From contig CAWDNJ010000001.1 in the NCBI GenBank assembly GCA_963803635.1, forward strand, positions 344,668 to 408,667: a DNA stretch of 64,000 bases, in the 5' to 3' direction. This stretch comes from an uncultured Acidobacteriota bacterium. Its GTDB lineage: Bacteria; Acidobacteriota; Terriglobia; Acidiferrales; UBA7541. A program made the translations under genes and the position numbers. The notes below the pieces were generated by a model. That model was not told the origin of the DNA and did not search any database. It saw only the letters and a program-made list of their open reading frames with translations. Of this stretch, positions 1 to 64,000 are shown one piece after another. Within the stretch, counting starts at the first letter, position 1; every line of letters starts with the position of its first letter.

Positions 1-269
1 CCTCTGAAATCCTTCCCGGTGCGGCAAACCATCGCTCCGCGGCCGTAGCTTGCGCCAACCACGAACGCCGCCTTGAGAACGGAGGGAAACACAATGACGC
101 ACTCGGCCTTTTCGATTACCTGCTGAGGTATGTTGTCGGGCACGTTCATGATTTCGTGCATCACGACGCCCGCATTGTGGAGCCGCTCTTGTTCTTTGTT
201 GTTTGCCGCAAAAAGTGGCGCCGTGGCAACCAGTCCCGCGCAGAGAAGAAGAAGTGATTTACGTATCAT
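1..269 (-). CDS. SYLF (YSC84-like/DUF500) domain protein, N-terminal part only (gene runs off the window start)
   Basis: Absent from the ORF track because there is no stop in the window. Reverse translation from ATG at 269-267 gives MIRKSLLLLCAGLVATAPLFAANNKEQERLHNAGVVMHEIMNVPDNIPQQVIEKAECVIVFPSVLKAAFVVGASYGRGAMVCRTGKDF. It has a signal peptide and a SYLF-like IP..V...A.CV.VFP...KA.F..G...G.G pattern. Confidence 0.7.
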   Translation of the reverse strand, partial: MIRKSLLLLCAGLVATAPLFAANNKEQERLHNAGVVMHEIMNVPDNIPQQVIEKAECVIVFPSVLKAAFVVGASYGRGAMVCRTGKDFR

Positions 270-436
270 CGCTGACCTCCATGATCAGAATTGCGGCTGC
301 GGATGTGTGGCCTCCGGAACCTTTGTGGGAGCGCTTGAAACCACCCCGTGAGTTGGGGAAAGCCGCCGAATGAAAATCATCTTTCGGCTACCCCCAACCG
401 AACACTTCCGTTGAGCTTCTTGCCTCGCGCCGGCAG

Positions 437-592
437 CTAGATTCGGCCGAGAAGCAGGAGAATGACGATTACGAATAGAATCAGTCCAACTCCTCCGGTC
501 GGTGCATAACCCCAACTTCGGCTGTGCGGCCATCTCGGGAGCACGCCCAGGAGCGCCATCACCAAAACCACGATCAAGATCGTTGCGATCAT
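437..592 (-). CDS. DUF3309-like small membrane protein (51 aa)
   Basis: Below the ORF-track length cutoff. ATG at 592, stop at 437-439. Product is MIATILIVVLVMALLGVLPRWPHSRSWGYAPTGGVGLILFVIVILLLLGRI, with two TM helices and the LPxWPxSRxWGY motif typical of DUF3309. GAGGAAAG lies upstream. Confidence 0.75.
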   Translation of the reverse strand: MIATILIVVLVMALLGVLPRWPHSRSWGYAPTGGVGLILFVIVILLLLGRI

Positions 593-721
593 TGTGCTTT
601 CCTCTCTTCGCCATTCGACAACCGAGGCCTGAATGCAGCTCTTGCCGCCTTCCCAGTACCTCCGGAGTGGCTCGACCCGCGTGCGTCGCAGTCACCCCGG
701 AGAGCGAGATGCGAAAGATGG

Positions 722-1432
722 CTAGAGCACTACGCTGATGGCAATCTGAGCGCCGGGATACGATGGGTTGCACAGGTAATACTCGCCGTTGATGTAATCG
801 ACGTAGACGTCGTCGGTGTAATACCAGTCCACCGGCCAGGGTTGAACGAATCCGAACCAATAGCCGCCGTACTGAAAGCGCGAATACCCGTCAACCAGCC
901 TTGGACTGCCGATGCGGAATTCGTGCCCACGGCCAAAATGGGAACGGAAGCGATCGTCAGGTATGCGACCTTCGCCTCGCGCGCTCAGCCGCAGTTCCGG
1001 CTGCGAGCGCTGTCTCTGCATTTCGACTGAGGTTCGCTGAACGTGCCCATTTCCGCCCGTGTTACCACGTTCTTCCTGGGTTACCGGCTTGGTCCGCGTC
1101 TCCGGTTTGGTAGCCTTGGCCTGTTCCTGGCGTTGCTCGGGCTTTGCTTGGCGTTGTTGCTTTACTGGCTTCGCCTGTTGCTCGTGCGCCGCCTTGCTCT
1201 GCGGTTCCTGCTTTGCGGATTTGGTTTCTTGTTTTGGTTCCTGGTTATTCGTCTTCGCCTGTTCCTGTTGTGCAGGCTTGGCCTGTCGCTCTTGCTTGGC
1301 GGGCTTGGCTTGTTCTTCGTGTTGCGCAGGCTTGGCGGCTTCGTCGTGGTGGTTGTCCTGCGCGAGGGCGGGAACAGCCGTCCCGAGAAGCAAAAACAGT
1401 GTTGCGGTGCTGATGATTCCAAGTACCTTCAT
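722..1432 (-). CDS. Secreted protein with K/Q/E/P-rich QAKP-type repeats and a Tyr/Trp-rich C-terminal domain
   Basis: The ORF is 722..1447. I prefer the ATG at 1432 (MKVLGIISTATLFLLLGTAVPALAQ signal peptide, GGAGG 8 nt upstream). The middle carries repeats (AKPAQHEEQAKPAKQERQAKPAQQEQAK...). The C-terminus is GYWFGFVQPWPVDWYYTDDVYVDYINGEYYLCNPSYPGAQIAISVVL. Confidence 0.75.
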   Translation of the reverse strand: MKVLGIISTATLFLLLGTAVPALAQDNHHDEAAKPAQHEEQAKPAKQERQAKPAQQEQAKTNNQEPKQETKSAKQEPQSKAAHEQQAKPVKQQRQAKPEQRQEQAKATKPETRTKPVTQEERGNTGGNGHVQRTSVEMQRQRSQPELRLSARGEGRIPDDRFRSHFGRGHEFRIGSPRLVDGYSRFQYGGYWFGFVQPWPVDWYYTDDVYVDYINGEYYLCNPSYPGAQIAISVVL

Positions 1433-1492
1433 GTGTGTTGCCTCCATTGCGGTAATTCTTGCGCCCTTCGCGCCAGTGTTATCGGACTTCGC

Positions 1493-1684
1493 TCAGGTCC
1501 CAACGTGCATGTGGGAGAGCGAATGAAAAAGCCCGAAAATATTGAGAAGCCATAAAACGGTGCAGATCACCACGACTGCATTCAGGATCGACTTGATCGT
1601 GCCCTGCATCGGTATGAAGCTGTTCACCAGCCAGAGCAGGACACCGATTACTACGAGAACCAGCAATATTTGAAGTAACGGCAT
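1493..1684 (-). CDS. Thivi_2564-like small membrane protein
   Basis: Internal ATG at 1684 of ORF 1493..1714. Product is MPLLQILLVLVVIGVLLWLVNSFIPMQGTIKSILNAVVVICTVLWLLNIFGLF, with two TM helices and a family-typical IKxILNAVVVI motif. Confidence 0.7.
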   Translation of the reverse strand: MPLLQILLVLVVIGVLLWLVNSFIPMQGTIKSILNAVVVICTVLWLLNIFGLFHSLSHMHVGT

Positions 1685-1965
1685 TTCTCTTTCCTTTTCT
1701 TCGCAGGGAGACACTCCGACCCGTCCCGGGGCGACGTATCGATTTCTGTTTTGGCCCGGAGAAACTGCTAGTGCCGGTTGGAGTGGGAAAGAACCTGCGA
1801 CATCCAGTGTTGTTCGAACCGAAGCTTTCGGGCTTGTTTCGCCCCAGTCTTGATTGCTTTACTCACAGGCAGCATCTTAGAGGACCTTACGATTGATATC
1901 TGTTCACTTGTGCACACATTCGCGCCCTGATTCGCGCGGCGTGTTACGATACAAACTTCAAAACC

Positions 1966-2643
1966 ATGGCAACCACGGCCCGAAATCGCCGGAAAACTGA
2001 TGCCAAACTGGCATTCAACGCCCAGGCGTTTCTCGACTCGGCGGGTGTGGCACGTAAGGTTGCGGAGTTCAAGAAAAAGGAAACGATTTTCTCGCAAGGC
2101 GACCATGGGAAGGAGGTCCTGTACATTCAAAAGGGTGGCGTCAGGCTGTCGGTCGTTAACGAAACTGGCAAAGAGGCTGTTGTAGGAGTGTTGGGCGCCA
2201 ATGACTTTTTCGGCGAGGGATGCCTTGCAGGCCAGTCGCTCCGGATCGGCACGGCGACGGCGATTGTGGCGACCACGGCTCTCGTGATCGAAAAGAAGGA
2301 AATGATTCGCGTCCTTCACTCCGAGCATGAGTTCTCCGACCGCTTCATCACCTACATGCTTTCGAGGAATATCCGGATCGAGGAGGATTTGGTCGATCAG
2401 CTGTTCAATTCGAGCGAGAAGCGGCTGGCCCGCACACTATTGCTGCTCGCCCAGTACGGCAGGGAAGATAAGCCCCAAAAGGTGCTCGCTAAAATATCGC
2501 AAGAGATGCTGGCCGAAATGGTGGGGACAACGCGTTCGCGCGTGAATTTCTTCATGAACAAATTCAGGAAACTCGGCTTCATCAAGTACAACGGCGAGAT
2601 TCACATTAACACCTCGCTCCTCAGCGTCGTCCTGCACGATTAA
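1966..2643 (+). CDS. Crp/Fnr family transcriptional regulator
   Basis: 225 aa. It has a cNMP-binding beta-roll (IFSQGDHGKEVLYIQKGGVRLSV...FFGEGCL) and a C-terminal HTH (SQEMLAEMVGTTRSRVNFFMNKFRKLGFI). Confidence 0.9.
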   Translation: MATTARNRRKTDAKLAFNAQAFLDSAGVARKVAEFKKKETIFSQGDHGKEVLYIQKGGVRLSVVNETGKEAVVGVLGANDFFGEGCLAGQSLRIGTATAIVATTALVIEKKEMIRVLHSEHEFSDRFITYMLSRNIRIEEDLVDQLFNSSEKRLARTLLLLAQYGREDKPQKVLAKISQEMLAEMVGTTRSRVNFFMNKFRKLGFIKYNGEIHINTSLLSVVLHD

Positions 2644-2797
2644 GTCCTGCAGCCCATGTTGACGCTCCAGACCGGCACCCGCCGTGCCTCAATTATCTCC
2701 TATCTGAACTCGAAGTTACGAAGACGAATCAGAACCGCCGAATCCCGATGTACAAGCCGCTTGCGGCACCCTAAAATATCCCTTTCCCAGGAGCCCA

Positions 2798-3814
2798 ATG
2801 AAACACAAGATCACATCAATTCCAGGTGACGGAATCGGACCCGAGGTTTCCCGCGCGGTGCGCGAAATCATCGCCGCGGCAGGCGTCGAAGTCGAATGGG
2901 AAGACACCGAGGCGAAAGGCGACATCCACGAACACGGCGCGGCGTCGATCCGCCACGCGGTCGTCGAGTCCATCCGCAAGAATCGCGTGGCGTTGAAAGG
3001 GCCTCTTGCCACGGCCGTCGCCAGCGGCCCACCGAGCATCAACGTCGCTCTGCGCAAGGCGCTCGACCTTTTCGCCAACGTGCGCCCGGTAAAGAATCTC
3101 GAGGGCGTTCCCTGCCGCTACCAAAACGTCGACTTGGTCCTGATCCGCGAGAATACCGAGGATTTGTACGCCGGGCTCGAGCACACCGTGGTGCCGGGCG
3201 TCGTCGAAAGCCTCAAGATCATCACGGAAAAAGCATCCTCGCGCGTCGCGCGCTACGCCTTCGAATATGCGCGGAAGCACGGCCGCAAAAAGATCCATGC
3301 CATCCACAAAGCGAACATCATGAAGCTTTCGGACGGTCTCTTCCTTTCGTCCGTGCGCGCGATCGCCGAGGAATATCCCGAAATTCAGTATAAGGAACTC
3401 ATCGTCGATAACGCCTGCATGCAGATGGTGCTCAACCCGTCGCAATTCGACATGCTGCTGCTCACCAATCTCTACGGCGACATCATGAGCGACCTCGCCG
3501 CGGGTCTCGTCGGCGGGCTGGGTGTGGTACCGAGTGGAAACATCGGGGCGGACTCGGCGATCTTCGAGGCTGTGCACGGCACCGCGCCGGACATCGCTGG
3601 CAAAGGCGTCGCCAATCCTACCGCCCTGCTGATGAGCGCCATCATGATGCTCGACCACATCGGCGAAACATCGGCCGCGCAGCGAATTGATGCAGCGCTG
3701 CACGAAGTCTATCGCGAAGGCCGCCCGCTCACGCGCGACGTCGGCGGCACGGCCACCACCGCGCAATTCACCGAAGCGGTGATCAACAAACTCGGGGTCG
3801 CCGTCCGCGCGTAG
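2798..3814 (+). CDS. Isocitrate/isopropylmalate dehydrogenase family, most likely NAD-dependent isocitrate dehydrogenase
   Basis: 338 aa. Motifs are IPGDGIGPEV, LKGPLATAVASGPPSINVALRKALDLFANVRP, IRENTEDLYAG and NLYGDIMSDLAAGLVGGLGVVPSGNIG, which resemble IDH3-type enzymes. Confidence 0.85.
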   Translation: MKHKITSIPGDGIGPEVSRAVREIIAAAGVEVEWEDTEAKGDIHEHGAASIRHAVVESIRKNRVALKGPLATAVASGPPSINVALRKALDLFANVRPVKNLEGVPCRYQNVDLVLIRENTEDLYAGLEHTVVPGVVESLKIITEKASSRVARYAFEYARKHGRKKIHAIHKANIMKLSDGLFLSSVRAIAEEYPEIQYKELIVDNACMQMVLNPSQFDMLLLTNLYGDIMSDLAAGLVGGLGVVPSGNIGADSAIFEAVHGTAPDIAGKGVANPTALLMSAIMMLDHIGETSAAQRIDAALHEVYREGRPLTRDVGGTATTAQFTEAVINKLGVAVRA

Positions 3815-3841
3815 TTTGGTCCTGGCCCGCAAACGCCAGAT

Positions 3842-3892
3842 CGTCATTCTGCTTGCCCTGACGAAGGAAGGGAGCGAAGCGAAGAATCTCTC
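3842..3892 (+). repeat. REP-like element, family A (cgtcattctg..gccctgacgaaggaagg..gcgaagcgaagaatctctc)
   Basis: The core recurs at 16811-16834 (inverted), 52496-52615 (tandem), 53870-53902 and 55961-56005 (inverted). All copies are intergenic. Confidence 0.8.
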
Positions 3893-3924
3893 TTTGGACG
3901 CCTCATGCGAGGATGCGCGCTTGG

Positions 3925-3960
3925 GTTTCTCTGCGCCCTCGGCGTCTCTGCGGTGAACCT
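3925..3960 (-). repeat. REP-like element, family B (cacagag/gcagag-rich), inverted copy
   Basis: The plus strand reads ggtttctctgcgccctcggcgtctctgcggtgaacc. It is the reverse orientation of the cagagacgcagag type seen at 57025-57058 and 34720-34735. Confidence 0.6.
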
Positions 3961-3988
3961 TGTTTTGAGTCGTATCGTCGTGGCCAGG

Positions 3989-4396
3989 TCAGTTCGCAGG
4001 CTCCATATGCAGCACCACGATGGTGTTGGTGCTGCTATCGAGCACGCCGGTGAGCTTCACCTTCTGCCCGGCGTACTTCTCGGCGAGGACCTGATTGTCG
4101 AGCTTGTAGACCTTTTCTTTCACTGATAGCACGAACACGCCGCCCATGTATTTCACGCAGTAGCGCGCGCACTCGGCCGGGGTAGTGCCGATGTTTTTCT
4201 TCTTCAGCATCTCCTCGTGCGAGCGGCTGAGCGAATGCACGTTGAGCGCGCACTGCGAGTCGGAGATATCGCCACTGAAAACCTGCACGCGCTCTCCGGC
4301 CATCATGCCGGCGCGGATCCCGGCCAGCAGGAGAATCACGCCCAACATTGTTGCGATCGTTGCGGCCACGAATCGAACCGAAGTCTTTCTGCTCAT
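3989..4396 (-). CDS. Hypothetical N-terminally anchored protein (135 aa), last gene of the porin/cytochrome/cupredoxin operon
   Basis: AAGGGGAG lies upstream of the ATG at 4396. It has a TM anchor (VRFVAATIATMLGVILLLAGI) and Cys/His-containing segments (SQCALNVHSLSRSHEEM, ECARYCVKYM). The gap to the upstream gene is 31 nt. Confidence 0.7.
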   Translation of the reverse strand: MSRKTSVRFVAATIATMLGVILLLAGIRAGMMAGERVQVFSGDISDSQCALNVHSLSRSHEEMLKKKNIGTTPAECARYCVKYMGGVFVLSVKEKVYKLDNQVLAEKYAGQKVKLTGVLDSSTNTIVVLHMEPAN

Positions 4397-4427
4397 CTTT
4401 CACTCCCCTTGTTTGTATTCCAATAGA

Positions 4428-4874
4428 TCACGGTACGACCACGAACCGCATGTGCATCCCGTCATGATCGTCGCTGCAAATCACGGTGCAGACCACCACG
4501 TATTCGCCAGGTTCGGCCGGCGCCGTCACCGGTAAATCCTGAACTCCCGGCTTCAGCAAGAAATCCCAGCCCGGAACCCTCGAACGATCCTTCGCATGCA
4601 GGAGCGCGAAGCCGTGAATCGAGCCGTCACGGTTGCGATTCTTCGCTTTCCGTGCGGTGATTCGCAGTAAAAGAACCTCGCCCGCATGCGCCGTAATCGT
4701 GGGACTCTCCTGTCCGTCGATCCGGAACCGGCTGTCGTGATCGGCCACGATCTCGATCACGCGCGGTGTGTCTGGCTCCGCCCGGCGCGCCGCGAGCACC
4801 AGCGACAATGCCGCGGCCGTCATCCCGCCTAGCAGCAGCGCCCGGCTCATCGCAGAATCTCTCGAACCATGCAT
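4428..4874 (-). CDS. Cupredoxin-fold protein with CuA-type (Cx3Cx3Hx2M) metal-site spacing
   Basis: 148 aa with an N-terminal signal/anchor (SRALLLGGMTAAALSLVLAARRA). The C-terminal CTVICSDDHDGM has the same spacing as the CuA site of COX2 (CSEICGANHSFM). Upstream His residues sit in SIHGFALLHAK. GGGAGAGG is 8 nt before the ATG at 4874, and an alternative ATG lies at 4850. Confidence 0.8.
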   Translation of the reverse strand: MHGSRDSAMSRALLLGGMTAAALSLVLAARRAEPDTPRVIEIVADHDSRFRIDGQESPTITAHAGEVLLLRITARKAKNRNRDGSIHGFALLHAKDRSRVPGWDFLLKPGVQDLPVTAPAEPGEYVVVCTVICSDDHDGMHMRFVVVP

Positions 4875-4895
4875 CGAAGAATCCTCTCCCGGATG

Positions 4896-5264
4896 TTATT
4901 GCGTCATGTAATGCAGGATCACGCGCATGTCTTCGTCGGTGATCGTCGCGCGCACCCGCATGTGACGTATAGCCGTGGCCATCATGCGCGGCGGCAGCTT
5001 GTGCGGAGCCTGATGGCAGCGCCCGCAATTGTCATGGAATCGTTTTTCGCCTTCGAGCCGCAGCGCATCTTCGTCCTCTTGCCTTGACGGAGTGGGCTGC
5101 GCCACAGCTGTCTTGCTCGCTGTGGCCGATGCGGGCACGGGATCGTTATTGCTCGCAACTTTTGTTTCCTGGCCGGTCCCCTGCTGCGCCGCGACCATCC
5201 CAGGAATGGCTATGACTCCGCCCACCAGCATGAAAGTCGCAAACGCGAGAAGCCGCGTCTTCAT
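4896..5264 (-). CDS. Monoheme c-type cytochrome (122 aa, secreted)
   Basis: It has a signal peptide (MKTRLLAFATFMLVGGVIAIPGMVAAQQ), a single CGRCH heme-binding motif, and downstream Met candidates (PPRMMATAIRHM). Its ATG overlaps the stop of the upstream barrel gene (ATGA at 5261-5264). Confidence 0.85.
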   Translation of the reverse strand: MKTRLLAFATFMLVGGVIAIPGMVAAQQGTGQETKVASNNDPVPASATASKTAVAQPTPSRQEDEDALRLEGEKRFHDNCGRCHQAPHKLPPRMMATAIRHMRVRATITDEDMRVILHYMTQ

Positions 5265-6382
5265 TGAATGTCTCCGTGCCCCACGGGGAGCGCCAGCCGG
5301 TACGTCACGCCGACGTTCCAGACGTTCATGTTCCCGCCTTGCGGCGCAAACTGCCTGCCGTAGCTGCTCACCAGCCGGAAATCGTCGCGGAAATAGTAGT
5401 TCACGCCAAATTCGAACATGTTCGTGTTCACGGATGGCAGGACTCCGTTCGGCACTTTGCCGACATAGAATTGCTGCATCCGCCCTACCACCTGCACGTG
5501 CCGCAATTCGTGCTGCCAGACCGGCGCCTGGCTCAACCGGTACGCCGACTCCACCCAGTAGCCGCTGCCGGTGTCCGAGCGCGCGTATTCGGCGCGAAGA
5601 TCGAAAGGAATCGGAGGGGGCTGCCAGGCGAAGTGGAATCCGAATGCGTTGGAGTGGTCGTCCTGCAGGAGGTGCTGATACGATCCGCCCACTTCGAGCC
5701 GCGGCCCCGGCAGATAGATGCCTGCGCGCGCGCCGAGCTCGCGCTCGGAATCCAGAGGCGTGTCTGTGCTCAACGTCGAAAAATAGGTCGCGTAGTTGAC
5801 TTCTACTTTAGGCGCGATGTTGAAGCCCCCGCGCACCATGGCGCCCGTCCCGGCGCCGCTCGGCCCGGTCGAAATCGGCAGGATCAGCGGATCGGTCTGC
5901 AGATTGCGGATCCAGACGGGATATAGCCGCTCGTTAAAGATTCCAAAGGGCGTGAGGAATCGCCCCACGGTCACGGTCATATGCGAATTGACGATGTAAT
6001 CCAGCTGCAGGTAGTCGACTTCCTTTTGCAGGTAGCCTTTGTAGCCGCTCTCGCCCGGCACCGGAGCCATGTTGATTTCAAACGTGTCGCGCGATTCGAT
6101 CAGCCAGTTTTGCCCCAACGGAATCAAAACCACGGGCGACACCAGCGGGTGCACATTCGGCGTGCCGCCTTGGAAGAACGTGTTGTACGCCAAGCCCGCC
6201 GAGAAGACGGGGACGGGGCTGATCGACTGCGAATCCGCAAGCGCAGCATCGATTTGTGCCTCGGTGTCGGATTGCGCTTGTGCGTCCGACTGCGCCTGCG
6301 TTTCGGCTTGTGACTGCGCCAAGAGACTGGGCGCGAGGCAAAGCGCGATCAGCGCCGGAACGAACAGGGGCCATGCTCGCAT
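5261..6382 (-). CDS. Outer-membrane beta-barrel (porin-like) protein
   Basis: The ORF is 5261..6448. I prefer the ATG at 6382 (MRAWPLFVPALIALCLAPSLLAQSQ signal peptide). The sequence shows an alternating amphipathic beta-strand pattern throughout with aromatic girdle residues, for example FEFGVNYYFRDDFRLVSSYGRQF and NVGVTYRL. Confidence 0.75.
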   Translation of the reverse strand: MRAWPLFVPALIALCLAPSLLAQSQAETQAQSDAQAQSDTEAQIDAALADSQSISPVPVFSAGLAYNTFFQGGTPNVHPLVSPVVLIPLGQNWLIESRDTFEINMAPVPGESGYKGYLQKEVDYLQLDYIVNSHMTVTVGRFLTPFGIFNERLYPVWIRNLQTDPLILPISTGPSGAGTGAMVRGGFNIAPKVEVNYATYFSTLSTDTPLDSERELGARAGIYLPGPRLEVGGSYQHLLQDDHSNAFGFHFAWQPPPIPFDLRAEYARSDTGSGYWVESAYRLSQAPVWQHELRHVQVVGRMQQFYVGKVPNGVLPSVNTNMFEFGVNYYFRDDFRLVSSYGRQFAPQGGNMNVWNVGVTYRLALPVGHGDIQ

Positions 6383-6738
6383 GGGACGCGGCGTGTGGCG
6401 CTCCGCTGGAGCTAGCGGGCCTACTGAGATGGAAGACAACTCAAGCATTTGCGCCTATCCCACCGAACGTTGGAATGCCTGCCTACCGTACCCCGGGAGT
6501 GTTGCTGAGTCTCAAGTTAGGGGAGGCACACGACGAGGTCAACTTCACGAAGCGCATGCCCGCTCGTTGCCGCTATTAGCAGGTAGTGAACAATGAGTAC
6601 TAGTGTCAGGGATGAAATAGCGCTGTACCGTTGGCCAGTATGCAGTTCGCGACCGGTGCGGGCCGAATCCGAGGCCGTCGCGGTGCCCCTGCTAGACTTT
6701 TCGTAGCCCGAAAGGGCCGTTCGCGGAGGGAGGACCTC

Positions 6739-7431
6739 ATGGCGAATGCGTCGGACGCCAAACGCATTTATCAGGTTTTCAGCTGGGCATGTCTCGGAGT
6801 GATTGTTCTGATCGTGATCCTGGTGCTGCACAAATCGCCCGCGCCGAATGTGCTCTACGATCCCGCCGCAGCGGCGCGCGCCCAGCAGAAATTCGCTGCC
6901 GCCGACCAAGCTACGGCTGCCGGGCAGCCAGCGAAGGTCTCGATCGATCGCACCGAGCTCAATTCGTATTTGCAGCAGAACCTGCAGGTGCAGGGATCAT
7001 CGCCTGCAAGCTCCCCGGCAACCTCTTCCGCAGCAGCTCCGGATGCTTCCGATGGCGCACCGGGCGATGGCGCTGCGTCCAGCGATCCGATGGCCGATGT
7101 GGGTCAAATGACGCAGGCGCAAGTCGCCTCCGCCGTCAAGGACGTGAAAGTCGACATGGACGGCGACCTCATCAAAGCACACATCATCTTCAATCTTCAC
7201 GGGCAGGACTTGTCGCTCGATCTCGATGGCCATCTCGTCAGCGAAAACGGCTACCTGAAATTCGAGCCAGTCGCCGGGAAACTCGGTTCTCTGCCCTTGC
7301 CGCAATCGGTCCTAGACGCGGCGGTCGACAAGCTGATGTCGTCGCCCGACAACCGCGACAAGATGAAGCTCCCCGACGACATCAACGACATCCAGATCCA
7401 GAACGGCCAAGCCGTCGTCTCCTACAAATGA
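6739..7431 (+). CDS. Hypothetical N-terminally anchored protein
   Basis: Internal ATG at 6739 preceded by GGAGGGAGGA. It has a TM anchor (VFSWACLGVIVLIVILVLH), a Ser/Ala/Pro-rich linker, then a beta-rich C-terminal domain. Confidence 0.7.
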   Translation: MANASDAKRIYQVFSWACLGVIVLIVILVLHKSPAPNVLYDPAAAARAQQKFAAADQATAAGQPAKVSIDRTELNSYLQQNLQVQGSSPASSPATSSAAAPDASDGAPGDGAASSDPMADVGQMTQAQVASAVKDVKVDMDGDLIKAHIIFNLHGQDLSLDLDGHLVSENGYLKFEPVAGKLGSLPLPQSVLDAAVDKLMSSPDNRDKMKLPDDINDIQIQNGQAVVSYK

Positions 7432-7663
7432 GGGGGCGTGTGCCTCTTGCCTCGGACGTTGCAGTGCATACACAGTTCGCGGCCGTGCGCCCACCTCATC
7501 CGCGCCGAATCTCTTAGCGAATTCTCGCCAATCCTCGAAAATTGCGCCTCACCCATCGCCGATTGCCGCAACGCGCGTCTGGAACCCCGCATGCCTTGTG
7601 TGCGCTTGGCTGCGAATTTGGCGGCATTTCACGCGCTGCGAAACAGACGGAAAAGGAGCCAAC

Positions 7664-8437
7664 ATGGATGACGCGAATCGAACGAACCGGACCGAAGCAG
7701 CGCTGGCCGGATCGCTGCTGGCCGTCGGGCTTATCGTCGGAGGCTGGGTCCTGGGAGCGCAGATCAAAGCTACACGGCTTGGCGACCGCTACGTCTCGGT
7801 GCGCGGTTTGGCCGAGCGCACCGTGAAGGCCGACCTCGCCATTTGGCCGATCGATTACAAGGAAGCCGGGAACGATCTGCCATCGCTCTATTCAAAGGCG
7901 GAGACCGACAAGAAGATCATCCTGCAATTTCTCAATCAAGAAGGCATTCAATCCTCCGAAATCGCGGTCGGCATGGCCGGCGTCACCGACAACCAAGCGA
8001 ACGAGTACGGCGGCAACCGTCATGCCCCGTACCGTTACATCGTCGAACAGGAAATCAGCGTCCAGACGCCGCGCGTCGATCAGGTCGCGGCCGCCGCGCA
8101 GAAGTCCATCAACCTCGTGCAGCAAGGCATCGTTCTGACGACCAACTCCAACGGAGGGATCGCCTACAAGTTCAATGGATTGAACTTGATCAAACCCGAC
8201 ATGATCACGGAAGCCACGCGAAACGCCCGAGCGGCGGCTGAAAGATTCGCGCTCGACGCCGGGAGTTCGGTCGGCACGATCCGGCAGGCGAATCAAGGGG
8301 TCTTTTCGATTCTCGCGGCAAACTCTGGCGTCCCGGCCGATTCGGGCGACGGTGGCGGTTTTGGCTCAAACGCCGATGGCAGTCTGATGAAAACGGTGCG
8401 GGTCGTAACGGACGTCCAGTATTACTTAGGAAAGTGA
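7664..8437 (+). CDS. SIMPL (DUF541) domain protein
   Basis: ATG at 7664 preceded by AAGGAG. It has a TM anchor followed by RYVSVRGLAERTVKADLAIWPI...YRYIVEQEISVQT...GSLMKTVRVVTDVQYYL, which matches the SIMPL layout. Confidence 0.75.
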   Translation: MDDANRTNRTEAALAGSLLAVGLIVGGWVLGAQIKATRLGDRYVSVRGLAERTVKADLAIWPIDYKEAGNDLPSLYSKAETDKKIILQFLNQEGIQSSEIAVGMAGVTDNQANEYGGNRHAPYRYIVEQEISVQTPRVDQVAAAAQKSINLVQQGIVLTTNSNGGIAYKFNGLNLIKPDMITEATRNARAAAERFALDAGSSVGTIRQANQGVFSILAANSGVPADSGDGGGFGSNADGSLMKTVRVVTDVQYYLGK

Positions 8438-8452
8438 CGACCGACGACGTCG

Positions 8453-8929
8453 TCAGAGGCGCTGGAGCTTGCCGGCGGCCGGCCAGATCGGACTGTACGC
8501 CACGTAGAGCAGCCAGTACACGATCACACCCGTTACCGATACATAGAGCCACAGCGGCAGCGTCCATTTCGCGATCGCGCGATGCGCCGCGAATTTTCCG
8601 CGCAGCCCGCGCGTCAGCGTGATCAGGACGAGCGGGACGATCACCACGGCGAGGGTGGTGTGCGTGAGCAGCAGCGTGAAGTAGACGGGGCGAATCCAGC
8701 CCTGCCCGCCGAAGCGGATCACTCCCGCGCTGAAATGAAAATAGAGGTAGAGGGCGAGGAACAGCGTCGAGCAGCAGAACGCGGCGATCATGAAAATGCG
8801 ATGAACGGCGATCTTGCCGCTGCGGATCATCACGTAGCCGCAGACCAGCAGCACCGCGCACGCGCCATTCAGCGAAGCATTCACCGCGGGGAGAGATCGA
8901 ATCGGCAGAAGATCGGCGGCTAGCGTCAT
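8453..8929 (-). CDS. DUF420 membrane protein (commonly linked to heme-copper oxidase clusters)
   Basis: 158 aa with 4 TM helices. It has NASLNGACAVLLVCGYVMIR..K.I..H...M and HRAIAKWTLPLWLYVSVTGVIVYWLLY motifs. Confidence 0.8.
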   Translation of the reverse strand: MTLAADLLPIRSLPAVNASLNGACAVLLVCGYVMIRSGKIAVHRIFMIAAFCCSTLFLALYLYFHFSAGVIRFGGQGWIRPVYFTLLLTHTTLAVVIVPLVLITLTRGLRGKFAAHRAIAKWTLPLWLYVSVTGVIVYWLLYVAYSPIWPAAGKLQRL

Positions 8930-9021
8930 GCGGCGAACGCCTTTCCGTATTCATCGGCGTACCCCGGGGCGGAAATCGACCCCGCACCCCCCGCGGCTAA
9001 AGCCACACTAACGAGCGTCAC

Positions 9022-9072
9022 TTTTCGAGGGCCTGAAGGCCCACGCTTCCACCCACCGGCTTCGCCGGAACC
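9022..9072 (+). repeat. REP-like element, family C (ttttcgagRgcctgaaggcYcacgcttccacc...)
   Basis: A near-identical core occurs at 12444-12485. Confidence 0.75.
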
Positions 9073-9100
9073 AGAACATTTCCCATGACGTGCGTCGTCA

Positions 9101-9994
9101 TTAACGCATGACCAGCTTATCGAGGATCAGCCAACCGAGCAGCAGCGGAATGTGCGCGATGGTCGCGTGCATCAGCCATTTCGCGCGCGCGTTCGTTCGC
9201 GAGCGGTTCGCCCATAGCCCAACTTGCAGCAGCAGCATCCCCAGCACCAGCGCGCCAAAGAAATACAGCTTCCCCGCCATCCCGATCACCGACGGCAGCG
9301 CGCTGACCCATACTAGAATTGCCGACGTGCAAACGATTTGGCGGAAGGTGGAATCGCCGGAGCGGTCGACCACCGGCAGCATGCGGATCCCGGCGCGCGC
9401 GTAGTCTTCGCGATACATCCACGCTATCGACATGAAATGCGGGAACTGCCAGAAGAAAAGAATCGCGACCAGCACCCATCCGCCGAGGCCGAGCGAGCCG
9501 CGGGTGGCGGCCCATCCGATCAGCGGAGGCAGCGCGCCGGGAATCGCGCCGACGGCCGTCGAGAGCGGCGTGCGCGTCTTGAGAGGCGTGTACAGGCCGA
9601 GGTACAGGAGCGACGTCGCCAGCGCGACGAGGCACGCGAGCAGATTCGCGGCAATCGCGAGCCACGCCGCACCCGCCACGATCGTGACGATCCCGAAGAT
9701 CAGCACGTCGCGGGGCTGCAACACGCCCATCGGCAGCGGCCGCGCGGCCGTGCGGCGCATTACCGCGTCCATCTCGCGCTCGATGTATTGATTCAGCGCG
9801 GCCGTCCCGCCCGCCACCAGCATCGTCGCGAGCACGGTGTTCAGCAGCAGCGCCCAATTCATCGCGCCCGTCGAGCCAAGATAGAATCCCGCGACCGTGG
9901 TCATTACAACGAGAAATGTCACGTCCGGCTTGGTGAGCACGACGTACGCCCACGGCTTCTCGTAGTTCGTGATCGTGGCGGCGCGTTCGTTCAT
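9101..9994 (-). CDS. ctaB: Protoheme IX farnesyltransferase (heme o synthase)
   Basis: Internal ATG at 9994 (MNERAATITNYEKPWAYVVLTKPDVTFLVVMTT). It is a UbiA-family polytopic protein with YIEREMDAVMRRTAARPLP. Its start overlaps the ctaA stop (ATGA at 9991-9994). Confidence 0.9.
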   Translation of the reverse strand: MNERAATITNYEKPWAYVVLTKPDVTFLVVMTTVAGFYLGSTGAMNWALLLNTVLATMLVAGGTAALNQYIEREMDAVMRRTAARPLPMGVLQPRDVLIFGIVTIVAGAAWLAIAANLLACLVALATSLLYLGLYTPLKTRTPLSTAVGAIPGALPPLIGWAATRGSLGLGGWVLVAILFFWQFPHFMSIAWMYREDYARAGIRMLPVVDRSGDSTFRQIVCTSAILVWVSALPSVIGMAGKLYFFGALVLGMLLLQVGLWANRSRTNARAKWLMHATIAHIPLLLGWLILDKLVMR

Positions 9995-10920
9995 TGCGCT
10001 GCCCTCACGCCTTCGCTCGCATGCGCCACCGCTGCCGAGCCCGCCCGCCGCGTCAGCCGCTGGCACGTGAGAGTGAGCAGCACGGACGCGGCGATGGTCA
10101 GCGCACCGCCGACCACGTGGGCCGCCGTCAGCGTGACGTAGAGCGTCGTCGGCTGCACGGCGGCGATTCCGGAAGTCATCGCCCACCACGCCGCGAATCC
10201 CAACAGAATCTGTATCCCGAAGAACATATGCAGCCACATCACGCGCCGCCGAAGGTCACGCACGCCGCGAAAACGCTTCTTCACGACGCGGCCGGTCCAG
10301 ACCACCATCAGGGTCACCGCGCCCGCTCCGATCAAATGCGGCACGATCCCAAGAGCGCCGTGGCGGAAAGCGGCGCCCAAAAGAATCTGGCCGAGGATCA
10401 CGAGTGTCGTCCACCACCCGAGCGTCGTGGCGCGCAGCGAGCCGGAATCTTCGAGGTGCGGCAGCTCGCTCTGCCACCACGGGCTCAGGTAGAGAGCGAT
10501 TCCCACCAGCGTTACAAAGAAGACCTGCGCCAGCGTCGCGTGCGCGGTGGCGGAAACGATCGGAGCGCCTTCGAGAACCCGGATTCCGCCGAGGATCGCC
10601 TGCGCCACGACGAGCGCGACCGCGTTCCAGCCCAGGCTCTTGGCCAGCGGACGGCGGTCCTTGGCCGTGATCCACACGGCCAGGATGAGCGTCATGATCG
10701 AGACGATTCCGGCAATCACGCGGTGCGAATATTCGAAGCGAATGCCGCCGACAAAGGGAGGAATCAGCCGGTGGTAAGCGAGGGGCCAATCGGGAACGGA
10801 ATCTCCGGCGTCGTTGTTCGTCACCAGCGCGCCCGCCATCAGCAGCAGCACCGTGAACCACGCCGTCGTCACCGCAAAGCGGTATAGACCGCGAGACGTT
10901 GGAGTGGAGTTTGGCGCCAT
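9991..10920 (-). CDS. ctaA: Heme a synthase (COX15/CtaA family)
   Basis: 309 aa with about 8 TM helices. It has conserved His-containing motifs (EYSHRVIAGIV, ATAHATLAQVFF, FRHGALGIVPHLIGAG, LTAAHVVGGAL). Confidence 0.85.
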   Translation of the reverse strand: MAPNSTPTSRGLYRFAVTTAWFTVLLLMAGALVTNNDAGDSVPDWPLAYHRLIPPFVGGIRFEYSHRVIAGIVSIMTLILAVWITAKDRRPLAKSLGWNAVALVVAQAILGGIRVLEGAPIVSATAHATLAQVFFVTLVGIALYLSPWWQSELPHLEDSGSLRATTLGWWTTLVILGQILLGAAFRHGALGIVPHLIGAGAVTLMVVWTGRVVKKRFRGVRDLRRRVMWLHMFFGIQILLGFAAWWAMTSGIAAVQPTTLYVTLTAAHVVGGALTIAASVLLTLTCQRLTRRAGSAAVAHASEGVRAAQ

Positions 10921-11112
10921 CAGCTCTCTGCGATCGTGTTTCCCCGCGCTCCGTTGCGTTGAAGAGCTTTCATTCTATGCATCGCGCCCGGAAAACGCAA
11001 AACTTTCCGACGGACGGAACGAGGCTAGGGATTCGCGTAAATCACGCAGTACCGATGCGCCCTCAGGATTCTTGCGTCCTCGGCCTTCGAGACGGGGACA
11101 TTTTTCTCTCCC

Positions 11113-11589
11113 TCACGCACCGACTCGGCCCGCATCAAGTCCTCGAAGCCCGGCGCTGATTGTATCGGTTCCGATGTTGTCCACGGAGACCCACGTATTC
11201 GCGGGAATGAAGATTGTCGCGCCGGCGTGCACCACTCTCACTGAGTTTCCCAAATGCGCGCGCGCGGTTCCACTCTCCAGAAAGAGGATTTCGTCTGAAC
11301 CGGGGTGCTTGTGCCGGTCGATCGCGCCTCCGGGCCGGATTTCTGCGGTGAAAAATACCATGTGCGAGGAGCCTCCGTTCTTCGGGTCGACCTTGATAAT
11401 GAAAGTCTCACCGGGATCAGGATGTCCGGACCACGGCCTGACAACTCGCCGCTCGCCTTCGTTCTTCTCGAGGATGAGTGGCGTCGGTTTGACTACGCTC
11501 GCTGGTTCCGGGGCTGGGGCCGGCGGCACGCTGGCGCTGCCGCATACCACGACTGCAAGAACGGCGATGCCGAATCGAGTAATTCTCAC
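11113..11589 (-). CDS. Secreted cupin-domain protein, probably frameshifted near its 3-prime end (see finding)
   Basis: I prefer the GTG at 11589 (GAGGAGG 6 nt upstream, VRITRFGIAVLAVVVCGSAS signal). The cupin core is GGAIDRHKHPGSDEILFLESGTARAHLGNSVRVVHAGATIFIPANTWV. A plausible C-terminal continuation lies in another frame down to 11025. Confidence 0.7.
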   Translation of the reverse strand: MRITRFGIAVLAVVVCGSASVPPAPAPEPASVVKPTPLILEKNEGERRVVRPWSGHPDPGETFIIKVDPKNGGSSHMVFFTAEIRPGGAIDRHKHPGSDEILFLESGTARAHLGNSVRVVHAGATIFIPANTWVSVDNIGTDTISAGLRGLDAGRVGA

Positions 11590-11699
11590 GGTGGGCCTCC
11601 TCTCAGAATCGGATGGGCCGAATGTGGTCCTACTGTAGCTCACATTGCTGAGCTGGATGAGACAAAAACCACGATCACAAAATGTTGCGCGGAATGGTT

Positions 11700-11712
11700 T
11701 AGTGCTGCACTA
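11700..11712. promoter_or_regulatory. 13-nt perfect palindrome TAGTGCTGCACTA in the cupin/marR divergent intergenic region (candidate MarR operator)
   Basis: The palindrome was read directly from the sequence. It sits 143 nt upstream of the marR ATG and 111 nt upstream of the cupin start. Confidence 0.3.
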
Positions 11713-11854
11713 TTTCGTGGTGGATGATGCAACCCCCTAGCGGGGCCAATTTTGGCGGCTTTTGGACGTGGCGACCGCTTAAAACGGGGGTAAATCGGCG
11801 ACTTTCAGTTTGGGGGCGCGCCTGCGGGCCCAGCCTGCTCCGGGCGAATAGGGG

Positions 11855-12343
11855 GTGAATATGGATGGCGCAAACGAGCGAAGCGAGCGGGCGCTGAGGG
11901 CGTACTCGGGTTTGATCCGGGCGGCGGATTCCGTCACGCGGCTGCTGGAAATGCAGCTCGAACCGATGCGGCTGACGCTGAGCCAGGGGCGGGTGCTGGG
12001 GGCGCTGGCGAAGTTTGGTCCCATGAGCCATCTGAGCCTGGCGAGAAAGATTTTGCGGAGCAAGAGCGCGGTCGCGCTCGTGGTGAAAGAGCTTGAGAGA
12101 CGGCGGCTGGTCACCTCGCGGACGGACAAGCGCGACCGCAGGAAGCAGACGGCTCGCGTGACGCTGGCGGGAAACAAGCTGGCGGCGGAGCTGGTTCCCG
12201 TACACACGAGATTGATTCGGGCGCAGATGGCGGCGCTCGGAGGGCGGGAGCAGGAGACGTTGGCGCGGCTGTGCGAGAAATTGGTCGCGGGAAATTCGAT
12301 GAGGTTCGCGGAGGAATTCGTGCAGGCGGAGGCGGGGGAATAA
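11855..12343 (+). CDS. MarR family transcriptional regulator
   Basis: 162 aa with a winged-helix pattern: LTLSQGRVLGALAKFGPMSHLSLARKILRSKSAVALVVKELERRRLVTSRTDKRDRRKQTARVTLAG. Confidence 0.9.
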   Translation: MNMDGANERSERALRAYSGLIRAADSVTRLLEMQLEPMRLTLSQGRVLGALAKFGPMSHLSLARKILRSKSAVALVVKELERRRLVTSRTDKRDRRKQTARVTLAGNKLAAELVPVHTRLIRAQMAALGGREQETLARLCEKLVAGNSMRFAEEFVQAEAGE

Positions 12344-12443
12344 CGGACGCTGGGGTGGGGAGCGGTGCACGTGCTACGGAGCGCAAGACGAAAACATGCT
12401 GCGGGTGAAACCGCGCAGCGGTTTGCTCGCTACGCTCGTTATC

Positions 12444-12569
12444 TTTTTCGAGAGCCTGAAGGCTCACGCTTCCACCGGTGATTCCTCGTCGGACCGAGTC
12501 CGACATCGTAGGAAGGCAAAGCAAGATCGCCCGCCTGAAGGCAAGGCGGCCGCTACAAAGGCGGGAACC
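12444..12569 (+). repeat. Two REP-like family C elements (12444-12485 and 12527-12569)
   Basis: The first copy, tttttcgagagcctgaaggctcacgcttccaccggtgattcc, matches 9022-9072. The second, atcgcccgcctgaaggcaaggcggccgctacaaaggcgggaacc, matches 15572-15620 and 55561-55610. Confidence 0.75.
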
Positions 12570-12653
12570 GAAAAACCCTCGCGACAAAGGTGGCCCTCGG
12601 CTAGATTATAGAAAGTGTTCTGACCGGACGATTAGAATTGAGAGATTGAACGT

Positions 12654-12992
12654 ATGGCAATACGAAGGAATAAACCGCAAATCGTTCCGAGCTCGGGAAA
12701 TGTTTTCGCCGATCTGCGTCTGCCGCAATCCGAGGAGAAGCAGACGAAGGTGCGGCTGGCTGTGGCCATCAATCAGATCATCGCGGGGCAGGACCTTTCA
12801 CAGGTGGCTGCCGGGCGGCGCCTGAAAATCAATCAGCCGAAAATCTCTGCGCTCGCGAATTACCGCCTCGACGGCTTCTCCGTCGAGCGCTTGATGCATT
12901 TCCTCGCGGCTCTGGACCGCGACGTCGAAATCGTCATCCGCCCGAAGCCCCGCTCGCGCAAAGGCGCGCGAATCCCCGTCACCGCCGCATGA
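12654..12992 (+). CDS. XRE-family HTH protein, HigA2-like antitoxin architecture, with no toxin partner
   Basis: 112 aa. The N-terminal SSGNVFADLRLPQSEE segment followed by the HTH (GQDLSQVAAGRRLKINQPKISALANYRLDGFSVERLMHFLAALDRDVEIVI) matches the HigA2-type layout. No RelE/HigB-like ORF lies upstream. Confidence 0.8.
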   Translation: MAIRRNKPQIVPSSGNVFADLRLPQSEEKQTKVRLAVAINQIIAGQDLSQVAAGRRLKINQPKISALANYRLDGFSVERLMHFLAALDRDVEIVIRPKPRSRKGARIPVTAA

Positions 12993-13021
12993 TTTTATTC
13001 GGGGGACGCTGATTCCTCGTA

Positions 13022-13050
13022 TTGACTATGGACGCGTGCCATAGCACACT
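13022..13050 (+). promoter_or_regulatory. Possible promoter/operator of the 645-aa gene: TTGACT (13022-13027), inverted repeat CTATGG-N7-CCATAG (13026-13044), weak -10-like CACACT (13045-13050)
   Basis: Read directly from the sequence. The -10 is weak, so the promoter call is tentative. The inverted repeat is exact for 6+6 nt. Confidence 0.3.
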
Positions 13051-13080
13051 TCGCGCTGATCAACTCTCTCCTTAGTCCAG

Positions 13081-15018
13081 ATGCGAACACTGACTGCATT
13101 CGTGGCCCGGAGCTTTTCCCCGAGCGATGATCGTAAGATCAAGCCTATCCTCGATCATCTGGATACGTTTCGAAATCTGGGCTTTGTGTGGAAGTCTGCG
13201 GAGCCGGCAGAGGTTGAGAGCGTTTCCGAAAAGGTTCAACGCATAATCGCCGAGTGTGAAGTGTTCGTGGGCGTATTGTCGCAGAGGCATCCCATATTTC
13301 GTTTCGCTAATCCCCTCGGTGATGCCTGGAGAATCCTCCGGAGAGAACTTAAGCCAGCCCAGTGGTCAGCTCCCCCGTGGGTCCTCCAAGAGGTAGGCTT
13401 TGCGCTTGGACTTCAAAAGAAGGTGATCCTATTTGTCGAGACGCAACTGGATTTGCCGGCCCTTCAGGGCGATCTGGAGTATATCCCATACGACCATCTG
13501 GATCCGACCGACGCATTTCTTCGATCGAGCAGCATGATCGTTGGACTGATTGCCAAGAGAGACGGACTCGCCGTCGAAACGGTTGTCCGCGAGGGAGCAG
13601 CCGAGGCGCAGGCACCTGAGAAGGCATCCGCGGAAGCAACCGAGGCGCCCCCGCAAACGGCGGCGGCAGAACCTCTCTTAACGGACGTCGTTTTTAGATT
13701 TTTTGAGGCTCTCGAGAAAAAAGACTTCTCGGCAGCGGATGAACAGGAAGAGGCTGGCCTAAAAGTCATAGCGGCCGGACGTACGTCCATGACGGAACTC
13801 AGCTGGAAGTGCTTCTGCCTTTCCGATAGATACGTCGCCGGCGATACTGAGGCCATCGAAAAACTAAGGGCCCTTCAAGAAGCGAACCCGCAGGACCAGG
13901 CGCCGTCCATGCAAATAGGACGCGCCCTCATGGAGTTCAAAGAGTTCGAACAAGCTGCGAGGTATTTCGAGCGCGCGGGGGAGATTTCGCAGAGGGATAG
14001 CGAAAGAGTCCACAACGTTTTGCGCGCCGCAGACGCATACGTGCAGGCCAAAATGGTCCACCGGGCTGAAAGTATCTTGGTCGGAATGCTGGACGGCGCC
14101 GGGCCTGAGTCCAGAGAGCAGGCATCTCAGAAGTTATACGACATACTAAAGTGTTCAAGCGACATCTACGCAGCCTTCGGCCTTGCCGAAGCGACACTTC
14201 GGAACAATCCCGCCTTAACTTCCTTCAGATTTCGGCTCGGCCTGGACTACAATGAAAAGAATCAGGATGCCCTGTTCCTCTATCACTACAGCCTTCTCCA
14301 AGAACACGACCCAAACGGGGCGGGCGTTATTCACAACTTAGCCCTGGCGTTCTCAAGCTGCGATCTACCCATGAAGTCCGTTTCCTACTATAAGAAGGGG
14401 ATCGAATTGGGCGAAACGCTTTCCGCAAACAATCTTGCGCGTAAGTACTTAGACGCTGGGATTGTTGATGAAACGCAGGCCATGCTGATGGATGCTCTGA
14501 AGAAACCCGATGTTGATGCCAGAGTGGGGCAGTGTTTGGGCGAACTTCGTGACAGACAGGAGAGGGAAGAGAAGAAGTATGCGAGTGTCATGGAAGCTGC
14601 GAACGAGCAACGGTCGTTCCTTATAGCTGTCGGCGAAGGCCGATTTCAAAGCGTTGTGCCAGTCATCGCGGGTCGGTGGCTGATGCCATTCGGTGAAATG
14701 GAACTTCAGCAAACATCTGAAGTTCTCAAGGGAACAGCACAGAAGGCGGAGAAGGCATCCGCGTTTTCGACCCTGCTTGGTGGCCCAAAAGAGAAAATTC
14801 GAACCTTTACGTTGATCGGCTCCATGAAAGGAGCGGCCTGTACGTTCCGGTTGACGAGCGGCTTCGGGGAGACCCCAGAAGAGATCCTCAGCGCTGGACC
14901 GGACACAGTCGATGGAGTTCTTGTATTCGGCCCTGAGGGCAAAACCGGCCGTTATGCCGAAATTAAGGAGCGCGGCTTGTCGAATTTTGCTCCCATTACG
15001 CGTCTGCCCGGTACATGA
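13081..15018 (+). CDS. TIR-like/DUF4062-like N-terminal domain + TPR-like repeats + unknown C-terminal domain (645 aa)
   Basis: The N-terminus reads FVARSFSPSDD...KVQRIIAECEVFVGVLS...SAPPWVLQEVGFALGLQKKVILFVE, a TIR-like Rossmannoid pattern with a candidate catalytic Glu. Residues about 200-500 are helical repeats (AARYFERAGE, NNPALTSFRFRLGLDY, SVSYYKKGIELGE). The C-terminal ~130 aa are unassigned. Sampled lines give about 50-55% GC. Confidence 0.7.
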   Translation: MRTLTAFVARSFSPSDDRKIKPILDHLDTFRNLGFVWKSAEPAEVESVSEKVQRIIAECEVFVGVLSQRHPIFRFANPLGDAWRILRRELKPAQWSAPPWVLQEVGFALGLQKKVILFVETQLDLPALQGDLEYIPYDHLDPTDAFLRSSSMIVGLIAKRDGLAVETVVREGAAEAQAPEKASAEATEAPPQTAAAEPLLTDVVFRFFEALEKKDFSAADEQEEAGLKVIAAGRTSMTELSWKCFCLSDRYVAGDTEAIEKLRALQEANPQDQAPSMQIGRALMEFKEFEQAARYFERAGEISQRDSERVHNVLRAADAYVQAKMVHRAESILVGMLDGAGPESREQASQKLYDILKCSSDIYAAFGLAEATLRNNPALTSFRFRLGLDYNEKNQDALFLYHYSLLQEHDPNGAGVIHNLALAFSSCDLPMKSVSYYKKGIELGETLSANNLARKYLDAGIVDETQAMLMDALKKPDVDARVGQCLGELRDRQEREEKKYASVMEAANEQRSFLIAVGEGRFQSVVPVIAGRWLMPFGEMELQQTSEVLKGTAQKAEKASAFSTLLGGPKEKIRTFTLIGSMKGAACTFRLTSGFGETPEEILSAGPDTVDGVLVFGPEGKTGRYAEIKERGLSNFAPITRLPGT

Positions 15019-15571
15019 GTTGCGCCCGGAACATCCTTTGATCAAATTGCCGCCATGCGCTGGTCGGGGTGCGCCAGAACTCTTGCCCGCGCCTGCTCAT
15101 GGCCGAGTTTCGACGGGGCGTCGGGGAGCTGGCGTGGGCGAGATGATACAGGTGGCGGGTGGATGGTGGCAGGTGGCGGGTTGGGCGGGCCGGTTCCGGC
15201 GGATTGCGGATTTGAGATTTCAGGTTTGAGAGAAATCCGCCCATCCGAAGGCGAGACAGGACCCCACGAAGCGGAGGTTCCCGCCGTGCCGGCGCCGAGA
15301 TTCCTCAGGCCTCGCCACGGCGCCCACTTTTCGCGCGGTGCGAGGTGAATGGGCGCGAAAATCGGGCTGCTCCGCCTTCGGAATGACGGGTCCCGGGGAT
15401 TGGCGGCAGAGGATATCTGAGGCTGCTACGAACGGCCACGGCTGCCGCGCTAAAAGGCCGCGGCGCTACATTTAGACCTCGATGCAAGGGCCCGCGCAGC
15501 AAGCCTTCGTCGCTCAGGCCAAGGCAGCGCCCCTACGAAGCAAACCCCCAAAAAAACAAAACCATAAGGCA

Positions 15572-15620
15572 AAACCGCCCGCCTGAAAGGCGGCCGCTAC
15601 GAAGGCAACGGCTGCCGCGC
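15572..15620 (+). repeat. REP-like element, family C variant (aaaccgcccgcctgaaaggcggccgctacgaaggcaacggctgccg)
   Basis: It is nearly identical to 55561-55610. A related copy lies at 12527-12569, a degenerate one at 15436-15475, and an inverted fragment at 53926-53950. Confidence 0.8.
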
Positions 15621-15668
15621 GATCCGCCACGGCGGACGCAGACAATGCGCACGGCGACGGCGGAGACG

Positions 15669-16529
15669 TTACGAAAATCTTGGGAGGGCGATGTGGAGGA
15701 ATTCGACCGGGTGGCTGGCCTGAACGGTGGCCGTGGCTTGGTCGCCCGTCGGCAGATAGATCGAGGCGCGGGGGCTGAAGGCGGTTGCGCGCGCGATTCC
15801 CTGCTCTGCTGCGCAGACCGAACCCGAGCCGCGGATGGCGAAATAGATGGAGTTGTCGGCGAGGGGGAGCGTGGCGCCCGGAAGAATTTGGTACATGGCG
15901 ATTTGGGTGCGGCGCTCGGAGAATTCGCCGAGGTGTTTGCTGGCGACGCCGGGATGATTTGCGAGCGGCGTCCAATCGAAGCTGGCTGGGTCCATGAAGA
16001 CGGGGCGGAGGTAGCGCTCGGGCGGGTAGACGAGCGGGCGGGCGTTGACCTGTTCCCAGACGGCTTCGTAGGCATCTTTGTTGATTTTGGCGCCGTCGGG
16101 CTGGAGGCGGGTGTAGACGCCTCGCGCGAAGCTGCCGTGCCGGGCGAGTTCGGCCGCGGCTTTTTCGTATTGGTCGGCGGCGATGTAGCCGCTGCCGCTG
16201 GCGCCGCCGAATTGCAGGACGAGCGTGGAATTTTCGCGGTCGCTCGATTGCGGGCCGTAGTGCGTCCCTTCGGGGAAATAGCCGAGGCAGCCCTCCTTCA
16301 TCACGCCGTCGGAAGCGAAATCGAAATCGCCCTCGAGCTGGAAGCGGACCTGATCGAAATTGTGTCGATGGCGCGGAGAATAGTAGCTGGGCGTGACGCC
16401 GAGCTGCAGCGCGAAATTTCCGGGAGTCCCGGGAGTCCCATTGAGGATGCGGCGCGAGCGGAAGACTCCTTCGCGGACGTGCTGCCGCTCGATTAGGGGC
16501 GCGCTTTCGAGTTCGACAACCTGGATCAC
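15669..16529 (-). CDS. Bicupin-type (two cupin-like halves) protein of unknown function
   Basis: 286 aa. The N-terminal half has SPRHRHNFDQVRFQLEGDFDF...GYFPEGTHYGPQ. The C-terminal half has beta-rich cupin-like segments (IAMYQILPGATLPLADNSIYFAIRGSG). Confidence 0.65.
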   Translation of the reverse strand: MIQVVELESAPLIERQHVREGVFRSRRILNGTPGTPGNFALQLGVTPSYYSPRHRHNFDQVRFQLEGDFDFASDGVMKEGCLGYFPEGTHYGPQSSDRENSTLVLQFGGASGSGYIAADQYEKAAAELARHGSFARGVYTRLQPDGAKINKDAYEAVWEQVNARPLVYPPERYLRPVFMDPASFDWTPLANHPGVASKHLGEFSERRTQIAMYQILPGATLPLADNSIYFAIRGSGSVCAAEQGIARATAFSPRASIYLPTGDQATATVQASHPVEFLHIALPRFS

Positions 16530-16902
16530 GGCGGAAGCTTACATCAACTGCGAGCCGGCGGCGAAGCGAAGAGGGCACGGGGGCTCGGCGAGGACTCGGA
16601 GGTGACCGCGACTCCGAGGCGGGAAGCACTACATGCTGCGGATGAGGCTGCGCAGCGGGAGCGCGCTTCGCGCGCGTTTTTATGTCGGAGCTGGAAGCTC
16701 CGACCCCCTAAAACCGGGGGAAAAACCTGTCGCAAAAGTGCGGATCGGGGACCCGGCGAGGCACAAACCAAAAGCAGATCCCTCCCTTCGTCCCGCGCCC
16801 GCAAACATCGCCCTTCCTTCGTCAGGGCAAGCGGGAAAAACAAGAGCGCGGAACTCCGCTCGGGATGACAGCCGGTTCCCTCGCATCGCCTGGCTGAGCG
16901 CG

Positions 16903-17409
16903 CTAGTGCGCTGGCGGCGGGCCTGGAGGGCCGGCGAGAGTTGTGTCCTGATCGAAGATCAAGTGCCAGCCGGACGAGGAGTGCAGCCAGACCGCCGAGC
17001 CGCGGAAGTGCAGGACGCGCGGCGGGGCCGCGGAGCCTGCGGGCGGCTTGATTCCGAAATCGACGAGGCCGGTGACGATTGCGCCGCCGTCATACTCGAC
17101 GACCTTGGGATCCTTCAGGTCATATTGCGAGACGCCGAGCTTGCCGGTGGTGATGGCGTCGATGAATTCGGATTTCGACTGCATCATGCCGTTGCCATGG
17201 ACGAAGATGGCGTTGTCGGCCATCAGGGTGGTGAGCGCCGCACCGTCGGCGGCGACGCACGCATCCGAGAATTTTTTCTGCATGGCTACGACTTCGTCCT
17301 GCACGGAGCCTTGCGCGTTCGCGCGCCAGGCGATCCCCGCGATGACGAACATTGCCAGCAGCGCCGCGGCCGCGAGCGTTGCAATCAGGCGATTCTTTGA
17401 AGGCGACAT
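16903..17409 (-). CDS. Secreted NTF2-like (DUF4440/SnoaL-like) protein
   Basis: It has a signal peptide (LIATLAAAALLAMFVIAGIAWRANAQ), then VVAMQKKFSDACVAADGAALTTLMADNAIFVHGNGMMQSKSEFIDAITTG...GSAVWLHSSSGWHLIFDQ, typical of DUF4440. Confidence 0.75.
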   Translation of the reverse strand: MSPSKNRLIATLAAAALLAMFVIAGIAWRANAQGSVQDEVVAMQKKFSDACVAADGAALTTLMADNAIFVHGNGMMQSKSEFIDAITTGKLGVSQYDLKDPKVVEYDGGAIVTGLVDFGIKPPAGSAAPPRVLHFRGSAVWLHSSSGWHLIFDQDTTLAGPPGPPPAH

Positions 17410-17482
17410 GCGTTCCCTCCCCTTTTGGTGCGAAGCAGGGCGATTCTATATGCGGAGGCGCGAAAAACTCAAACGCAAAAAA

Positions 17483-17516
17483 CCCCACCCTTCGCAGACA
17501 AACGCGAAGGATGGGG
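17483..17516. repeat. Imperfect 13-bp inverted repeat hairpin (ccccacccttcgc N8 gcgaaggatgggg), REP-like
   Basis: Read directly from the sequence. It is intergenic, between the NTF2-like gene and the Rieske oxygenase gene. Confidence 0.6.
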
Positions 17517-17544
17517 CACCCGGAAAACCGATCGATGCCGCCGC

Positions 17545-18768
17545 TTATGCGGGCTGGGGCGCGTTGTAGAAATTGCCGGAGCGCACGTTGACGAGCGGGG
17601 GCGCGGGATTGAAGGTGACGCCGACGGGATCGCCTCCCTCGGCGACCACGCGAATCTGCGCCTTCAGCATGCGCCGCTGCATGATGATGCCACGATCGCT
17701 GGATGCGAGATGTTCCTCGGAGTGCAGCGAGATCGGGCCCTGGCCGGCCTGAGCTTCGTAATCGCCGGGCGTGTCCTGATGCTCCTCGATGGACATTTGG
17801 CCCCAGAGCTTGCCGTTCATGCGGAAACCGTTGCCGCCGCTGAAGAAATCGGGCGCGCCTTTTGGGAGCCGCGTCGCGGTGGCCATCGTGAAATGCGAAT
17901 CATCGACCGGCAGCGACCACGTGATCATGTTCGAGCGGATCTGAGTGATGTCGATCGGATTGGGCACCGACATGATATTCGGCATGATCCACGAGGAAAT
18001 GCGGTCATACTCGCGGCCGTCGTCGAGCTTGCGCTTGGCCGAGTAACACACGCCGTTTTCGGTGGCAAAGAAATCGACCTGAGGCATCAGCGCGAACTGC
18101 GGCGCAAATTGCACGCCGGTGAAGGTCGAGTGCAGCACGTAGACGTGGTAGGGATCCATTACGTTGTCGTTCATGTGCAGCCAGCTGTAGGGCGCGATGG
18201 GAAGGCTGTTGTCGCCGGTTGAGCCGAAGGCGCCGACGTACGCGCGGATTTCCTCATCGGGGCCGAGGTCTTCGAGGATGTCGAAGCGCGGGAGCGCCGG
18301 CTTCTTCTCAAGCGGGCCCATGTAGGCGAAGACCATGCCGTAGTGGTCCTCGACCGGATACCAGGGTTGGCGCGCCACTTCGAGGTTGCGTCCGCCTTCG
18401 GGCTCGCAGGGCTGGCGAAGGCAGTGGCCTTCCACATCGAAAAGCCAGCCATGATAGCAGCAGGCGATGCCCTCTTCGGAAACCTTGCCGTAGAGGAGCG
18501 TGGTCCCGCGATGCATGCAGCGCGGATAGAGCAGGCCGGGGCGGCCGCTCTTGTCGCGGAAGAGGATCAGATCTTCGCCGAGGATGCGAACGTATTGCGG
18601 CCGCGCGGTGACATTCGCGGATGCGGCGACGGGCTGCCAGTAGCGGCGCATGAGTTCGCCGCACGGAGTGCCCGGGCCGACCTGCGTGAGTTCGTAATCG
18701 GGATGCTGCACGGTCCGGCCGTAGGCGCCGCCATCGGCCGACCGCTTTCGTTGCGTTGCCTCGCTCAT
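17545..18768 (-). CDS. Rieske [2Fe-2S] non-heme iron oxygenase, alpha-subunit type
   Basis: 407 aa. The Rieske motif is CMHRG...(x17)...CCYHGW. The mononuclear iron motif is DPYHVYVLH (D-x2-H-x4-H). Confidence 0.9.
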   Translation of the reverse strand: MSEATQRKRSADGGAYGRTVQHPDYELTQVGPGTPCGELMRRYWQPVAASANVTARPQYVRILGEDLILFRDKSGRPGLLYPRCMHRGTTLLYGKVSEEGIACCYHGWLFDVEGHCLRQPCEPEGGRNLEVARQPWYPVEDHYGMVFAYMGPLEKKPALPRFDILEDLGPDEEIRAYVGAFGSTGDNSLPIAPYSWLHMNDNVMDPYHVYVLHSTFTGVQFAPQFALMPQVDFFATENGVCYSAKRKLDDGREYDRISSWIMPNIMSVPNPIDITQIRSNMITWSLPVDDSHFTMATATRLPKGAPDFFSGGNGFRMNGKLWGQMSIEEHQDTPGDYEAQAGQGPISLHSEEHLASSDRGIIMQRRMLKAQIRVVAEGGDPVGVTFNPAPPLVNVRSGNFYNAPQPA

Positions 18769-18943
18769 ATTCCCCCCTTATCAGTGCCTCAGCTAATAAG
18801 ACGCAATAAACTCCTCGGGAGGGTCGTTGTCAAGTGCGGACGGTGTGGCCCAGGGGAACCGAAACGGATTTTTTGGCAAGGTATGCGTGAGTATGAGACT
18901 CTCGGCAAGCTGGATCGAGAAACAAGGAGAACGGAGGTGGAAT

Positions 18944-19345
18944 ATGCTGAAGGGATTCAAACAGTTCCTGCTCAGAGGCAACGTGGTCGACATGGCGGTG
19001 GGCATCGTGATCGGCGCGGCGTTCGGGGCTGTGGTGACGGGCCTGGTGAAGGATTTGCTCACGCCTTTCATCGCCGCGATCGTGAAGCAGCCTGATTTTT
19101 CCGCGCTGACGTTTACGATCAACGGCAGCAAGTTTCTCTACGGCGACTTCGTTAATGCGCTGCTCTCGTTTCTGATCGTCGCCGCCGCGGTGTACTTCTT
19201 CGTGGTGTTGCCGATCAACGCGCTCATCGCGAGGATGAAGAAGGAACCGCCCGCGGACCCCACCACGCGCAAATGCCCGGAATGCCTGAGCGAGATTCCC
19301 ATCGGAGCGCGCCGGTGCGCGTTCTGCACCTCGCCGGTATCTTGA
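18944..19345 (+). CDS. mscL: Large-conductance mechanosensitive channel MscL with a C-terminal zinc-ribbon-like extension
   Basis: ATG at 18944 (GGAGGTGG upstream). The product begins MLKGFKQFLLRGNVVDMAVGIVIGAAFGAVV, the canonical MscL N-terminus. The tail is KCPECLSEIPIGARRCAFCTSPVS (CxxC...CxxC). Confidence 0.9.
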   Translation: MLKGFKQFLLRGNVVDMAVGIVIGAAFGAVVTGLVKDLLTPFIAAIVKQPDFSALTFTINGSKFLYGDFVNALLSFLIVAAAVYFFVVLPINALIARMKKEPPADPTTRKCPECLSEIPIGARRCAFCTSPVS

Positions 19346-19376
19346 GCGAGCGGCGGACCAGGAAACTGTTCCAGCG

Positions 19377-20015
19377 ATGAAAAACGCCAAAGGACTGGAG
19401 GCCTTGATGGGTGGTGTGGTTGTGTGCGGGTCGCTCGGCTGCAGCAATTTCGCGGAGGCGACGCTCGATGAGCTTTCTTTGTGCCGGAACCACTTCTACG
19501 ACAGAGCTATGAAGCGGATCGAGGAGTATCGCGGGCGCCTGCAGACACTCGAGGCAGCTGGAGGCGGCCTCGATGTTCCCGAGTTCCTGTCCCAGATCAT
19601 TGCACAGACAACGATGCTCGTGACAACCGCGAAATTCCTGGGACCCGGTCAGAGAGACCAGTTTCTCGACCTTTCGCTGGCCGCGATGCAGTTGTTCAAG
19701 AGGGCCCAAAGGGCCCCCCGGCTGGCGCGCAACATGCCGGTGCTACTTGGCCGAGAGGCGGATTCCGTGGGGGCTCCGGAGCTTACCAATACGGTCGACG
19801 TAAGCAAACGAGGCGCTTGCGTCGCGACCGTCGGTTCGTGGGTGATCGGCGATAAGGCATGGATCCAAAAACCGGTGGGCGATCTGAAAGCGCTCGCCCG
19901 AATTGCGTGGTCGAAGAAGATGGGCCTTTCTCAGTTTCTCGTCGGGCTCGATATTCTGGATGCGGAAGATTTCTGGAAGCTGGAATCAACCTCAACAAAA
20001 AACAAGCGCCGGTGA
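19377..20015 (+). CDS. PilZ-domain protein with a Cys/His-containing N-terminal segment
   Basis: 212 aa. RAPRLAR (RxxxR) and DVSKRG (DxSxxG) have PilZ-like spacing. The N-terminus is CGSLGC...LCRNH. The gap to mscL is 31 nt. Confidence 0.7.
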   Translation: MKNAKGLEALMGGVVVCGSLGCSNFAEATLDELSLCRNHFYDRAMKRIEEYRGRLQTLEAAGGGLDVPEFLSQIIAQTTMLVTTAKFLGPGQRDQFLDLSLAAMQLFKRAQRAPRLARNMPVLLGREADSVGAPELTNTVDVSKRGACVATVGSWVIGDKAWIQKPVGDLKALARIAWSKKMGLSQFLVGLDILDAEDFWKLESTSTKNKRR

Positions 20016-20055
20016 GCGATTGCTCCAAGGCAGGGAGTTGCGTCAGCGACAGCAG

Positions 20056-20613
20056 CTACAGAGAGGATTGAGGCTTCGGCTCAGGCGTCGTAATTCGGCC
20101 CGGCGTGGGAACCTTGGCTCGGCGATGGAGTACTCCCGACTGCGGAAAGCGCCCTCTAAGAGACGCTGGCCCGACGAAGAAGTACCACGAGCCTTTTCTC
20201 GGGGCGCGCGAGTTTTTGGGGAGCTTGAACGGCACGACCAAGGTACTCATGAAAAGGGAATGGTCATAGAGATCATCCGGCACGGGCACGAGATCGCCGC
20301 CGCGATAGTAGTAGAGGAGAAGTTCATCGCTTTTCCGGGGGGTCGAAGGGAACCCAAACATGGTCTGCTCCACGCCTGTCTCCGGAATCGTTACCGTGGT
20401 CGCGAGGTTGCTGAAGGTCCAGTCCGGCGTGAATGGAACGCCAAAATCGATGCGCACCCATCCGATGTAATTGTCAGGCAGTACGAAACGATAGTGAATC
20501 GGCGTCAGTGTGTAGGTGCACTGCGTGGCCAAGAGCGTGGCCAGGCTGATGGTCACTATGATGAGTGAGCGGTTCCTCACTTTGGACGGCTCCGTGAACG
20601 TGAACGGGCCCAA
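20056..20613 (-). CDS. Hypothetical anchored/secreted protein (lower GC)
   Basis: 185 aa with an N-terminal hydrophobic segment (SLIIVTISLATLLATQ). No motif was recognised. Its codon usage is visibly AT-richer than its neighbours. Confidence 0.55.
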   Translation of the reverse strand: MGPFTFTEPSKVRNRSLIIVTISLATLLATQCTYTLTPIHYRFVLPDNYIGWVRIDFGVPFTPDWTFSNLATTVTIPETGVEQTMFGFPSTPRKSDELLLYYYRGGDLVPVPDDLYDHSLFMSTLVVPFKLPKNSRAPRKGSWYFFVGPASLRGRFPQSGVLHRRAKVPTPGRITTPEPKPQSSL

Positions 20614-20773
20614 TTGACGTGGCGTGATTCTAGTCGCTCAGACGCATGTTGTCCAACGGATCGCACGGCAGGCCGGGATCTGGACCCGCCGCTGGCTTTC
20701 GACGAGACCGCCGACCCGATGGCGGGCCGGCGCAGCGACGAGCGGGTGCCGTGTGCGTGACGGATTTGGACTC

Positions 20774-20848
20774 CAGCTAAACACAGAGTGCACAGAGTGC
20801 ACAGAGAAGCACCGAGTGCGCGGAGACTTCCTGCGAAAGCTCTGCGAG
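20774..20848 (+). repeat. REP-like element, family B (cagctaaacacagagtgcacagagtgcacagag...)
   Basis: It shares the cagctaaacacagag head and cacagag iterations with 34648-34747. Confidence 0.8.
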
Positions 20849-21114
20849 TCGCCTGATTCGCACTGAGATGGAGAACTGGGCAAGCGTTGCCGGAGCTGGA
20901 CGGCAACTCCGGGGACGGTACTTGCTGTGCGGGGAGCAACACTAGGTGGTGCGCCCTTCAAGTCGCATAGAATGCGGCGGTTGCGAGGCGCGCTCGGCGG
21001 GCGCTTTGGCATTTGTCCTGCATTCATCGCTTACGGAGCGGCGGCGTCTCAAGCTTTTCGGCGAGATGCCGATGTCGGAATGGGACGATTCGCGCTAACC
21101 CGGAGGAGATCACC

Positions 21115-21687
21115 ATGTCGGTGTCAGGCATTTTGAGCAGCGTCATAAGCAACGCACTCAGTTCTCAGACGCAGAACGTGCAGGGCAACAGGCAACAGTT
21201 TCAACAGGAATTTCAGCAGCTCGGGCAGGATTTGCAGTCCGGGAATCTTTCGGCCGCGCAGTCGGATTTTGCGACGCTGCAACAAAACGCGCCGCCGGGA
21301 AGCCCGCTTGCGAGCTTGAATTCGACGACCCAGGGCAGTAATTCGCTCACGAATGCGTTCAGCCAGTTGTCGCAGGACTTGCAGTCCGGAAATCTCTCGG
21401 GCGCGCAGTCGGACTTCGCAACGCTTCAGCAGGATTTGCAGAATCGGGGAGCGCACGGGCATCATCATCGCCATGGCGGCGGAGGAGGCGGAGCGGAAGC
21501 GTCGGCTATCAGCCAGGAATTTCAGCAGCTGGGCCAGGCGCTGCAATCGGGCAATCTCACGACTGCGCAGCAGGCGTATGCGTCGCTGCAGCAGGACTTC
21601 GAGCAGTTCTCGTCGGGCAGCAGCTCGGCGACGCAGAATGGTTCGTCTGCGCCAAGCGCTTCGCCGAACATCTCGGTGAATGCTTAA
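21115..21687 (+). CDS. Gln-rich protein with three copies of a ~25-aa repeat and a central His/Gly cluster
   Basis: ATG at 21115 (GGAGGA upstream). The repeats are FQQLGQDLQSGNLSAAQSDFATLQQ, FSQLSQDLQSGNLSGAQSDFATLQQ and FQQLGQALQSGNLTTAQQAYASLQQ. The centre reads HGHHHRHGGGGGG. No signal peptide was seen. Confidence 0.65.
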   Translation: MSVSGILSSVISNALSSQTQNVQGNRQQFQQEFQQLGQDLQSGNLSAAQSDFATLQQNAPPGSPLASLNSTTQGSNSLTNAFSQLSQDLQSGNLSGAQSDFATLQQDLQNRGAHGHHHRHGGGGGGAEASAISQEFQQLGQALQSGNLTTAQQAYASLQQDFEQFSSGSSSATQNGSSAPSASPNISVNA

Positions 21688-21766
21688 GCGCGGATAACGC
21701 CGTCGACGACGGCCGGCGAGACGCCGCGCGCCCCACGTGACAGTCAAAGTCTGTAGTCGAAGCCGG

Positions 21767-22468
21767 TCAGTTTGCGGCGAAAGACGGCGCGCTACGGCGC
21801 CGGCAGGTGAATCCTGCAACAGCCAAGAGTCCGAGCAACAATAAAAAGAAGGAGCCCGGTTCGGGAGTCACGACCAGGAATTCCTGCGGCGAGTTCGCGG
21901 GGCAGGGGCCGCCGTTGCAATTCACTGCGGTGCCCGCGACCGGCGTGTAGACCAGCACGTTTGAGAAGTCGGCTGCCGTGAGATCCTGCGTGACGATAGC
22001 GTTCTCGGCGGTGCTGATCCAACCCTCCGCCGCGCTCAGGGTTCCCGGATCAGACGAGAGGTAGGTCGCGACGTTCGGATCGAGTGCCAGCCAGATCGCG
22101 AAGGAAATGTCTTCGGTGTCCGTCTTGTTCGATGTCGAGAGAAGATCTTCAGCCAGCCACGCCGCAATTTCGTAGTTCTGCTGCGCGTTTGTCTCTGACG
22201 CCCACTTCACATCGCCGGCAAGACTCGCGACAGTTGAAACGGTCGCCGACCAGGATTCGCCAATGTACGAATCGTCGGCAAAGTCATCGCAGATGACCGG
22301 CGTGTTCGCCGCGCCGCCCACCGTACCCGTATACGGGCTCGTGTAAACGCCGTCGAGCACGTTCCCCGCACCCGCGCCCGTGAGCGTGATCAGGGTATCG
22401 GCGCGAAGCGGACGAGCCGAAATGGCCATGCCAAGCAAAATCGTCAGAATCCCCAGGGTCCTTGTCAT
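21767..22468 (-). CDS. PEP-CTERM sorting-signal protein
   Basis: It has a signal peptide (MTRTLGILTILLGMAISARPLRA) and the C-terminal VTPEPGSFFLLLLGLLAVAGFTCRRR motif (PEP + TM + basic). Confidence 0.85.
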   Translation of the reverse strand: MTRTLGILTILLGMAISARPLRADTLITLTGAGAGNVLDGVYTSPYTGTVGGAANTPVICDDFADDSYIGESWSATVSTVASLAGDVKWASETNAQQNYEIAAWLAEDLLSTSNKTDTEDISFAIWLALDPNVATYLSSDPGTLSAAEGWISTAENAIVTQDLTAADFSNVLVYTPVAGTAVNCNGGPCPANSPQEFLVVTPEPGSFFLLLLGLLAVAGFTCRRRSAPSFAAN

Positions 22469-22636
22469 GCTGAAAATAGCAGCAGTTGAAGGTCCACTTT
22501 AACATCGGAGGCGCTGACTCTAACCCTTCTATAATCAATGGAAACGGTCTGCCAATTTCTGGCCGGTAGCCGAAAATATGATGAGAGTGGGAACGAAAAT
22601 CCTAGCTGTGGAACCTTTACTTCACGCCTGGTACGT

Positions 22637-23665
22637 CTAGTCCGCGGCGACGGAAGCCTTGGGAGCGTAATATCCGGTTCGCGTGCGGACGATCACTTTC
22701 CCGATGCCTCTCGGAGGAAAGACTCGCACTTGAACCGCGCGGAACGTGCCGTCCTTGGAGCCATTGGTGGGATAGTAGCCGATGGAGTACTGATTGCGGA
22801 TTTCGTGGGCCACCTGCTCGCAGATCGGCGTCACCTGATCGAGATTTTCCGGGAAGTACGCTTCGCCGCCCGTGGCTTCAGCAAGCTCGGTCAATATTTT
22901 CTTCGAGTGGCGGACCATCCTCTTGTCGTTCTTGCGGTCGTCTTCGCTGAAAACTCCGATCGTATAGATGGTGGCGTTTGATTCTTCGGCCGCTTTGATC
23001 GTGTCCTCGAACGACATGCGGCTGGCGTCGTCGTCGCCATCGGTGACGAGCAACAGGACTCGCTTGTCCTTGTGTCCTTTTTTGAGGTGATTCAGCGAGC
23101 CGATCACGGCGTCGTAGAGAGCGGTGCTGCCGCGCGTGTCGATGCGGGCGAGGGCGTTCTGCAGGTCGGTTTGATCGCTGGTGAAATCTCCGTCGGTGTC
23201 GAGGTAATACTCGTCGTTGAAATTCACGACGAAGGCTTCATCCTGCGGATTACTGGTTTTGACGAAGGTCATCGCGGCGGCATTCACCTGCGCGCGTTTC
23301 TCGCGCATGCTGCCGCTATTGTCGATCACGAGACCCATCGTGACCGGAATGTCCTCGCGCGAAAACAGCGAGACGTCTTGCGGAATCTTGTCCTCGTAAA
23401 TTTTGAAGTCGTTTCGACTCAGGTCCGGAACGAAGTCGCCCTTGTCGTTGGTGACGGTGACGTGCAAGACGACAAGATCCACGTCGGACTTGAGGCGATG
23501 CCCCTGCTGGGAAGCCTCCCCGGGAGGCGGAGGAAGATTCGGCGACGCGATGGGGGGAATCGGATCCTGCGCCTTCGCCGCAGGGGGCGCAAAAATCGAA
23601 AGCAGGGCGACGAGAACGAAGCCGAGGCCGTTAATGCCCCTGCGCGAAATATCCGCTCTTTGCAT
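22637..23665 (-). CDS. Secreted VWA-domain protein (TIGR03436-like)
   Basis: I prefer the ATG at 23665 (MQRADISRRGINGLGFVLVALLSIFAPPAAKAQ). The MIDAS-type motif is VIDNSGSM. The C-terminal ...RVFPPRGIGKVIVRTRTGYYA is typical of the family. It is paralogous to the upstream gene. Confidence 0.85.
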   Translation of the reverse strand: MQRADISRRGINGLGFVLVALLSIFAPPAAKAQDPIPPIASPNLPPPPGEASQQGHRLKSDVDLVVLHVTVTNDKGDFVPDLSRNDFKIYEDKIPQDVSLFSREDIPVTMGLVIDNSGSMREKRAQVNAAAMTFVKTSNPQDEAFVVNFNDEYYLDTDGDFTSDQTDLQNALARIDTRGSTALYDAVIGSLNHLKKGHKDKRVLLLVTDGDDDASRMSFEDTIKAAEESNATIYTIGVFSEDDRKNDKRMVRHSKKILTELAEATGGEAYFPENLDQVTPICEQVAHEIRNQYSIGYYPTNGSKDGTFRAVQVRVFPPRGIGKVIVRTRTGYYAPKASVAAD

Positions 23666-24629
23666 ACACGGTAAGCGGCGGAAGACCTTTGGGCGGACGG
23701 AGCTTGACTTTGACCTTGCGCCACTTCCCATCGTGGGCCCGATTGCTCGAATGATATCCGAGAACATATTGATTGCGAAGCTCCATGCTGATTTTTGACG
23801 CGATATCCGGGAGTTCGCTCAGATTCCCGACGGTAAATTCGCGCCCGCCGGTCATCTCGGTGAGGTCCGCCAAGAGCGAAGGACCATTTCGCTCTTCCTG
23901 AGTCGGCCCGCCGTCCGGCTCAAAGAGGCCGATGGCGTAAATCTGAACGTCGGCCTCGCGAACGAACTTGCGTATTTCGTTTTCCGAATACCGGCTATGA
24001 TTATCGCCCCCATCCGATATGATGAGCAAAGCTTTCCTCGCGTTGTGTGCTCCACGCATCTGGCTCAGCCCGAGATACACTCCGTCGTACAAAGCCGTCA
24101 TTCCATGGGCGCTGGTGTATAAGAGACGATTTTGCAGGTCGTCGACGCTGGAAGTGAACTGGCTGACGAGTTGCGCGCGGTCGTTGAAGTTCACAAGGAA
24201 AAATTCGTCCTGCGGATTCGCCGTGCGGAAGAACTGCACCGCCGCCTCGCGCGATTTGTCGATTTTATCGGCCATGCTGGAGCTCATATCGAAAATCACG
24301 CCGATCGATACGGGAACATCCTGGCTCGAGAAGTCGACGACTTCCTGCTCGGCCCCATCCTCAAACACGCGGAAATTTTCGCGCTCGAGCCCGGTGACCA
24401 GCCGGCCCAGCGGATCGATGACGGATACGCCGACGAGCGTCAGCTCCGTCTCCGTACGGAGAGGATGACCCTTCTTTATTTGAGGGGCGGGAGGAGGAAC
24501 AGCTCCAGGGCCGGGGCCTTCCTGGGCGAATGTCAACTGCGTGGGCAAAGAAAAAAGCGCAAGGGCCAGAGCCGCACAAAGAGCCGCCAGAGTTTTGCTC
24601 CAAACCGGCAGCGCGGCGCGGTGTTTCAA
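23631..24629 (-). CDS. Secreted VWA-domain protein (TIGR03436-like), paralog
   Basis: 332 aa with a signal peptide, the VIFDMSSSM MIDAS motif, and the C-terminal KVKLRPPKGLPPLTVYAKSGYFA. It overlaps the next gene by 35 nt if that gene starts at 23665. Confidence 0.85.
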   Translation of the reverse strand: MKHRAALPVWSKTLAALCAALALALFSLPTQLTFAQEGPGPGAVPPPAPQIKKGHPLRTETELTLVGVSVIDPLGRLVTGLERENFRVFEDGAEQEVVDFSSQDVPVSIGVIFDMSSSMADKIDKSREAAVQFFRTANPQDEFFLVNFNDRAQLVSQFTSSVDDLQNRLLYTSAHGMTALYDGVYLGLSQMRGAHNARKALLIISDGGDNHSRYSENEIRKFVREADVQIYAIGLFEPDGGPTQEERNGPSLLADLTEMTGGREFTVGNLSELPDIASKISMELRNQYVLGYHSSNRAHDGKWRKVKVKLRPPKGLPPLTVYAKSGYFAQGH

Positions 24630-24787
24630 GGAACCCCCAAACGCCTCAGAATCGGATCATAACACCGAGCGGGCTCAAAGCAAGAGGGTGTTCCGGGATT
24701 CAAACGGCCACTTTCCTGTACGGCAAGGCCGCCGCGCGCCCGTGTTAGTATGGCTTCGCCGGAACCAATTGAAAGGCTGCGCCGCCG

Positions 24788-25561
24788 ATGGCCGATTCCC
24801 CAGCACCGAAGAGTTCCCAGACCCGAGTGCTCGCCGTAATCCCCGCGCGGCATGGGTCGACGCGCTTCCCCGGGAAGGCGCTTGCGCCCATCGCCGGGAA
24901 GCCGATGATTCAGCATGTGGTCGAGCGGATACGCGGCGCGCGGCTGGTTTCGGATGTGCTGGTCGCCACGGATGACGCCCGGATCAAGAGGGCTGTCGAA
25001 GACTTTGGCGGCCAGGCCATGATGACGCGGATGGATCATCGTACCGGTACGGATCGGCTGGCCGAAGTGGCCATCCACCGCGAGGCCGATATTTACGTCA
25101 ACGTGCAGGGCGACGAGCCGCTGATTGATCCCGGGACGATCGATGCGGTTGCTGCTGCGATGATCGAGGACGAGTCCATCCGAATCGCGACGGCATGCGC
25201 GGCGATCACGCAGAAGAACGACATCATGGACCCGCACGTCACCAAAGTCGTGCGCGATTTCGACGGCAACGCCCTCTATTTTTCGCATGCGCCGATTCCT
25301 TGGGTGCGCGAGAGTTCCGAACATGTTGCCGTTTGTCACTGGAAGCACCTCGGCCTGTATGGGTTTCGCCGGGACGCGCTACTAGAATTCCCTACCCTGC
25401 CTCCCGGAGACCTCGAACGGGCGGAGCAACTCGAGCAGCTCCGCTGGCTTGAGAATGGGTTTCGCATCGAGGTGGTGGAAACGGAGTACGACGCGGTTAG
25501 CGTTGATGTGCCCGCGGACATCGAGCGGGTCGAGAAGCTGCTTCGCGAAGGCGCGGCGTGA
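24788..25561 (+). CDS. kdsB: 3-deoxy-manno-octulosonate cytidylyltransferase (CMP-KDO synthetase)
   Basis: Motifs are VLAVIPARHGSTRFPGKALAPIAGKPMIQHV, TGTDRLAEV and NVQGDEPLIDP. Confidence 0.9.
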   Translation: MADSPAPKSSQTRVLAVIPARHGSTRFPGKALAPIAGKPMIQHVVERIRGARLVSDVLVATDDARIKRAVEDFGGQAMMTRMDHRTGTDRLAEVAIHREADIYVNVQGDEPLIDPGTIDAVAAAMIEDESIRIATACAAITQKNDIMDPHVTKVVRDFDGNALYFSHAPIPWVRESSEHVAVCHWKHLGLYGFRRDALLEFPTLPPGDLERAEQLEQLRWLENGFRIEVVETEYDAVSVDVPADIERVEKLLREGAA

Positions 25562-26664
25562 GCCGTATGAAGGCTCGGCGGCTCGTGCCGAAGTTGGTGC
25601 GCTGGCCCGCTTTCGCGGCTTCCCTCCTGCTCGGGCTGATTTGCTTTTCTCCGAGTGCAGCGGCGCAAGATTCGGTCCCCATTACTTCCTCGGATAATCT
25701 CTTCGACTTTCACAGCGGCTTCTGGATCAACCTGCATCACTTCCTCTACGAGCAGGCCGCCATCGCGACGGCCGGACCGAAGGGCACCCCGCACGAGGCG
25801 GAATTGTCGACGGATGCGAGCATCGCCGCGGGGCTTTCCGAAGACGACTCGAAGACATGGTCGGACGCGCTGGTCTACTACCGCGCGAAGATGCTGAACC
25901 ACGATCTCGCGTCGGACGAGGACCTGGTGAAGATCAAGAATCGCCTGGAAGACATGGAGGACGCGACCTCGGTCAATCGGAGCGACCTCGATCCGAAGCT
26001 GATCGCCGTCCTCGACGAGGCCGCGCCGATTTATCGCGCCCACTGGTGGTTTCTGCACGACAAGACGAATCAGGCGTGGATTGCGGCGGTGATGCCGCTC
26101 GTCGACAAGCAAGGGTCGGTGCTGGCGCAGCAGATCGCGATGGCGTTTGAAACTCAGTGGCCCGATCGCCCGCTGCGCGTGGACGTGGTCGCCTACGCCA
26201 ACTACGCCGGATCGTACACCACGCTCGATCCCGCGCGGATCACGATATCCAGCATCGACGGTGGGAATCAAGGGACCGCCGCGCTCGAAGTGCTGTTTCA
26301 TGCGGCGTCGGCCGTGATGATCGACGCGATTTCTACGACCGTCAAACAGGCCTATGAAAGGGCGAAGAGAGATCCTCCCCCGGAGATTACGCAGATGATT
26401 TTGTGGTTTACGTCGGGCTTTCTAGTGCAACAACTGTATCCGAACTACACGATGTACGCGGACCGCTTTGCGCTATGGACGGAGAATTCGCAAACGGGCT
26501 ATCGCGCAGCGCTGGCGAGGGATTGGCAGCCGCGACTGGAGGGCAAATTGACGCTGGATGCGGCGCTTGCTCGCCTCGCGGCAAGCTTTTCGGTGGCCGC
26601 GGCGCCGGAAAAGAAGAGCACGTCGCCAGCCTCACCAGGTGCGATGCCTTCCAACGAACTCTGA
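25558..26664 (+). CDS. Hypothetical secreted protein (368 aa)
   Basis: The GTG at 25558 overlaps the kdsB stop, and an alternative ATG lies at 25567. It has a signal peptide (WPAFAASLLLGLICFSPSAAAQ). No family was recognised (FHSGFWINLHHFLYEQA, HWWFLHDKTN). Confidence 0.65.
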   Translation: MSRMKARRLVPKLVRWPAFAASLLLGLICFSPSAAAQDSVPITSSDNLFDFHSGFWINLHHFLYEQAAIATAGPKGTPHEAELSTDASIAAGLSEDDSKTWSDALVYYRAKMLNHDLASDEDLVKIKNRLEDMEDATSVNRSDLDPKLIAVLDEAAPIYRAHWWFLHDKTNQAWIAAVMPLVDKQGSVLAQQIAMAFETQWPDRPLRVDVVAYANYAGSYTTLDPARITISSIDGGNQGTAALEVLFHAASAVMIDAISTTVKQAYERAKRDPPPEITQMILWFTSGFLVQQLYPNYTMYADRFALWTENSQTGYRAALARDWQPRLEGKLTLDAALARLAASFSVAAAPEKKSTSPASPGAMPSNEL

Positions 26665-26666
26665 AA

Positions 26667-27491
26667 TTACCGCAAACGGAACATCACCTGTATATGCGTC
26701 CTGATCGAAACCGTCTGCCCGTTCAAGTAAGTCGGCTGGTACTTCCACTTGGCAACCGCATCGAGCGCCGCGGAAACCAGCAGAGGAGGCCCCTCGATCA
26801 CTTTGGCCTCCACAACATCACCCTGCTCGTCGATGATCGCGTCGATGACGACGAGCCCCTCGACGTGGGCCGCCCTCGCCACCGCCGGATAGTGCGGATC
26901 GGGAGTCGAAATCGGCACGGGAGGCTTCACGTCGCCACCGACGCGCACAATTCTTCGCTCCGGCGGCGGAGGTGGCGGAATGGTCTTCACGTTATCCGTG
27001 ACTCCGCCGATAATGCCGCCGAGCACGCCGCCGGGTACTCCGCCCACCACGCCGCTGACGCCCGCACCGAGATCGGGCGCTTGGTCAGCTACGATTTTGA
27101 TCTTTGCCGGGATCACCGCCGGCGCCGTCAACTTGGTGATATCGAGCACCCGCGCCATCGGCCGGGCGATTTTCAATGGTTGCGCCGCTGGGGGAGGCGG
27201 TGCGGCAGGCGGCCTCGGCGCGACCAGAAACACGGCCTCGAAGCTGTGCACGTCGAGCACCTGCGTGAAGAGGAGCGGCGCGAGTACTACGGCGCCTACG
27301 ATAATGATATGAATGACTAGAGAAAGAACCAACTCGGCAGGATTCCGTGTGTCGCGTAGCGTCGGCATATCCAGCATGCCGCGCACGAAGGTTGCTTGCG
27401 CCTCCGCGGTCGTTCGGGAAGGCGCCACCGCAGCAACCGCGTGGCCCTCCCACACCGCCTCGTCGAAGACCCCGATATTCGCGCTGTGCAT
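26667..27491 (-). CDS. Energy transducer TonB-like protein
   Basis: I prefer the ATG at 27491 (GGGAGG 6 nt upstream). It has a TM anchor, a Pro-rich spacer (PPAAPPPPAAQP, PPPPPPE), and a TonB C-terminal domain (PDPHYPAVARAAHVEGLVVIDAIIDEQGDVVEAKVIEG...KWKYQP). Confidence 0.85.
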   Translation of the reverse strand: MHSANIGVFDEAVWEGHAVAAVAPSRTTAEAQATFVRGMLDMPTLRDTRNPAELVLSLVIHIIIVGAVVLAPLLFTQVLDVHSFEAVFLVAPRPPAAPPPPAAQPLKIARPMARVLDITKLTAPAVIPAKIKIVADQAPDLGAGVSGVVGGVPGGVLGGIIGGVTDNVKTIPPPPPPERRIVRVGGDVKPPVPISTPDPHYPAVARAAHVEGLVVIDAIIDEQGDVVEAKVIEGPPLLVSAALDAVAKWKYQPTYLNGQTVSIRTHIQVMFRLR

Positions 27492-27719
27492 TGCGTGCCT
27501 CCCTTCCCCCGTCCCATCGAGGAGTTGCCGCAATGCTCTTATAGCTTGTTGGGCGCAAAGGGGATGTGGCGCGAATCACTCGGCCATGTGACGGGCGTCA
27601 CACGCTGGCGCAAAACCGGAGAGAATGTGCAATTCCGGGGTGTTGGGATGGTTTCGCGTGGCTATGTGAGCAGCGTTTTGGCAAAATCGAGCGCGATTTA
27701 CGCGAGTACGGAGAGGCGC

Positions 27720-29585
27720 ATGAACAAGTTGCTTTCCGCCAAGCGTTTCGGGGTGTTGTTGGCCGCGACGGCGGCAGCTGCGTCGATCGCCGTTGCGCAG
27801 GAGGCGTCCGCGCCTCCGATGACGCTCGTGGTGGACGAAACGCAGGCGGCGCGGCAGATCGCCTTCGTGCACGAGGAGATTGCGGTGCGGCCCGGCACGC
27901 TGACGCTCGCCTATCCGCGCTGGATCCCGGGTGAACACGGGCCAACCGGTCCGATCGCGAATTTCGCCGCGCTGCAGATTCACTCCGGAAACGCGGTGCT
28001 GCCGTGGACGCGCGATCCTGAAGACATTTTCAACTTTCATGTGGAGATTCCGGCGGGGACGGAGCGGATCACGGTTGACTTCGATTCCCTTCTCGAAAGC
28101 ACGATATCGGATCACCAACTGCTGCTCGCGTGGAATACGGCTGTCCTCTACCCGCTCGGCATCGACAAGCGCGAGCTGATGATTCAGCCTTCGATTCTGT
28201 TGCCTGCAAACTGGAAACAAGGGAGTTCGCTGCATGTGACCAGTGAGAGCGGCGACCGTGTGAATTTCGCGCCGCTGTCGCTCGAGCGCCTGATCGATTC
28301 GCCCGTGCTGGCGGGAGAATTCTTCCGCGAGGCGCCGCTCGCGTCGACCTGGCCGGCCGAGCTCGATATCACCGGCGATACGCAGGCAGCTGTCGACGAT
28401 GCGAATGATGCACACGCCTTCGAGCTGTTCGGGAAGCTGATCGATCAGGATCGAGCCATGTTCGGCTTCCGGCACTGGGAGAAGATCCACATTCTCGTCT
28501 CGCAGCACGCGCGCGACTTCGACGGGCTCGAGCACGAGGACTCGCCGTGGAACCTTGTCGGCGATGCGGGCCTCTCGAAGAAAAGCGAGTTGGAACGATT
28601 CGGCTGGGTGCTTCTTGCCCACGAACAATCGCACTCGTGGGACGGCAAGTACCGGCGTCCTGCGGAGTTGTACTCGAAGCCCGACTATCAGGGCCCCGAG
28701 CGGACGTCGCTGCTCTGGGTATACGAAGGTCTGAACGAATACATCGGGATGCTGCTTGCCACGCGCGCCGGATTCAATGATGACGCGTACATGCGGGACT
28801 ATCTGGCGCAGACGACTGCGATGTCCGCGCAGGAGCCTGGCCGCGATACCTCGCCGCTGGTCGACACCGCGACCCAGGATTGGGTGCTGCGCGACGTTTT
28901 TGACGGGTGGAATTCCCTGCGCCGCAGCCAGGACTACTACGACGAGGGCGCTCTCATGTGGCTGCGTGCGGATGTCCTGATCCGCGAACAATCGCACGGC
29001 CAGCATTCGCTCGACGATTTCCTGCGCAGCTTCCTGGGCCAGCGCGACACCGGGCCGATCGTGGCTCCCTACACGCGTGAGGACGTCGAGGCGGCGCTAT
29101 CGGCCGTGTGGCCTTACGACTGGCATAAATTCATCGAGACGCAAATCTACAAAGTGAGTAGCAAGCCGCCGACGGGCGGACTTGAGGCCGCGGGTTGGCG
29201 GCTCGTATACAACGATGCGCCCAATAATAAACGTTTCGACGCTGACATCGTTCCGATCGAGTATTTCGCGGAGCATTCAATCGGAATCGACGTGAACAAA
29301 GACGGATCGATCTTCGATGTCTGGCCGGGGACGCCGGCATACGACGCGGGCCTCGGACCGCACATGACGATCCTCGCGGTGGACGGCCGCGCGTATTCCG
29401 CCGACGTGCTGAACGATGCGATCGCGCATCCGCCAAACGGCATAATCACTCTACTCGAACGCAACTTCGATTCGGTGGCAACCTATGAAATCCGCTACGC
29501 CGGAGGCATACGCCACCCGCATCTGGAGCGAATCCCGGGCACGCATGACTACCTGAGCGACATTCTCGCGCCTCGCAGTCAATAA
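27720..29585 (+). CDS. M61 family metallopeptidase with C-terminal PDZ-like domain
   Basis: ATG at 27720 with signal peptide MNKLLSAKRFGVLLAATAAAASIAVAQ. It has the HEQSHSW zinc motif with a downstream YEGLNEY, and a PDZ-like tail (VWPGTPAYDAGLGPHMTILAVDG). Confidence 0.85.
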   Translation: MNKLLSAKRFGVLLAATAAAASIAVAQEASAPPMTLVVDETQAARQIAFVHEEIAVRPGTLTLAYPRWIPGEHGPTGPIANFAALQIHSGNAVLPWTRDPEDIFNFHVEIPAGTERITVDFDSLLESTISDHQLLLAWNTAVLYPLGIDKRELMIQPSILLPANWKQGSSLHVTSESGDRVNFAPLSLERLIDSPVLAGEFFREAPLASTWPAELDITGDTQAAVDDANDAHAFELFGKLIDQDRAMFGFRHWEKIHILVSQHARDFDGLEHEDSPWNLVGDAGLSKKSELERFGWVLLAHEQSHSWDGKYRRPAELYSKPDYQGPERTSLLWVYEGLNEYIGMLLATRAGFNDDAYMRDYLAQTTAMSAQEPGRDTSPLVDTATQDWVLRDVFDGWNSLRRSQDYYDEGALMWLRADVLIREQSHGQHSLDDFLRSFLGQRDTGPIVAPYTREDVEAALSAVWPYDWHKFIETQIYKVSSKPPTGGLEAAGWRLVYNDAPNNKRFDADIVPIEYFAEHSIGIDVNKDGSIFDVWPGTPAYDAGLGPHMTILAVDGRAYSADVLNDAIAHPPNGIITLLERNFDSVATYEIRYAGGIRHPHLERIPGTHDYLSDILAPRSQ

Positions 29586-29616
29586 GGCGCTATGGCCTGC
29601 TGCGGGCGCGGGCAGA

Positions 29617-30888
29617 TTACTTCGGCCTAGGATGGGCCAGCGCTTGCGCCACTCCCAGCAGCGCGTAGCCACGCTGCTGATCGTCAATCGGGAGTGACCG
29701 CGCCCAGTTGAGCGCAACGCGCGGCTGCCCCTTGAGCGTCCACGCCCAGGCGATTCTCTGCATGCAACCTGCACAATAGTCCGATTTGCCGCTGATCTGC
29801 CGGGCCGAGTCGAGGAGGCGCAGTACGTTGGCAGCGTCGCGGTTTTTGGCGGCTGCGTCGGACATCCTGACTAATCCAAGGATCACATCCGCTTTGTCCG
29901 TGCTCTTGCGCAACTCTCGCTCTGCTTCGGCAGGGTCGGTCGCGAATTGCTTCATCGCGATATCCGAATAGCGGCAATTGTTTTGTTCGGTCAAGCCGTA
30001 GGCTTCCGCAAACTTCCCGGCATTCCCATCCATCCATGCGGTGTCGCACGGAGTCATCTGCAGCGTGCGGACTTCGATGTGGGGCGAGAGGCTGGTTCGA
30101 GCCGCTTCCACAAAGTCCGCGGCGAGTTTTCTGTCCGACATGTGTGAAGCGAGCTCGTGCAATCGCTGCGGCTCCCCTCGGTCGTGCAGCGCATAGCCCA
30201 CATCATAGAAAAGATTCCACGCCGAGCGCTCGTTGACCTGTTCGGCGGTTTTGAGAGCGCCATCGAGATCGCCATTCCTGATTTGGAAGTCTCCAAATTC
30301 TTCCATCACTTCGTTGGTATCGGCGGGTGACGTGACGGTGTCGAGGGCGCCGCGCAGGTCGCCTCGATCAATCTGGATTCTGGCAATGTCTCTGGTTGCC
30401 TTGGGTCCCAAGGGGCCTAAGGCCGAGCCGCTGAGCTCCTTGATCATTTGCTTGGCGCCTTGAATATCGCCATTTTCAGCGCGGACCTCGATCAGTTTCT
30501 CGGTCAACCCGGAAAGCTCATACGCTTGATTCCGGAGCGGGAGGATCGAGGCGGTCAAGCGCGCCGTGACCAATGCGTCGTCGTAATATCCCTGGGCAGC
30601 CTGCTGCGCGAATATCTGGTCGAGCGGGCCTCGATCGCGAGCGGCTTCACGGAGCAGGTCCTGCGGCGATACCACAACATGGAGACTTCGCAGGGACAGA
30701 GCCAGCGAAGCTCCGACTGCTCCACAGAGAATAATGATGGATGCAAGCCTGCGGCTCACTCGGGTCTCCCAGCGACGGCGAATACCTGTATTGTAGGCCC
30801 GCGTTATCACGAAAGTGGTTTTTCGTTCTGGCGATTGGTCGATTCGATCATCCGAGATCGAGCCGCGGCGCGATGTGGGAGCCGACAA
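29617..30888 (-). CDS. Hypothetical anchored protein with helical repeat (TPR/GDLxGA-like) architecture
   Basis: 423 aa with a TM anchor (LASIIILCGAVGASLALSL). Recurrent NGDIQGAKQ / RGDLRGALD / NGDLDGALK helical-repeat signatures are present. The start codon is uncertain. Confidence 0.6.
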   Translation of the reverse strand: MSAPTSRRGSISDDRIDQSPERKTTFVITRAYNTGIRRRWETRVSRRLASIIILCGAVGASLALSLRSLHVVVSPQDLLREAARDRGPLDQIFAQQAAQGYYDDALVTARLTASILPLRNQAYELSGLTEKLIEVRAENGDIQGAKQMIKELSGSALGPLGPKATRDIARIQIDRGDLRGALDTVTSPADTNEVMEEFGDFQIRNGDLDGALKTAEQVNERSAWNLFYDVGYALHDRGEPQRLHELASHMSDRKLAADFVEAARTSLSPHIEVRTLQMTPCDTAWMDGNAGKFAEAYGLTEQNNCRYSDIAMKQFATDPAEAERELRKSTDKADVILGLVRMSDAAAKNRDAANVLRLLDSARQISGKSDYCAGCMQRIAWAWTLKGQPRVALNWARSLPIDDQQRGYALLGVAQALAHPRPK

Positions 30889-31020
30889 TCGGTTTGCAAA
30901 TCAGCGGCTGATGCCGCATGATGTTTTACTTCGATCCAACTGGCCCGTCGCAGGGCCGGCGCATCGCGCCGGGTTACGCGAGCGCCAATTTCACCGCAAG
31001 AATATAAAGGGGGACGTTGC

Positions 31021-32334
<1,314 letters not shown>

Positions 32335-32362
32335 TCGGCGCCTCGCCGGAAATTCCCATGGT

Positions 32363-33535
32363 TTAGTCGGCCGCGCGGAGGACCGAGGCGAGGAAGCGGA
32401 CCAGCCGAACCTGCGCGAGCCAGCCTGAATGCTTCTGCGGGTCGACGTGCGAGAAGACTTCGCTAATCAGTACCGCGCGCAAATCCTGTTTCGGAATATC
32501 CTTTTCGAGGAATAAGCTCTCGGCGGCCGGGATGACGTTGTCCGCCGCGCCGTGCAGGATGAACACCGGCACGCGGAGCCCCGCGATATGGCCGTGCGGC
32601 GATAGCGCCGCTAACTCGGGTGCATCCGCTGCGATGGCCGCCAGCATTTGCGGCCGAACGCTTTCGATGCGATCGTCGATCAGCGCATTCATGATCGCGC
32701 GGGAGGGCTCGCTCAAGCGAGCGATCCACGGCCGCGCTTTTTCCGGGTGCTCCCATAGCCACTCGCGCAGCGCTTCGTGCGCCGCAGGCAAGTCCGCCGC
32801 CGGGAAAAACTGCGCGAGATGCGCGTAGACGAAAACCGAAGGGCCGTAGTCGTCCGCAACATATGGAATCGAACGCCCGCCCGGAAATTCCTCTTCATTT
32901 GTGGCCAGAAACCGCGAGACACGCGCGAGATCGTCATAAGGGCCAATCAGTACCAGCGCGCGAATGTGCGGCGCGTATTGCGGATCGCAGGCCGCGAACA
33001 GCGAAAGGCCGCCCGCGAAGCTGATGCCCGTCACCGTGACGGGGCCGGTTCCAAGCCGCTGCTGCAGCCAGCGGGCGGATTCGCCGATTTTCGGGATCGA
33101 GGAGGCGTCCACGTGATAATCCGCCAGCGCGTCCATTTGCGGCGTCAGCACGGCGAGCCCGCTGCTCGCGATCGCGCGCGCGAATGTGATCAGGCGCGGC
33201 TCTTCGATGCCGAGGTAATGGATTCCGGGCACGACGACCATACCGTGCGGATGCGCGACGCCTGCGGGCAAGTACAAGCGCCCGCGCACGGGACCGGACG
33301 GGGCGGGGATGCTGACGTCCTGCGTCGTCACCGAGCGCGTTTCAAAACGCAGCAGCGGACCCGAGGCTTGCGGATCGATGACGTGGGTCAATACGGCGTA
33401 GCTGCGGAGATCGTAGCGAAGATGGTAGACGGCGAGGCCCGCTAGCAGCACGACGATCGCTATCGCGGGCGGCCATAGCGAGCGGCGCTTGCCGGGCGCG
33501 CCTTGGGCGTTCTGCCGCGATGTGATCGCAGGCAT
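32363..33535 (-). CDS. Membrane-anchored alpha/beta-hydrolase-fold protein
   Basis: 390 aa with a TM anchor (LWPPAIAIVVLLAGLAVYHL). It has a nucleophile-elbow-like VTGISFAGGLS and the late motifs ILHGAADNVIP and FSHVD. Confidence 0.7.
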   Translation of the reverse strand: MPAITSRQNAQGAPGKRRSLWPPAIAIVVLLAGLAVYHLRYDLRSYAVLTHVIDPQASGPLLRFETRSVTTQDVSIPAPSGPVRGRLYLPAGVAHPHGMVVVPGIHYLGIEEPRLITFARAIASSGLAVLTPQMDALADYHVDASSIPKIGESARWLQQRLGTGPVTVTGISFAGGLSLFAACDPQYAPHIRALVLIGPYDDLARVSRFLATNEEEFPGGRSIPYVADDYGPSVFVYAHLAQFFPAADLPAAHEALREWLWEHPEKARPWIARLSEPSRAIMNALIDDRIESVRPQMLAAIAADAPELAALSPHGHIAGLRVPVFILHGAADNVIPAAESLFLEKDIPKQDLRAVLISEVFSHVDPQKHSGWLAQVRLVRFLASVLRAAD

Positions 33536-33594
33536 CGAAGTGCGCGCAGTCTATCACCGCGCCATCGCTTTCCGGAACCTGCTGGATTCTCTTC

Positions 33595-34038
33595 TCACTG
33601 AATGCCCGACGACGCGTTTTCTTTGAGGGCGGCGTCCGCTTCCTTTGTGAGGTCAGCGCAAATCGCGCCTAGCCCTGACGGGCATTGTCTTTTTGCATTT
33701 GCCCTGATCTTCTTGAGGTCCTTGATGTCAAGCGTGGCATCGACATGTCTGAGGACAAAGCGACGAAAGCGAGCGTCTTTTGCCGCAAGATTGGCCATTC
33801 GGAGCAATGTGTTCCAGCGGTCGACAAGAATGCGAGCGACAGACTCGCTGTAACCCTCAGCGACGGCGCCATCGTCACATTTTCCGTATAGCTTGTATGA
33901 CTTGTAGAGGGCATCCCAACTGCGGAGTGTGCCCGCTTGCGCTTCCGCCCGCTGCTCCTCAACGGCGCTACAGCGGCTCTCTTGAGCAGCCGGGGTTGTG
34001 ATTCCCAACAACAAAAGAATAACCGCAAGTCTGCACAT
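33595..34038 (-). CDS. Hypothetical small secreted Cys-containing protein (lower GC)
   Basis: I prefer the ATG at 34038 (MCRLAVILLLLGITTPAAQ), 5 nt after the pdxT stop. It has four further Cys residues. No family was recognised. Confidence 0.55.
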   Translation of the reverse strand: MCRLAVILLLLGITTPAAQESRCSAVEEQRAEAQAGTLRSWDALYKSYKLYGKCDDGAVAEGYSESVARILVDRWNTLLRMANLAAKDARFRRFVLRHVDATLDIKDLKKIRANAKRQCPSGLGAICADLTKEADAALKENASSGIQ

Positions 34039-34042
34039 CTGG

Positions 34043-34642
34043 TCATCCCCCCGCTGTGCCCCGAGCGCCATTGAGCTGGCGAAGGAAATATTCGTGGACC
34101 GTGGTGTCCGTGGTGAGTTCGGGGTGAAATGTCGCGGCGAGAATTCGGCCTTGCTGCACGAGGACCGGATGGCCGGCATCCTCGGCGAGGACTTCCACTT
34201 CTTTGCCGATCGATTCGATGATGGGCGCGCGGATGAAAACCATTTCGAGCGGCTCCTTGCGGAGTTTGGTGGCGCTCATGTGGACGTCGCTCGCGAGCTG
34301 GCGGCCGTAGCCATTGCGGAGGATCGCGATATCGAGCACGGCGAGCGAATCTTGCGCGGGGCCGTGGACGTCGCGCGCAAGCAGGATCGCGCCCGCGCAG
34401 GTGCCGAAGAATGCGCCGCTATTTTTCGCGAACTGCTTCAGCGCGTCGAAGAGGCCTTCCTCGCGCATTACTTTTAGGTGCGTGGTGCTCTCGCCGCCGG
34501 GGAGGATCACGCCGCCGAGCCCCGCGAGGTCGCCGGGGACGCGGACGTACGTGTGCGCGACGCCGAGGCGCTCGAGAACTTTGCCATGCGCCTCGTAATC
34601 GCCTTGGATCGCTACGATTCCGATTTTTGGTTCGCTCGTCAT
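34043..34642 (-). CDS. pdxT: Pyridoxal 5-phosphate synthase glutaminase subunit
   Basis: The N-terminal IGIVAIQGDYEAH, GGESTT, the active-site FGTCAGAILL and the FHPE motif are all present. Confidence 0.92.
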   Translation of the reverse strand: MTSEPKIGIVAIQGDYEAHGKVLERLGVAHTYVRVPGDLAGLGGVILPGGESTTHLKVMREEGLFDALKQFAKNSGAFFGTCAGAILLARDVHGPAQDSLAVLDIAILRNGYGRQLASDVHMSATKLRKEPLEMVFIRAPIIESIGKEVEVLAEDAGHPVLVQQGRILAATFHPELTTDTTVHEYFLRQLNGARGTAGG

Positions 34643-34647
34643 TTCAT

Positions 34648-34747
34648 GTGCAAGTCACAGCTAAACACAGAGAACACTGAGGACGGCCACAGAGTCCACA
34701 GAGAAACCCAAGAGTTCACCGCTGAGACGCAGACGACGCGGAGAATT
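34648..34747 (+). repeat. REP-like element, family B, inserted between pdxS and pdxT
   Basis: The sequence is gtgcaagtcacagctaaacacagagaacactgaggacggccacagagtccacagagaaaccc...gctgagacgcagacgacgcggag. The head is shared with 20774-20848 and 55901-55925. Confidence 0.8.
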
Positions 34748-34776
34748 CGTGCCTTCTCTCGCCACTAGCCACTGCT

Positions 34777-35667
34777 TTACCAGCCCCGCGTCTGCAGCAT
34801 ATCCTTTTCTTCGAGCTGGCGGACATCGAGGCCCTTCATCGCTTCGCCGAGTTCTTCGGAGGCTTCGAGGACGATTTTCGGGTCCTTGTAATGCGTGGTG
34901 GCTTTCACGATGGCGCGGGCGCGCTGCGCTGGATCTGCGGACTTGAAGATGCCCGAGCCGACGAAGACTGCTTCGGCGCCGAGCTGCATCACGAGCGCCG
35001 CGTCCGCGGGAGTCGCGATGCCGCCCGCCGAGAAATTCGGGACGGGCAGCTTGCCGTGCTTGGACACCCACTCGACCAACTCGAATGGCGCGCCGAGTTC
35101 TTTCGCCTCGTGCACGAGCTCTTCCTGGCCGAGCGTGGTGAGCCTCCGCATGCCGCCGACGATCGCGCGCATGTGGCGCACCGCTTCGACGATGTTGCCC
35201 GAGCCGGCCTCGCCCTTGGTGCGGATCATGGCCGCGCCTTCGGCGATGCGTCGCAGCGCTTCGCCGAGATTTCGCGCGCCGCACACGAATGGCACCTTGA
35301 AGCCGTGCTTCCACACGTGGTGCTCTTCGTCCGCGGGCGTGAGGACTTCGCTCTCGTCGATGTAGTCGACTTCGAGCGCTTCGAGCACTTGCGCCTCGGC
35401 GAAATGGCCGATGCGGACTTTGGCCATCACGGGAATCGACACCGTATCCATGATTTCGCGGATTACGCGCGGCGCTGCCATGCGGGCCACGCCGCCTTCC
35501 TTGCGGATGTCCGAGGGGACGCGCTCGAGCGCCATCACCGAACACGCCCCCGCCTCTTCGGCGATTTTGGCTTGCTCGGCGTTGGTCACGTCCATGATCA
35601 CGCCGCCCTTCAGCATCTCGGCCAGTCCCACTTTCACGCGCCACAAGCTGTTGTTCATCAAGTCCAT
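34777..35667 (-). CDS. pdxS: Pyridoxal 5-phosphate synthase lyase subunit
   Basis: ATG at 35667 (AGGGGAG upstream). The product begins [63 protein letters not shown], the canonical PdxS N-terminus. Confidence 0.92.
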
Positions 35668-35731
35668 TTCTCGCTCCCCTTTTCGTTCTGTGCCCCTCGG
35701 CTGTAGCAAAACGCCGAAGGCTTTCGATTCC

Positions 35732-36184
35732 TCAGTGTTTAGCCGGTTCCTTGGCGCCAAGCTTTCGCCGAAGCGCTTCCACATCGATTTGGACGAAGCG
35801 CCCTTTGCCGCGAGCGAGAAGGGCGCCCGAAGCGTCGCGAATCTCGCCCTGCCGAAGCAGGTTGCGCCCGTTCCGCTCGACTTCCCATCCTTCGACGAGC
35901 AAATCTCGATCAACCGGCACGGGCTTCACGTATTCAACCGTCAACTCGCCCGTCACCGCGTGATCGCCCTCGAAGCGGCTCACCTTGGCCATCACCTCAT
36001 CGAGCAGCGTTGCCACGATGCCGCCGTGAACGAAGCCCGTGCCGCCCTGATAGTCGGCGCTGAGCCGAAAGGAGCCGCGGATTCGCCGCGCCTCGTCGTC
36101 CTGCTCGAACGTGAGCTGCATGCCGCGCGCGTTGGCGCCGCCGCAGCCGAAGCAGTGGTTCGTCGGGTTCGGCTTCAGCAGCAC
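35732..36184 (-). CDS. PaaI/hotdog-fold thioesterase
   Basis: 150 aa. It has [18 protein letters not shown] and [17 protein letters not shown] motifs. Confidence 0.8.
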
Positions 36185-36218
36185 CGGCGCGCCTGCCCTT
36201 TTCTCGTGCGTGCGGCGC

Positions 36219-37769
36219 TCATACGAGGGCCACGCGGGCCGTCAAATCGCCTCTCGCGCCGCGCTCGCGTTTGCGCAGTTCGCTTTTCAGCAAGTCGCAA
36301 AATGTTTCGACGCCCTTGGCGATGCGCTTTTCGTCGACGGCCGAGAATCCAAGGCGCAGCGTGTTCGGCTGCGGATGCTGCGAAAAGAAATGCCGCCCCG
36401 GCAGGAAGACGACGCCGCGCTCGCGCGCGTGAATCAGCAACTCGCCTGCATCGAAACCGGGCGGCAGCGTCACCCAGAGGCTCATCCCGCCCTCGGGGCG
36501 CGTCCACGACGTTTGCTCCGGCATATGCTTTTCGAGCGCCTGCTCCATCGCTTCGAGGCGGCTGCGATACACCTTTTTCATCTTTGCGAGATGCTTCGTG
36601 AAATAGCCGCGGTGCATGAATTCGGCGATAGCCGCTTGCGAAAGCTGGTCGGTGTGCAGGTCGGTCGACTGTTTCACGAGGCGCAGCCGCTCGATCGCGC
36701 TTTCGGGGCCGATGCACCAGCCGACCCGCAGCCCGGGAAACGCGGTCTTCGAGAAGCTGTCGATCTGGATCACGTTGCCAGCGGTATCGAGCGCCTTCAG
36801 TGACGGAATCGGATTGCCTCGCAGCCGCAACCGCGCGTAAATCCCGTCCTCGATCACCGGCACCTGAAAGCGCGCCGCAAGTTCCAAGAGCGCCCGCCTG
36901 CGCGCGACCGGCAGCGCCGTTCCCGTGGGATTGTGAAAATCCGGCGTGACGAGAATGAATTTCACGCGATTCTGCATAAGCACCGTCTCGAGCGCGTCGA
37001 TATCGAGTCCCGGGTGGCCCGTGCGCGTTGCATCCGGCTCCACGCCGACGGCCAGCGGACGGACCCGCGCACCCGCAAGGATCGCAATCGCGCCCGGATA
37101 GCTTGGATTTTCGAGCGCCACCGAATCTCCGGGCCGCAGAAACGCCCTGCAGACGAGGTCGATCGCCTGCTGGCAGCCGTCGGTGATCAGCAGTTGCTCG
37201 GGCTTTACATTCAGCCCCTCGCTGCGAAACAAGCTGATCAGTTCCCGCTTGAGCGGATCGTAGCCGTCCGTGGAGCCGAATTGAAGGATGCGCCGCCCCT
37301 CGTGGCGCAGCACCGCGTTCGCGGAATGGCGAAATTCTTCGAGCGGAAACGTCTCGTCGGGAGGCCGCGCGACGGTGAACGCGATCGCGCCGGGCGGAAT
37401 GCGCGGCATCATGCGGCTGAGGCTCTCTTCGGCGCGATCGTCGGCAAAGAGCGCTTCCCAGCGCATCGGGCCGTTGTGTCCGTTCCCATTGCCATTGGAG
37501 CGCGGCGGCGGTGAAAACTGCTTTTCGGGGATCGCGCAGATGTACGTGCCGCGGCCCACGTGGCCCTGAATCAGCCCCTCGGATTCGAGTTCGGCGTAGG
37601 CGTTTGCGACAGTCGTGCGATGCACGCCAAGCTGGCCGGCCAGTTCTCGGCTCGCGGGAATGCGGTCGCCCGAGCGCAGCTCGCCCGAATGGACGAGCGC
37701 GCGCAGCTGGTCGCGCAGCTGCACGTACAGCGGAATGTGGCTTTCGGACTGTAAATGAAGAGGCAGCAT
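36219..37769 (-). CDS. MocR-type regulator (GntR HTH fused to aminotransferase-fold domain); candidate PdxR
   Basis: ATG at 37769 (AGGAGAG upstream). The GntR HTH is PLYVQLRDQLRALVHSGELRSGDRIPASRELAGQLGVHRTTVANAYAELESEGLI. It also has a fold-type-I PLP domain with a SFSK lysine motif. The longer ORF start at 37943 reads through a REP element. Confidence 0.88.
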   Translation of the reverse strand: MLPLHLQSESHIPLYVQLRDQLRALVHSGELRSGDRIPASRELAGQLGVHRTTVANAYAELESEGLIQGHVGRGTYICAIPEKQFSPPPRSNGNGNGHNGPMRWEALFADDRAEESLSRMMPRIPPGAIAFTVARPPDETFPLEEFRHSANAVLRHEGRRILQFGSTDGYDPLKRELISLFRSEGLNVKPEQLLITDGCQQAIDLVCRAFLRPGDSVALENPSYPGAIAILAGARVRPLAVGVEPDATRTGHPGLDIDALETVLMQNRVKFILVTPDFHNPTGTALPVARRRALLELAARFQVPVIEDGIYARLRLRGNPIPSLKALDTAGNVIQIDSFSKTAFPGLRVGWCIGPESAIERLRLVKQSTDLHTDQLSQAAIAEFMHRGYFTKHLAKMKKVYRSRLEAMEQALEKHMPEQTSWTRPEGGMSLWVTLPPGFDAGELLIHARERGVVFLPGRHFFSQHPQPNTLRLGFSAVDEKRIAKGVETFCDLLKSELRKRERGARGDLTARVALV

Positions 37770-37984
37770 TGGCTCTCTCCTGCAGGCCAATATAGAGTAC
37801 AACGCTGGAGTGTAAAGAGCCAATTTGGCCAGGACTCGATTTCGCGAACCGGAGGCTTCGGCGGGATCACGGACCGCGAAGCAAGCTTCGCGGCAAAAGG
37901 GCGGCGGCCCTTCGACAGGCTCAGGACAAGCGAGCCGCCGCACTCCACAGGCTCAGTGCCGGGCTCGGCGCCGAAGATATTGGC

Positions 37985-38503
37985 TTACTCGCCGAACAAT
38001 TTCGATTGGGCTTCGGCGACCGCCGCGATTCCGCGCGTCGCGCGAGCCGTCCGCCGGGCCACGCCGACCACGCCCAGCACCTTCATCTCGGCGAGAGCCG
38101 AGCGCGGGATGAACATCCGCAGGACATTCCCGTGCAGATCGGGAGGGGTGAGCTGCACGCCGGTGTCGAGAAGGTCGAGCAGGTTATTCGAGACGATGCC
38201 TTCTAGCGCGTCGTCATCCCGGAATCGCAGCCGGACCCACAGGCCATCCAGCTTCGGGCGGCTCAGGAACGTCTTGCGCTCCAACTCGAATGTATCCTTG
38301 AACTCCCTGACGAAGTAGACGCATTTTACGTGTTTTAACTCGATCGCCTCGCGTTCGCCATCGAGCGTCAAAAGGTCGACCGCTTCGGTCTGCCCGAGTG
38401 AGCCCGGATTGAGGTACCCCTTCAGCGAACTGCCGTCGAGCAGCAGGACGACGACCTTCTTCAGTGTCGACGATGGAGTGCGGCTTTTCACGCTTCTGGC
38501 CAC
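37985..38503 (-). CDS. Hypothetical protein (172 aa), divergent from murJ
   Basis: It has clean coding potential and no recognised motif (KKVVVLLLDGSSLKGYLNP...VKCVYFVREF...LWVRLRFRDDDALEGIV). Confidence 0.6.
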   Translation of the reverse strand: MARSVKSRTPSSTLKKVVVLLLDGSSLKGYLNPGSLGQTEAVDLLTLDGEREAIELKHVKCVYFVREFKDTFELERKTFLSRPKLDGLWVRLRFRDDDALEGIVSNNLLDLLDTGVQLTPPDLHGNVLRMFIPRSALAEMKVLGVVGVARRTARATRGIAAVAEAQSKLFGE

Positions 38504-38619
38504 TTTTCGAGGCTTTTCAGCGCCCGGCAGTTGCTATCTGGGCTCACGTTATGTTATCTTCTCTTCGGGCAGTGTCAACTTGTTGGTGCTTAAAGGGTTA
38601 GCTCGGGAGTCTCCGCCGA

Positions 38620-40248
38620 TTGACCAACAAAGGACAGATCCTTCGATCGGCCTCCGTCATAGCCCTTGTCACCCTTATCAGCCGGATTTGCGGATACTTA
38701 CGCGATCAACGTGTAGCTCTCCTACTCGGGACCTCGCCAGCCGCCGATTCCTTCATCCTCGCCTTTCGCATCCCCAGCTTGATCCGCCGGATGACGGGCG
38801 AAGGGTCCCTGGGTGCCTCGCTGATCCCCGTCTTCACAGGCTACATCCGCAACCGCTCGCCCCGCGACACATGGGCCTTCGCCCAAAAGGTGTTTTGGGA
38901 CATGGCGGTTCTCCTCGCCATTATCGCCGTACTGGGCGCCGTATTCTCGCGGCAGGTGATCTATATCTTCACCATTCTGGGCGCGCACCAGAACAATCTG
39001 GCCATTTTTCTCAATCGGCTTATTTTCCCGGCGGTCTTCTTCATCGGATTGGCGGCGGTCGCAGCCGCGCTCTTGAACAGCTTTCACGTCTTCGGGCTTC
39101 CGGCGGCCACCCCGATCTTTTTCAATCTGGTCTTCATCTTGTTTTCGTTCGGCTTCATCTACCGGCCGCTGATGCACTGGGTTCCCGTCGCCTATCGTAC
39201 TCCGGCCGTCGCCCTCGCGGCAGGGATTCTGGTGGGCGGCGCCGTTGCCTTAGCCATGCAGATTCCGGCGCTGGTGCGCCGAGGCATGAGCTTCGTCCCG
39301 GAATTTTCGATTTCGGACCCCGGAGTGCGAAAGGTCGGCCGCCTGATGGGACCCGCGTTTTTCGGCATGGGCGTCTACCAGATCAATCTTTTCGTGGACA
39401 CGATCTTCGCGCTTTCGCCGCGCATGCCGACCGGCAGCGTCACGTCCCTCTACGTCGCCGACCGCTTGATGCAGCTCGTCCTCGGCAGCTACGCAATTGC
39501 AATGTCGACCGCGATCCTTCCGGCGATGTCGCACCAAATCGCCGCAGGCAAGTGGGACGAGATGAAGCACACGTTCGGCTTTTCGCTGCGCATCGTTTCG
39601 TTCATCACGATTCCGGCGGCCGTCGGCCTGATTCTTTTGCGGGGGCCGATCGTGCAGGTGTTGTTCCAACATGGTCGATTCGTCGCCGAATCGACTTCGC
39701 TCACGGCGCACGCGCTGTTTTTCTACTCGCTCGGCCTGCCGGCGTATGCGGCGATCAAGCTCATCACGCCGATGTACTACTCGACGCAGGATACGTGGAC
39801 GCCCGCGCGCGTCGGCGCCTGGGCGCTCGGCGGCAACATCCTTCTCAATACGATTTTCCTTTTGTTCTTTTACCGCTCGCTTTCGAACGGCAGCCCGGCG
39901 CTCGCGAGTTCGCTGACGGCGTATTTCAATTTCGGCGCGCTGTTTCTGCTTTTCCGCAAGCGCTACGGCCGCCTCGGCGCGAGCGGCCTGGCCGCGTCGC
40001 TCGTCAAGATCGCCGTGTGCGCCTTGGCGATGGCGTTCATTTCGTATTACGGCTTGCAGGCAGCGCATTTTTCGTCCGCCGCGCACCTCTTGACGCAGGT
40101 CGCGCTGCTCGCCGCGGTGATTCTCGTGTCGACGGCCGTCTATTTCGGCCTCGCGTGGCTGCTTCGCTGCGAGGAGCTTCGCGAGTTCTGGCAACTTATT
40201 CGGCGGACGGAGCCCAGCACGGCTCCGCTCGCCGCGGGTGAGGTTTAG
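38620..40248 (+). CDS. murJ: Lipid II flippase MurJ
   Basis: TTG start at 38620 with GGGAG upstream. The product begins ILRSASVIALVTLISRICGYLRDQRVALLLGTSPAADSFILAFRIPSLIRRMTGEGSL, typical of MurJ. It is a polytopic 542-aa protein. Confidence 0.9.
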   Translation: MTNKGQILRSASVIALVTLISRICGYLRDQRVALLLGTSPAADSFILAFRIPSLIRRMTGEGSLGASLIPVFTGYIRNRSPRDTWAFAQKVFWDMAVLLAIIAVLGAVFSRQVIYIFTILGAHQNNLAIFLNRLIFPAVFFIGLAAVAAALLNSFHVFGLPAATPIFFNLVFILFSFGFIYRPLMHWVPVAYRTPAVALAAGILVGGAVALAMQIPALVRRGMSFVPEFSISDPGVRKVGRLMGPAFFGMGVYQINLFVDTIFALSPRMPTGSVTSLYVADRLMQLVLGSYAIAMSTAILPAMSHQIAAGKWDEMKHTFGFSLRIVSFITIPAAVGLILLRGPIVQVLFQHGRFVAESTSLTAHALFFYSLGLPAYAAIKLITPMYYSTQDTWTPARVGAWALGGNILLNTIFLLFFYRSLSNGSPALASSLTAYFNFGALFLLFRKRYGRLGASGLAASLVKIAVCALAMAFISYYGLQAAHFSSAAHLLTQVALLAAVILVSTAVYFGLAWLLRCEELREFWQLIRRTEPSTAPLAAGEV

Positions 40249-41133
40249 ATGGAAGGGCACGTTCGCGAATTCCTGAATTGCCTGCGCATCGAGAAAGGCC
40301 TCTCGGACAATACGATCCTGGCTTATCGCCGCGACATCGAGAAATTCGCCGCGTTCGCCACCGAGCGCGGGCTCGGCACGAGGGAAATCACCCGCAGCGA
40401 CGTGGTCGATTTCCTCGCCTCGCTCTACAAGCGGCGCCTCGATAGCCGCTCGGTGGCGCGGCATCTCGTGACGATTCGCAATTTCTTCCGCTTTGCGCTT
40501 TTCGAGGGCTACATCGACGACGATCCCGCGGCTACCATCGAGTCGCCGAGGTTTCGCCAGAGCCTGCCCTCATTTTTGAGCATCGAGGAAGTCGATCGGC
40601 TGCTCCGACAGCCCGACACGACCAGCATCGTCGGCCTGCGCGATCGCGCCTTGATCGAGATCATGTATTCCGCCGGCCTGCGCGTTTCCGAGCTGTGCGG
40701 GCTGCGCGTCGACGATTTGCAACTCGATCCGGGCTGCCTGCGCTGCATCGGCAAGGGCAACAAGGAGCGCCTGGTTCCCGTCGGCAAGGAGGCGCTCACG
40801 ATCGTCCGGAAGTATCTTCGTACGGCTCGCCCGGAACTGCTGCGCGGCGGTTCGTCGCCGTACCTTTTTCTCAACCAACGGGGCGGTAAGCTCGACCGCA
40901 TCACTTTCTGGAAGTTGCTCGGCGCCTACGGCCGCAAGGCCGCGCTGCGAAAGCCGCTGACGCCGCACATGCTGCGTCACAGCTTCGCCACGCACCTGCT
41001 CGACCGCGGCGCGGACCTTCGCTCCGTCCAGATGATGCTCGGCCACTCGGACATTTCAACGACGCAAATCTACACGCACGTGATCGAGGAACGATTGAAG
41101 ACCGTCTACAAGGCGCACCACCCGCGCGCCTGA
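40249..41133 (+). CDS. xerD: Tyrosine recombinase XerD
   Basis: Motifs are EKGLSDNTILAYRRDIEKF, GLRVSEL, HMLRHSFATHLL and LGHSDISTTQIYTHV (the R-H-R-Y set). The start abuts the murJ stop. Confidence 0.9.
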   Translation: MEGHVREFLNCLRIEKGLSDNTILAYRRDIEKFAAFATERGLGTREITRSDVVDFLASLYKRRLDSRSVARHLVTIRNFFRFALFEGYIDDDPAATIESPRFRQSLPSFLSIEEVDRLLRQPDTTSIVGLRDRALIEIMYSAGLRVSELCGLRVDDLQLDPGCLRCIGKGNKERLVPVGKEALTIVRKYLRTARPELLRGGSSPYLFLNQRGGKLDRITFWKLLGAYGRKAALRKPLTPHMLRHSFATHLLDRGADLRSVQMMLGHSDISTTQIYTHVIEERLKTVYKAHHPRA

Positions 41134-41169
41134 TGCTCACCGCGGGACTGCCAGGAGGCGCACGACCTC

Positions 41170-42693
41170 ATGCCTGATTACATGTTCCTGCTCGAAAGCA
41201 GGCTTTCGCCGGAGCAACGCGCCGCGCTCGAGCGCGTGCAGGAGCTGTCCCGGCAGCTCGATTTGAATATCTACCTCACGGGAGGCGCGGTTCGCGACCT
41301 CATCTCCGGCCAGCCGATCCGCGACCTTGATTTCACCGTCGAAGGCAATCCGGTGCGCATGGTCCGCGAACTCGAAAAAGGCGGCGCGAAAATCACATCC
41401 GAGAGCGAAAAGCTCCGCCACTACGAAATTATCTTCGCGGGCGACGCCGACGGCTCGATTTCCGCCGCGCGCGACGACGTCTACGAAAAACCCGGAGCGA
41501 AGCCCGAATACCACTTCGCGGGCATCATGGAGGATCTGCGCCGCCGCGATTTCTCGATCAACGCCATCGCCATTTCGCTCAACGCGCAATCGCGCGGCCT
41601 GCTCCTCGATCCCACCAACGGCCTCGCCGATCTCGAACGCCAGGAGGTTCGCGCTCTCTCGATCCATGCCTTCACCAATCAGCCGATCCGCCTGATGCGC
41701 ATTCTGCGATACAGCGCCCGCATGGGTTTCAACCTCGAGTCGCGCACGCAGGAATGGTTCGACCTCGCCATGGAACGCGGCCTGAATGCCAATTTCGAAG
41801 GCGCAGAAGTCGGCCATGAACTTCGCGCCGTGGCCCGCGACGACAGTCCGGTTGCCGCGCTCAAGCTGTGGGAATCGCACGAGCTGCTCGAAGCGATTCA
41901 TCCGAAGCTGCAGCGGCGCAAGCCCGACTACGATAGCCTCAACAAGCTCGCGCGCATCCGCGGGAATTATCTCGCGGTCGGACTGCGCCCGCGCCTGCAC
42001 CTTGCCGTCACCGGCTACATTCTCGGCCGGCTGAAGGCCCGCGAGATGGCCGCCGCGCTGCGCAACTTGGAGTTCCGCGCGGCGGAAATCGATGCCATTG
42101 CCGAACTCGTTCCGGAAGCACAGAAGGTCGTGAAGATGTTGAAGGGCCGCAAGACGAACGCGCCCCGCGACGCCTACGCGTATCTCGCTTCCCTTCCCGC
42201 CGAGACGCTCGCTTTCATCGAAGTCGAGCTGCCGAATCCGCGCGCTCTCTCGAAGATTCGCAACTACATCCAGAAATGGCGCCCGCTGCGCCTCGCGCTT
42301 CCGATCGGCGAACTCGATGCGCTCGGCATCCCGCGCGGGCCGCAGTTCGACAAGATTCTCGATCAGCTCTTCGATCTCCAGTTGCGCGGCAAGGCCAGGA
42401 CTCCGGAGGACCGCACCAGAATTCTGCGCGATCTCGCGGGAATCAAGGACGAAACAAAGAAGAAACCGGAGAAGGAAAAGAAGAAAGGCAAGGGCGGCGA
42501 AGCCCCCGCGCCTGCCGCCAAAACGCCCGGCGGGAAGACCGGCGAAAAGAGCACAGCCGCTGAAGCCGGCCATAATGCGGCCGCGGCCATTGGTGCCGGC
42601 GCTCGGGCCAAGCACGAAAAAGCCGCAGCCGCGCGCCGCGCCGAGAATTCCAAATCGAAACCTCACCACCCGACGAAATCTCGCAGTCGGTGA
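41170..42693 (+). CDS. CCA-adding enzyme / poly(A) polymerase family nucleotidyltransferase with Lys-rich C-terminal tail
   Basis: The head domain has YLTGGAVRDLISGQPIRDLDFTV and RRDFSINAIA. The C-terminal ~90 aa are KKKPEKEKKKGKGGEAPAPAAK... No HD domain was noticed. Confidence 0.8.
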   Translation: MPDYMFLLESRLSPEQRAALERVQELSRQLDLNIYLTGGAVRDLISGQPIRDLDFTVEGNPVRMVRELEKGGAKITSESEKLRHYEIIFAGDADGSISAARDDVYEKPGAKPEYHFAGIMEDLRRRDFSINAIAISLNAQSRGLLLDPTNGLADLERQEVRALSIHAFTNQPIRLMRILRYSARMGFNLESRTQEWFDLAMERGLNANFEGAEVGHELRAVARDDSPVAALKLWESHELLEAIHPKLQRRKPDYDSLNKLARIRGNYLAVGLRPRLHLAVTGYILGRLKAREMAAALRNLEFRAAEIDAIAELVPEAQKVVKMLKGRKTNAPRDAYAYLASLPAETLAFIEVELPNPRALSKIRNYIQKWRPLRLALPIGELDALGIPRGPQFDKILDQLFDLQLRGKARTPEDRTRILRDLAGIKDETKKKPEKEKKKGKGGEAPAPAAKTPGGKTGEKSTAAEAGHNAAAAIGAGARAKHEKAAAARRAENSKSKPHHPTKSRSR

Positions 42694-42717
42694 GATTGTA
42701 ATCGCGCCATTCGTCCA

Positions 42718-43206
42718 ATGGTCTTGAATCGCCAGCGTCGCGTTCCAGTCCCGGTGAACGACCTCGAGCGGTTCCTCGCCCGGGCCCGCCGCGCCCTGCG
42801 CCTCGCGCCCAATTCGCTCACAGTCTGCCTTGTGACCGACGCCGAAATCGCCCGCTGGAATCGCGCCTATCGCGGCAAAGAAAAGCCGACGGACGTTCTT
42901 TCGTTCCCTGCGGATGAGAATCATCCGAGACGGACAAAGTTGCGCCGATCGCATGCCCGTCGCCGCACTTTCACCTCCGCTTCCTCTGCTTCCTCACCAT
43001 CCTCCGCCTCTTATCTCGGCGATATCGCCATCGCTCCCGCCGTCGCCAGACGCAACGCCCGCCGCTTCGGCCGCACCTTCGATGACGAAATGCGCATCCT
43101 GATCCTTCATGGCATCCTGCACCTGATGGGTTACGATCATGAGACCGACACTGGCGAGATGGATCGCCGCGAGCAGCGCCTTCGCCGCGCGCTCGGGCTT
43201 GCCTAG
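42718..43206 (+). CDS. ybeY: rRNA maturation endoribonuclease YbeY
   Basis: It has the HGILHLMGYDHETD zinc motif and TDVLSFP. It carries a basic/Ser-rich insertion (RRTKLRRSHARRRTFTSASSASSPSSAS). Confidence 0.9.
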   Translation: MVLNRQRRVPVPVNDLERFLARARRALRLAPNSLTVCLVTDAEIARWNRAYRGKEKPTDVLSFPADENHPRRTKLRRSHARRRTFTSASSASSPSSASYLGDIAIAPAVARRNARRFGRTFDDEMRILILHGILHLMGYDHETDTGEMDRREQRLRRALGLA

Positions 43207-43209
43207 ACC

Positions 43210-44499
43210 ATGACCATTCTTCTCTATACGCTCGCGGTCATCGTTCTCACGGTTGGGCTCATCGTGGTCTCTTACCTCGACCGCGTGTATCGCGAGATGG
43301 GACGCGTCTCCACCGGCCGCATCCGCGATCACATCCTCGCCTTCGAATCGGAGATCGAGCCGCGTTTCAAGCTCGACCGCACGCGCGCCGCCCTTGCCTT
43401 CAGCCTGGTCGCGCGCCTCTGGCTTGTCTTTCTCGCCGCCGTGACCGCTCTTGCGGTGAACGCGGCCGTTCCCGGCCGAGCGGAGTTCGGACTGGAAGTC
43501 GTGATCTTCCTTGCGGCCGAAGTCATGATCGCCATGCAGTTTCTGCCTTTTTTGCTTTTGGCGAGCGCGGGCGGCACCTGGATCTCGCCGCTCGTTCCGC
43601 TGGTCCGCCTGCTGCTGTGGCTCACGTGGCCGTTCTACTCGGTCCTGAATCTTCTCGCGTCGATTCTGCGCCTCTCGGAAGACGAGCCCACCGCCCCCGC
43701 CACCGAGCAACAGGCCATCGAAGCTTTCGTGGACGCCGCCACCGAGGAAGGCATCATCGAGCAAGATGAAGCGCGGCTGATCGAGCAGGTCGTCGAATTT
43801 GGCGAAAAGCGCGTGCGCGACGTAATGACGCCGCGGCCCGACGTCGTCGCGATCTCAGCCGGCGCCACCATCGACGAGCTGCGCGACCGCATCGTCGAAA
43901 CGAAATTCTCGCGCCTGCCCGTCTACGGAAAATCGCTCGACGACACGCTCGGCATCGTCGTCGCCAAAGATATGCTCGAAATTCCCGACCGGGACGCGTC
44001 GCGTCGTACCGTGCGCGAGCTGGTCCGTCCGGCGCTCTTCGTTCCCGAGACGAAATTTGGTTCCGAGCTGCTGAAGGAGATGCAGCGCAAGAATCAGCAT
44101 ATGGCTGTTGTGATCGACGAGTACGGCTTGCTCGCCGGCGTCGTTACGGTCGAGGATCTCGTCGAGGAAATCGTCGGCGAAATGGCCGAGGAGGATCGCC
44201 GCCCCGTCCCCGATGTGATCCGCGAATCGACCGGCGCGATGGTTCTTCGCGGCAGCGTCCCGGTCGACAAAGTCGCCGAGCTTTTCGGCATCGAGCTCGA
44301 CGCGCTCGCCGGCGAATCACACGCGACCACCGTCGCCGGCCTCCTGAACAGCGTCGCGGGACACGTCCCGCGCACGGGCGAAATCCTCGAGCTGGCGGGC
44401 CTCCGCTTCGAGGTCCTCGAAGCGAATCAGCGCAAAGTTCTCCGCGTCCGCGCCCGCCGCCCCGTTGCGGACGCCGCCACATCCGCCCGCACGGTGTAG
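43210..44499 (+). CDS. CNNM/DUF21 + CBS pair + CorC_HlyC domain (hemolysin-family) membrane protein
   Basis: 429 aa. The N-terminus has TM helices, a CBS region follows (VRDVMTPRPDVVAI..., MAVVIDEYGLLAGVVTVEDLVEEIVGE), and the tail is a CorC-like transporter-associated domain. Confidence 0.88.
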   Translation: MTILLYTLAVIVLTVGLIVVSYLDRVYREMGRVSTGRIRDHILAFESEIEPRFKLDRTRAALAFSLVARLWLVFLAAVTALAVNAAVPGRAEFGLEVVIFLAAEVMIAMQFLPFLLLASAGGTWISPLVPLVRLLLWLTWPFYSVLNLLASILRLSEDEPTAPATEQQAIEAFVDAATEEGIIEQDEARLIEQVVEFGEKRVRDVMTPRPDVVAISAGATIDELRDRIVETKFSRLPVYGKSLDDTLGIVVAKDMLEIPDRDASRRTVRELVRPALFVPETKFGSELLKEMQRKNQHMAVVIDEYGLLAGVVTVEDLVEEIVGEMAEEDRRPVPDVIRESTGAMVLRGSVPVDKVAELFGIELDALAGESHATTVAGLLNSVAGHVPRTGEILELAGLRFEVLEANQRKVLRVRARRPVADAATSARTV

Positions 44500-44548
44500 C
44501 GCTCTCCCAAGAACAATAGCCGGGGCCGCTGGGGCTTGTCCGAGTTAC

Positions 44549-45001
44549 CTAGCTGTCTGTGTTGATCGTCACAATTTTGAACACGCCGGGTGCAAACTCC
44601 CTAAACCAGACCTCTCCGTCTCCGACCATGAATCCCTGCGGATTAGCGGAAAGACATCGAGAGGATTTTTCGTCGAGGATTTTAGCCCTCACTTGCGCGT
44701 CAATGATTAGCCGGTATTGCCTGAGGAACGTCTTTCGATCACCCACATGTAGCTTTTTCTTCTCCATGTTCACTTCGAGCGGATAAAGAATCATCGATGC
44801 CACTTTCGCTCGATCGTTTTCCTGAACGGCCGCTTTTAACTCGGCAAGGAATTTCCTCGATTGCTTCGCTATTTCGGGGCCCATCCTGTCCACGGTGTCG
44901 CCGGGACATTCGGATTCTTGCTCGCCCTTAACTCGAGCGCCCAATGGGAAAGCCAAAGCGAGAGTCAGAATCGACAGCCAGATTTGCTTTCGGATTGTCA
45001 T
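44549..45001 (-). CDS. Hypothetical small secreted protein (lower GC)
   Basis: I prefer the ATG at 45001 (MTIRKQIWLSILTLALAFPLGARV signal peptide). No family was recognised. Confidence 0.55.
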   Translation of the reverse strand: MTIRKQIWLSILTLALAFPLGARVKGEQESECPGDTVDRMGPEIAKQSRKFLAELKAAVQENDRAKVASMILYPLEVNMEKKKLHVGDRKTFLRQYRLIIDAQVRAKILDEKSSRCLSANPQGFMVGDGEVWFREFAPGVFKIVTINTDS

Positions 45002-45071
45002 CCCTCGTCCTTGGGCTATTGAATAGCAAGGGATCGGATACCCGTGCCCATCGCACGAAGAGGCGCGGGGC

Positions 45072-46094
45072 CTACTTCCCTGCCCGCATCCGGGCGACTT
45101 CCTCGCGCAATTCGCGCAGCTCGCGCTGCATTTCCGGCAGCCGATTGAATACAGCCACCGATTTTCGCCACGCGCGATTGTCCATCGCGGGATACCCAGA
45201 ATAGACGGCGCCCGGCGGGACATCCGTCGGAACGCCGCTCTGTGCGCTGATCACGGCGCCGTCGCCAACGGTCAAATGCCCGGCGCATCCCACCCGCCCC
45301 GCGAGGATGCACTTGTTTCCGATGTTCGTTGTTCCCGCGAGGCCGACCTGGCCGCAGAGGAGCGTGTCCTCGCCGACCTTGCACGCGTGGCCGACTTGGA
45401 CGAGATTATCGATCTTCGTGCCGCGGCCGATGCGCGTCTCGCCGACCGTCGCGCGGTCGATGGCGCTCAGCGCCTGAATCTCGACATCGTCGCCGATCAC
45501 CGTGATCCCCGACTGGCGAATTTTGTGCCAACGCCCGTCCGCCTGGCGCGCGAAGCCGAAGCCGTCGCTGCCCACGACCACGCCGTTCTGCAGCAGGACG
45601 CGATCGCCGATCCGGCAGTCCTCGCGGACGCACGCGTGCGAATGCGCGAAGAAATGATCGCCGATGCGCGCGCCGCGGTAGATTGCGACAAAGCTGTGCA
45701 GCACCGCGTGCTCGCCGATCGTCACGTCCTCGCCCACATAACAATAAGGACCGATATGCGCGCTCACTCCGATTTTTGCCGACGCCGCGATCACCGCCGT
45801 CTCGTGGACGCCCGGCGCGTATTTCGGGGTGGGATGAAAAATCTCGATCGCCCGCGCGAAATCGAGGTACGGGTTCGCCGAACGCAGCGCCGCGATCCGC
45901 GGCCGCGGCTCGTCGCGGGCGATCACGATCGCCGCCGCGCGCGTCGTCTCGAGCGCCCCTTTGTACTTGCGGTTCACGAGAAACGTCAGCTCGCCCGGCG
46001 CGGCCTCTTCGATTCCCGCCACGCCCGTGATCTCCATACTCGCGTCGCCCTCGACCGCGCACCCCAGCTTCTCCGCCAGTTCTCCCAGCTTCAT
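45072..46094 (-). CDS. lpxD: UDP-3-O-acylglucosamine N-acyltransferase
   Basis: 340 aa. The N-terminus is MKLGELAEKLGC...GDASMEITGVAGIEEAAPGELTFL. Left-handed beta-helix hexapeptide repeats run throughout. Confidence 0.9.
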   Translation of the reverse strand: MKLGELAEKLGCAVEGDASMEITGVAGIEEAAPGELTFLVNRKYKGALETTRAAAIVIARDEPRPRIAALRSANPYLDFARAIEIFHPTPKYAPGVHETAVIAASAKIGVSAHIGPYCYVGEDVTIGEHAVLHSFVAIYRGARIGDHFFAHSHACVREDCRIGDRVLLQNGVVVGSDGFGFARQADGRWHKIRQSGITVIGDDVEIQALSAIDRATVGETRIGRGTKIDNLVQVGHACKVGEDTLLCGQVGLAGTTNIGNKCILAGRVGCAGHLTVGDGAVISAQSGVPTDVPPGAVYSGYPAMDNRAWRKSVAVFNRLPEMQRELRELREEVARMRAGK

Positions 46095-46237
46095 CGCCGT
46101 CTCCTCGGACTTGCGCTTCCCTCGCGGTGCAGCCTTAGCCTAGCAGGTGTGCAATCCAGCGCGGAAACTTAACAGCGGAAGCCTGAAACTGCAAAAGGAA
46201 AGCCTTCGGCGGGAGGTGACCTAATTCGTCGGCACTT

Positions 46238-46966
46238 CTACGCGCTTGAGGCCGCGCTGCGCGGAGCAGCATCCAGCAGAATCGCGGTGAGTTCTTCAGG
46301 CATGTCGAGCATCACGTCGTGGCCGCACGCCAGGCTGAGCGTTTTCCACCCTCTGGCCTTCGCGCGCTCATACGACGGCATAAATGGCGATTCGTCGTAG
46401 CCGGTCGCCAGGATGTAGGTCACGTCCTTCACCGCGTTTATTCCTCCGCTCAACCGCAGCGGCTGCTGGAAAGCTGCCAGCGGATGCATCGTGCACTGGC
46501 GGTCCACCCACTCGGCATCCTTCGCGTTCACGTTGAACGCGGCGGCGGGGATGTGCGGCACCTTCCACCCCTCGCCATCGAGTCTCGCGCCCTCCAGTTG
46601 CTTATCCCTCTGGTCGGGCGGCAGCTCGGCAAGCAAACTCTGGCCGTCCTCGAGAACGAACGCATCCAGATAGATCAGCGCGCCGATCCGATCGGGGACG
46701 CGGTCCGCGGCTCCGCTCACCACCGCGCCACCGTACGAGTGCCCGCAGAGCACCACGTTCGAAAGCTCCTCCCAGCGAATCAGGTTCACCACGTCGTCGA
46801 TGTGCGTTTCGAGGTTGACCTCGCGCGAAAGCAGGTGCGATCGCTCCCCGACGCCCGTCAGCGTCGGCGTGAACACGTCATGCCCCTGCGCCTGCAGCGC
46901 CTTCCGCACGCGCTTCCAGCACCAGCTGCCGTGCCACGCGCCGTGCACCAAAACGTACGTGCTCAT
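46238..46966 (-). CDS. Alpha/beta hydrolase (SABP2/methylesterase-like)
   Basis: ATG at 46966. Motifs are YVLVHGAWHGSWCWKRV, the nucleophile elbow GHSYGG, and the late LACGHDVMLD histidine. Confidence 0.8.
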   Translation of the reverse strand: MSTYVLVHGAWHGSWCWKRVRKALQAQGHDVFTPTLTGVGERSHLLSREVNLETHIDDVVNLIRWEELSNVVLCGHSYGGAVVSGAADRVPDRIGALIYLDAFVLEDGQSLLAELPPDQRDKQLEGARLDGEGWKVPHIPAAAFNVNAKDAEWVDRQCTMHPLAAFQQPLRLSGGINAVKDVTYILATGYDESPFMPSYERAKARGWKTLSLACGHDVMLDMPEELTAILLDAAPRSAASSA

Positions 46967-46994
46967 TGCCCGCCTCCGCCGCAAATCACCGGCA

Positions 46995-47423
46995 TCATGC
47001 CCCAACCGCGACGCTCGATGCGCCGCTTTTCTTGGCGTGCCTCGCGCGCAGCAAACCTCCGCACCAGGCCAAGGGAACGGTCAGCACGAGGGTCGCGATC
47101 CAATTGCGCATCGGCGCCACATTGGGCAGCGACACCATGGCCCACACCGTCAGTGCTTCCTGGACGACGCCCATCGCCACCGCATGCCAGATCGGAGACC
47201 GGCGTGCGATCCATGCCGTCACGTACCCGCCCGCCGCGATGCACGCACTCGTGTAGGCAAGCGAAAAAACAGCCGCCGCCAAATTGTGGCTGATCGCCGC
47301 CCGATTCGGCAGCGCGTGCGGAAACATCCGCATCAAGATCGGATCGGCGGCCGCCTCGATCGCGAACGAAGTCGCCGTCAGTGTCGCGATTCCGGCTATC
47401 ACCGCGAGGATGCTTCGCACCAT
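46995..47423 (-). CDS. Hypothetical 4-TM membrane protein
   Basis: I prefer the ATG at 47423 (MVRSILAVIAGIATLTATSFAI...). The longer ORF upstream of this point is Arg/Pro-rich and looks non-coding. Confidence 0.55.
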   Translation of the reverse strand: MVRSILAVIAGIATLTATSFAIEAAADPILMRMFPHALPNRAAISHNLAAAVFSLAYTSACIAAGGYVTAWIARRSPIWHAVAMGVVQEALTVWAMVSLPNVAPMRNWIATLVLTVPLAWCGGLLRARHAKKSGASSVAVGA

Positions 47424-47571
47424 GGCGCCGCAGTCTATCGAAGGCCGCGGCGCCTGTCCCGACATTTCTTGCGTCCGCGATGCCGGGGCGGGTTTTTGAC
47501 GGCCCTTGAAGATATTTCCCCGCCGTGCTCTGATGCGAGGACCGTCGGATCGCGGTCCGGGAGGAACAACG

Positions 47572-48120
47572 ATGAGCGAGCGAAGTAATCCATTCTTACG
47601 AGCTATTGGGCCCACGCGACGGCAGATGATCTCGGGAGTTGCCACTGCGTTTGGCAGCCTGGCGGCAGGCTCCGCAGCGTGGGGCAAGGCACAGCAGACC
47701 GTGATGGAGCCGCCCAGCACTGGTGCGGACAAGCTGCGCACATCGCTGCATCAAGAGATCGACTTGATGGCGAGTCCGCGCCGCATTTACGGCGCGCTGC
47801 TCGACGGGAAAACATTCGCCGCATTCTCCGGCGCCGCAGCTGTGATCGATCCGGCGCCTGGCGGCGCGTTCTCGATGTTCGAAGGCCAGATCACGGGCCG
47901 CAACGTCGAATTGGTTCCTGACGAGCGAATCGTGCAGGCGTGGCGTCCGGGCAGCTGGGCTCCCGGCGTGTATTCGATCGTGAAGTTCGAATTCAGGCCG
48001 CAGGGCTCGCAGACGAAAGTCATCCTCGATCACACCGGTTTCCCGCAAGGCAAATTTGCGGGCCTCGATTCGGGATGGTACGAACATTACTGGAATCCGC
48101 TGAAGAAATACTTCGCGTAG
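47572..48120 (+). CDS. SRPBCC (AHSA1-like) domain protein with Tat-like signal
   Basis: ATG at 47572 (GGGAGGAA upstream). RRQMISGVATAFGSLAAGSAAWG resembles a twin-arginine leader. The C-terminal part is GGAFSMFEGQITGRNVELVPDERIVQAWR...ILDHTGFP. Confidence 0.75.
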   Translation: MSERSNPFLRAIGPTRRQMISGVATAFGSLAAGSAAWGKAQQTVMEPPSTGADKLRTSLHQEIDLMASPRRIYGALLDGKTFAAFSGAAAVIDPAPGGAFSMFEGQITGRNVELVPDERIVQAWRPGSWAPGVYSIVKFEFRPQGSQTKVILDHTGFPQGKFAGLDSGWYEHYWNPLKKYFA

Positions 48121-48165
48121 AAGCTGGCACCACGCCGCGCGTTGCCGCAGACTCAAAGGACGAGA

Positions 48166-48735
48166 ATGGATAAGCAGCGCCTGGAAGCGTTCACTGACGG
48201 AGTGATCGCCGTCGTCATCACGATCATGGTCCTCGAACTGACCGTACCCAAAGCATCGAGCTTCTCCTCGCTGGCTTCCGTGGTCCCGGTATTCCTCGCC
48301 TACGTGCTCAGCTTTGCCAACGTCGGCATCTTCTGGAACAACCACCATCACATGCTGCACGCCACCGAGCGCATCAACGGCACGGTCCTGTGGGCGAATC
48401 TGCTCCTGCTCTTCTGGATTTCGCTGATTCCGTTCGTGATTCGCTGGATGGACGAAGCCCATTTCGCCGCCGCGCCGACCGCCTCCTACGGCATCGTCCT
48501 GGCCATGGCCTCGATCGCTTACCTTCTGCTCGAGCGATCCATCATCGCGTGCAATGGACCCGACTCGTGCCTGGCCCGCGCGGTGGGCAGCGACCTGAAA
48601 AGCCAGATGTCGCTTGTGATCTACCTGCTCGCGATTGCGCTGGCGTTCCTGCGGCCATGGATCGCAATGTCCCTCTATGTGGTGATCGCGTTGATCTGGT
48701 TCATCCCCGACCGCCGAATCGAATCGGCCGGGTAA
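48166..48735 (+). CDS. TMEM175 (DUF1211) family potassium channel
   Basis: ATG at 48166 (AAGGA upstream). It has the signature RLEAFTDGVIAVVITIMVLEL and 6 TM helices. Confidence 0.85.
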   Translation: MDKQRLEAFTDGVIAVVITIMVLELTVPKASSFSSLASVVPVFLAYVLSFANVGIFWNNHHHMLHATERINGTVLWANLLLLFWISLIPFVIRWMDEAHFAAAPTASYGIVLAMASIAYLLLERSIIACNGPDSCLARAVGSDLKSQMSLVIYLLAIALAFLRPWIAMSLYVVIALIWFIPDRRIESAG

Positions 48736-48764
48736 TGCCTCAGACATATTAGAATCGAAGGCTC

Positions 48765-49139
48765 ATGGACGAATCCGAAATTTATTCAGCGATTGGCGAG
48801 GAGGGTTTTGCGCGCCTCGTCGGGGCATTCTACCGGCAGGTCCCGCACGACGAAATTCTCGGCGCGATGTATCCGCGCGACGAGCTCGCCGCCGCCGAAT
48901 CGCGGCTCCGCGATTTCCTGATCTACCGCTTCGGCGGCCCGCAGCGTTACATCGAAGAGCGCGGACATCCCCGCCTGCGCGCGCGCCATATCCCGTTCCG
49001 CATCGACCAGGCCGCCCGCGACCGCTGGATGCAGCTCATGGCGAACGCCTTCGCCGAAGCCGCTCTGCCGCCCGAAGTCGAGCAGTTCCTTCGCGCCTTC
49101 TTCGATCAAATGTCCACCTTCATGATCAATCAGGCATAG
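48765..49139 (+). CDS. Truncated (2-on-2) globin family protein
   Basis: 124 aa. It has FYRQVPHDEILGAMYP, FGGPQRYIEERGHPRLRARHIPFRID and RDRWMQLM, which are YjbI/GlbO-like. Confidence 0.85.
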   Translation: MDESEIYSAIGEEGFARLVGAFYRQVPHDEILGAMYPRDELAAAESRLRDFLIYRFGGPQRYIEERGHPRLRARHIPFRIDQAARDRWMQLMANAFAEAALPPEVEQFLRAFFDQMSTFMINQA

Positions 49140-49232
49140 AATCCACCACGTCTCAGCGCGGTCTTGGGCGGCGAACCGACACAGGCGACATTTCTTGCCT
49201 TTTGCACGTGTTGAGGTTACAAACATGGGATC

Positions 49233-52200
49233 ATGAAGAGAACGCCCTCTTCTCTCCTTGTCTTCGCGCTTTGCCTTTTCTGTATTTCGCCCCTACGCGC
49301 GCAGACTCCCGCAAGCACCGCCTCAGCGAAAACGGACTACTCGCAGGAACCATATGTCATCCAGCAAATGTCGACAAAGATCAGCTTTCAGGATGACGGC
49401 GCTTCGACCCGCGAGCAGACCTCGATCATTCGCGTTCAGAACGACACCGGCGTCCAGCAATGGGGGCTGATTGAATTTCCGTTTCAGTCCGCCAATCAGA
49501 CGGTTGATGTCGACTACGTGCGCGTGCGCAAGCCTGATGGGAGCGTCGTCACCACGCCTCCGGACAACATGCAGGATCTGGATGCGGAAATCACGCGCGC
49601 CGCGCCCCTTTACAGCGATATTCGCGTGAAGCACATCGCCGTGAAGGGATTGAGCGCCGGCGACCTCCTCGAATTCCAGGTTCACTGGAATTCCACGAAG
49701 CCGCTCGTCGCAGGGCAGTTCTGGTTCGACTACAGCTTCACCCGGGAAGGCATCGCCCTCGACGAAAGCCTCGAAGTCAGCGTCCCGTCAGATCGTCCCG
49801 TCAAGGTGAAGGGCCCTCAGGCCACTCAAAAGATTGCCGAGGCGTCCGGCCGCCGCGTCTATACGTGGACGCATTCGAACTTGGACCCCAAGCCCCCGAA
49901 AAAGAAAGGCAGGGCGGCCCTTGACGCGGCTCTCGGCCTGAATCCTCCGCCGGATGTGCAGCTCAGCAGCTTCAAGAGTTGGGATGAGGTGGCGGATTGG
50001 TATTGGGATCTCCAGAAGGATAGGGTCGAACCCTCGCCTGCGGTTCGCGCGAAAGCCGCCGAACTCACCAAGGGCATGACGGACGACACAGCCAAGCTGC
50101 ACGCCATCTACGACTTCGTCAGCACCCACTATCGCTACATCGGCATCGACTTCGGCATCGGACGCTACCAGCCGCACTCCGCCGATGACGTTCTCTCGAA
50201 TAATTACGGCGACTGCAAGGACAAATACACGCTGCTCGCGTCTCTGCTTCAAGCGGTCGGAATCCCGGCGTACCCCGTCCTAATCAGCTCCACCCAGAAA
50301 CTCGATCCGGATATCCCCTCGCTCGCGCAGTTCGACCACGTCATCGCGTATGTCCCCCGAGGCAAGAGCGCCGTGTGGCTCGACACGACGCCCGAAATCA
50401 CTGCCTTCGGCTTCCTGCTGCAGCCGCTGCGCGACAAGCCGGCTCTCGTCATACATGCCGGGAAGCCGGCGCAGATCTTGAGCACTCCCGCTGATCCGCC
50501 CGAACCGGCACTGCATGTCTTTAAGCTCACCGGCAAGCTGAGCGACGACGGCACCCTGAACGCGCAGATCGACAACACCGATCACGACGATATCGAACCC
50601 GTCCTGCGCGCCGCCTTTCGGCGGGTCTCTCAGGCGCAGTGGCAGGAACTGGCTCAGGAAATTTCGCGGGGAATGAACTTTGCCGGCACCGTCAGCGACG
50701 TGACGGCCACACCGCCCGACGCAACGAACGTGCCCTTTCACTTCTCCTACAGCTATCTTCGCAAGGACTATCCGGATTGGGCGGATCGCCAGATCACCGT
50801 CCCAGGGCTGCCCTTCTACTTGCCAACCCAGGACGACGATGCAGCTCCTTCCGACCCGATTTTTCTCGGCTCGCCCCAAACCACCGAGTCCGACACTCGC
50901 GTGGAGTTGCCTCCAGGCTATCCACCGACGCTGCCGGCGAACGTCGATATCGTGAAGGACTACGCCGAATACCACGATTCGTACTCCCGCGACGGAGACA
51001 CGCTCGTCGTCCGGCGCGTCGTCATCAGCAAACTTCGCGAAGTTCCGCCGGGCGAGAACGCCGATTACAAGAAATTTGTCGACGACGTCAGGAAAGACGT
51101 CGACAGTTACGTCCAGATCGCCTCCACAAACATCGCGCCCATCGAATCCATGCGAGGGGCCGCCGACTACTTCCGCCTCTCCCTCCAACAGCTTCCCAAC
51201 AGCACCGTTCCCGAGGCGAACAAGTTCGAGGACGATTCCCTTTCGTCCGGCCGTGATTTCGACGCGACCGGAGCCATCTCCAATCTGAAGCAGGCCGTGG
51301 CGGCGGATCCTAAGTTCACGCGCGCATGGCTTCGCCTCGGGTCGCTTCAGGCGGGAATGCGCCAGACCGACGACGCCATCGCCTCATTCCGCAAAGCGAT
51401 CGCCTGCGACCCCAAGCGGCCGTTCCCCTACAAGGTGCTCGCCTTCACCCTGATGTCGATGAACCGGGAAGCCGATGCCATCCCCGTCTGGCAGGACCTG
51501 CTGAAAATCGTTCCGGACGATCGGGACGCCCCCCCGAATCTCGGCGCGCTCCTCACGGATCAAAAACTCTACGCCGAGGCGATTCCTCAGTTGCAAGCGG
51601 CGCTCAAGCTATATCCGAAGAACGCGATCGCTACGGCTGACCTCGCTCAAGCCTACATCCTTTCGGGCGATCTCGAAAAAGGGCACGCCGCCCTCCAGCA
51701 AGCCGTCGATCTCGGCGCCGGCGCGCTCGCCTACAACAACATCGCTTACTCTCTAGCCGAGTCGAAACAGGATCTTCCCGAAGCGCTCGATTACGCGCAG
51801 ACGGCCGTTCACCAGGAAGAAGTGGCGTCGCAAACAACGGACCTCAGCAAGCTCACGCCCGCCGACCTGGCACATCCGTCGACGCTGGCCGCCTACTGGG
51901 ACACGCTTGGCTGGGTCGATTTTCGTCTCGGCCATCTTGCCGACGCCGAGGACTACTTGAACGCTGCCTGGAAACTCACTCAGTCGGGCACCGGCGCCGA
52001 TCACCTTGCGCAAGTCTACGAGCAAGATCACAAAAAAGGGGACGCGGCCCGGATGTACCACTTCGCTCTCGAAACTACGGAACGCCGCGTGACCGGAAGC
52101 CGCGCGGATGCTATTCGCGCGCGCCTGAAAGTGCTCGACCCGGAAGGCGACTACTCCTCGATCCAGCTTCAGCACAGAACCTACACGCCCGGTGATCAGC

Positions 52201-52487
52201 TCACCAACGATCGCACCGTGAAGCTTGCGCGCATCGTTCCCGGAACGGTCCAGGCTGACTTCTTCCTGCTTTTCGGTCCTGGACCCAAGGTCGAGGACGC
52301 GGAGTTTGTCAGCGGATCCGACGAGCTCAAGCCCGCCATCGAGGTTCTCTCATCGACAACTTTTCAAGTGGTCTTCCCTAAAGGAAGCACTGCGCGAATT
52401 CTTCGCCGCGCGATGCTCATGTGCACCGAAGTGACCGGCTGCTCTGCCGTTCTCTACCCGCTCAACTCCGTCCGTTCCATCAATTAA
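49233..52487 (+). CDS. Secreted DUF3857-like + transglutaminase-like core + TPR + C-terminal domain protein (1084 aa)
   Basis: It has a signal peptide. The transglutaminase triad context is YGDCKDKYTLLASLLQAVGIPAYPVLI (Cys), FDHVIAYV (His) and VWLDTT (Asp). TPR-like repeats span residues ~690-900. Confidence 0.85.
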   Translation: MKRTPSSLLVFALCLFCISPLRAQTPASTASAKTDYSQEPYVIQQMSTKISFQDDGASTREQTSIIRVQNDTGVQQWGLIEFPFQSANQTVDVDYVRVRKPDGSVVTTPPDNMQDLDAEITRAAPLYSDIRVKHIAVKGLSAGDLLEFQVHWNSTKPLVAGQFWFDYSFTREGIALDESLEVSVPSDRPVKVKGPQATQKIAEASGRRVYTWTHSNLDPKPPKKKGRAALDAALGLNPPPDVQLSSFKSWDEVADWYWDLQKDRVEPSPAVRAKAAELTKGMTDDTAKLHAIYDFVSTHYRYIGIDFGIGRYQPHSADDVLSNNYGDCKDKYTLLASLLQAVGIPAYPVLISSTQKLDPDIPSLAQFDHVIAYVPRGKSAVWLDTTPEITAFGFLLQPLRDKPALVIHAGKPAQILSTPADPPEPALHVFKLTGKLSDDGTLNAQIDNTDHDDIEPVLRAAFRRVSQAQWQELAQEISRGMNFAGTVSDVTATPPDATNVPFHFSYSYLRKDYPDWADRQITVPGLPFYLPTQDDDAAPSDPIFLGSPQTTESDTRVELPPGYPPTLPANVDIVKDYAEYHDSYSRDGDTLVVRRVVISKLREVPPGENADYKKFVDDVRKDVDSYVQIASTNIAPIESMRGAADYFRLSLQQLPNSTVPEANKFEDDSLSSGRDFDATGAISNLKQAVAADPKFTRAWLRLGSLQAGMRQTDDAIASFRKAIACDPKRPFPYKVLAFTLMSMNREADAIPVWQDLLKIVPDDRDAPPNLGALLTDQKLYAEAIPQLQAALKLYPKNAIATADLAQAYILSGDLEKGHAALQQAVDLGAGALAYNNIAYSLAESKQDLPEALDYAQTAVHQEEVASQTTDLSKLTPADLAHPSTLAAYWDTLGWVDFRLGHLADAEDYLNAAWKLTQSGTGADHLAQVYEQDHKKGDAARMYHFALETTERRVTGSRADAIRARLKVLDPEGDYSSIQLQHRTYTPGDQLTNDRTVKLARIVPGTVQADFFLLFGPGPKVEDAEFVSGSDELKPAIEVLSSTTFQVVFPKGSTARILRRAMLMCTEVTGCSAVLYPLNSVRSIN

Positions 52488-52495
52488 CTTCCCGC

Positions 52496-52615
52496 GCCGT
52501 CATTCTGCTCGCCCTGACGAAGGAAGGAGCCGCACGTGCCGTCATTCTGCCTGCCCTAACGAAGGAAGGAGCCGCGCGTGCCGTCATTCTGAGCGAAGCG
52601 AAGAATCTCTCTTCG
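52496..52615 (+). repeat. Tandem array of REP family A: 42-bp unit x2 plus a variant terminal unit
   Basis: The units are 52496-52537 and 52538-52579 (gccgtcattctgcYYgccctRacgaaggaaggagccgcRcgt), then 52580-52615 (gccgtcattctgagcgaagcgaagaatctctcttcg). Confidence 0.9.
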
Positions 52616-52644
52616 TGTTTCGAATTTCGCTTTTCGTCCTTTGG

Positions 52645-53808
52645 CTACTTGCCGAGCAACTGGCGGGCGATCACCATGCGTTGAATTTCGCTGGTGCCTT
52701 CGCCGATGGTGCAGAGTTTTACGTCGCGGTAATACTTTTCGGCGGGATAATCCTTGATGAAGCCGTAGCCGCCGTGGATTTGGACGGCTTCGTTGGCCAC
52801 GCGCACGGCGACCTCTCCGGCATAAAGCTTCGCCATGCTCGATTCACGCGTGATGCGCGCGTCGTCGGCGCCCGACGCGATCGCCTGGTCGGCCATCCAC
52901 GCCGCGCGATATGTCAGCAGGCGCGCCGCATCGATCTGCGTCGCCATGTCCGCCAGCTTGAACTGGATCGCCTGAAATTCCGCGATCGCTTTGCCGAATT
53001 GCTTGCGCTCTTTCGCGTAGCGCACCGAGCATTCGTACGCGCCCTGCGCCATGCCCAGCCCGAGCGACGCTATCGAAATCCGTCCGCCATCCAGAATCTG
53101 CAGACTGTTGACGAAGCCGTCGCCCTCGCGTCCCAGCAAATTCCCCGCCGGCACGCGGCAGTCGGTGAACACCACTTCGCTCGTGTCGCTCGCGCGCAGC
53201 CCCAGCTTGTTTTCTTTCTTGCCCGGGCGAAATCCCGGCGTGCCCTTCTCGATCACAAATGCCGAAATGCCGCGCGACTTTTTCCCCGCGTCGGTCACCG
53301 CCATCGCCACGCACACGTCCGCGTAGTGCCCATTCGTTGTGAACGTTTTCGAGCCGTTGATCAACCAGCCGCCGTTTTTTCGCACAGCGACGGTGCGCGT
53401 CCCGCCCGCGTCCGAGCCTGCTTCAGGCTCCGTCAGCGACCAGCAGCCGAGCTTCTTCCCCTGCGCCAGCGGGACCACATATTTCTGCCGCTGCTCCTCG
53501 GTGCCGAATTTGAAAATGTGATTCGTGCAGAGCGAATTGTGCGCCGCCACAATGATGCCGACCGACCCATCCACGCGCGACAATTCCTCAATGATGATCG
53601 CGTATTCGACGTACCCCATCCCCGCGCCGCCGTATTTCTCGGGAAAGATCACGCCGAGCAATCCCATCTCGGCCAGCTTCGGAATGATTTCGGAGGGAAA
53701 CTTCGAGGCTTCGTCCCACTCCATCACGTGCGGCGCGATTTCGCCCTCGGCGAATTCGCGGACGGTGCGGCGAAGGTGCTGCTGCTCGTCGGTAAGCGAA
53801 AATTCCAC
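52645..53808 (-). CDS. Acyl-CoA dehydrogenase (short/medium-chain type)
   Basis: 387 aa. It has [45 protein letters not shown], and the catalytic Glu context. Confidence 0.92.
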
Positions 53809-53869
53809 GCTCCATTTATATCACGCGCGACGACCGCCGACGCTTCTCGTCCGCGGCCCTGACCCATCT

Positions 53870-53902
53870 CGTCATCCCGCCTGCCCTGACGCAGGAAGGG
53901 AG
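53870..53902 (+). repeat. REP family A copy (cgtcatcccgcctgccctgacgcaggaagggag)
   Basis: It matches the family A core and is followed by an inverted family C fragment at 53926-53950. Confidence 0.7.
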
Positions 53903-54043
53903 AAGGTGCCGCGTTTCTCGCCTTCCTAGCGGCCGCCTTTCAGGCGCGCGACTTGGAACAGTGCTCTGAGGCAAGGAGAGCAGCCGAGAGACTCAGATCG
54001 TTCCGTTTGCACGCGTGGGAAGGTACAATTACGGTCACATAAT

Positions 54044-55480
54044 ATGCCGAAGTTCTCAACTGCTTTTGGAATCGGCAAGACGCAGGCCGAGCTCGATTTC
54101 GTTGACGTATCGCTGACGACTGACAACCGCCTATTCCTCGATCCCTTCGCTCTCTCACAAAGGTCAGACCGTTGGTCAGAAGACGCGCACCGTACGGTGG
54201 TCGCATTTTTTCAGAGCCTTGTGGATGACATTCGGCGGGGCAATGATGATAGACCTCGGCGGCTCCTTCTGAATTTGCGTGAACCCAATGAAACACGACT
54301 CGGCTACTCAAGGCGGCACCCCCAAGGCACGGGGATCGGCGTCATGCAGGCAGAACAGCTCTTTGAAGCGCTCCGGGACTCGGCTGCGGTTAAAACGGGA
54401 TTCATTAACTCGCTCGAAGAGTCGGAGCTGATGATCGACGGAATCAGTTACGACAAGATCTCCGACCTCGCCACGAACATTCTTAGGGCTCACCTGGCGG
54501 ACTACACGCTTCAGCAATGCAACCTACACTCCATACCGACTCAGGAAGTCGCGATGCCGCCGTGCTTTAACACTGACCGAATGGAGTGGGAGGCGCGATA
54601 TTTGGCGCTGCCCATTTATCGCGGCTCTCCAGTGTTACTGGTTCCTAAAACCATTGTCAGACGAAGTCCCGCTTACGAGCAGCAACGCTACTACCAGCAT
54701 TTCGTCCTCAGTTTTCTGCAGCAGGAAGAACTAAACAATCCCGCGTCACGTCTAGCGAGGACCTTAAAGAATGAGAGGCGGGTAGTCTATAAAACCGATC
54801 TCGCGGCCGTATATCCGCGGGCGAAGGGCTTCCTCTATGATTTCTCACGCCAGCATCCTGAGGTGCTGCGCGGCTTTCGGGAGTGGCTGGCGGCAAGTGA
54901 AGCGCGCAGAACAACGAGTGATGTCGACGAAGAAGACGAGGCCTTCATTGCGTCCGCTCTAGCAGAGGCCCTTCGACACATCCCGGTTGGCGGCGAGAAT
55001 GCGTCTGAATATCACGGCCTGATGATAGGGATGGTAGAGTTTCTTTTTTTCCCTAACCTGGTGCATCCACGGAAGGAACATGAAATTCATGAGGGTCGGA
55101 AGCGCATTGATATCCTCATGGAAAACGGCGCGAGCGCCGGCATCTTTCACCGGATACCTACGACCCGCAGGTTGCCATGCGCCTATGTCCCCTTCGAATG
55201 CAAGAACTACGCCACCGAAGTTGCGAATCCGGAGCTGGACCAGCTCGCGGGTCGTTTTTCTATTAACCGCGGCAAGATGGGCTTCCTCTGCTGCCGACAC
55301 TTTGAAAACAGGGAATTGTTTGTTCAACGGTGCCGCGACACATTCACAGATGACCGCGGTCTCATAATTCCGCTGGATGACACCACGATCCTGCGGATGC
55401 TCCGGTCGATAGAGGACCACCGTCGGAACGACCTGGACGCCGCGCTCTCCGATCTAGTCGCAGAAGTATGGGCGGGATAG
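54044..55480 (+). CDS. Unknown N-terminal region (~330 aa) fused to a PD-(D/E)xK / Mrr-cat-like nuclease core (478 aa)
   Basis: The C-terminal pattern is a helix with Glu (EYHGLMIGMVEFLF), GRKRIDILMEN (Asp), YVPFECKNY (E-x-K), then ELDQLAGRF and KMGFLCC. A sampled line gives about 52% GC. REP clusters flank both sides. Confidence 0.7.
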   Translation: MPKFSTAFGIGKTQAELDFVDVSLTTDNRLFLDPFALSQRSDRWSEDAHRTVVAFFQSLVDDIRRGNDDRPRRLLLNLREPNETRLGYSRRHPQGTGIGVMQAEQLFEALRDSAAVKTGFINSLEESELMIDGISYDKISDLATNILRAHLADYTLQQCNLHSIPTQEVAMPPCFNTDRMEWEARYLALPIYRGSPVLLVPKTIVRRSPAYEQQRYYQHFVLSFLQQEELNNPASRLARTLKNERRVVYKTDLAAVYPRAKGFLYDFSRQHPEVLRGFREWLAASEARRTTSDVDEEDEAFIASALAEALRHIPVGGENASEYHGLMIGMVEFLFFPNLVHPRKEHEIHEGRKRIDILMENGASAGIFHRIPTTRRLPCAYVPFECKNYATEVANPELDQLAGRFSINRGKMGFLCCRHFENRELFVQRCRDTFTDDRGLIIPLDDTTILRMLRSIEDHRRNDLDAALSDLVAEVWAG

Positions 55481-55560
55481 GAGGCTTTCCTGATTCGCGG
55501 CCTTTTCATACCCGCGCGCCCACGTTTGTCGTGCTTGGCCGCCTCATCCAGAGTTAATAC

Positions 55561-55610
55561 AAACCCGCCCGGCCTGAAAGGCCGCCGCTACGAAGGCAAC
55601 AGCACTGCCG
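55561..55610 (+). repeat. REP family C copy (aaacccgcccggcctgaaaggccgccgctacgaaggcaacagcactgccg)
   Basis: It is nearly identical to 15572-15620. Confidence 0.8.
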
Positions 55611-55867
55611 GGAGCTCACGGAGTCGAGGTTTTTCCCCCTGGCCGTTTCCTGTACTGCAGGGCAGTTGATCCGCGCTTGCGCAGTGGTAGCGTGGTAGGA
55701 GCTATGCGCGAACGCGGAACATTATCGGCGAGCGGAGATCGAAAAACGTTCAGGCACCGAGGAGTGTTTCTGCCCTACTTGTGCCAGCGACAGACATCGG
55801 CCGAAGGATCGGCGAATCGCGCCGCCTCCCTGCCACGAATCACCAATCGCCGGTCACAAATCGTGCA

Positions 55868-55897
55868 ATTTCTAATCGACATTTGGCGATTAGAAAT
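55868..55897. repeat. Perfect 11-bp inverted repeat hairpin (atttctaatcg N8 cgattagaaat)
   Basis: Read directly from the sequence. A third half-site, ttctaatcgac, lies at 55934-55944. Confidence 0.75.
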
Positions 55898-55960
55898 GGC
55901 TGCAAGTCACAGAAAACACACGATGGGTGCACGTTCTAATCGACACGGTAAGGGGGGAAC

Positions 55961-56005
55961 GCGAAGAGAGATTCTTCGGGCAGAACCCGCCCTCAGAATG
56001 ACGGC
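55961..56005 (-). repeat. REP family A terminal-type unit, inverted
   Basis: The reverse complement, gccgtcattctgagggcgggttctgcccgaagaatctctcttcgc, parallels 52580-52615. Confidence 0.75.
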
Positions 56006-56171
56006 TGCCGAACGCAACGACGCCAGTATGGCGACTCGACGGCGCCGGAAAATCGCGGCAGACACCACAGCGCCCGCTCGCTGCGGAACCGATACCCTCG
56101 ATGTGGACCACGGCAAGACTGCCGGGCTAAAGAACCCGGCGCTACGCGCAAACCTACGGCAAAGAGCCCGA

Positions 56172-56951
56172 TTAGTTCGCGGCGGACTGGCGCGCCGCCA
56201 CGTGTGTGCGGGCGGGGCCGGACGCCCAGGCGATGGCGATGTCGAGCTCGTCGTAGGCGAAGCTTTTCACCTCGGCCTTGATGAAGACATCCGCGAGCGC
56301 CGGAGCGATGCTGGCCAGCTTGCTATCCGCGGCGAATGCGATTCGCTTGACGTGACGCTGATGGTCGCGGACGAACCGCAGGTGGCGCAGCATGCTTCCC
56401 ATATTTTCCCAGCCGGGAAACTCGCGGACGTGGATCACGAGCCCCTGCAGGTCGCCATGCGCTTCGATCCAGGCATCGGCGGTCATCGCGAGCGCGTCGA
56501 AATCCTGGGCGCGCAGCGCTTGCTTTGCTTCGACGACGATCACGCCGGACTCGGGGATGAGGCGGTGAGAAACGGTGGCGCCTTCGGGAAGAGCGGCGAG
56601 CCATTCGACGGCCTTGCCGAATTCCTGATTGCTGAATACCTTCGCCGGGCATGGCATGAAAAAGCCCATCAAACGGGTCGATTCGCGGATCCAACCGATG
56701 TCCGTGACGACGGCGCAACCGTCGAAGAGGCGCATCGAATGGAGGCCGATCTTCGCGTCTTCCCACGCAGCCGCGGGTGTAAAGCCCTCGAACTCCGGGC
56801 CGAGCTGATACAGGAAGCGGAGGCGGCGTCCTTCGCGGCGCGCTTCATCCATGAGCGGAAGGCAAACCTTTTCGTAATCTTCTTTCGAAAGCTTTCCGAC
56901 AGCTTTCATTCCATCGATTCCCTTTGGGAGACCTTCAATTTTCTCGAGCAT
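56172..56951 (-). CDS. Tandem STAS/SEC14-like (SpoIIAA-like, DUF3478-type) domain protein
   Basis: ATG at 56951 (AAGAGG upstream). The two homologous halves are ...GKLSKEDYEKVCLPLMDEARREGRRLRFLYQLGPEFEGF...FDGCAVVTD... and ...ALRAQDFDALAMTADAWIEAHGDLQGLVIHVREFPGW...VKRIAFAAD... Confidence 0.7.
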   Translation of the reverse strand: MLEKIEGLPKGIDGMKAVGKLSKEDYEKVCLPLMDEARREGRRLRFLYQLGPEFEGFTPAAAWEDAKIGLHSMRLFDGCAVVTDIGWIRESTRLMGFFMPCPAKVFSNQEFGKAVEWLAALPEGATVSHRLIPESGVIVVEAKQALRAQDFDALAMTADAWIEAHGDLQGLVIHVREFPGWENMGSMLRHLRFVRDHQRHVKRIAFAADSKLASIAPALADVFIKAEVKSFAYDELDIAIAWASGPARTHVAARQSAAN

Positions 56952-57024
56952 GGGACCTCTTTTCTGCTGCTGGGCGACAGCGAGAACATGATAGCACCGG
57001 CGGATCAAAGGCAAATGCAACTGA

Positions 57025-57058
57025 CCACCGCAGAGACGCAGAGATGAGAGACCGAGAG
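57025..57058 (+). repeat. REP family B fragment (ccaccgcagagacgcagagatgagagaccgagag)
   Basis: It is intergenic, between the STAS-like gene and hemH. It resembles 34720-34740 and the inverted copy at 3925-3960. Confidence 0.6.
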
Positions 57059-58054
57059 CTAGATGGCGAGTTCGGCGACGCCGGAGCGGTGGCCTACGGC
57101 GCGCAGGGTGAGGTCGGCGAGGGCGCGGATCAGGAGCGGCGAATCGTTGAGCGCCGGCATCATGTGAAAATCGCGGACGCCCAGCGATTCGGCCTGCTCG
57201 CGCGCCTCGATATTGATTTCGTGCAGCGTCTCGATGTGCTCGGTGAGGAACGCAATCGGGATCACGAGCATGCGGCGCACGCCTTCACGCGCCAGCCGTT
57301 CGATCGTCCCCGTAAGCGACGGCTGCAGCCACTTCTGCGGGCCGACCTTGCTCTGGAAACACAGCGTGTGCGGATTCTCCCACGCGCCGAGCTCGCAGAC
57401 GAGTTTTACGGTGTCCGCGATCTGCTGCGGGTACGGATCGCCCTTTTCGACGAGCGTCATCGGCAGGCCGTGCGCGCTGAAAACGAGATGCACGTCGTCG
57501 GGGCGCGGCAACTGGCAGAGAACGCTGTTGGTCCGCTCGACGATTCCCGTGAGGTAATCGGGATGATCGAAGAAATGATCGATCAGATGGACCGGGACTT
57601 TCGGCTTGTAGAGGCGATTCCATTCCTTGAGGCTGCTGCCGGTGGTCGCGAAGGAATAGTGCGGGTAGAGCGGAAGCAGAACGAGTTCGTCGAAGGGGCC
57701 GGCCTCGAGCGCGGAAATCGCCTCGATCGTGTTCGGGTGCCAGTAACGCATGGCGACGACAACGCGCGCGGGAATCACCGGACGCAACGCGGCTTGGAGC
57801 GCCCGTCCCTGCTGCTCGGTGAGACGGCGGATCGGCGAGCCTCCGCCGATTTCGGCGTACTTGATGCGAGCGCTCTTCGAGCGGAAAGTCGAAATGCCCT
57901 TTGCGAGGAGCTTGCGCGCAAGAAACGAGCCGGGAAAATTGATGATGTCGGGATCGCAGAAAAGATTATAGAGGAAAGGCTCGACGGCTTCCTGCGAATC
58001 CGGGCCGCCCAGCTGAAACAGGACGACGGCGATATTTTTCGTTTCCGGCATCAC
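57059..58054 (-). CDS. hemH: Ferrochelatase
   Basis: 331 aa. Motifs are VVLFQLGGPDS, YAEIGGGSPI, RYWHP, LPLYPHYS, FSAHGLP and IAFLTEHIETL. Confidence 0.92.
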   Translation of the reverse strand: MMPETKNIAVVLFQLGGPDSQEAVEPFLYNLFCDPDIINFPGSFLARKLLAKGISTFRSKSARIKYAEIGGGSPIRRLTEQQGRALQAALRPVIPARVVVAMRYWHPNTIEAISALEAGPFDELVLLPLYPHYSFATTGSSLKEWNRLYKPKVPVHLIDHFFDHPDYLTGIVERTNSVLCQLPRPDDVHLVFSAHGLPMTLVEKGDPYPQQIADTVKLVCELGAWENPHTLCFQSKVGPQKWLQPSLTGTIERLAREGVRRMLVIPIAFLTEHIETLHEINIEAREQAESLGVRDFHMMPALNDSPLLIRALADLTLRAVGHRSGVAELAI

Positions 58055-58236
58055 CCACGCTCTGAGCTATAAGATGCCACAAAGCCGCGCGGGGAAGCTA
58101 CGAAAAGTCGGAACGGGCCAATCTGAGGTGGGACTCGGGCCATCCGCGGGACGCGGAGGTAAGCCCGGAGATCGTCTTGGCAACTTGTGGCGGTCCGGTA
58201 TTGACGCCTCCCGGCGAAGGTGGCTACAGTCGTATC

Positions 58237-58458
58237 GTGGCGGTGAAAAAGATTCAGGTCGGGCAGGTTTGGAAGAAGGACGAGGGCGGCGAGTCGTTTC
58301 TCGTCACGAAAGTCTACAGCGAGGCGCTCGCGACCTTCGCCGTCCTGCGCAAAGCCGGATCGGAAACCGAGCCGCCGGTGCGCGTGAAGGTTTCCAGGAC
58401 GGGCGCCGCCGCGAGCCTCCCCGGATTCAGCTACACGCAAGAGTCCGGCGAATTCTAG
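58237..58458 (+). CDS. Small hypothetical protein (~73 aa)
   Basis: I prefer the GTG at 58237 within ORF 58177..58458. VAVKKIQVGQVWKKDEGGESFLVTKVYSEALATFAVLRKAG looks like a small beta (SH3-like) domain. The start codon is uncertain. Confidence 0.45.
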   Translation: MAVKKIQVGQVWKKDEGGESFLVTKVYSEALATFAVLRKAGSETEPPVRVKVSRTGAAASLPGFSYTQESGEF

Positions 58459-58493
58459 CGAATCCGCCGGTCCCCCTAATCCATCCTGTCGCA

Positions 58494-59201
58494 CTAAAAT
58501 CGGAAAATAACGCCGAGATTCGCCTGGCCCTGATGGGCGTAGTTGTTCACGAGCGCGGTATAGCAGCCATAAAACGGATCGCAATACTGGCCGTATCCTT
58601 GCGTGGTGCGCGAGGGCGAGTAGCGAGCTTCAAGGCGCAAGCCAAAGTGCGGGGTGAAAAAGTACTTCACGCCGCCGCCGACGTTATAAGTGAATTCGTT
58701 GCCGAGATCGATGATCCCGTTCGTGTTGTAGCTGGTGAAGCCGAGGCCGGCGACCGCATAGGGCTGGAGCTTCGAACCCGGCTGGAGAAACTGGTAAAGG
58801 AAACTCCACTGAAACATATCGAGGCTGGCCTCGCCGATGCGCGATGAGCCGCTGCCGGGAACGTGCCCGCCTATTACCGTGGGTTGGTTGTTCCACATGA
58901 ACTCCGCCTGGGCGTGCGGGAACACGTCGACATCGAGCATTGCGCCGTAGTCCCATGTGCTTCGAATGGTGAGGTAATCGACGTTCGGGTCTGTGGCGGA
59001 ACCAGCGTCGATTACGCCGCCGAAACGCGAGCCGCCAAACGGAGTGATCTCGACGCCGCGCTTCCAGAAACCACCGTTGCCGTAGCTGTCACTGGAACTC
59101 CACTGAGCATTGGCGCTCGATGCACCAAACGTGAGAAACGCGAGAGAAAGTATGGCGAGATAGATAAATTTGCGTGATGACATGAGCCTCTTCCCTTTCA
59201 C
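58494..59201 (-). CDS. Outer-membrane beta-barrel protein (OmpA-like 8-10 strand barrel family)
   Basis: It has a signal peptide (KFIYLAILSLAFLTFGASSANAQ), alternating beta-strand patterns, and the C-terminal GQANLGVIFRF ending in Phe. An alternative start lies at 59183. Confidence 0.8.
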   Translation of the reverse strand: MKGKRLMSSRKFIYLAILSLAFLTFGASSANAQWSSSDSYGNGGFWKRGVEITPFGGSRFGGVIDAGSATDPNVDYLTIRSTWDYGAMLDVDVFPHAQAEFMWNNQPTVIGGHVPGSGSSRIGEASLDMFQWSFLYQFLQPGSKLQPYAVAGLGFTSYNTNGIIDLGNEFTYNVGGGVKYFFTPHFGLRLEARYSPSRTTQGYGQYCDPFYGCYTALVNNYAHQGQANLGVIFRF

Positions 59202-59476
59202 CTAAGATTTGGGCGCATTGGCGGCGGGCGATCAGCGACTTAGCGAGACGCTCTCGCCCGCGGCCGCTGGAGGCCCACTATCATGAGAGCATTTTGCCGG
59301 GCCTGCGGTTGCATCACCGAGGCGCGAGTTGCCAAAACTGTGCCCCCCGCAAGGCAGACTACGCCCAAGGATCAAACACGGTGTTACGGCGAAAGTTGCG
59401 CCGCCGATCCCTTGAAATGCAGGGCGCGGAATTTGGAGAAACTTACGCGGCGCGTTTTTTGTTAGAATGACCTCGC

Positions 59477-62400
59477 ATGGCATCCTCAGCTTCGCCGGAT
59501 TTCGTCCACCTACATCTGCATACGGACTACTCTCTGCTGGACGGCGCTTGCGAAATCGGCGAGCTGACGCAGGAGGCTGCGCGCCGCGGGATGAAAGCGG
59601 TCGCGGTGACCGACCACGGCAACCTCTTTGCCGCCGCGAATTTCTACCACAAGGCAACGACGCACGGCGTGAAGCCGATTATCGGGTGCGAAGTCTATGT
59701 GGCACCAGACAATCATAAGAATCGCGGGTCGGATGCGGAACGGTCGAACCATCTCGTGCTGCTGTGCGAGAACGACGAGGGCTACCGCAACCTGATCCAG
59801 CTGGTCTCGACCGGATTCCTCGACGGCTTCTATTACAAGCCTCGCGTGGATCACGAGCTGCTGGCAAAGCACAGCAGCGGGCTGATCGCGCTTTCGGCGT
59901 GCCTGCGCGGCGAAGTGGCCGATGCGCTGCTGAGCGAGAAGTACGATCAGGCCAAGACGAACGCGTACCGCCTGCGCGACATTTTTGGCAAAGGCAATTT
60001 CTTCCTCGAAGTGCAGGACCAGGGACTTGAGGTCGATCCGCGAATCAATCGCGATCTCGTAAAGCTCTCGAAAGAGAGCGGCATTCCGCTGGTGGCGACG
60101 AACGATTGCCACTACCTGACGCGCTCGGACGCTCATGCACAAGAAGTCCTGATGTGCATCCAGACGGGCAAGACGATGAGCGATTCGCAGCGGATGAAAT
60201 TCGCGACGGATCAGTTTTATTTCAAGACGGCGGAAGAGATGGCGCAGGTGTTCGGCGAGCTGCCGGAAGCGCTGAGCCGCACCGTCGCGATCGCCGACCG
60301 CTGCAACGTGAAGATCCAGCGCGTGACGAATCCCTTCCCGGAATTCAAGGTGCCCGAAGGGCTCGAAGCGGATTCGTATTTTGAGAAGGTGGCGCGAGAG
60401 GGATTCGCGGCGCGCGTGCCGCTCCTCGAGCGGCTGGCCAAAGCAGGTTCGCTGCGGCATTCGCTCGCGGAGTACGAGCAGAGACTGACATCCGAAATCC
60501 AGATGATTCAGAAGATGCGCTTCGCGGGCTACTTCCTGATCGTGTGGGATTTCATTCGCTACGCGCGAGCGCAGGAAGTGCCGGTGGGACCGGGACGCGG
60601 CTCGGCTGCGGGCAGCCTGGTGGGCTACGCGCTGCAAATCACGGACGTCGATCCGCTGCAATACGATCTGCTGTTCGAGCGATTCCTGAATCCCGAGCGG
60701 GTCTCGATGCCCGATATCGATATCGACTTCTGCATGCGGCGGCGCGGCGAGGTGATCGACTACGTCCGGCGGACGTATGGCGAGAAGAACGTGGCGCAGA
60801 TCATCACGTTCGGGACTATGGCGGCGAAGGCGGTGTTGAAGGATGCGGGGCGCGCGCTCGACATGCCATACGGCGAAGTGGACAAGATCGCGAAGATGAT
60901 CCCGACGACGCTGAATATCGAGCTCGAGGACGCGCTGAAACAGACGCCGCAGCTCGAATCGCTGCGCAAGACGGACGAGCGCGTGAAAGAACTGGTCGAA
61001 GTGGCGCTGCGGCTCGAAGGGCTGGCGCGGCATGCGTCGACGCACGCGGCGGGCGTAGTGATTTCGCCACAGCCGCTGACCGAGATCGTGCCGCTGTACA
61101 AGTCGAACAAAGACGAAATCACGACGCAGTACGACATGAACGCGCTCGAGCGAATCGGCCTGCTGAAGATGGATTTTCTCGGGCTGACGACGCTGACGGT
61201 GCTCGATGATGCGGTACGGCTGGTGCAGCAGAATCGCGGCGCGACTCTTGATCTCCCCGCGCTGCCGCTCGACGATAAGGCGACGTACGATCTTTTCTCG
61301 CGCGGCGACACGACGGGCATCTTCCAGTTTGAGTCGCATGGGATGCGCGACATTTTGAAGCGGTATCAGCCGACGCGGCTTGAGGATTTGACGGCTCTCA
61401 ACGCGCTGTACCGTCCCGGGCCGATTCAGGGCGGGATGATCGACGATTTCATCGCGCGCAAACACGGAAAGAAGAAGGTGACATACGATCTGCCGGAGCT
61501 TGAGGAGTTCCTGGCCGAGACGTGGGGCGTGATCGTCTATCAGGAACAGGTGATGCAGATCGCGAACAAGCTCGCAGGATTCTCGCTGGGGGACGCGGAC
61601 CTGCTGCGGCGTGCGATGGGCAAGAAGAAACCGGAGGAGATGGCAGCGCAGCGCGAGAAGTTTTTGGTGGGCTGCCAGGCGCGCAAGGTGCCGGCGAAAA
61701 AGGCCGAGAAGATGTTCGACCTGATGGCCGAATTTGCCGGATACGGATTCAATAAGTCGCACTCGTGCGCGTACGCGCTGCTGGCGTATCAGACGGCGTG
61801 GCTGAAGACGCATTACCCTGTGGAATTCGTGGCCGCCATGCTGACGTCGGAAACCGGGAACACGGACAAAGTGGTGAAGTACATCAACGAGGCGCGCAGC
61901 ATGGGGATCACCGTGCTGCCGCCGGACGTCAATTCGAGCGACCTGAACTTTACGCCGGTGGCCGACAGCATCCGGTTCGGATTGGCGGCGATCAAGAACG
62001 TCGGCGAGAACACCGTCAAAGGAATTCTGGCGGCGCGGGAGACGCTGGGCCGATTCACGAGCTTTTTCGAGTTTTGCGAATCGGTGGACCCGCGGCTGCT
62101 GAACAAGCGCGTGCTGGAAAGCCTGGTCCGCGCCGGGGCGCTCGACGGACTGGGCGCGCATCGAGCGCAGATGATCGCGGTGATCGATCGCGCCGTGGAG
62201 CGCGCGCAGAAAGTGCAGCGCGCAAAGGAAAGCGGGCAGCACGGCTTGTTCATGGGCGGAGGACAGGCTGCGCCGGTGGAGGCGCCGGCGGAAGTGCTGC
62301 CGGAGGTGCCGGAATGGCCGGAGCACGAACTTCTGGCGGCGGAATACGGCACACTCGGTTTTTATATTTCGGGGCATCCGCTCGATAAGTACGCGGGGCG

Positions 62401-63004
62401 GCTGAAAGATTTGCAGGCGGTCGAGATTTCGACCATCGAGGGGCGGCGCAACGGCGAGGACATCGTGGTCGCCGGAATCATCGTCCAGACGCGCCCGATG
62501 CGATCGCGGCGCGGCGCGAAGTGGGCGATCCTCACGCTGCAGGATCGGACGGGCGTGATCGAGGCGCTGGCCTTCCCCGAGGCGTTTCAAAAGCTCGAGC
62601 CGGTCTTGAAGACGGCGACGCCGCTGCTGGTGAAGGGGCGCGTGGCGGTGGAGGACGTTGGGACGCGGGTAATCGTGTCGGACGCGCGGCCGATCGAGCG
62701 AATGATGGAGCAGAGTGCGGCGAAATCCGCAAATGGCGCGAATGGTACGAATGGCGTGAATGGCGGCGCGCCGAGCCTGCTGCGCGTGCGTGTGGTACTG
62801 GCGGCCATGGACCCCGCTGCGATCGACCAGCTGCAGGAACTTTTTTCGAGCCATCCGGGGCGATGCAAGGTGGCGTTTGAGCTGGTGACGGACGACGGCA
62901 GCGAGGCTACGCTTGAAGCGTCGAGCGCGGTGCAGGCGGATGGCGAGCTTCTGGAGCGCGTGCGCGAAATCTGCGGGAATGATTCCGTCGCGGTGATGCA
63001 GTGA
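59477..63004 (+). CDS. dnaE: DNA polymerase III alpha subunit
   Basis: 1175 aa. The PHP domain is [16 protein letters not shown]. The polymerase core has PDIDIDF and [10 protein letters not shown]. It also has an OB-fold region. Confidence 0.95.
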
Positions 63005-63189
63005 GCGAAGAGACCGAGAAGCGAAAACTCGCGCGCGAGAGGCTGAAGCGCATGCGGGCGGCGCGCGCGCGGAGGCTGAAGGAAGAAAGGGCGCGCGCCC
63101 GAGCCGCGAAGGAAGAAACCGCAGCGAAAACGGCGGTCACGCACGAGGCCAAGGCTTCGCGCGCCTCAGCGGCAAAAGACCGGCAAAAG

Positions 63190-64000
63190 ATGCGGCAGCT
63201 TGAGATCAACGCGCTCGAGCGGGACGTCGAGACGCTCAGCGAGTTGACCGATCCTTCGGACGCGGGCGCGGCTGAGATCGAGCGCATCCGACAGGAAGTT
63301 GACGAGCTCAAGCGCGATTTCTACGCGCACCTCGATGCGTGGCAGAAACTGCAACTCGCGCGGCACCCGCAGCGTCCTTACACCGAAGATTTCATTCGGT
63401 TGCTCTTCGAGAACTTCAGCGAAATTCACGGCGACCGGCACTATGCGGACGATCCCGCCCTGCTGACCGGCATGGCGTGGTATCACGGCAAGCCGGTGAT
63501 GGTGATCGGAAGCCAAAAGGGCCGCGACACCAAGCAGCGGCTGGCGCGCAATTTCGGGCAAGCGAAGCCCGAGGGTTATCGCAAGGCGCTGCGCGCGATG
63601 CAGATGGCGGCGAAATTCGGGCGGCCGATAATGGTTTTCATCGATACGCCGGGAGCATATCCGGGCGTGGACGCGGAAGAGCGCGGACAGGCGGAGGCGA
63701 TTGCGCTGAACTTGCGTGAGATGTCGCGGATGGCGGTGCCGATCGTCGTGACGATTACGGGCGAGGGCGGCTCGGGCGGCGCATTGGCTACGGCCGTGGG
63801 CGACCGGATTTTCATGCTGGAAAATTCGGTCTATTCGGTGATTTCGCCCGAGGGATGCGCTTCGATCATGTGGCGCGACTCGACCAAGGCCGAGCTGGCC
63901 GCCGAAGCGCTGAAGATCACCGCAAGCGATCTGCTGGAGATGAAGCTGATCGACGATATCGTTCCCGAGCCGGAAGGAGGCGCGCACACCGATCACGCCG
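63190..64000 (+). CDS. accA: Acetyl-CoA carboxylase carboxyltransferase alpha subunit, 5-prime part (runs off the window end)
   Basis: Absent from the ORF track because there is no stop in the window. From the ATG at 63190 the product reads [16 protein letters not shown]...[14 protein letters not shown]...[62 protein letters not shown]...[10 protein letters not shown]. The frame is open back to the GTG at 63001. Confidence 0.9.

Follow-up and report, generated by a model that had tools for sequence, protein, structure and literature searches.

A conserved four-gene unit of Acidobacteriota encoding a small outer-membrane barrel, a monoheme mini-cytochrome and a free-standing CuA-type cupredoxin: a possible envelope electron-transfer module

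Four adjoining genes in a stretch of 64,000 nucleotides from an uncultured Acidobacteriota bacterium, referred to here as the window, raise the question of whether electrons might cross an outer membrane by way of a small barrel and a single heme and be relayed in the periplasm by a soluble CuA protein. The four genes, in their order of transcription, are as follows:

5261-6448, minus strand, barrel ORF: 395 aa, outer-membrane beta-barrel
4896-5264, minus strand, mini-cytochrome ORF: 122 aa, monoheme cytochrome c
4428-4874, minus strand, cupredoxin ORF: 148 aa, ending in Cx3Cx3Hx2M
3989-4396, minus strand, DUF5818 protein ORF: 135 aa

An earlier note on this DNA had described four tightly packed minus-strand genes, and re-measurement returned the same layout: the barrel stop overlaps the cytochrome start in an ATGA (CAATGAAG, 5261-5264), and intergenic gaps of 21 nt and 31 nt separate the cytochrome from the cupredoxin and the cupredoxin from the DUF5818 gene, respectively. 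N-terminal export signals were deduced from the sequences of all four proteins. Scans of positions 3700-6800 returned no sigma70 promoters or intrinsic terminators, while Rfam and tRNA scans of the window returned no RNA genes. The 330 nt upstream of the barrel at 75 loci contained no match to FNR/CRP, Fur, MerR/CueR, sigma54 or Rrf2-like patterns, and the 8-mers enriched upstream of the barrel at these 75 loci were lineage-specific k-mers only.

Conservation of the locus was surveyed in 80 species-level genomes of Ca. Acidoferrales, gene order being counted in the loci that extended far enough. Wherever a locus was complete enough, the barrel, cytochrome, cupredoxin and DUF5818 genes stood in the same order and on the same strand, so the synteny that the earlier note had proposed to look for is present throughout, and the four genes form a conserved unit. 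The barrel always adjoins the cytochrome gene, which lies separately downstream at every locus, and the overlap of barrel stop and cytochrome start recurs across loci. A metagenome scan queried with four closer sequences gave 80 loci, 52 of which carry the barrel-cytochrome-cupredoxin triad with an identity of about 40%; the family comprises thousands of sequences.

The genes flanking the module vary by subclade and are cta genes, pqq genes or unrelated genes. In the window, ctaA/ctaB/DUF420 lie at 8453-10920, the distance of 2 kb given in the earlier note, but this linkage was found in only about 40% of the 80 species genomes. Heme A genes were accordingly dropped as part of the module: most of the 80 genomes lack the linkage, and genes transcribed divergently stand in between. 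Genes pqqBCDE stand divergently beside the module in about 16 of the 80 genomes. These heme A and PQQ biosynthesis neighbours of particular subclades might indicate that the module serves respiration in the periplasm alone. The larger ORFs sampled from the 64 kb included no catalytic subunit of a heme-copper oxidase, and the flanks of all loci examined were devoid of a COX1 gene. No quinone module adjoins the four genes in the window.

The cupredoxin metal loop is encoded at 4455-4490 (CTVICSDDHDGM) and reads Cys129-x3-Cys133-x3-His137-x2-Met140. A His 35 or 41 residues upstream of the first Cys had been noted before; both His93 (x35) and His87 (x41) are present, but His87 (4614-4616) alone is conserved and is the upstream ligand, 41 residues intervening before Cys129. 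His93 and His46 were discarded as copper ligands because neither is conserved beyond the close clade. Residues His87, Cys129, Cys133, His137 and Met140 are invariant in 79 Acidoferrales sequences and in members about 40% identical, although the mean column identity of the family is 43%. The AF2 model (pLDDT 77) showed a cupredoxin beta-sandwich fold whose top Foldseek matches (probability 1.00) were 7deg_B, 6pty, 2cua, 2qpe_B and NosZ 1fwx, that is, CuA domains of oxidase subunit II or NosZ; auracyanin was also among the best structural matches. The protein has no Pfam match and scored 15.6 bits against NCBIfam TIGR02866 CoxB, whose cut-off is 147.7, and solved CuA domains were reached only through the family profile (E about 1e-6). 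This profile matched the CuA domain of Thermus ba3 at E 5e-7 to 1e-6, and the five side-chain ligands aligned to ba3 residues in VIHGF and CNQYCGLGHQNM. The cupredoxin carries a single N-terminal signal helix and no transmembrane hairpin, its mature length is 115-120 residues, and a search of 1.84 billion proteins indicated that the family is isolated from CoxB-length proteins. Judged from its sequence, the cupredoxin is a genuine CuA-domain homologue, free-standing and secreted, with a predicted binuclear centre. The CuA spacing, the stand-alone nature and the lack of a coxA/coxC neighbour claimed in the earlier note are thus borne out by homology to ba3 CuA with all ligands, by the free-standing gene and by the failure to find either neighbour nearby.

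In the mini-cytochrome, a putative minimal member of class I, the signal peptide is followed by about 45 aa of variable linker rich in Ala, Ser, Pro and Thr, and then by the heme domain, which spans about 55 aa. Its sole heme site is the CGRCH at 5013-5027, in agreement with the single site reported earlier. CXXCH and H101-M102 are invariant in the family, and M102 (4959-4961) is the likely, putative distal heme ligand. Pfam cytochrome models remained below cut-off (13.9 vs 27). The best PDB profile match was Rhodothermus marinus cytochrome c 3cp5 (E 1e-3), in an alignment limited to the two terminal helices, the N-terminal one carrying CXXCH; a weak match to a PedF-type cytochrome c550 (E 0.007) was also obtained.

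The barrel probably starts at M23 (6382, MRAWPLF), which gives a Sec signal, MRAWPLFVPALIALCLAPSLLA, followed by QS. Manual reading of the hydrophobic alternation profile of a 104-sequence alignment gave about 16 amphipathic strands, and a very conserved L3-like loop, GRFLTPFGIFNERLYPVWIRNLQTDPLILP, was located at 5876-5965. Pfam Porin_O_P matched the window barrel with 29.8 bits (cut-off 20.9) over profile positions 51-190 of 370 only, while barrels of the divergent clade gave no Pfam match. The barrel family profile found no match among PDB sequences, OprP included. The Pfam scan detected no PF11854 (MtrB_PioB) in the window barrel, the barrel contains no CXXCH, and no barrel-cytochrome fusion was seen in the loci.

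The DUF5818 protein has an N-terminal signal/anchor helix and an OB-fold with a helical insert, in which Cys49, His54, His60, Met63, Cys76 and Cys80 (4157-4252) are invariant. PF19135 scored 24.3 bits on the window protein, against a cut-off of 27, and most homologues carry a precomputed PF19135 assignment. Against the PDB, Foldseek matched the AF2 model (pLDDT 78.6) only weakly, to OB-folds (best E 0.08; CcmE at rank 32), which allows no transfer of function to this protein. One natural cupredoxin::DUF5818 fusion was found (P0241, on locus L172). Beside the fusion lie a gene for a Fur-family regulator and a cation-diffusion-facilitator fragment. We regard the DUF5818 protein as a clade-specific fourth component and a putative metal-binding partner of the cupredoxin.

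Genes of the cupredoxin family were also found directly upstream of NrfC/NrfD-like genes and c-type cytochromes (loci L126, L164 and L166-L171). Two arrangements occur upstream of the cupredoxin in these relatives: a decaheme cytochrome like MtrA together with an MtrB/PioB barrel, or a small barrel with a mini-cytochrome. Loci L169 and L170 have several genes in common, whose products are 62% identical for the histidine kinase, 66% for the sigma54 regulator, 55% for the cytochrome c of about 410 aa, 75% for the cupredoxin, 85% for NrfC and 71% for NrfD. The sole difference between the two operons is one slot, occupied by the decaheme cytochrome and MtrB_PioB in L169 and by the small barrel and mini-cytochrome in L170. 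The L170 small barrel is 40% identical to the window barrel (E 8e-75), while hhalign comparison of the barrel profile with the MtrB_PioB protein of L169 showed no homology (probability 0.5%). Loci L164 and L168 are built like L169, and L171 and L152 like L170. The cytochromes of L164, L168 and L169 have 10 CXXCH motifs each, and the neighbour cytochrome of L164 passes TIGR03508 (217.6 bits, cut-off 192.2). The exchange of the two pairs in one slot is good indirect evidence for a porin-cytochrome conduit role of the small pair; by this analogy, the barrel and monoheme cytochrome probably work like a porin-cytochrome conduit. The earlier proposal of a split Cyc2/PCC-like redox module therefore keeps its functional part, the conduit role, but not membership in either family, since the proteins are unfused, a single heme is present and the barrel is not homologous to MtrB.

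We give about an even chance to the reading that the genes encode a self-contained envelope electron-transfer module, with barrel and mini-cytochrome as conduit, the CuA protein as shuttle and a likely inward flow of electrons. The barrel of about 16 strands and the His/Met monoheme cytochrome would be made together from their translationally coupled genes and make up the part of the chain at the outer membrane; the pair, as we infer, would be a small-scale counterpart of MtrAB/PioAB, though not homologous to it. The soluble periplasmic cupredoxin, with its binuclear CuA-type centre, would shuttle electrons to or from this pair. In the related operons the shuttle would meet the quinone pool through the NrfC/NrfD (DsrO/DsrP-like) iron-sulfur and membrane module; in the clade of the window the NrfC/NrfD-type partner would be encoded elsewhere, the DUF5818 protein following the cupredoxin instead. 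This Cys/His/Met-rich OB-fold protein may partner the cupredoxin in redox reactions or in the handling of copper. Since both carriers are of high-potential types, the inward direction is the most likely. Electrons from an external or pore-entering reductant, such as Fe(II), Mn(II) or reduced humics of acid soil and peat, would move inward and end in the aerobic chain or, uphill, in quinone; we infer both direction and substrate. The more specific proposal is advanced tentatively, at somewhat under an even chance: that a soluble CuA protein is the shuttle of a two-protein trans-outer-membrane conduit, composed of a barrel of about 16 strands and a 55-residue monoheme domain, which soil and peat Acidobacteriota use interchangeably with MtrAB types in Fe, Mn or humic cycling.

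Against a conduit stands the most conserved segment of the barrel. It resembles loop L3, which fills the lumen of ordinary diffusion porins, and a heme domain would then hardly fit inside the barrel; one heme is unable to span the membrane unless seated in the pore. The barrel might then be an ordinary Porin_O_P-type solute porin, with no heme in the membrane and with the mini-cytochrome and CuA cupredoxin as periplasmic carriers only. Their electrons would come from Fe(II) oxidised by the cytochrome, or from a quinoprotein or molybdoenzyme dehydrogenase encoded elsewhere, and pass to an oxidase or the quinone pool. Periplasmic quinoproteins classically use pairs of a cytochrome and a cupredoxin as acceptors, and the pqqBCDE genes beside the module and the PedF-type match of the mini-cytochrome fit such a relay; a dehydrogenase, however, never occurs within the conserved unit. 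Since the Porin_O_P cut-off is passed, though partially, and the strand number of about 16 and the strongly conserved loop also agree with a porin, a plain substrate porin keeps some probability. The Pfam match is nevertheless partial and lost in the divergent clade, no solved porin was found by the barrel profile, and the tight translational coupling with the cytochrome is conserved. Above all, a mere solute channel is hard to reconcile with the swap of the pair, as a unit, for a decaheme cytochrome and MtrB_PioB in orthologous operons, and we hold the porin reading to be rather unlikely.

Two further readings turn on the copper site. The cytochrome c and CuA cupredoxin could be a split caa3-type subunit II serving an oxidase encoded elsewhere, with the barrel and DUF5818 protein as passengers. 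The pairing of cytochrome c with CuA is as in caa3, 2yev_B is among the matches of both cupredoxin and cytochrome, the cupredoxin is homologous to oxidase CuA domains, and the cta genes lie close in the window and in the genomes that share this linkage. Yet the linkage is missing in the remaining genomes, coxA/coxC were not found nearby, and the cupredoxin lacks the two transmembrane helices of subunit II and belongs to a family isolated from CoxB-length proteins. What is conserved beside the cupredoxin is the barrel and, at other loci, NrfCD and MtrAB-like genes, but in no case an oxidase, which makes this reading quite improbable. We consider it highly improbable that the module acquires copper, with the barrel importing the metal, the cytochrome reducing Cu(II) and the cupredoxin and DUF5818 protein binding or chaperoning copper, for example for oxidase assembly: the ligands are exactly those of the electron-transfer CuA centre and are held in a rigid cupredoxin, the family is tied to NrfCD, decaheme and MtrB genes, the barrel has no similarity to CopB/PcoB or TonB-dependent copper importers, and no copper-responsive operator was found upstream. 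The Cys/His/Met-rich sites of both small proteins, the heme A genes near the module in one subclade and the regulator and cation-diffusion-facilitator fragment beside the L172 fusion are the points in favour of copper handling.

To our knowledge, canonical CuA centres occur only built into enzymes, as the site of electron entry in N2O reductase, cytochrome oxidases and some NO reductases. If the conduit reading is true, this secreted, free-standing protein would show CuA in a new role, as the first mobile carrier rather than an enzyme domain, and would be easy to test. The literature covered, which took in a minority of the subscription journals, yielded no published description of a barrel/mini-cytochrome/CuA module. 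Acid soils and peat harbour Ca. Acidoferrales and relatives in abundance. A part of these bacteria in iron cycling has been proposed solely from multiheme cytochrome homologues (PMC7980381), and a barrel, monoheme cytochrome and CuA module would give such claims a testable molecular basis. The conduit would, if real, be a widespread unrecognised Fe, Mn or humic redox pathway and would widen the known range of designs for extracellular electron-transfer conduits to include a minimal one; catalogues of iron-cycling genes could take up HMMs of the triad.

Comparison with known systems placed the module in none of the Cyc2, MtrAB or COX families, the proteins being unfused, with one heme and a barrel unlike MtrB, and with neither a hairpin nor COX1. 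As in MtrAB/PioAB/MtoAB with MtoD and CymA, a barrel gene stands beside a periplasm-facing c-type cytochrome; next come a small carrier of the periplasm and, though not adjacent in the window, an inner-membrane module linked to quinones. Ten hemes and about 26 barrel strands in MtrAB contrast with a single heme and a barrel of about 330 residues and some 16 strands here, and homology of the barrels is not detectable; the shuttle is a CuA cupredoxin and not a monoheme cytochrome, and the quinone module is of the NrfCD/DsrOP type and not CymA/NapC. The Cyc2-rusticyanin systems of the Acidithiobacillus rus operon and of neutrophilic Fe(II) oxidisers likewise join a monoheme cytochrome to an outer-membrane porin, hand electrons to a periplasmic cupredoxin (as proposed here) and in some genomes are linked to aa3-type respiration. 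Cyc2 and Cyc572 have about 16-17 strands (PMC10654088), a number to be set beside the manual count of about 16 for the small barrel. Cyc2, however, is one fused polypeptide with an N-terminal heme motif, while here two genes are found, the barrel first, and rusticyanin has a mononuclear type 1 copper, while a CuA-type centre is predicted here.

The NrfC/NrfD-type module with a small carrier recalls alternative complex III (ACIII) with auracyanin in Chloroflexus, or with cytochrome c and caa3 in Rhodothermus; auracyanin, unlike the CuA-type cupredoxin, is a type 1 copper protein, and ACIII has the extra subunits ActA, ActE and ActF, its systems being without an outer-membrane component. With the CuA domains of ba3 (2cua) and nitrous oxide reductase, the cupredoxin shares the fold and, residue for residue, the metal loop His...Cys-x3-Cys-x3-His-x2-Met. 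It differs from oxidase and NosZ CuA in being free-standing and secreted, without a transmembrane hairpin or catalytic partner domain, in scoring below the COX2/CoxB cut-offs and, from ba3, in a His-to-Cys spacing of 37-41 residues as opposed to 34. PmoD/AmoD are also free-standing periplasmic cupredoxins, able to build a CuA-like centre outside oxidases and N2O reductase. The CuA-like site of PmoD lies at a homodimer interface, has a non-canonical Cx7MxH and lacks the canonical beta7-beta8 loop ligands (PMC6189053), whereas the cupredoxin described here has the canonical intramolecular ligand set.

Translation of the window placed the genes of the module in a single minus-strand operon, and two divergently transcribed genes, coding for a 266-aa protein and a SIMPL protein, lay between this operon and ctaA, ctaB and the DUF420 gene:

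5261-6448, minus strand: barrel, 395 aa
4896-5264, minus strand: monoheme cytochrome, 122 aa
4428-4874, minus strand: cupredoxin, 148 aa
3989-4396, minus strand: DUF5818 protein, 135 aa
6631-7431, plus strand: 266-aa protein with one transmembrane helix and an Ala/Ser/Pro-rich stretch
7598-8437: SIMPL (DUF541) gene, beside the gene for the 266-aa protein
8453-10920: ctaA, ctaB and the DUF420 gene

The barrel and cytochrome ORFs overlap as ATGA, the remaining gaps in the operon are 21 and 31 nt, and the fourth gene has a good Shine-Dalgarno sequence, GGGGAG, ahead of it. Sub-range translation located CGRCH at 5013-5027 of the cytochrome gene and CTVICSDDHDGM at 4455-4490 of the cupredoxin gene. 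The description of the operon in the earlier note (ORF calls, ATGA overlap, gaps, CGRCH and cupredoxin loop) was correct throughout. All four products carry a hydrophobic export signal at the N terminus, and a barrel start at 6382 (MRAWPLF...LLA-QS) yields a normal Sec signal.

The 266-aa protein had no Pfam match; about 25-30 genomes keep its gene in this place and in divergent orientation, with the barrel operon on one side and DUF420/ctaB/ctaA on the other. A 241-aa secreted protein, also without a Pfam match, is encoded at 722-1447 (minus strand) and consists of a long Q/K/E/P/A repeat run (AKPAQHEEQAKPAKQERQAKPAQQEQ...) and a short Tyr/Trp-rich C-terminal domain; a Q/K/E-rich ORF resembling it was found at 736-1419 of L029, the locus of a relative. 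A 407-aa protein with an N-terminal Rieske [2Fe-2S] domain is encoded about 11 kb from the module (17545-18768, minus strand), and the remainder of the sampled window is ordinary-looking chromosome (dnaE, myo-inositol-1-phosphate synthase, M61 peptidase, GntR-aminotransferase).

A survey of one genome per GTDB species returned 80 loci, which were compared with the window by tblastn, its proteins being the queries. Wherever the contig was long enough, the order and strand of the barrel, cytochrome, cupredoxin and DUF5818 genes were identical, which bears out the claim that the four form a conserved unit, and the overlap of barrel stop and cytochrome start was found repeatedly. The ctaA-ctaB-DUF420 genes were upstream of the module in about 31 of the 80 loci, a divergent pqqBCDE operon was beside it in about 16, and the remaining loci had unrelated flanking genes. 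Since the flanks vary among loci, the module comprises the four genes only, and the heme A gene neighbourhood is a subclade feature outside it. The pqqB-pqqC-(pqqD)-pqqE operon (2966-6087 in L029, and about 16 of the loci L004-L083) sits next to the barrel gene on its upstream side, and in this subclade the PqqB, PqqC and PqqE NCBIfam equivalogs all scored above their cut-offs; the arrangement may reflect inherited synteny, or it may hint at a tie to periplasmic quinoprotein respiration.

Of the 2,663 database relatives of the cupredoxin, nearly all come from Acidobacteriota of soil and peat that carry the labels Ca. Acidiferrales, Acidoferrum or Sulfotelmatobacter. Operons 57-86% identical to that of the window were also present on contigs binned with other groups (L007, L021, L025, L032, L033, L047, L068 and L082; Baltobacteraceae, Gammaproteobacteria, Tepidisphaeraceae, Verrucomicrobiia, Cybelea, Udaeobacter and Limnocylindria MAGs). 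Because of their high identity to Acidoferrales genes and their common flanks (IDH), mis-binning is more likely than transfer. A divergent clade, whose barrel and cytochrome are each about 40% identical to those of the window, showed the barrel-cytochrome-cupredoxin order in at least 52 of 80 metagenome loci.

The cupredoxin had no Pfam match and only faint NCBIfam matches, to CoxB and to the NosZ C-terminal region, and by the curated CuA family models it is not a member; JGI annotations name it 'oxidase subunit 2' through automatic transfer. Only 198 clusters came out of an exhaustive search through 1.84 billion representative proteins; nearly all were of 100-170 aa and none (0/198) was as long as CoxB, which marks a small and isolated family. 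His87, Cys129, Cys133, His137 and Met140 are invariant throughout the close family. Among the divergent cupredoxins (27-55% identity to the reference sequence of the alignment) the invariant polar residues are exactly H, C, C, H and M, and the loop, often ECTVKCGxGHxxM, closely resembles the CSExCGxxHxxM of oxidases. The family profile matched the Thermus ba3 CuA domain (E 5e-7 to 1e-6), with the conserved His on VIHGF and the loop on CNQYCGLGHQNM; the aligned residues are the CuA ligands of ba3, namely one upstream His and, in the C-terminal loop, Cys, Cys, His and Met. The AF2 model (pLDDT 77, the metal loop being low as expected without copper) found its nearest matches in CuA domains, those of N2O reductase and oxidase subunit II, and the match list also included auracyanin and AcoP. 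The ligand arrangement agrees with the canonical CuA topology, in which the beta3-beta4 loop supplies the first His and the beta7-beta8 loop the other four ligands (PMC6189053). By fold, profile and ligands the cupredoxin is a member of the CuA-domain superfamily with a predicted CuA-type site; the ba3 match, the modelled fold and the invariant ligand set uphold the earlier suggestion of a free-standing CuA-type relative, and its sequence identifies it as a free-standing CuA-domain homologue. Since the divergent members carry classical cleavable signal peptides, the mature form is probably a soluble periplasmic protein.

The cytochrome fell below every cut-off of the cytochrome models in the Pfam and NCBIfam scans. 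Its conservation is confined to the C-terminal ~55 residues (EGEKRF..NCGRCH..P.K.PPR.MAT..RHMRVRA.ITDEDMR.IL.YMTQ), behind a variable low-complexity linker, and the CXXCH and His-Met (H101-M102) are invariant across the clade of the window and the divergent clade. The best solved relative was Rhodothermus marinus cytochrome c (3cp5, E 1e-3), matched in two segments only, the N-terminal helix that carries the heme motif and the C-terminal helix, and we infer a reduced form of class I His/Met cytochrome.

The product of the fourth gene gave a near-threshold match to DUF5818, whose homologues have invariant Cys49, His54, His60, Met63, Cys76 and Cys80. The AF2 model (pLDDT 78.6) indicated an OB-fold with these six residues in a helical insert, and Foldseek gave no significant match to it. 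One 252-aa protein, P0241 (L172:1683-2441), is a cupredoxin::DUF5818 fusion encoded behind a barrel and mini-cytochrome on a single 2,975-nt contig; as the only example it is possibly an assembly artefact. The flanks of L172 (15-230, 2509-2955) hold a cation-diffusion-facilitator C-terminal fragment upstream and a Fur/PerR-family regulator downstream on the opposite strand. DUF5818 is absent from the divergent clade, where a CXXCH protein of the Haem_bd family (PF14376) is encoded either downstream of the cupredoxin, in the slot that DUF5818 has in the clade of the window (L085, L086, L087, L088, L095, L130, L148 and L150), or upstream of the barrel (L094:4022-4594, L107:3365-3865, L111:4045-4536 and L131:3976-4464).

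The barrel matched Pfam Porin_O_P with 29.8 bits (cut-off 20.9), confined to profile positions 51-190 of 370; divergent-clade barrels did not reach the Porin_O_P threshold, and the barrel family profile had no match among PDB sequences. In an alignment of 104 sequences, about 16 strands were read manually from the alternation of hydrophobic residues, and the most conserved stretch, GRFLTPFGIFNERLYPVWIRNLQTDPLILP (5876-5965), may be a long loop after strand 5, L3-like as in general porins. Together with the pqq neighbourhood, the Porin_O_P match and this loop favour the main rival reading, in which an ordinary solute porin supplies a relay confined to the periplasm. Against it stand the absence of a dehydrogenase gene from the conserved unit and an exchange of gene pairs among the operons of relatives.

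In L126, L166 and L167 the cupredoxin gene is directly upstream of two genes, one for a 4Fe-4S protein like DsrO/NrfC and one for a membrane protein like DsrP/NrfD, and genes for c-type cytochromes come next. In L164, L168 and L169 the cupredoxin gene is immediately preceded by genes for a decaheme cytochrome (10 CXXCH motifs; that of L164 scores above the cut-off of the DmsE-family model TIGR03508) and a large outer-membrane protein, in L169 PF11854 MtrB_PioB. In L170, L171 and L152 this slot is occupied by a small barrel, 40-44% identical to that of the window (E 1e-75 to 1e-87) and not homologous to the MtrB_PioB-type barrel, and a mini-cytochrome, stop and start again overlapping. Apart from these pairs the operons of L169 and L170 are orthologous (histidine kinase 62% identity, sigma54 regulator 66%, cytochrome c of about 410 aa 55%, cupredoxin 75%, NrfC-like 85%, NrfD-like 71%). 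Because one pair replaces the other in orthologous operons, the small pair would have the same job as the known porin-cytochrome pair, and this swap is the strongest evidence for such a role. That cytochrome and cupredoxin together are a split caa3 subunit II, or that the module is a copper-handling system, is less likely.

L168 has a second cupredoxin paralogue (2482-2898; 69% identity to the L169 cupredoxin by tblastn), which is ~5 kb upstream of the main copy and precedes the genes for the decaheme cytochrome and the large outer-membrane protein. The NrfD-like protein of L170 (8256-11207, 983 aa) is fused to C-terminal cytochrome c domains, which the 688-695-aa proteins of L169 and L171 do not have.

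At the sequence level the parts of the module are conserved and all exported, the ligand set of the cupredoxin is of CuA type, the protein is homologous to CuA domains, and its family is linked to quinone modules and MtrAB-like genes. We propose that barrel and cytochrome would together serve as the outer-membrane end of an electron-transfer route, that the CuA-type protein would carry electrons across the periplasm with DUF5818 as its putative metal-binding partner, and that the inner-membrane partner would be encoded elsewhere in the lineage of the window. Because His/Met hemes and CuA centres are as a rule of high potential, we favour electron flow into the cell, with Fe(II), Mn(II) or reduced humics as the donors and oxygen respiration or, uphill, quinone as the destination. 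Outward flow to high-potential acceptors in acid soil may also occur. Iron cycling has been proposed for this lineage for other reasons (PMC7980381).

No description of the module was found in the searchable literature, and its key claims are open to direct testing by simple biochemistry. The earlier proposal of a split Cyc2/PCC-like conduit gained from the exchange of the small pair with an MtrAB-like pair, but the module did not pass as a member of either known family: Cyc2 is a fused polypeptide and the barrel and cytochrome of the window are separate genes, and the module differs from MtrAB in its single heme and unrelated barrel. Nor did the cupredoxin pass as an oxidase subunit II, from which it differs in being free-standing. 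In mode of action the module would resemble the MtrAB/MtoAB-MtoD-CymA chain or the Cyc2-rusticyanin chain.

Follow-up and report, generated by a model that had tools for sequence, protein, structure and literature searches.

Side by side in the genome of an uncultured acidobacterium lie an antitoxin-type HTH gene and a gene for a long TIR-like, repeat-bearing protein, and the locus raises the question of whether the two work together. A sequence-only reading had taken them for a two-gene sensor-effector cassette. We assessed this proposal in a window, by which we mean the whole 64,000-nt stretch of DNA analysed (contig CAWDNJ010000001.1 of GCA_963803635.1, positions 344,668–408,667 of the forward strand; UBA7541, Acidobacteriota), and in homologous loci. 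We consider it fairly probable that an orphan antitoxin gene here sits beside an unrelated, solitary candidate defence gene at a cargo-swapping hotspot.

Both open reading frames were recovered as first described, with a spacer of 88 nt between them (Table 1). The pair had been credited with a low GC content (50–55%, against 65–72% in flanking genes). The contrast is real but smaller than that, with a GC of 0.546 and GC3 of 0.60 in the 645-aa gene compared to 0.64–0.66 and 0.79–0.82 in the flanking genes, and it does not extend to the HTH gene, whose GC (0.605) is near the window mean (0.61). Nor are the REP clusters that seemed to bracket the pair specific to it; they are copies of a dispersed element whose core, GGCGGCCGCTAC (≤1 mismatch), occurs six times in the 64 kb (at 7781, 8084, 12545, 15589, 53926 and 55580). 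Upstream of the HTH gene there is a sigma70-like promoter match, TAGAAA-18-TAGAAT, at 12609–12638.

Table 1 Coordinates of features at the locus, numbered from the first nucleotide of the window.
Feature	Position	Strand	Description
Intergenic region 5' of HTH gene	12344–12653	.	REP-like element copies and sigma70-like promoter match
REP-like dispersed repeat copy, left	12518–12562	+	Repeat families D1 and D3; pairs with 15566–15606
HTH gene	12654–12992	+	112 aa, Pfam HTH_37, intact
Variable cargo segment	13003–15265	.	Low GC3, GC 0.556; replaced by other genes in syntenic genomes
TTGACT hexamer and inverted repeat	13023–13044	+	Hexamer 13023–13028; CTATGG-N7-CCATAG 13026–13044
645-aa gene	13081–15018	+	TIR-like domain, TPR-like repeats and C-terminal beta domain
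N-terminal TIR-superfamily (N-glycosidase fold) domain	13081–13596	+	Residues 1–172
Glu104 codon	13390–13392	+	Candidate catalytic residue in W100-V-L-Q-E104
Linker and TPR-like repeats	13597–14592	+	Acidic Ala-rich linker ~173–205; repeats ~205–504
C-terminal beta domain	14593–15018	+	Residues 505–645; one helix and 9 antiparallel strands
REP-like dispersed repeat copy, right	15566–15606	+	Inside REP-rich right border of cargo

Synteny breakpoints, set against L024, L025, L026, L028 and L065, delimit a variable cargo segment that starts just behind the HTH gene. Syntenic genomes retain the flanks and the HTH gene, and the cargo differs. The left junction is sharp in the junction alignment, falling 5–12 nt past the HTH stop codon, while the right junction lies in the REP-rich region at about 15266–15655, depending on the genome. 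The cargo is a SIR2_2 gene with ThsA/PDC-S25/Dsr-like matches in L025 and L026, an AAA_15/AAA_21 ATPase gene with AriA/AriAB/GajA matches in L028, and a gene for a WXXGXW-repeat protein, a non-defence gene, in L024 and L065. The locus is a clean natural example of cargo exchange, with SIR2, AriA-like ATPase and TIR-like genes in one fixed slot, and such positional equivalence after an antitoxin gene can guide the search for more single-gene defence candidates.

An AF2 model of the N-terminal domain of the 645-aa protein (pLDDT 89, pTM 0.83) has a flavodoxin-like TIR fold, in agreement with the TIR-like character first assigned to it. Foldseek searches with this model returned BcmB, DNPH1, NDTs and the TIR domains of SARM1 and RRS1; the top match was the CMP N-glycosidase BcmB (4jen; E = 1e-5, target-normalised TM 0.72), and DNPH1 was found at E = 1e-4 and the two TIR domains at E = 3e-4 to 6e-3. 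Profile alignment with Pfam-verified TIR_2 domains (hhalign, E = 0.004, 99 columns) paired WVLQE of the 645-aa family with WVKRE, a WxxxE motif whose conserved Glu stands at the start of helix C. This residue, E104, is the Glu of LQEVG previously singled out as potentially catalytic. All 62 sequences compared have this Glu. In alignments it pairs with the Glu of 'WVKRE' or 'FLQE' in Pfam-verified TIR_2 domains and with that of 'CLRE' in one DUF4062 domain, and it agrees in position with the catalytic Glu at residues 97–108 of tested NIR/DUF4062 NADases. The invariant set of the domain comprises F7, F12, V48, K51, I56, W100, Q103, E104, G106, A108, E120, L128, E133 and Y134, and an insert of ~28 residues lies between strand C and helix C.

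Strict membership of the Pfam TIR or DUF4062 families was rejected, as all matches fell below gathering thresholds. The 645-aa protein had no Pfam TIR match at E ≤ 1, and its DUF4062 (PF13271) match reached E = 0.1, with 13.2 bits against a cut-off of 24.7. Among 32 family members, sub-threshold matches were found to TIR_2 in 10 (best E = 3e-4) and to DUF4062 in 12 (best E = 0.018); a CAP12-TIR match and a Nuc_deoxyrib_tr (PF05014-type) match of the N-terminal domain (E = 0.13, residues 102–124) were likewise sub-threshold. The profile–profile match to a 22-sequence DUF4062 alignment, which covers one narrow subfamily, was not significant (hhalign, E = 0.068, 24 columns). The N-terminal aromatic motif of DUF4062 is present in the family (F7, F12). 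The Q/W/E motif near residue 50 is absent, AEVESVS being read there, as is the acidic S-x-T-E-x-E-Y segment, where the family reads WVLQE at the second site; in the DUF4062 alignment (A6), W49-E50 and E96-E97 do not vary. The structural neighbours of the domain are those of NIR domains (a CMP hydrolase, ribosyltransferases and TIR domains), with the Glu at 104, and by analogy the domain may act as a Glu-dependent NAD+ glycohydrolase.

The rest of the 645-aa protein also follows the layout proposed for it, with helical repeats, an unplaced C-terminal domain and no NTPase. The repeats are TPR-like by weak profile matches (TPR_19, TPR_1, PilW and MamA, at residues 253–343 and 387–452), and the region has invariant polar residues of its own (E370, R383, N419, N451, G460). 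The C-terminal domain (model pLDDT 91.5) was as hard to place as anticipated, having best PDB matches of E ≥ 0.03 (RsfG, FABP, avidin, RBP4; TM 0.36–0.50) and no Pfam family or BFVD match; its model shows a weak resemblance to calycin-like barrels. Neither a Walker A motif nor a TM segment is present in the 645-aa protein, and no NTPase match was obtained with Pfam or PADLOC, consistent with the reported lack of a P-loop.

We found ~70 full-length homologues with conserved architecture, the closest ≤50% identical to the 645-aa protein. The N-terminal domain occurs in 1,507 representative clusters, mainly from Acidobacteriota, and most top matches are ~650 aa long. The distribution of the family is patchy. 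A search for a PADLOC defence model at the 645-aa protein gave no match, and neither protein matched ThsA or ThsB. As to whether homologues sit in defence islands, some have defence context, most neighbours are housekeeping genes in heterogeneous neighbourhoods, and the enrichment appears weak. No partner gene is conserved across >80 loci. Defence or mobile-element genes near individual members include TIR_2 (L111, L146), SLATT and HepT; a Pycsar with Cas1/PolB lies near a member at L003, and a DUF4062-TPR gene near one at L001. We regard the 645-aa protein as a reasonable candidate for a defence effector-sensor.

Vulcan, Swarozyc and Evangelion, all from 2026 preprints, are the closest tested analogues. 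In single-gene systems that join a TIR-like NADase to helical repeats or auxiliary regions, phage defence works by depleting NAD+ and needs the Glu (Vulcan E98, Swarozyc E97, PsAvs2 E108), and the NIR preprint reports a CMP hydrolase, ribosyltransferases and TIR domains as fold neighbours of DUF4062, as we found for the N-terminal domain here. Vulcan is a single-protein NIR/DUF4062–HEAT-repeat anti-phage system (bioRxiv 10.64898/2026.09.04.749371) and was compared by architecture and logic alone. Like the 645-aa protein, it is encoded by a single gene and joins a TIR-like N-glycosidase-fold N-terminal domain, with a Glu ~100 residues in, to alpha-helical repeats without an NTPase; the proposed logic is also shared, with repeats that would sense a phage protein and an enzyme that would then deplete NAD+, leading to abortive infection. 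In contrast to Vulcan, the N-terminal domain of the 645-aa protein is below the DUF4062 Pfam threshold, lacks the DUF4062 'W-E' and has a TIR-style WxxxE at the Glu, the repeats are TPR-like rather than HEAT, an extra 140-aa C-terminal beta domain is present and the host belongs to the Acidobacteriota.

Swarozyc and Evangelion combine a DUF4062 core with a variable auxiliary domain that is required for activity, and the genes spread horizontally (bioRxiv 10.64898/2026.05.01.722283, 10.64898/2026.06.25.731849). They share with the 645-aa protein a single gene with a TIR-like NADase core and a divergent C-terminal sensor or auxiliary region, but differ from it in their auxiliary regions, which are either short or of an unrelated kind (that of Swarozyc binds the phage portal). 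They also belong to DUF4062 proper, having the Q/W/E and acidic-SYT motifs that the 645-aa family lacks; the Evangelion preprint places the former near residue 50 and the catalytic Glu in the acidic S-x-T-E-x-E-Y. Canonical TIR effectors (TIR_2; ThsB, TIR-STING, TIR-APAZ/SPARTA and SARM1-type) share the fold, the W-x-x-x-E and the 99-column alignment, and differ in that the N-terminal domain here is below Pfam thresholds, carries the ~28-residue insert and has no ThsA, STING, Argonaute or CD-NTase partner, nor any conserved signalling partner. Thoeris (ThsA + ThsB) was ruled out by the missing PADLOC matches and the lack of a conserved partner in >80 loci, and an Avs/STAND NLR-like system by the lack of a Walker A motif and of an NTPase match in Pfam or PADLOC.

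The fold matches could also be read in non-immune terms, with the 645-aa protein acting as a nucleotide/nucleoside N-glycosidase or transferase (like DNPH1, BcmB/MilB or NDT) in nucleotide salvage, modified-nucleotide clearance or secondary metabolism, and the TPR and beta domains providing regulation or scaffolding. BcmB and DNPH1 are indeed the best fold matches, there is the sub-threshold Nuc_deoxyrib_tr match over residues 102–124, the neighbours are mostly housekeeping genes and no PADLOC model matches. To these we add an E-x-G-x-A-(4)-K-x-[IV]-[IL] pattern after E104, which we take to resemble the catalytic-Glu motif of NDT/DNPH1. However, the fold neighbours of published DUF4062/NIR NADases are the same, headed by a CMP hydrolase, and hhalign favours TIR_2 over the whole domain. 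The gene lacks a conserved metabolic partner, is patchily distributed and low in GC3, and occupies a slot that otherwise holds SIR2 and AriA-like genes. A fusion of this kind, with a large repeat 'sensor', is moreover typical of immune effectors. On this evidence a non-immune role seems unlikely.

The HTH protein is a clear member of Pfam HTH_37 (E = 3e-26), with >7,900 homologues, the best 120 of which are 72–93% identical to it (72–94% for its HTH_37 relatives overall), and it is 82–94% identical to the antitoxins of complete Gp49/HTH_37 modules. Such toxin–antitoxin (TA) modules have been described, for example, in Tn3-family transposons (PMC7157771). Their usual locus has a toxin gene overlapping the antitoxin gene and a palindromic operator over the -10 box, and an overlapping Gp49/HigB-type toxin gene was found directly upstream in 61 of 80 related HTH loci. 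In the window, the antitoxin gene alone remains: there is no toxin ORF upstream, and tblastn with two cognate Gp49 toxins gave best E values of 1.6 in 11600–13100 and 0.66 in the whole window, so that the orphan status first ascribed to the gene stands. DNA homology to TA loci begins at 12653, essentially at the HTH start codon. The label 'HigA2-like' was less apt, as a phmmer search of PDB sequences at E ≤ 0.01 retrieved only 2O38 and 2A6C and not the solved V. cholerae HigA2; 2O38, a 'hypothetical protein' from structural genomics, is the nearest relative with a solved structure (E = 2e-36). Our best reading is that the gene is the intact remnant of a Gp49(HigB-like)/HTH_37 type II TA module whose toxin and promoter-operator were lost in this lineage.

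If the HTH protein had been recruited to repress or neutralise the TIR-like/TPR effector, the two genes would form a functional cassette with the inverted repeat in the spacer as its operator. Read-through co-transcription is possible, because the genes are co-directional and 88 nt apart without a terminator-like site between them. The exact 6+6 inverted repeat was confirmed, as was its overlap with the TTGACT hexamer, a layout like the promoter-operator of the TA family itself, TTGAC-N5/6-TATCCCA-N4-TGGGATA. By our estimate, a spacer of 88 nt would contain some 6+6 palindrome with a probability of ~0.15, which is not rare. With ≤2 mismatches allowed, 26 of 27 acidobacterial TA loci and 9 of 15 orphan loci carry the family operator, TATCCCA-N4-TGGGATA. 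The HTH protein of the window has the same recognition helix, NQPKISALANY, as a relative in L025 that has the operator, yet no operator site occurs in the 64-kb window (the best in 12300–13100 has 5/14 mismatches) or upstream of 67/67 homologues of the 645-aa gene, which argues against recruitment of the HTH protein to gate the effector. The half-sites of the palindrome also differ from those of the operator (TATGG vs TATCC), and the palindrome lies within the swapped cargo and is seen only in the window's own contigs (L005–L009). We therefore regard 13023–13044 as a candidate promoter/operator of the 645-aa gene and not as the HTH family's operator.

Gene neighbourhoods bear on the cassette in both directions. 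TIR-like genes lie ≤3.5 kb from this HTH in three other acidobacterial loci, more than chance would lead us to expect: a 645-aa homologue at L034, in reversed order, two small TIR genes downstream of the HTH at L040 (and at L017–L021), and a further case at L035. The HTH also directly precedes the SIR2 or AriA-like genes at L025, L026 and L028. Against this, an HTH_37 relative was found upstream of 645-aa homologues at 0 of 55 testable loci (those whose upstream DNA spans ≥500 nt). Compared to the 645-aa family, the HTH family shows much greater abundance and conservation; it is usually partnered by the Gp49 toxin, and the genes downstream of it are mostly housekeeping, in heterogeneous neighbourhoods. 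Gene order and spacing vary in every co-occurrence of HTH and TIR-like genes, which fits co-localisation in islands better than an operon. Together with the cargo swapping in syntenic genomes, these results make a cassette decidedly improbable, and the best reading is that a swapping hotspot has brought the two genes together by chance. The HTH protein, if still acting, would most likely do so in trans, its targets being cognate operators or toxins at other places in the genome.

The 645-aa gene was acquired horizontally, and its product is probably an anti-phage suicide enzyme that needs no partner. The ~2.3-kb low-GC3 cargo carries the solitary gene along with its own promoter region, and the gene product would be a single-protein, abortive-infection-type defence enzyme. 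The N-terminal domain would use Glu104 to cleave the N-glycosidic bond of NAD+ or of another, related nucleotide. A substrate other than NAD+ is possible because nucleotide N-glycosidases (BcmB, DNPH1), and not TIR domains, head the list of fold matches. In SARM1, helical (ARM) repeats are coupled to a TIR NADase as an autoinhibitory sensor. Here the TPR-like repeats and C-terminal beta domain would similarly keep the enzyme inactive until a phage-derived protein or ligand is bound, upon which it may oligomerise or become active, as is typical of TIR-like NADases. It is very doubtful that the TIR-like domain is instead a non-catalytic interaction or oligomerisation module in a TPR scaffold or regulator: many TIR domains are scaffolds, the Glu is the sole enzymatic motif established and the Pfam matches are sub-threshold, but hhalign against TIR_2 puts a Glu at the catalytic position, and K51, Q103, E104, E120, E133 and Y134 form an invariant polar cluster in sequences 30–50% identical, which points to an active site.

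A wider reading, in which these parts belong together, is tentative and in our view falls somewhat short of an even chance. The ~650-aa family would then be an undescribed branch of TIR-like immune NADases, distinct from TIR_2 and DUF4062/NIR and with its architecture in at least several hundred clusters; its new sensor, of TPR-like repeats and a calycin-like beta domain, which appears to recur in the phage-encoded family phrog_31809, might have a small molecule and not a protein as its ligand, and SIR2, AriA-like and TIR-like single-gene defence cargos would be inserted and exchanged preferentially at the 3' end of a HigBA-like antitoxin gene. Treating the HTH gene as an orphan remnant and not as a dedicated regulator avoids misannotation of the locus as a two-gene system. 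If the proposed defence role holds, the family would add a large branch from soil bacteria (Acidobacteriota) to the recently recognised TIR-like/NIR NADase immune effectors. Its C-terminal sensor domain would be new, and its architecture would parallel those of Vulcan and SARM1, in which helical repeats gate a TIR-type NADase.

We found that the 112-aa HTH gene and the 645-aa gene downstream of it are not a cassette. Both open reading frames lie where the sequence-only reading had placed them, as their coordinates confirmed, and its observations were largely right; its interpretation of the 645-aa product as an effector-sensor protein held, but the two-gene cassette it proposed did not. Among 80 metagenomic loci with homologues of the 645-aa protein, 55 had upstream DNA of 500 nt or more, and an HTH_37 relative preceded the homologue in none of these 55. 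The position directly upstream also lacked HTH_37 in five loci for which genes had been called (L001, L003/L004, L010/L011 and L012), and the HTH operator was found upstream of the homologue in 0 of 67 loci. The 109 flanking ORFs of the homologues included no conserved partner: the majority were housekeeping genes (gyrA, dehydrogenases, peptidases) and a minority defence or mobile genes (TIR_2 twice, SLATT, HepT, two PD-T4-6-like kinases, a DDE transposase and an integrase). Downstream neighbours of the HTH were equally diverse, comprising Aminotran_5 (nine), Metallophos (three), SIR2 (two), integrases (two), AbiEi, a type I methyltransferase and an AriA-like ATPase. The 645-aa gene is solitary.

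The only other co-occurrence found was at locus L034, where the 652-aa homologue immediately precedes an orphan HTH, the reverse of the order in the window. On many contigs, an 86%-identical orphan HTH has a pair of small canonical TIR genes (129 and 153 aa) 441 nt downstream, and at L035 (1075-3836) this pair precedes a complete Gp49/HTH module. Toxin-antitoxin (TA) modules and defence genes are known to share variable islands, and here the arrangement differs each time; the hotspot described below is the simplest account of TIR-like genes near the HTH in several lineages (L034, L035, L040, L017-L021).

The HTH protein matched Pfam HTH_37 (E = 3e-26), and the matches point to a very large and tightly conserved family (>7,900 matches; the best 120 at 72-93% identity and mostly 112 aa). 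Relatives at 82-88% identity have a 128-aa Gp49 (PF05973, HigB-like) toxin gene upstream with a 20-nt overlap. When adjacency was scored with a toxin HMM, 61 of 80 reference-genome HTH loci had an adjacent toxin and 19 were orphans; among acidobacterial loci, 15 of 42 were orphans. The closest solved structure was 2O38, an uncharacterised structural-genomics protein (E = 2e-36), and a search of PDB sequences with the HTH protein did not retrieve V. cholerae HigA2, the relative named earlier; "HigA-type antitoxin partnered with Gp49/HigB-type toxins", rather than "HigA2-like", is the justified name.

Complete modules share a promoter-operator made up of TTGAC, N5-6, the palindrome TATCCCA-N4-TGGGATA over the -10 box, and then AT. 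Allowing up to two mismatches, this operator was present in 26 of 27 acidobacterial TA loci. Of the 15 orphan loci, 9 retain it immediately before the HTH, which implies precise deletion of the toxin gene. The window's HTH gene is an ordinary orphan antitoxin: tblastn with two cognate toxins found no remnant upstream, in agreement with the earlier reading, and DNA similarity to TA loci starts at 12653, essentially at the HTH start codon. Truncated copies elsewhere, at L065:3492-3710 (residues 1-67) and L087:3501-3647 (residues 64-112 only), indicate that orphan copies decay in some lineages. The recognition helix, NQPKISALANY, has the same sequence in an operator-bearing relative, so the DNA specificity of the window's protein is probably unchanged. 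No operator-like site of the HTH family occurs in the whole 64-kb window, and we consider regulation of the 645-aa gene by the HTH unlikely; read-through transcription over the spacer between them is possible, since a terminator-like site is absent there. If the orphan HTH is active, it most likely works in trans, with cognate operators or toxins at other sites of the genome as its targets.

Comparison with syntenic genomes indicated that the locus is a cargo-swapping hotspot anchored at the TA module. Five related genomes (Candidatus Acidiferrales or Acidobacteriota MAGs) matched the window at 85-92% identity in both flanks, over 9.1-12.5 kb and from ~15.3-15.7 kb onward, and all five kept the HTH; the alignment ran through the HTH stop codon plus 5-12 nt and then broke completely. 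Of the four types of cargo, three are defence-like, and the 645-aa gene, itself mobile, gains support for a role in defence from its position; the SIR2_2 protein of L025 and L026 matched PDC-S25, ThsA, LmuA and Dsr in PADLOC. The exact inverted repeat CTATGG-N7-CCATAG reported at 13026-13044 was confirmed. Because of where the alignment breaks, this palindrome and the TTGACT hexamer belong to the cargo and not to the conserved HTH segment, and the palindrome was found only in the window's own contigs.

The 645-aa gene has a GC content of 0.546 (GC3 0.60), compared to 0.64-0.66 (GC3 0.79-0.82) in flanking genes and 0.605 (GC3 0.735) in the HTH gene, a real contrast with the flanks, but smaller than an earlier hand count suggested. 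The REP clusters described around the pair are present, but are copies of a dispersed element with six cores across the 64 kb. The core, GGCGGCCGCTAC, mostly follows CCGCCTGAA(G)G and lies in intergenic regions, and syntenic MAG loci also carry related copies; Rfam gave no match across 11500-16000 at E <= 0.1. Upstream flanking genes were COX15/CtaA, UbiA-family, DUF420, Cupin_2 and MarR (9991-12343), and downstream ones were Cupin_7-like, DUF4440 and Rieske (15669-16529), housekeeping and accessory functions that fit a chromosomal location and not a plasmid or prophage.

Features of the window and of compared loci (L numbers), with positions in the window unless a locus is named
Feature	Position	Strand	Content	Remark
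HTH gene	12654-12992	+	112 aa	ORF as in the sequence-only reading
645-aa gene	13081-15018	+	645 aa	ORF as in the sequence-only reading; 88 nt from HTH gene
Window cargo	13003-15265		645-aa gene	equivalent slot
REP-like element cores	7781, 8084, 12545, 15589, 53926, 55580
Gp49/HTH_37 operator	L025-L062, ~20-45 nt upstream of Gp49 start (e.g. L025:3085-3130)
L025, L026 cargo	L025:3849-5162, L026:3906-5162		437-aa SIR2_2 after Gp49 + HTH	Pfam E = 3e-27
L028 cargo	L028:3990-5732		580-aa AAA_15/AAA_21 ABC ATPase after orphan HTH	PADLOC AriA, AriAB, NsnB, GajA
L024, L065 cargo	L024:3884-5224(-), L065:3937-5346(-)			WXXGXW-repeat protein, encoded on the opposite strand
L034	1458-3416; 3501-3839		652-aa homologue; orphan HTH	different MAG; operator kept at -33
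HTH + TIR pair	L017-L021 (4001-5630), L040 (1135-2740)

A word-indexed search with the 645-aa protein returned ~70 full-length homologues at 30-50% identity, the few named ones being Acidobacteria. An exhaustive profile search with the N-terminal domain (N-domain, residues 1-172) yielded 1,507 representative clusters at E <= 1e-3, 233 of them at E <= 1e-30; the best 150 were mostly ~640-660 aa, indicating that the three-part architecture is conserved. Conservation of the family peaks in the N-domain, where F7, F12, V48, K51, I56, W100, Q103, E104, G106, A108, E120, L128, E133 and Y134 are invariant. AlphaFold2 run on the N-domain alignment gave a confident alpha/beta model (pLDDT 89, pTM 0.83) whose best PDB fold neighbour was the CMP N-glycosidase BcmB (E = 1e-5), followed by DNPH1, the SARM1 TIR, nucleoside 2'-deoxyribosyltransferases and a plant TIR domain; a 2026 preprint gives an identical list for DUF4062/NIR domains.

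Sub-threshold Pfam matches among 32 members were to DUF4062 (12/32), TIR_2 (10/32, best E = 3e-4), CAP12/Pycsar TIR (4/32) and NDT (2/32). Using hhalign, the N-domain aligned with a few TIR_2 domains, verified by Pfam and taken from the compared loci, over 99 columns (E = 0.004), pairing SFSPSD with SHSSRD, CEVFVGVLS with CDWFLVVLT, and WVLQE(104) with WVKRE, with a ~28-residue insert between strand C and helix C. Alignments to a DUF4062 subfamily alignment or to single TIR_2 or DUF4062 sequences were not significant (E = 0.07-0.12), though in consistent register, and a search of PDB sequences with the N-domain profile returned nothing above noise (E >= 0.4). The match to the TIR_2 profile, the lack of a significant match to DUF4062 and the absence of the DUF4062 motifs "W-E" and "TEEEY" from the family indicate that, within the TIR-like N-glycosidase superfamily, the N-domain forms a divergent branch. 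Judged by its motif it is nearer canonical TIR, and by thresholds it is in neither Pfam family; Glu104 is invariant and occupies the TIR catalytic position.

The middle region is called TPR-like on the strength of weak TPR matches, the only ones the 645-aa protein gave in Pfam and NCBIfam. The C-terminal 140 residues form a confidently predicted fold (pLDDT 91.5) of one helix and nine antiparallel strands, which, as the sequence-only reading had anticipated, could not be placed: there was no convincing match among PDB folds, BFVD viral folds or Pfam, the best in PDB (E = 0.03) being calycin-like barrels and the anti-sigma factor RsfG. Residues 243-605 (window 13807-14895) matched positions 136-495 of the 538 in phrog_31809, a family of phage proteins of unknown function (E = 8.6e-13), across the TPR region and most of the C-terminal domain, which suggests that phage- or prophage-encoded proteins may have the sensor module in common with the 645-aa protein; tblastn of the 645-aa protein was negative against both annotated plasmids and phage genomes. 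The protein has no hydrophobic segment, which rejects a signal-peptide or membrane protein, and no Walker A motif, so the absence of a P-loop noted earlier stands and an Avs/STAND assignment was rejected; Thoeris was rejected for want of a ThsA partner.

Individual homologue loci carried further neighbours. At L003:4389-12230 and L004, the homologue lies beside a 961-aa protein that faintly matches family-B DNA polymerases and a 506-aa casposon-like Cas1 protein, with a Pycsar-type pair (cyclase and PycTM) near. In the 6.5-Mb genome of L001, a bona fide DUF4062-TPR protein (1887-3644, 585 aa) is encoded ~4 kb upstream of the homologue, with a divergent sigma70/anti-sigma pair between them. Canonical TIR_2 proteins lie convergently downstream of two homologues (L111:6273-7355(-), L146:6321-7700(-)). 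At L010:4184-4833 there is a distant Gp49 and XRE-HTH pair (HTH_26, weak HTH_37); the 663-aa homologue P0004 follows 1.2 kb downstream, with an opposite-strand MOSC gene in between.

We infer that the 645-aa protein acts as a single-protein abortive-infection enzyme, by analogy with systems in three 2026 preprints (bioRxiv 10.64898/2026.09.04.749371, 10.64898/2026.05.01.722283 and 10.64898/2026.06.25.731849), in which TIR-like NADases (DUF4062/NIR), fused in a single gene to helical repeats or auxiliary domains, confer phage protection via NAD+ depletion. These systems require a Glu equivalent to Glu104: E98 in Vulcan, which combines NIR with HEAT repeats and has a phage-protein trigger, E97 in Swarozyc, whose auxiliary domain binds the phage portal, E87 in Evangelion and E108 in PsAvs2. 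Like Vulcan, Swarozyc and Evangelion, the 645-aa protein is a single-gene fusion of a TIR-like domain, here to TPR-like repeats and a C-terminal beta domain. These repeats and the beta domain would hold the N-domain in an inactive state; binding of a phage component would activate it to cleave NAD+. Its substrate is uncertain, as nucleotide N-glycosidases head the list of fold matches. Neither protein received a useful match from PADLOC or NCBIfam, with no PADLOC match for the 645-aa protein; its family has no annotation in Pfam, NCBIfam or PADLOC-DB 2.0, and we found no paper describing it. The kind of system, a single-gene TIR-like NADase with a repeat sensor, is already known; this family has a new C-terminal domain and a mainly acidobacterial distribution.

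What the first reader, a model, noticed from the sequence alone, without database searches (positions are those of the whole stretch)
54044..55480. Lower-GC single gene: novel ~330-aa N-terminal region fused to a PD-(D/E)xK (Mrr-cat-like) nuclease core, bracketed by REP clusters
Seen in sequence: the last ~150 aa show the canonical restriction-endonuclease-fold order. There is a helix with Glu (EYHGLMIGMVEFLF), a strand with Asp (GRKRIDILMEN), a strand with E-x-K (YVPFECKNY), then a helix (ELDQLAGRF) and a hydrophobic strand (KMGFLCC). I cannot assign the preceding 330 aa (MPKFSTAFGIGKTQAELDFVDVSLTTDNRLFLDPFAL...). There is no adjacent methyltransferase, helicase or ATPase. A sampled line gives ~52% GC. 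The gene sits between convergent/unrelated core genes (acyl-CoA dehydrogenase and STAS-like/hemH). REP elements lie on both sides (53870-53950 and 55561-56005), and about 690 bp of non-coding sequence follows it. Established knowledge: stand-alone PD-(D/E)xK nucleases with variable N-terminal sensor domains act as single-gene antiphage systems (Shedu/SduA) or as type IV restriction enzymes (Mrr). Inference: this is a single-protein nucleic-acid-targeting defence candidate with an undescribed sensor domain.
Basis: partly seen in the sequence, partly recalled or inferred. Interest (0 to 1): 0.64.

Follow-up and report, generated by a model that had tools for sequence, protein, structure and literature searches.

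The report
Inserted DUF8370 sensor–nuclease defence gene candidate
A single foreign gene inserted between core genes of a soil acidobacterium encodes a restriction-type DNA-cutting domain joined to a large, widespread, uncharacterised domain with no matching solved structure, and it is most likely a one-protein anti-phage defence whose trigger is unknown.

Summary
ORF 54044-55480 (+, 478 aa) is intact. Its GC is 55.3% (GC3 63%) against 61% (GC3 74-80%) for its neighbours, and it has no methyltransferase, helicase or ATPase partner.

The three closest relatives keep hemH-STAS-ACAD with a 253-383 bp spacer and no such gene. The window's spacer is 2363 bp, so the gene is an insertion.

The C-terminal ~180 aa have the alpha-beta-beta-beta-alpha-beta core of the restriction-endonuclease fold. 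D356, E385 and K387 are kept in 224-227 of 231 full-length sequences. Pfam Mrr_cat hits and structural hits to restriction enzymes are weak.

The N-terminal ~290 aa give a confident model (pLDDT 92) with no PDB match. This domain is not uncatalogued: homologues carry Pfam DUF8370, and it matches the untested PADLOC candidate PDC-M36A.

In relatives the same N-domain heads other C-terminal modules: CHAT protease, EAD1-trypsin, a PDC-M14B-like part, or none. One full-length member adds a PNP domain. The CHAT module is 53% identical to that of a SAVED-CHAT protein, so the N-domain sits in a sensor slot.

Homologues occur at unrelated loci, in defence islands, on plasmids and in viral contigs.

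Best reading: a stand-alone sensor-nuclease defence protein. No phage test exists and the trigger is unknown. It is not a member of Shedu or Mrr.

The parts
54044..55480 (+). DUF8370-family gene, 478 aa, intact. The true start is 54044; a public gene call (P0002, 378 aa) starts at M101.
   Evidence: DNA homology to the closest homologues runs 54022-55484 only
54044..54919 (+). N-terminal domain (residues 1 to about 292). It is mostly helical with a beta-hairpin. D137, S140 and P201 are invariant in all 231 full-length sequences; F19, E80 and D141 hold in 230, D27 in 229. A Gly-rich loop (residues ~88-99) is poorly modelled. Proposed sensor module.
   Evidence: PADLOC PDC-M36A match over residues 2-228
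54938..55477 (+). C-terminal PD-(D/E)xK (Mrr_cat-like) nuclease domain, residues about 299-478.
55109..55111 (+). Codon of D356 in GRKRIDI, the putative metal-binding Asp.
55196..55204 (+). Codons of E385-C386-K387, the E-x-K catalytic motif.
53829..56165 (.). Genome-specific spacer that carries the gene. It replaces a 253-383 bp spacer in the closest relatives.
53920..53945 (.). Left arm of the REP-type inverted pair, 98 bp upstream of the ATG.
55572..55597 (.). Right arm of the REP-type inverted pair, 92 bp after the stop. It contains a short hairpin. A third copy lies at 15581.
55958..56005 (.). Copy of a second REP family, complementary to 52580-52619. A 45-bp part (55959-56003) is also present in the empty-site spacer of L011.

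Best explanation
The gene is a horizontally acquired, stand-alone defence gene of the DUF8370 family.

Shown here:
- It is an insertion of essentially a bare ORF into a core-gene spacer.
- Both domains are under strong purifying selection.
- The C-domain has the restriction-endonuclease (PD-(D/E)xK, Mrr_cat-like) core with a conserved D...E-x-K triad.
- The N-domain is a separate module that heads different C-terminal modules in relatives and sits in the slot that SAVED holds in SAVED-CHAT proteins.

Inferred:
- The N-domain detects an infection cue through its conserved acidic pocket and Gly-rich loop. The cue could be a phage component, foreign nucleic acid or a small nucleotide-like molecule.
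- On binding it activates the C-terminal nuclease, probably by a change of conformation or assembly state.
- The nuclease then cuts DNA, either destroying the invader or killing the infected cell (abortive infection).
For: Insertion. L010, L011 and L012 have flanking genes 86-98% identical in protein (L012's ACAD match is partial, 167 aa). They keep hemH-STAS-ACAD with spacers of 295, 253 and 383 bp and no DUF8370 gene. The window's spacer is 2363 bp, and homology breaks at about 53823-53828 and 56166-56174.

Foreign composition. GC is 55.3% and GC3 63%, against GC3 of 74-80% in the neighbours.

Selection. pN is 0.12-0.22 with pS about 0.8 (saturated), in both domains.

Nuclease. The model's secondary structure gives the alpha-beta-beta-beta-alpha-beta order. 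D356, E385 and K387 are kept in 224, 227 and 227 of 231 sequences. Sixteen of 67 members weakly hit Mrr_cat, 5 HSDR_N_2 and 4 RRG7. The top fold hits, though weak, are restriction-fold proteins: VC1899, Nt.BspD6I, FokI, Can2, EcoT38I and viral 'Mrr' or 'restriction endonuclease' proteins.

Sensor logic. The N-domain (43% identical over residues 3-279) is fused to CHAT in P0247, P0271, P0272 and P0274. That CHAT module is 53% identical (E 1e-87) to the one in a SAVED-CHAT protein. Other partners are EAD1 plus Trypsin_2 (P0335), a PNP_UDP_1 domain added to a full-length member (P0128) and a PDC-M14B-like part (P0252, P0270). It also stands alone on complete small plasmids.

Context. Homologues lie in defence or mobile settings: Telmatobacter with integrase, GmrSD and a 7-deazaguanine/DndB cluster; a B. 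mycoides plasmid with TOPRIM, UvrD, integrase and McrBC; a prophage-like region with ThsB-TIR, caspase and FRG; a BrxR/WYL regulator; a SEFIR/TIR neighbour with Tn7-type TnsA and TniB genes a few kb downstream. There are 23 IMG/VR viral contigs, a full-length PHROG match and a PADLOC candidate match.
Against: - No experiment on any family member was found.
- About half of the sampled full-length homologues, this one included, sit among housekeeping genes with no defence neighbour.
- Structural and profile matches of the C-domain to known nucleases are all below significance (best Foldseek E 0.03 against PDB and 0.002 against BFVD; best Mrr_cat E 8e-4).
- The invariant acidic residues of the N-domain look as much like an enzyme active site as a binding pocket, so it might be catalytic and not a sensor.
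- No trigger, ligand or oligomeric state is known.
- Expression in this organism was not tested, and no good sigma-70-type promoter lies upstream.
Confidence: 0.6

Rival explanations
1. It is a type IV (modification-dependent) restriction enzyme. The N-domain reads a modified base in phage DNA and the Mrr-like C-domain cuts that same DNA directly, with no cell suicide.
For: The catalytic domain is Mrr_cat-like. It is a single gene without a methyltransferase. Some homologues lie next to GmrSD, McrBC and a DNA-modification cluster. The top PDB hits include type IIS enzymes that have separate recognition domains.
Against: The same N-domain heads CHAT and trypsin proteases and accompanies a PNP nucleosidase. 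These make little sense behind a reader meant to target cleavage to the bound DNA. The N-domain has no Mrr_N, SRA, EVE, YTH or winged-helix match and no PDB fold match. Its family-median pI is near neutral (6.6) and its invariant residues are acidic, which is not typical of a DNA-binding surface.
Confidence: 0.15
2. It is an orphan effector of a second-messenger pathway. The N-domain is a receptor, functionally like SAVED or CARF, for a nucleotide signal made by a cyclase or Cas10 encoded elsewhere in the genome.
For: The N-domain replaces SAVED in front of a homologous CHAT module. The weak top PDB hits include CARF-nucleases (VC1899, Can2, Cdn1). The N-domain has a Gly-rich loop and an invariant acidic cluster.
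Against: None of about 12 examined loci has an adjacent cyclase, Cas10 or TIR signal generator in an operon with the gene. The gene moves as a bare ORF. The window's genome could not be searched for cyclases, because the genome search was shut.
Confidence: 0.12
3. It is a selfish or maintenance nuclease of mobile DNA, such as a homing-type or addiction function, and not a host defence.
For: It is a bare-ORF insertion in an intergenic spacer between conserved genes with no integrase. N-only relatives lie on very small plasmids. One homologue sits next to a ParE toxin gene.
Against: No cognate immunity or antitoxin gene travels with it. Swapping of the C-terminal module for proteases or a nucleosidase does not fit homing. 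There are no target-site duplications or private terminal repeats; the flanking repeat is a genome-wide REP element.
Confidence: 0.08
4. It is a housekeeping DNA-repair or recombination nuclease of the host.
For: It has a PD-(D/E)xK fold, and its immediate neighbours here are core genes.
Against: It is absent from the same locus in the three closest relatives. Its position differs in every homologue examined. Its composition is foreign. It has no NCBIfam or Pfam repair-family match.
Confidence: 0.02

Closest known systems
Pfam DUF8370 (PF28123) and PADLOC phage-defence candidate PDC-M36, component A (Payne et al., bioRxiv 10.1101/2024.01.29.577857)
   Same: All homologues listed, including the window's own cluster (P0002), carry the precomputed PF28123 tag. 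The N-domain (residues 2-228) matches PDC-M36A at E 2.4e-45.
   Different: PDC-M36 is an untested three-gene cassette, FAM_01399>>FAM_00303>>FAM_00303. Here there is one gene only. The match covers only half of the 457-position PADLOC profile, and the C-terminal nuclease is not part of the match.
Mrr-type type IV restriction endonucleases (Mrr_N + Mrr_cat)
   Same: A single polypeptide without a methyltransferase, and a C-terminal PD-(D/E)xK domain closest to Mrr_cat by weak profile hits.
   Different: There is no Mrr_N winged-helix domain. Mrr_cat scores are below threshold. The N-domain is about 290 aa with no solved-structure match, and it is shared with protease fusions.
Shedu (SduA; variable N-terminus + DUF4263 nuclease)
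   Same: The logic is the same: a single-gene defence with a variable N-terminal regulatory or sensing region and a C-terminal PD-(D/E)xK nuclease (from my own knowledge of the family).
   Different: There is no PADLOC Shedu or Pfam DUF4263 match for the window protein or for 67 family members. No Shedu chain appears among the top 50 fold hits.
SAVED- or CARF-headed effectors of CBASS and type III CRISPR (SAVED-CHAT, Cap4, Can2/Card1)
   Same: A sensor head followed by an interchangeable effector. The CHAT module of DUF8370-CHAT is 53% identical to that of a SAVED-CHAT protein. Weak fold hits go to the nuclease-bearing CARF proteins VC1899, Can2 and Cdn1.
   Different: There is no SAVED or CARF domain and no signal-generating enzyme nearby. 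The head domain has no detectable relation to either.

Membership tests
PD-(D/E)xK (restriction-endonuclease-like) superfamily | Alpha-beta-beta-beta-alpha-beta core in the right order | tested here: met
   AF2 model (pLDDT 93.7): H317-335, E339-348, E353-361, E381-387, H395-402, E412-417
PD-(D/E)xK (restriction-endonuclease-like) superfamily | Conserved Asp on strand 2 and (D/E)-x-K on strand 3 | tested here: met
   D356 in 224, E385 in 227 and K387 in 227 of 231 full-length sequences
PD-(D/E)xK (restriction-endonuclease-like) superfamily | Significant structural or profile similarity to a known member | tested here: inconclusive
   The best hits are of the right kind but weak: Foldseek PDB E 0.03-0.2 (VC1899, Nt.BspD6I, FokI), BFVD E 0.002-0.1; Mrr_cat in 16 of 67 members, best E 8e-4, below the gathering score.
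Mrr (type IV restriction) | Mrr_N winged-helix DNA-binding domain at the N-terminus | tested here: not met
   No Pfam hit in the window protein at E<=1 or in 67 members at E<=0.1; the N-domain has no PDB fold match
Mrr (type IV restriction) | Mrr_cat match above Pfam's threshold | tested here: not met
   No hit for the window protein; subthreshold hits in 16 of 67 relatives
Shedu (SduA) | DUF4263-type nuclease domain or PADLOC Shedu model | tested here: not met
   PADLOC returns only PDC-M36A; no DUF4263 among the 67 members
PADLOC PDC-M36 | Match to component A | tested here: met
   PDLC04597 at E 2.4e-45, but only residues 2-228 against profile positions 6-233 of 457
PADLOC PDC-M36 | Three-gene cassette (FAM_01399 plus two FAM_00303 genes) | tested here: not met
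   The insertion holds one ORF; the neighbours are ACAD and a STAS-like gene
Pfam DUF8370 (PF28123) | Match to the family model | tested here: met
   The precomputed PF28123 tag is on the window's own cluster (P0002) and on all listed homologues. The local Pfam copy gave no hit, probably because it lacks this model. The tag stays with the N-domain in CHAT and trypsin fusions.
CBASS / type III CRISPR effectors (Cap4, Can2, SAVED-CHAT) | SAVED or CARF ligand-binding domain | tested here: not met
   No Pfam or PADLOC SAVED or CARF hit on the window protein; the N-domain fold search found nothing
CBASS / type III CRISPR effectors (Cap4, Can2, SAVED-CHAT) | Signal-generating enzyme (CD-NTase or Cas10) in the locus | tested here: not met
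   None in the window locus or in about 12 homologue loci. The rest of the genome could not be searched.
NucS / housekeeping repair nucleases | Family profile match and conserved core synteny | tested here: not met
   No Pfam or NCBIfam hit; empty site in the closest relatives

The most novel reading that the evidence does not exclude
The DUF8370 N-domain is a previously unrecognised immune sensor with a new fold. It would be the functional equivalent of SAVED or CARF, binding a phage-derived cue or a nucleotide-like signal through its invariant acidic pocket and Gly-rich loop. It would then switch on whichever effector is fused behind it: Mrr-like nuclease, CHAT or trypsin protease, or PNP nucleosidase. 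The family spans about 2,300 clusters at 50% identity across several bacterial phyla, plasmids and prophages.
Probability: 0.35. Interest if true: 0.8.

Novelty: new variant of a known kind. Interest (0 to 1): 0.6.

Why it matters
Single-protein sensor-effector defences are a known kind. What limits understanding is the sensors: what they detect and how. This is a large, cross-phylum family with 2285 clusters at 50% identity. Its head domain models confidently yet matches no solved structure, and it provably exchanges places with SAVED on a homologous CHAT effector. That gives a concrete, testable entry point to a possible new class of infection sensor. The window adds a clean natural experiment, a bare-gene insertion with an empty site in sister genomes, which shows that the gene is self-sufficient cargo. 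It also shows that a public gene call for this ORF omits the first 100 residues, including several invariant ones.

Tried and rejected
- Sequence searches of the whole protein, the 67-member profile and the N-domain profile against all PDB chains gave nothing meaningful.
- The local Pfam and NCBIfam copies gave no hit for the window protein.
- tblastn against GenBank phage records found no match, although IMG/VR viral contigs and a PHROG family do hold relatives.
- I considered that the flanking 26-nt inverted repeat might be the terminal repeat of a small mobile cassette. I rejected this because a third copy lies at 15581 and none of the homologues' loci has it.
- I tried to map the insertion to the base. 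The whole spacer differs from the empty-site spacers apart from one 45-bp REP copy, so no target-site duplication can be called.
- The Rfam scan of the spacers found nothing significant. The sigma-70 and terminator scans were no better than shuffles.
- The Nt.BspD6I and FokI fold hits aligned about 300 columns, which hinted at a type IIS-like recognition domain. The N-domain alone finds neither, so I dropped the idea.
- Other low-GC ORFs in the window have no PADLOC match.
- Literature searches for DUF8370, PF28123 and PDC-M36 found no paper. The PADLOC preprint's held supplements give only the cassette composition.
Full report
**1. The observation**

The ORF is real: 54044-55480, + strand, ATG start, 478 aa. 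Its immediate neighbours are an acyl-CoA dehydrogenase (52645-53808, -), a SpoIIAA/STAS-like gene (56172-57020, -) and ferrochelatase (57059-58054, -). A large DUF3857/transglutaminase/TPR protein lies further left. No methyltransferase, helicase or ATPase gene is adjacent.

The gene's GC is 55.3% and its GC3 63%. The window is 61.0%, and the four neighbours have GC3 of 74-80%. Only 2.9% of equally long windows are lower. So 'lower GC' is right, although the figure of about 52% applies to a local stretch only.

A 26-nt inverted pair (53920-53945 and 55572-55597, 92% complementary) brackets the ORF. The same element occurs a third time at 15581, where 0.05 matches are expected by chance, and it contains a short hairpin. 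It is therefore a dispersed REP-type element. A second repeat family lies at 55958-56005. The 691 bp after the stop hold only shadow ORFs and no significant Rfam match.

**2. The gene is an insertion**

Anchoring on the STAS-like gene fetched 72 related loci, and these place the organism among Acidobacteriota MAGs, Candidatus Acidiferrales. The three closest, L010, L011 and L012, have flanking proteins 86-98% identical to the window's (L012's ACAD match is partial). They keep hemH-STAS-ACAD, with spacers of only 295, 253 and 383 bp between STAS and ACAD, and none encodes a DUF8370 relative. In the window that spacer is 2363 bp.

DNA homology to these relatives stops at about 53823-53828 on the left and 56166-56174 on the right. 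More distant relatives (L013, L015, L053) carry a ~527-aa gene of host-like GC in this spacer, and L014 has two further small ORFs. The site is therefore variable.

Against the loci of the closest DUF8370 homologues (75-79% protein identity), DNA similarity covers only 54022-55484, which is the ORF plus 22 bp upstream. What is shared between genomes is the bare gene.

Synonymous sites against these homologues are saturated (pS about 0.8), while pN is 0.12-0.22 in each domain. Both halves are under strong purifying selection.

**3. The family**

There are more than 2000 homologues in the 90%-clustered collection. The exhaustive search found 2285 clusters at 50% identity with E<=0.001, 404 of them at E<=1e-30. 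The ~480-aa architecture holds down to about 31% identity.

All listed homologues carry the precomputed Pfam tag PF28123, named DUF8370. My Pfam copy gave no hit. NCBIfam has nothing. PHROGs has a full-length match to phrog_27295, of unknown function, at E 2.4e-92. PADLOC matches only PDC-M36A, at E 2.4e-45, and only over residues 2-228.

PDC-M36 is one of 145 untested 'guilt-by-embedding' candidates. It is a three-gene cassette, FAM_01399>>FAM_00303>>FAM_00303. No paper mentions DUF8370, PF28123 or PDC-M36.

A public gene call for this ORF (P0002, 378 aa) starts at M101. The homologues show that the 478-aa form is the real one.

**4. The C-terminal domain**

The AlphaFold model built from a 67-sequence alignment is very confident (pLDDT 93.7, pTM 0.92). 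Residues 317-417 run helix, strand, strand (D356), strand (E385-x-K387), helix, strand.

D356, E385 and K387 are kept in 224, 227 and 227 of 231 full-length sequences. E345, N388, Q400 and R404 are also nearly invariant.

Scanning each of the 67 members against Pfam gives weak Mrr_cat hits in 16, HSDR_N_2 in 5 and RRG7 in 4, all of which I know as restriction-endonuclease-fold families. The full-length Foldseek search has no hit at E<=0.001. Its top hits are nonetheless restriction-fold proteins: VC1899, Nt.BspD6I, FokI, Can2 and EcoT38I in the PDB, and 'restriction endonuclease' or 'Mrr' proteins in BFVD.

I read this as a real but divergent PD-(D/E)xK nuclease domain, nearest to Mrr_cat.

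**5. The N-terminal domain**

Residues 1-292, modelled alone, are again confident (pLDDT 92.3). The domain is mostly helical, with a beta-hairpin (167-189) and several short strands. Foldseek against the PDB finds nothing (best E 2.5, TM about 0.1), and profile searches of PDB sequences find nothing.

The conserved residues are striking. D137, S140 and P201 are invariant in all 231 sequences. F19, E80 and D141 hold in 230, D27 in 229, and D18, D33 and K202 are nearly invariant. A Gly-rich loop (G-x-P-x-G-R-G-x-G, residues ~88-99) is the only poorly modelled stretch. The family-median pI of this domain is 6.6.

The pattern suggests a pocket that binds a metal or a phosphate-bearing ligand. That is inference.

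**6. The N-domain is a swappable head**

On plasmids many hits cover only the first 250-300 residues. Complete small plasmids carry N-only proteins of about 305-318 aa. Among the representatives the N-domain is joined to other C-termini:
- P0247 has CHAT.
- P0128 is a full-length member with an added PNP_UDP_1 domain, which also matches a PADLOC 'PN-superfamily' effector model.
- P0252 and P0270 have a PDC-M14B-like part.

A search with P0247 shows that DUF8370-CHAT is a real subfamily: P0247, P0271, P0272 and P0274 come from different sources. It also turns up a DUF8370-EAD1-Trypsin_2 protein, P0335.

Window residues 3-279 align with P0247 residues 40-323 at 43% identity (E 1e-76). P0247 residues 337-599 align at 53% identity (E 1e-87) with residues 409-666 of P0346, a protein carrying precomputed SAVED and CHAT tags.

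So DUF8370 and SAVED are alternative heads on homologous CHAT modules. From my own knowledge, SAVED is a cyclic-oligonucleotide sensor. This is the strongest evidence here that the N-domain acts as a sensor or regulator. No sequence or fold relation to SAVED was found, so the similarity is one of architecture only.

**7. Contexts**

Full-length homologues sit at unrelated places.

Among housekeeping genes:
- between miaA and a TetR gene (L001, L002), with one small-contig variant next to a ParE toxin gene (L003)
- beside a TonB-dependent receptor
- after ribonucleotide reductase
- between a sugar kinase and ribosomal protein S1

In defence or mobile settings:
- Telmatobacter, with an integrase, a GmrSD-type gene, HNH genes and a QueC/QueE/QueD/FolE/DndB cluster
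- a B. mycoides plasmid, with TOPRIM and UvrD genes, an integrase and McrBC
- a VWA-PP2C-kinase trio with a solo Cas1 gene nearby
- a prophage-like region with ThsB-TIR, caspase and FRG genes

The swapped variants behave likewise. DUF8370-CHAT has a 400-aa gene immediately downstream in both loci. Upstream lies a BrxR/WYL regulator in one and a Peptidase_M78 gene in the other. The trypsin fusion lies beside a SEFIR/TIR gene, with Tn7-type TnsA and TniB genes a few kb downstream. Twenty-three IMG/VR viral contigs encode relatives.

No locus has a cyclase or Cas10 next to the gene.

**8. Interpretation**

Shown:
- a foreign, intact, selected gene inserted alone into a core spacer
- a C-terminal restriction-fold nuclease with a conserved catalytic triad
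- an N-terminal module with no solved-structure match that is interchangeable with SAVED and is followed by different effector-type modules
- a patchy, mobile, often defence-linked distribution

Inferred:
- the protein is a one-component defence
- its N-domain senses an infection cue and releases the nuclease

Alternatives:
- A modification-dependent restriction enzyme is the main one. It fits the Mrr-like domain but not the protease and nucleosidase fusions.
- An orphan receptor for a messenger made elsewhere is possible, but the gene's consistent solitude argues against it.
- A selfish homing or addiction nuclease, or a repair nuclease, fits poorly.

It is not a member of Shedu, Mrr, NucS or the SAVED/CARF effectors by any test I could run. 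It belongs to DUF8370 and shares its head with the PADLOC candidate PDC-M36A.

**9. Earlier notes of this scan**

A follow-up on another genome (e1-2391530) reached the same family and a similar reading. I reached the family assignment, its size and the defence-neighbour pattern independently here. This report adds the empty-site test and the SAVED-CHAT alignment. Another first-reader note (e1-3903552) concerns the 691-bp spacer downstream. I only confirmed its repeats.

**10. Verdict**

The finding is a new variant of a known kind: a single-protein sensor-nuclease defence with an uncharacterised head domain. The family is already catalogued as a DUF and as an untested PADLOC candidate. Interest is moderate to good, because the head domain is widespread, models confidently, matches nothing solved and occupies a proven sensor slot.

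Noticed in passing
window 54044-54343: A public gene call for this ORF (P0002, 378 aa, 100% identical) starts at M101. It omits the first 100 residues, which hold the invariant or near-invariant D18, F19, D27, D33 and E80. Homologues show the 478-aa form is correct.
   Followed up: yes
window 12500-15612: A second low-GC segment (about 53-56%) holds a 645-aa ORF (13081-15018, +) with only a weak TPR hit and no PADLOC match. The third copy of the REP-type hairpin element lies about 560 bp downstream of it (15575-15612).
   Followed up: partly
window 1000-2750: A third low-GC segment holds a Crp-family (cNMP_binding + HTH_Crp_2) regulator at 1966-2643 and two ORFs without any Pfam or PADLOC match (722-1447 -, 1768-2328 -).
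   Followed up: partly
L013 8938-10521; L015 9440-11023; L053 8891-10537; L014 9338-10128: The STAS-ACAD spacer is a variable site among relatives. Three carry a ~527-548-aa gene of host-like GC there. L014 additionally has two small ORFs (128 and 142 aa); the second looks PIN-like from its N-terminal sequence, but it was not scanned.
   Followed up: partly
L108 9852-11054 (and the same position in the P0274 contig): DUF8370-CHAT genes are followed in both loci by a 400-aa gene with no Pfam hit, which may be a partner or a substrate of the protease.
   Followed up: no
window 55863-55945: A near-perfect hairpin (GCAATTTCTAATCGACA / TGGCGATTAGAAATGGC) lies in the downstream spacer, with a further direct copy of the half-site 64 bp later. 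It could be an operator or a small structured element. It is the subject of another finding (e1-3903552).
   Followed up: no
L009 6001-7769 (Acinetobacter plasmid p3AsACE): An N-domain-only relative (305 aa) is followed by two small hypothetical genes (83 and 173 aa) and preceded divergently by an XRE-type HTH gene and an ImmA/IrrE gene. This may be a split version of the system.
   Followed up: no
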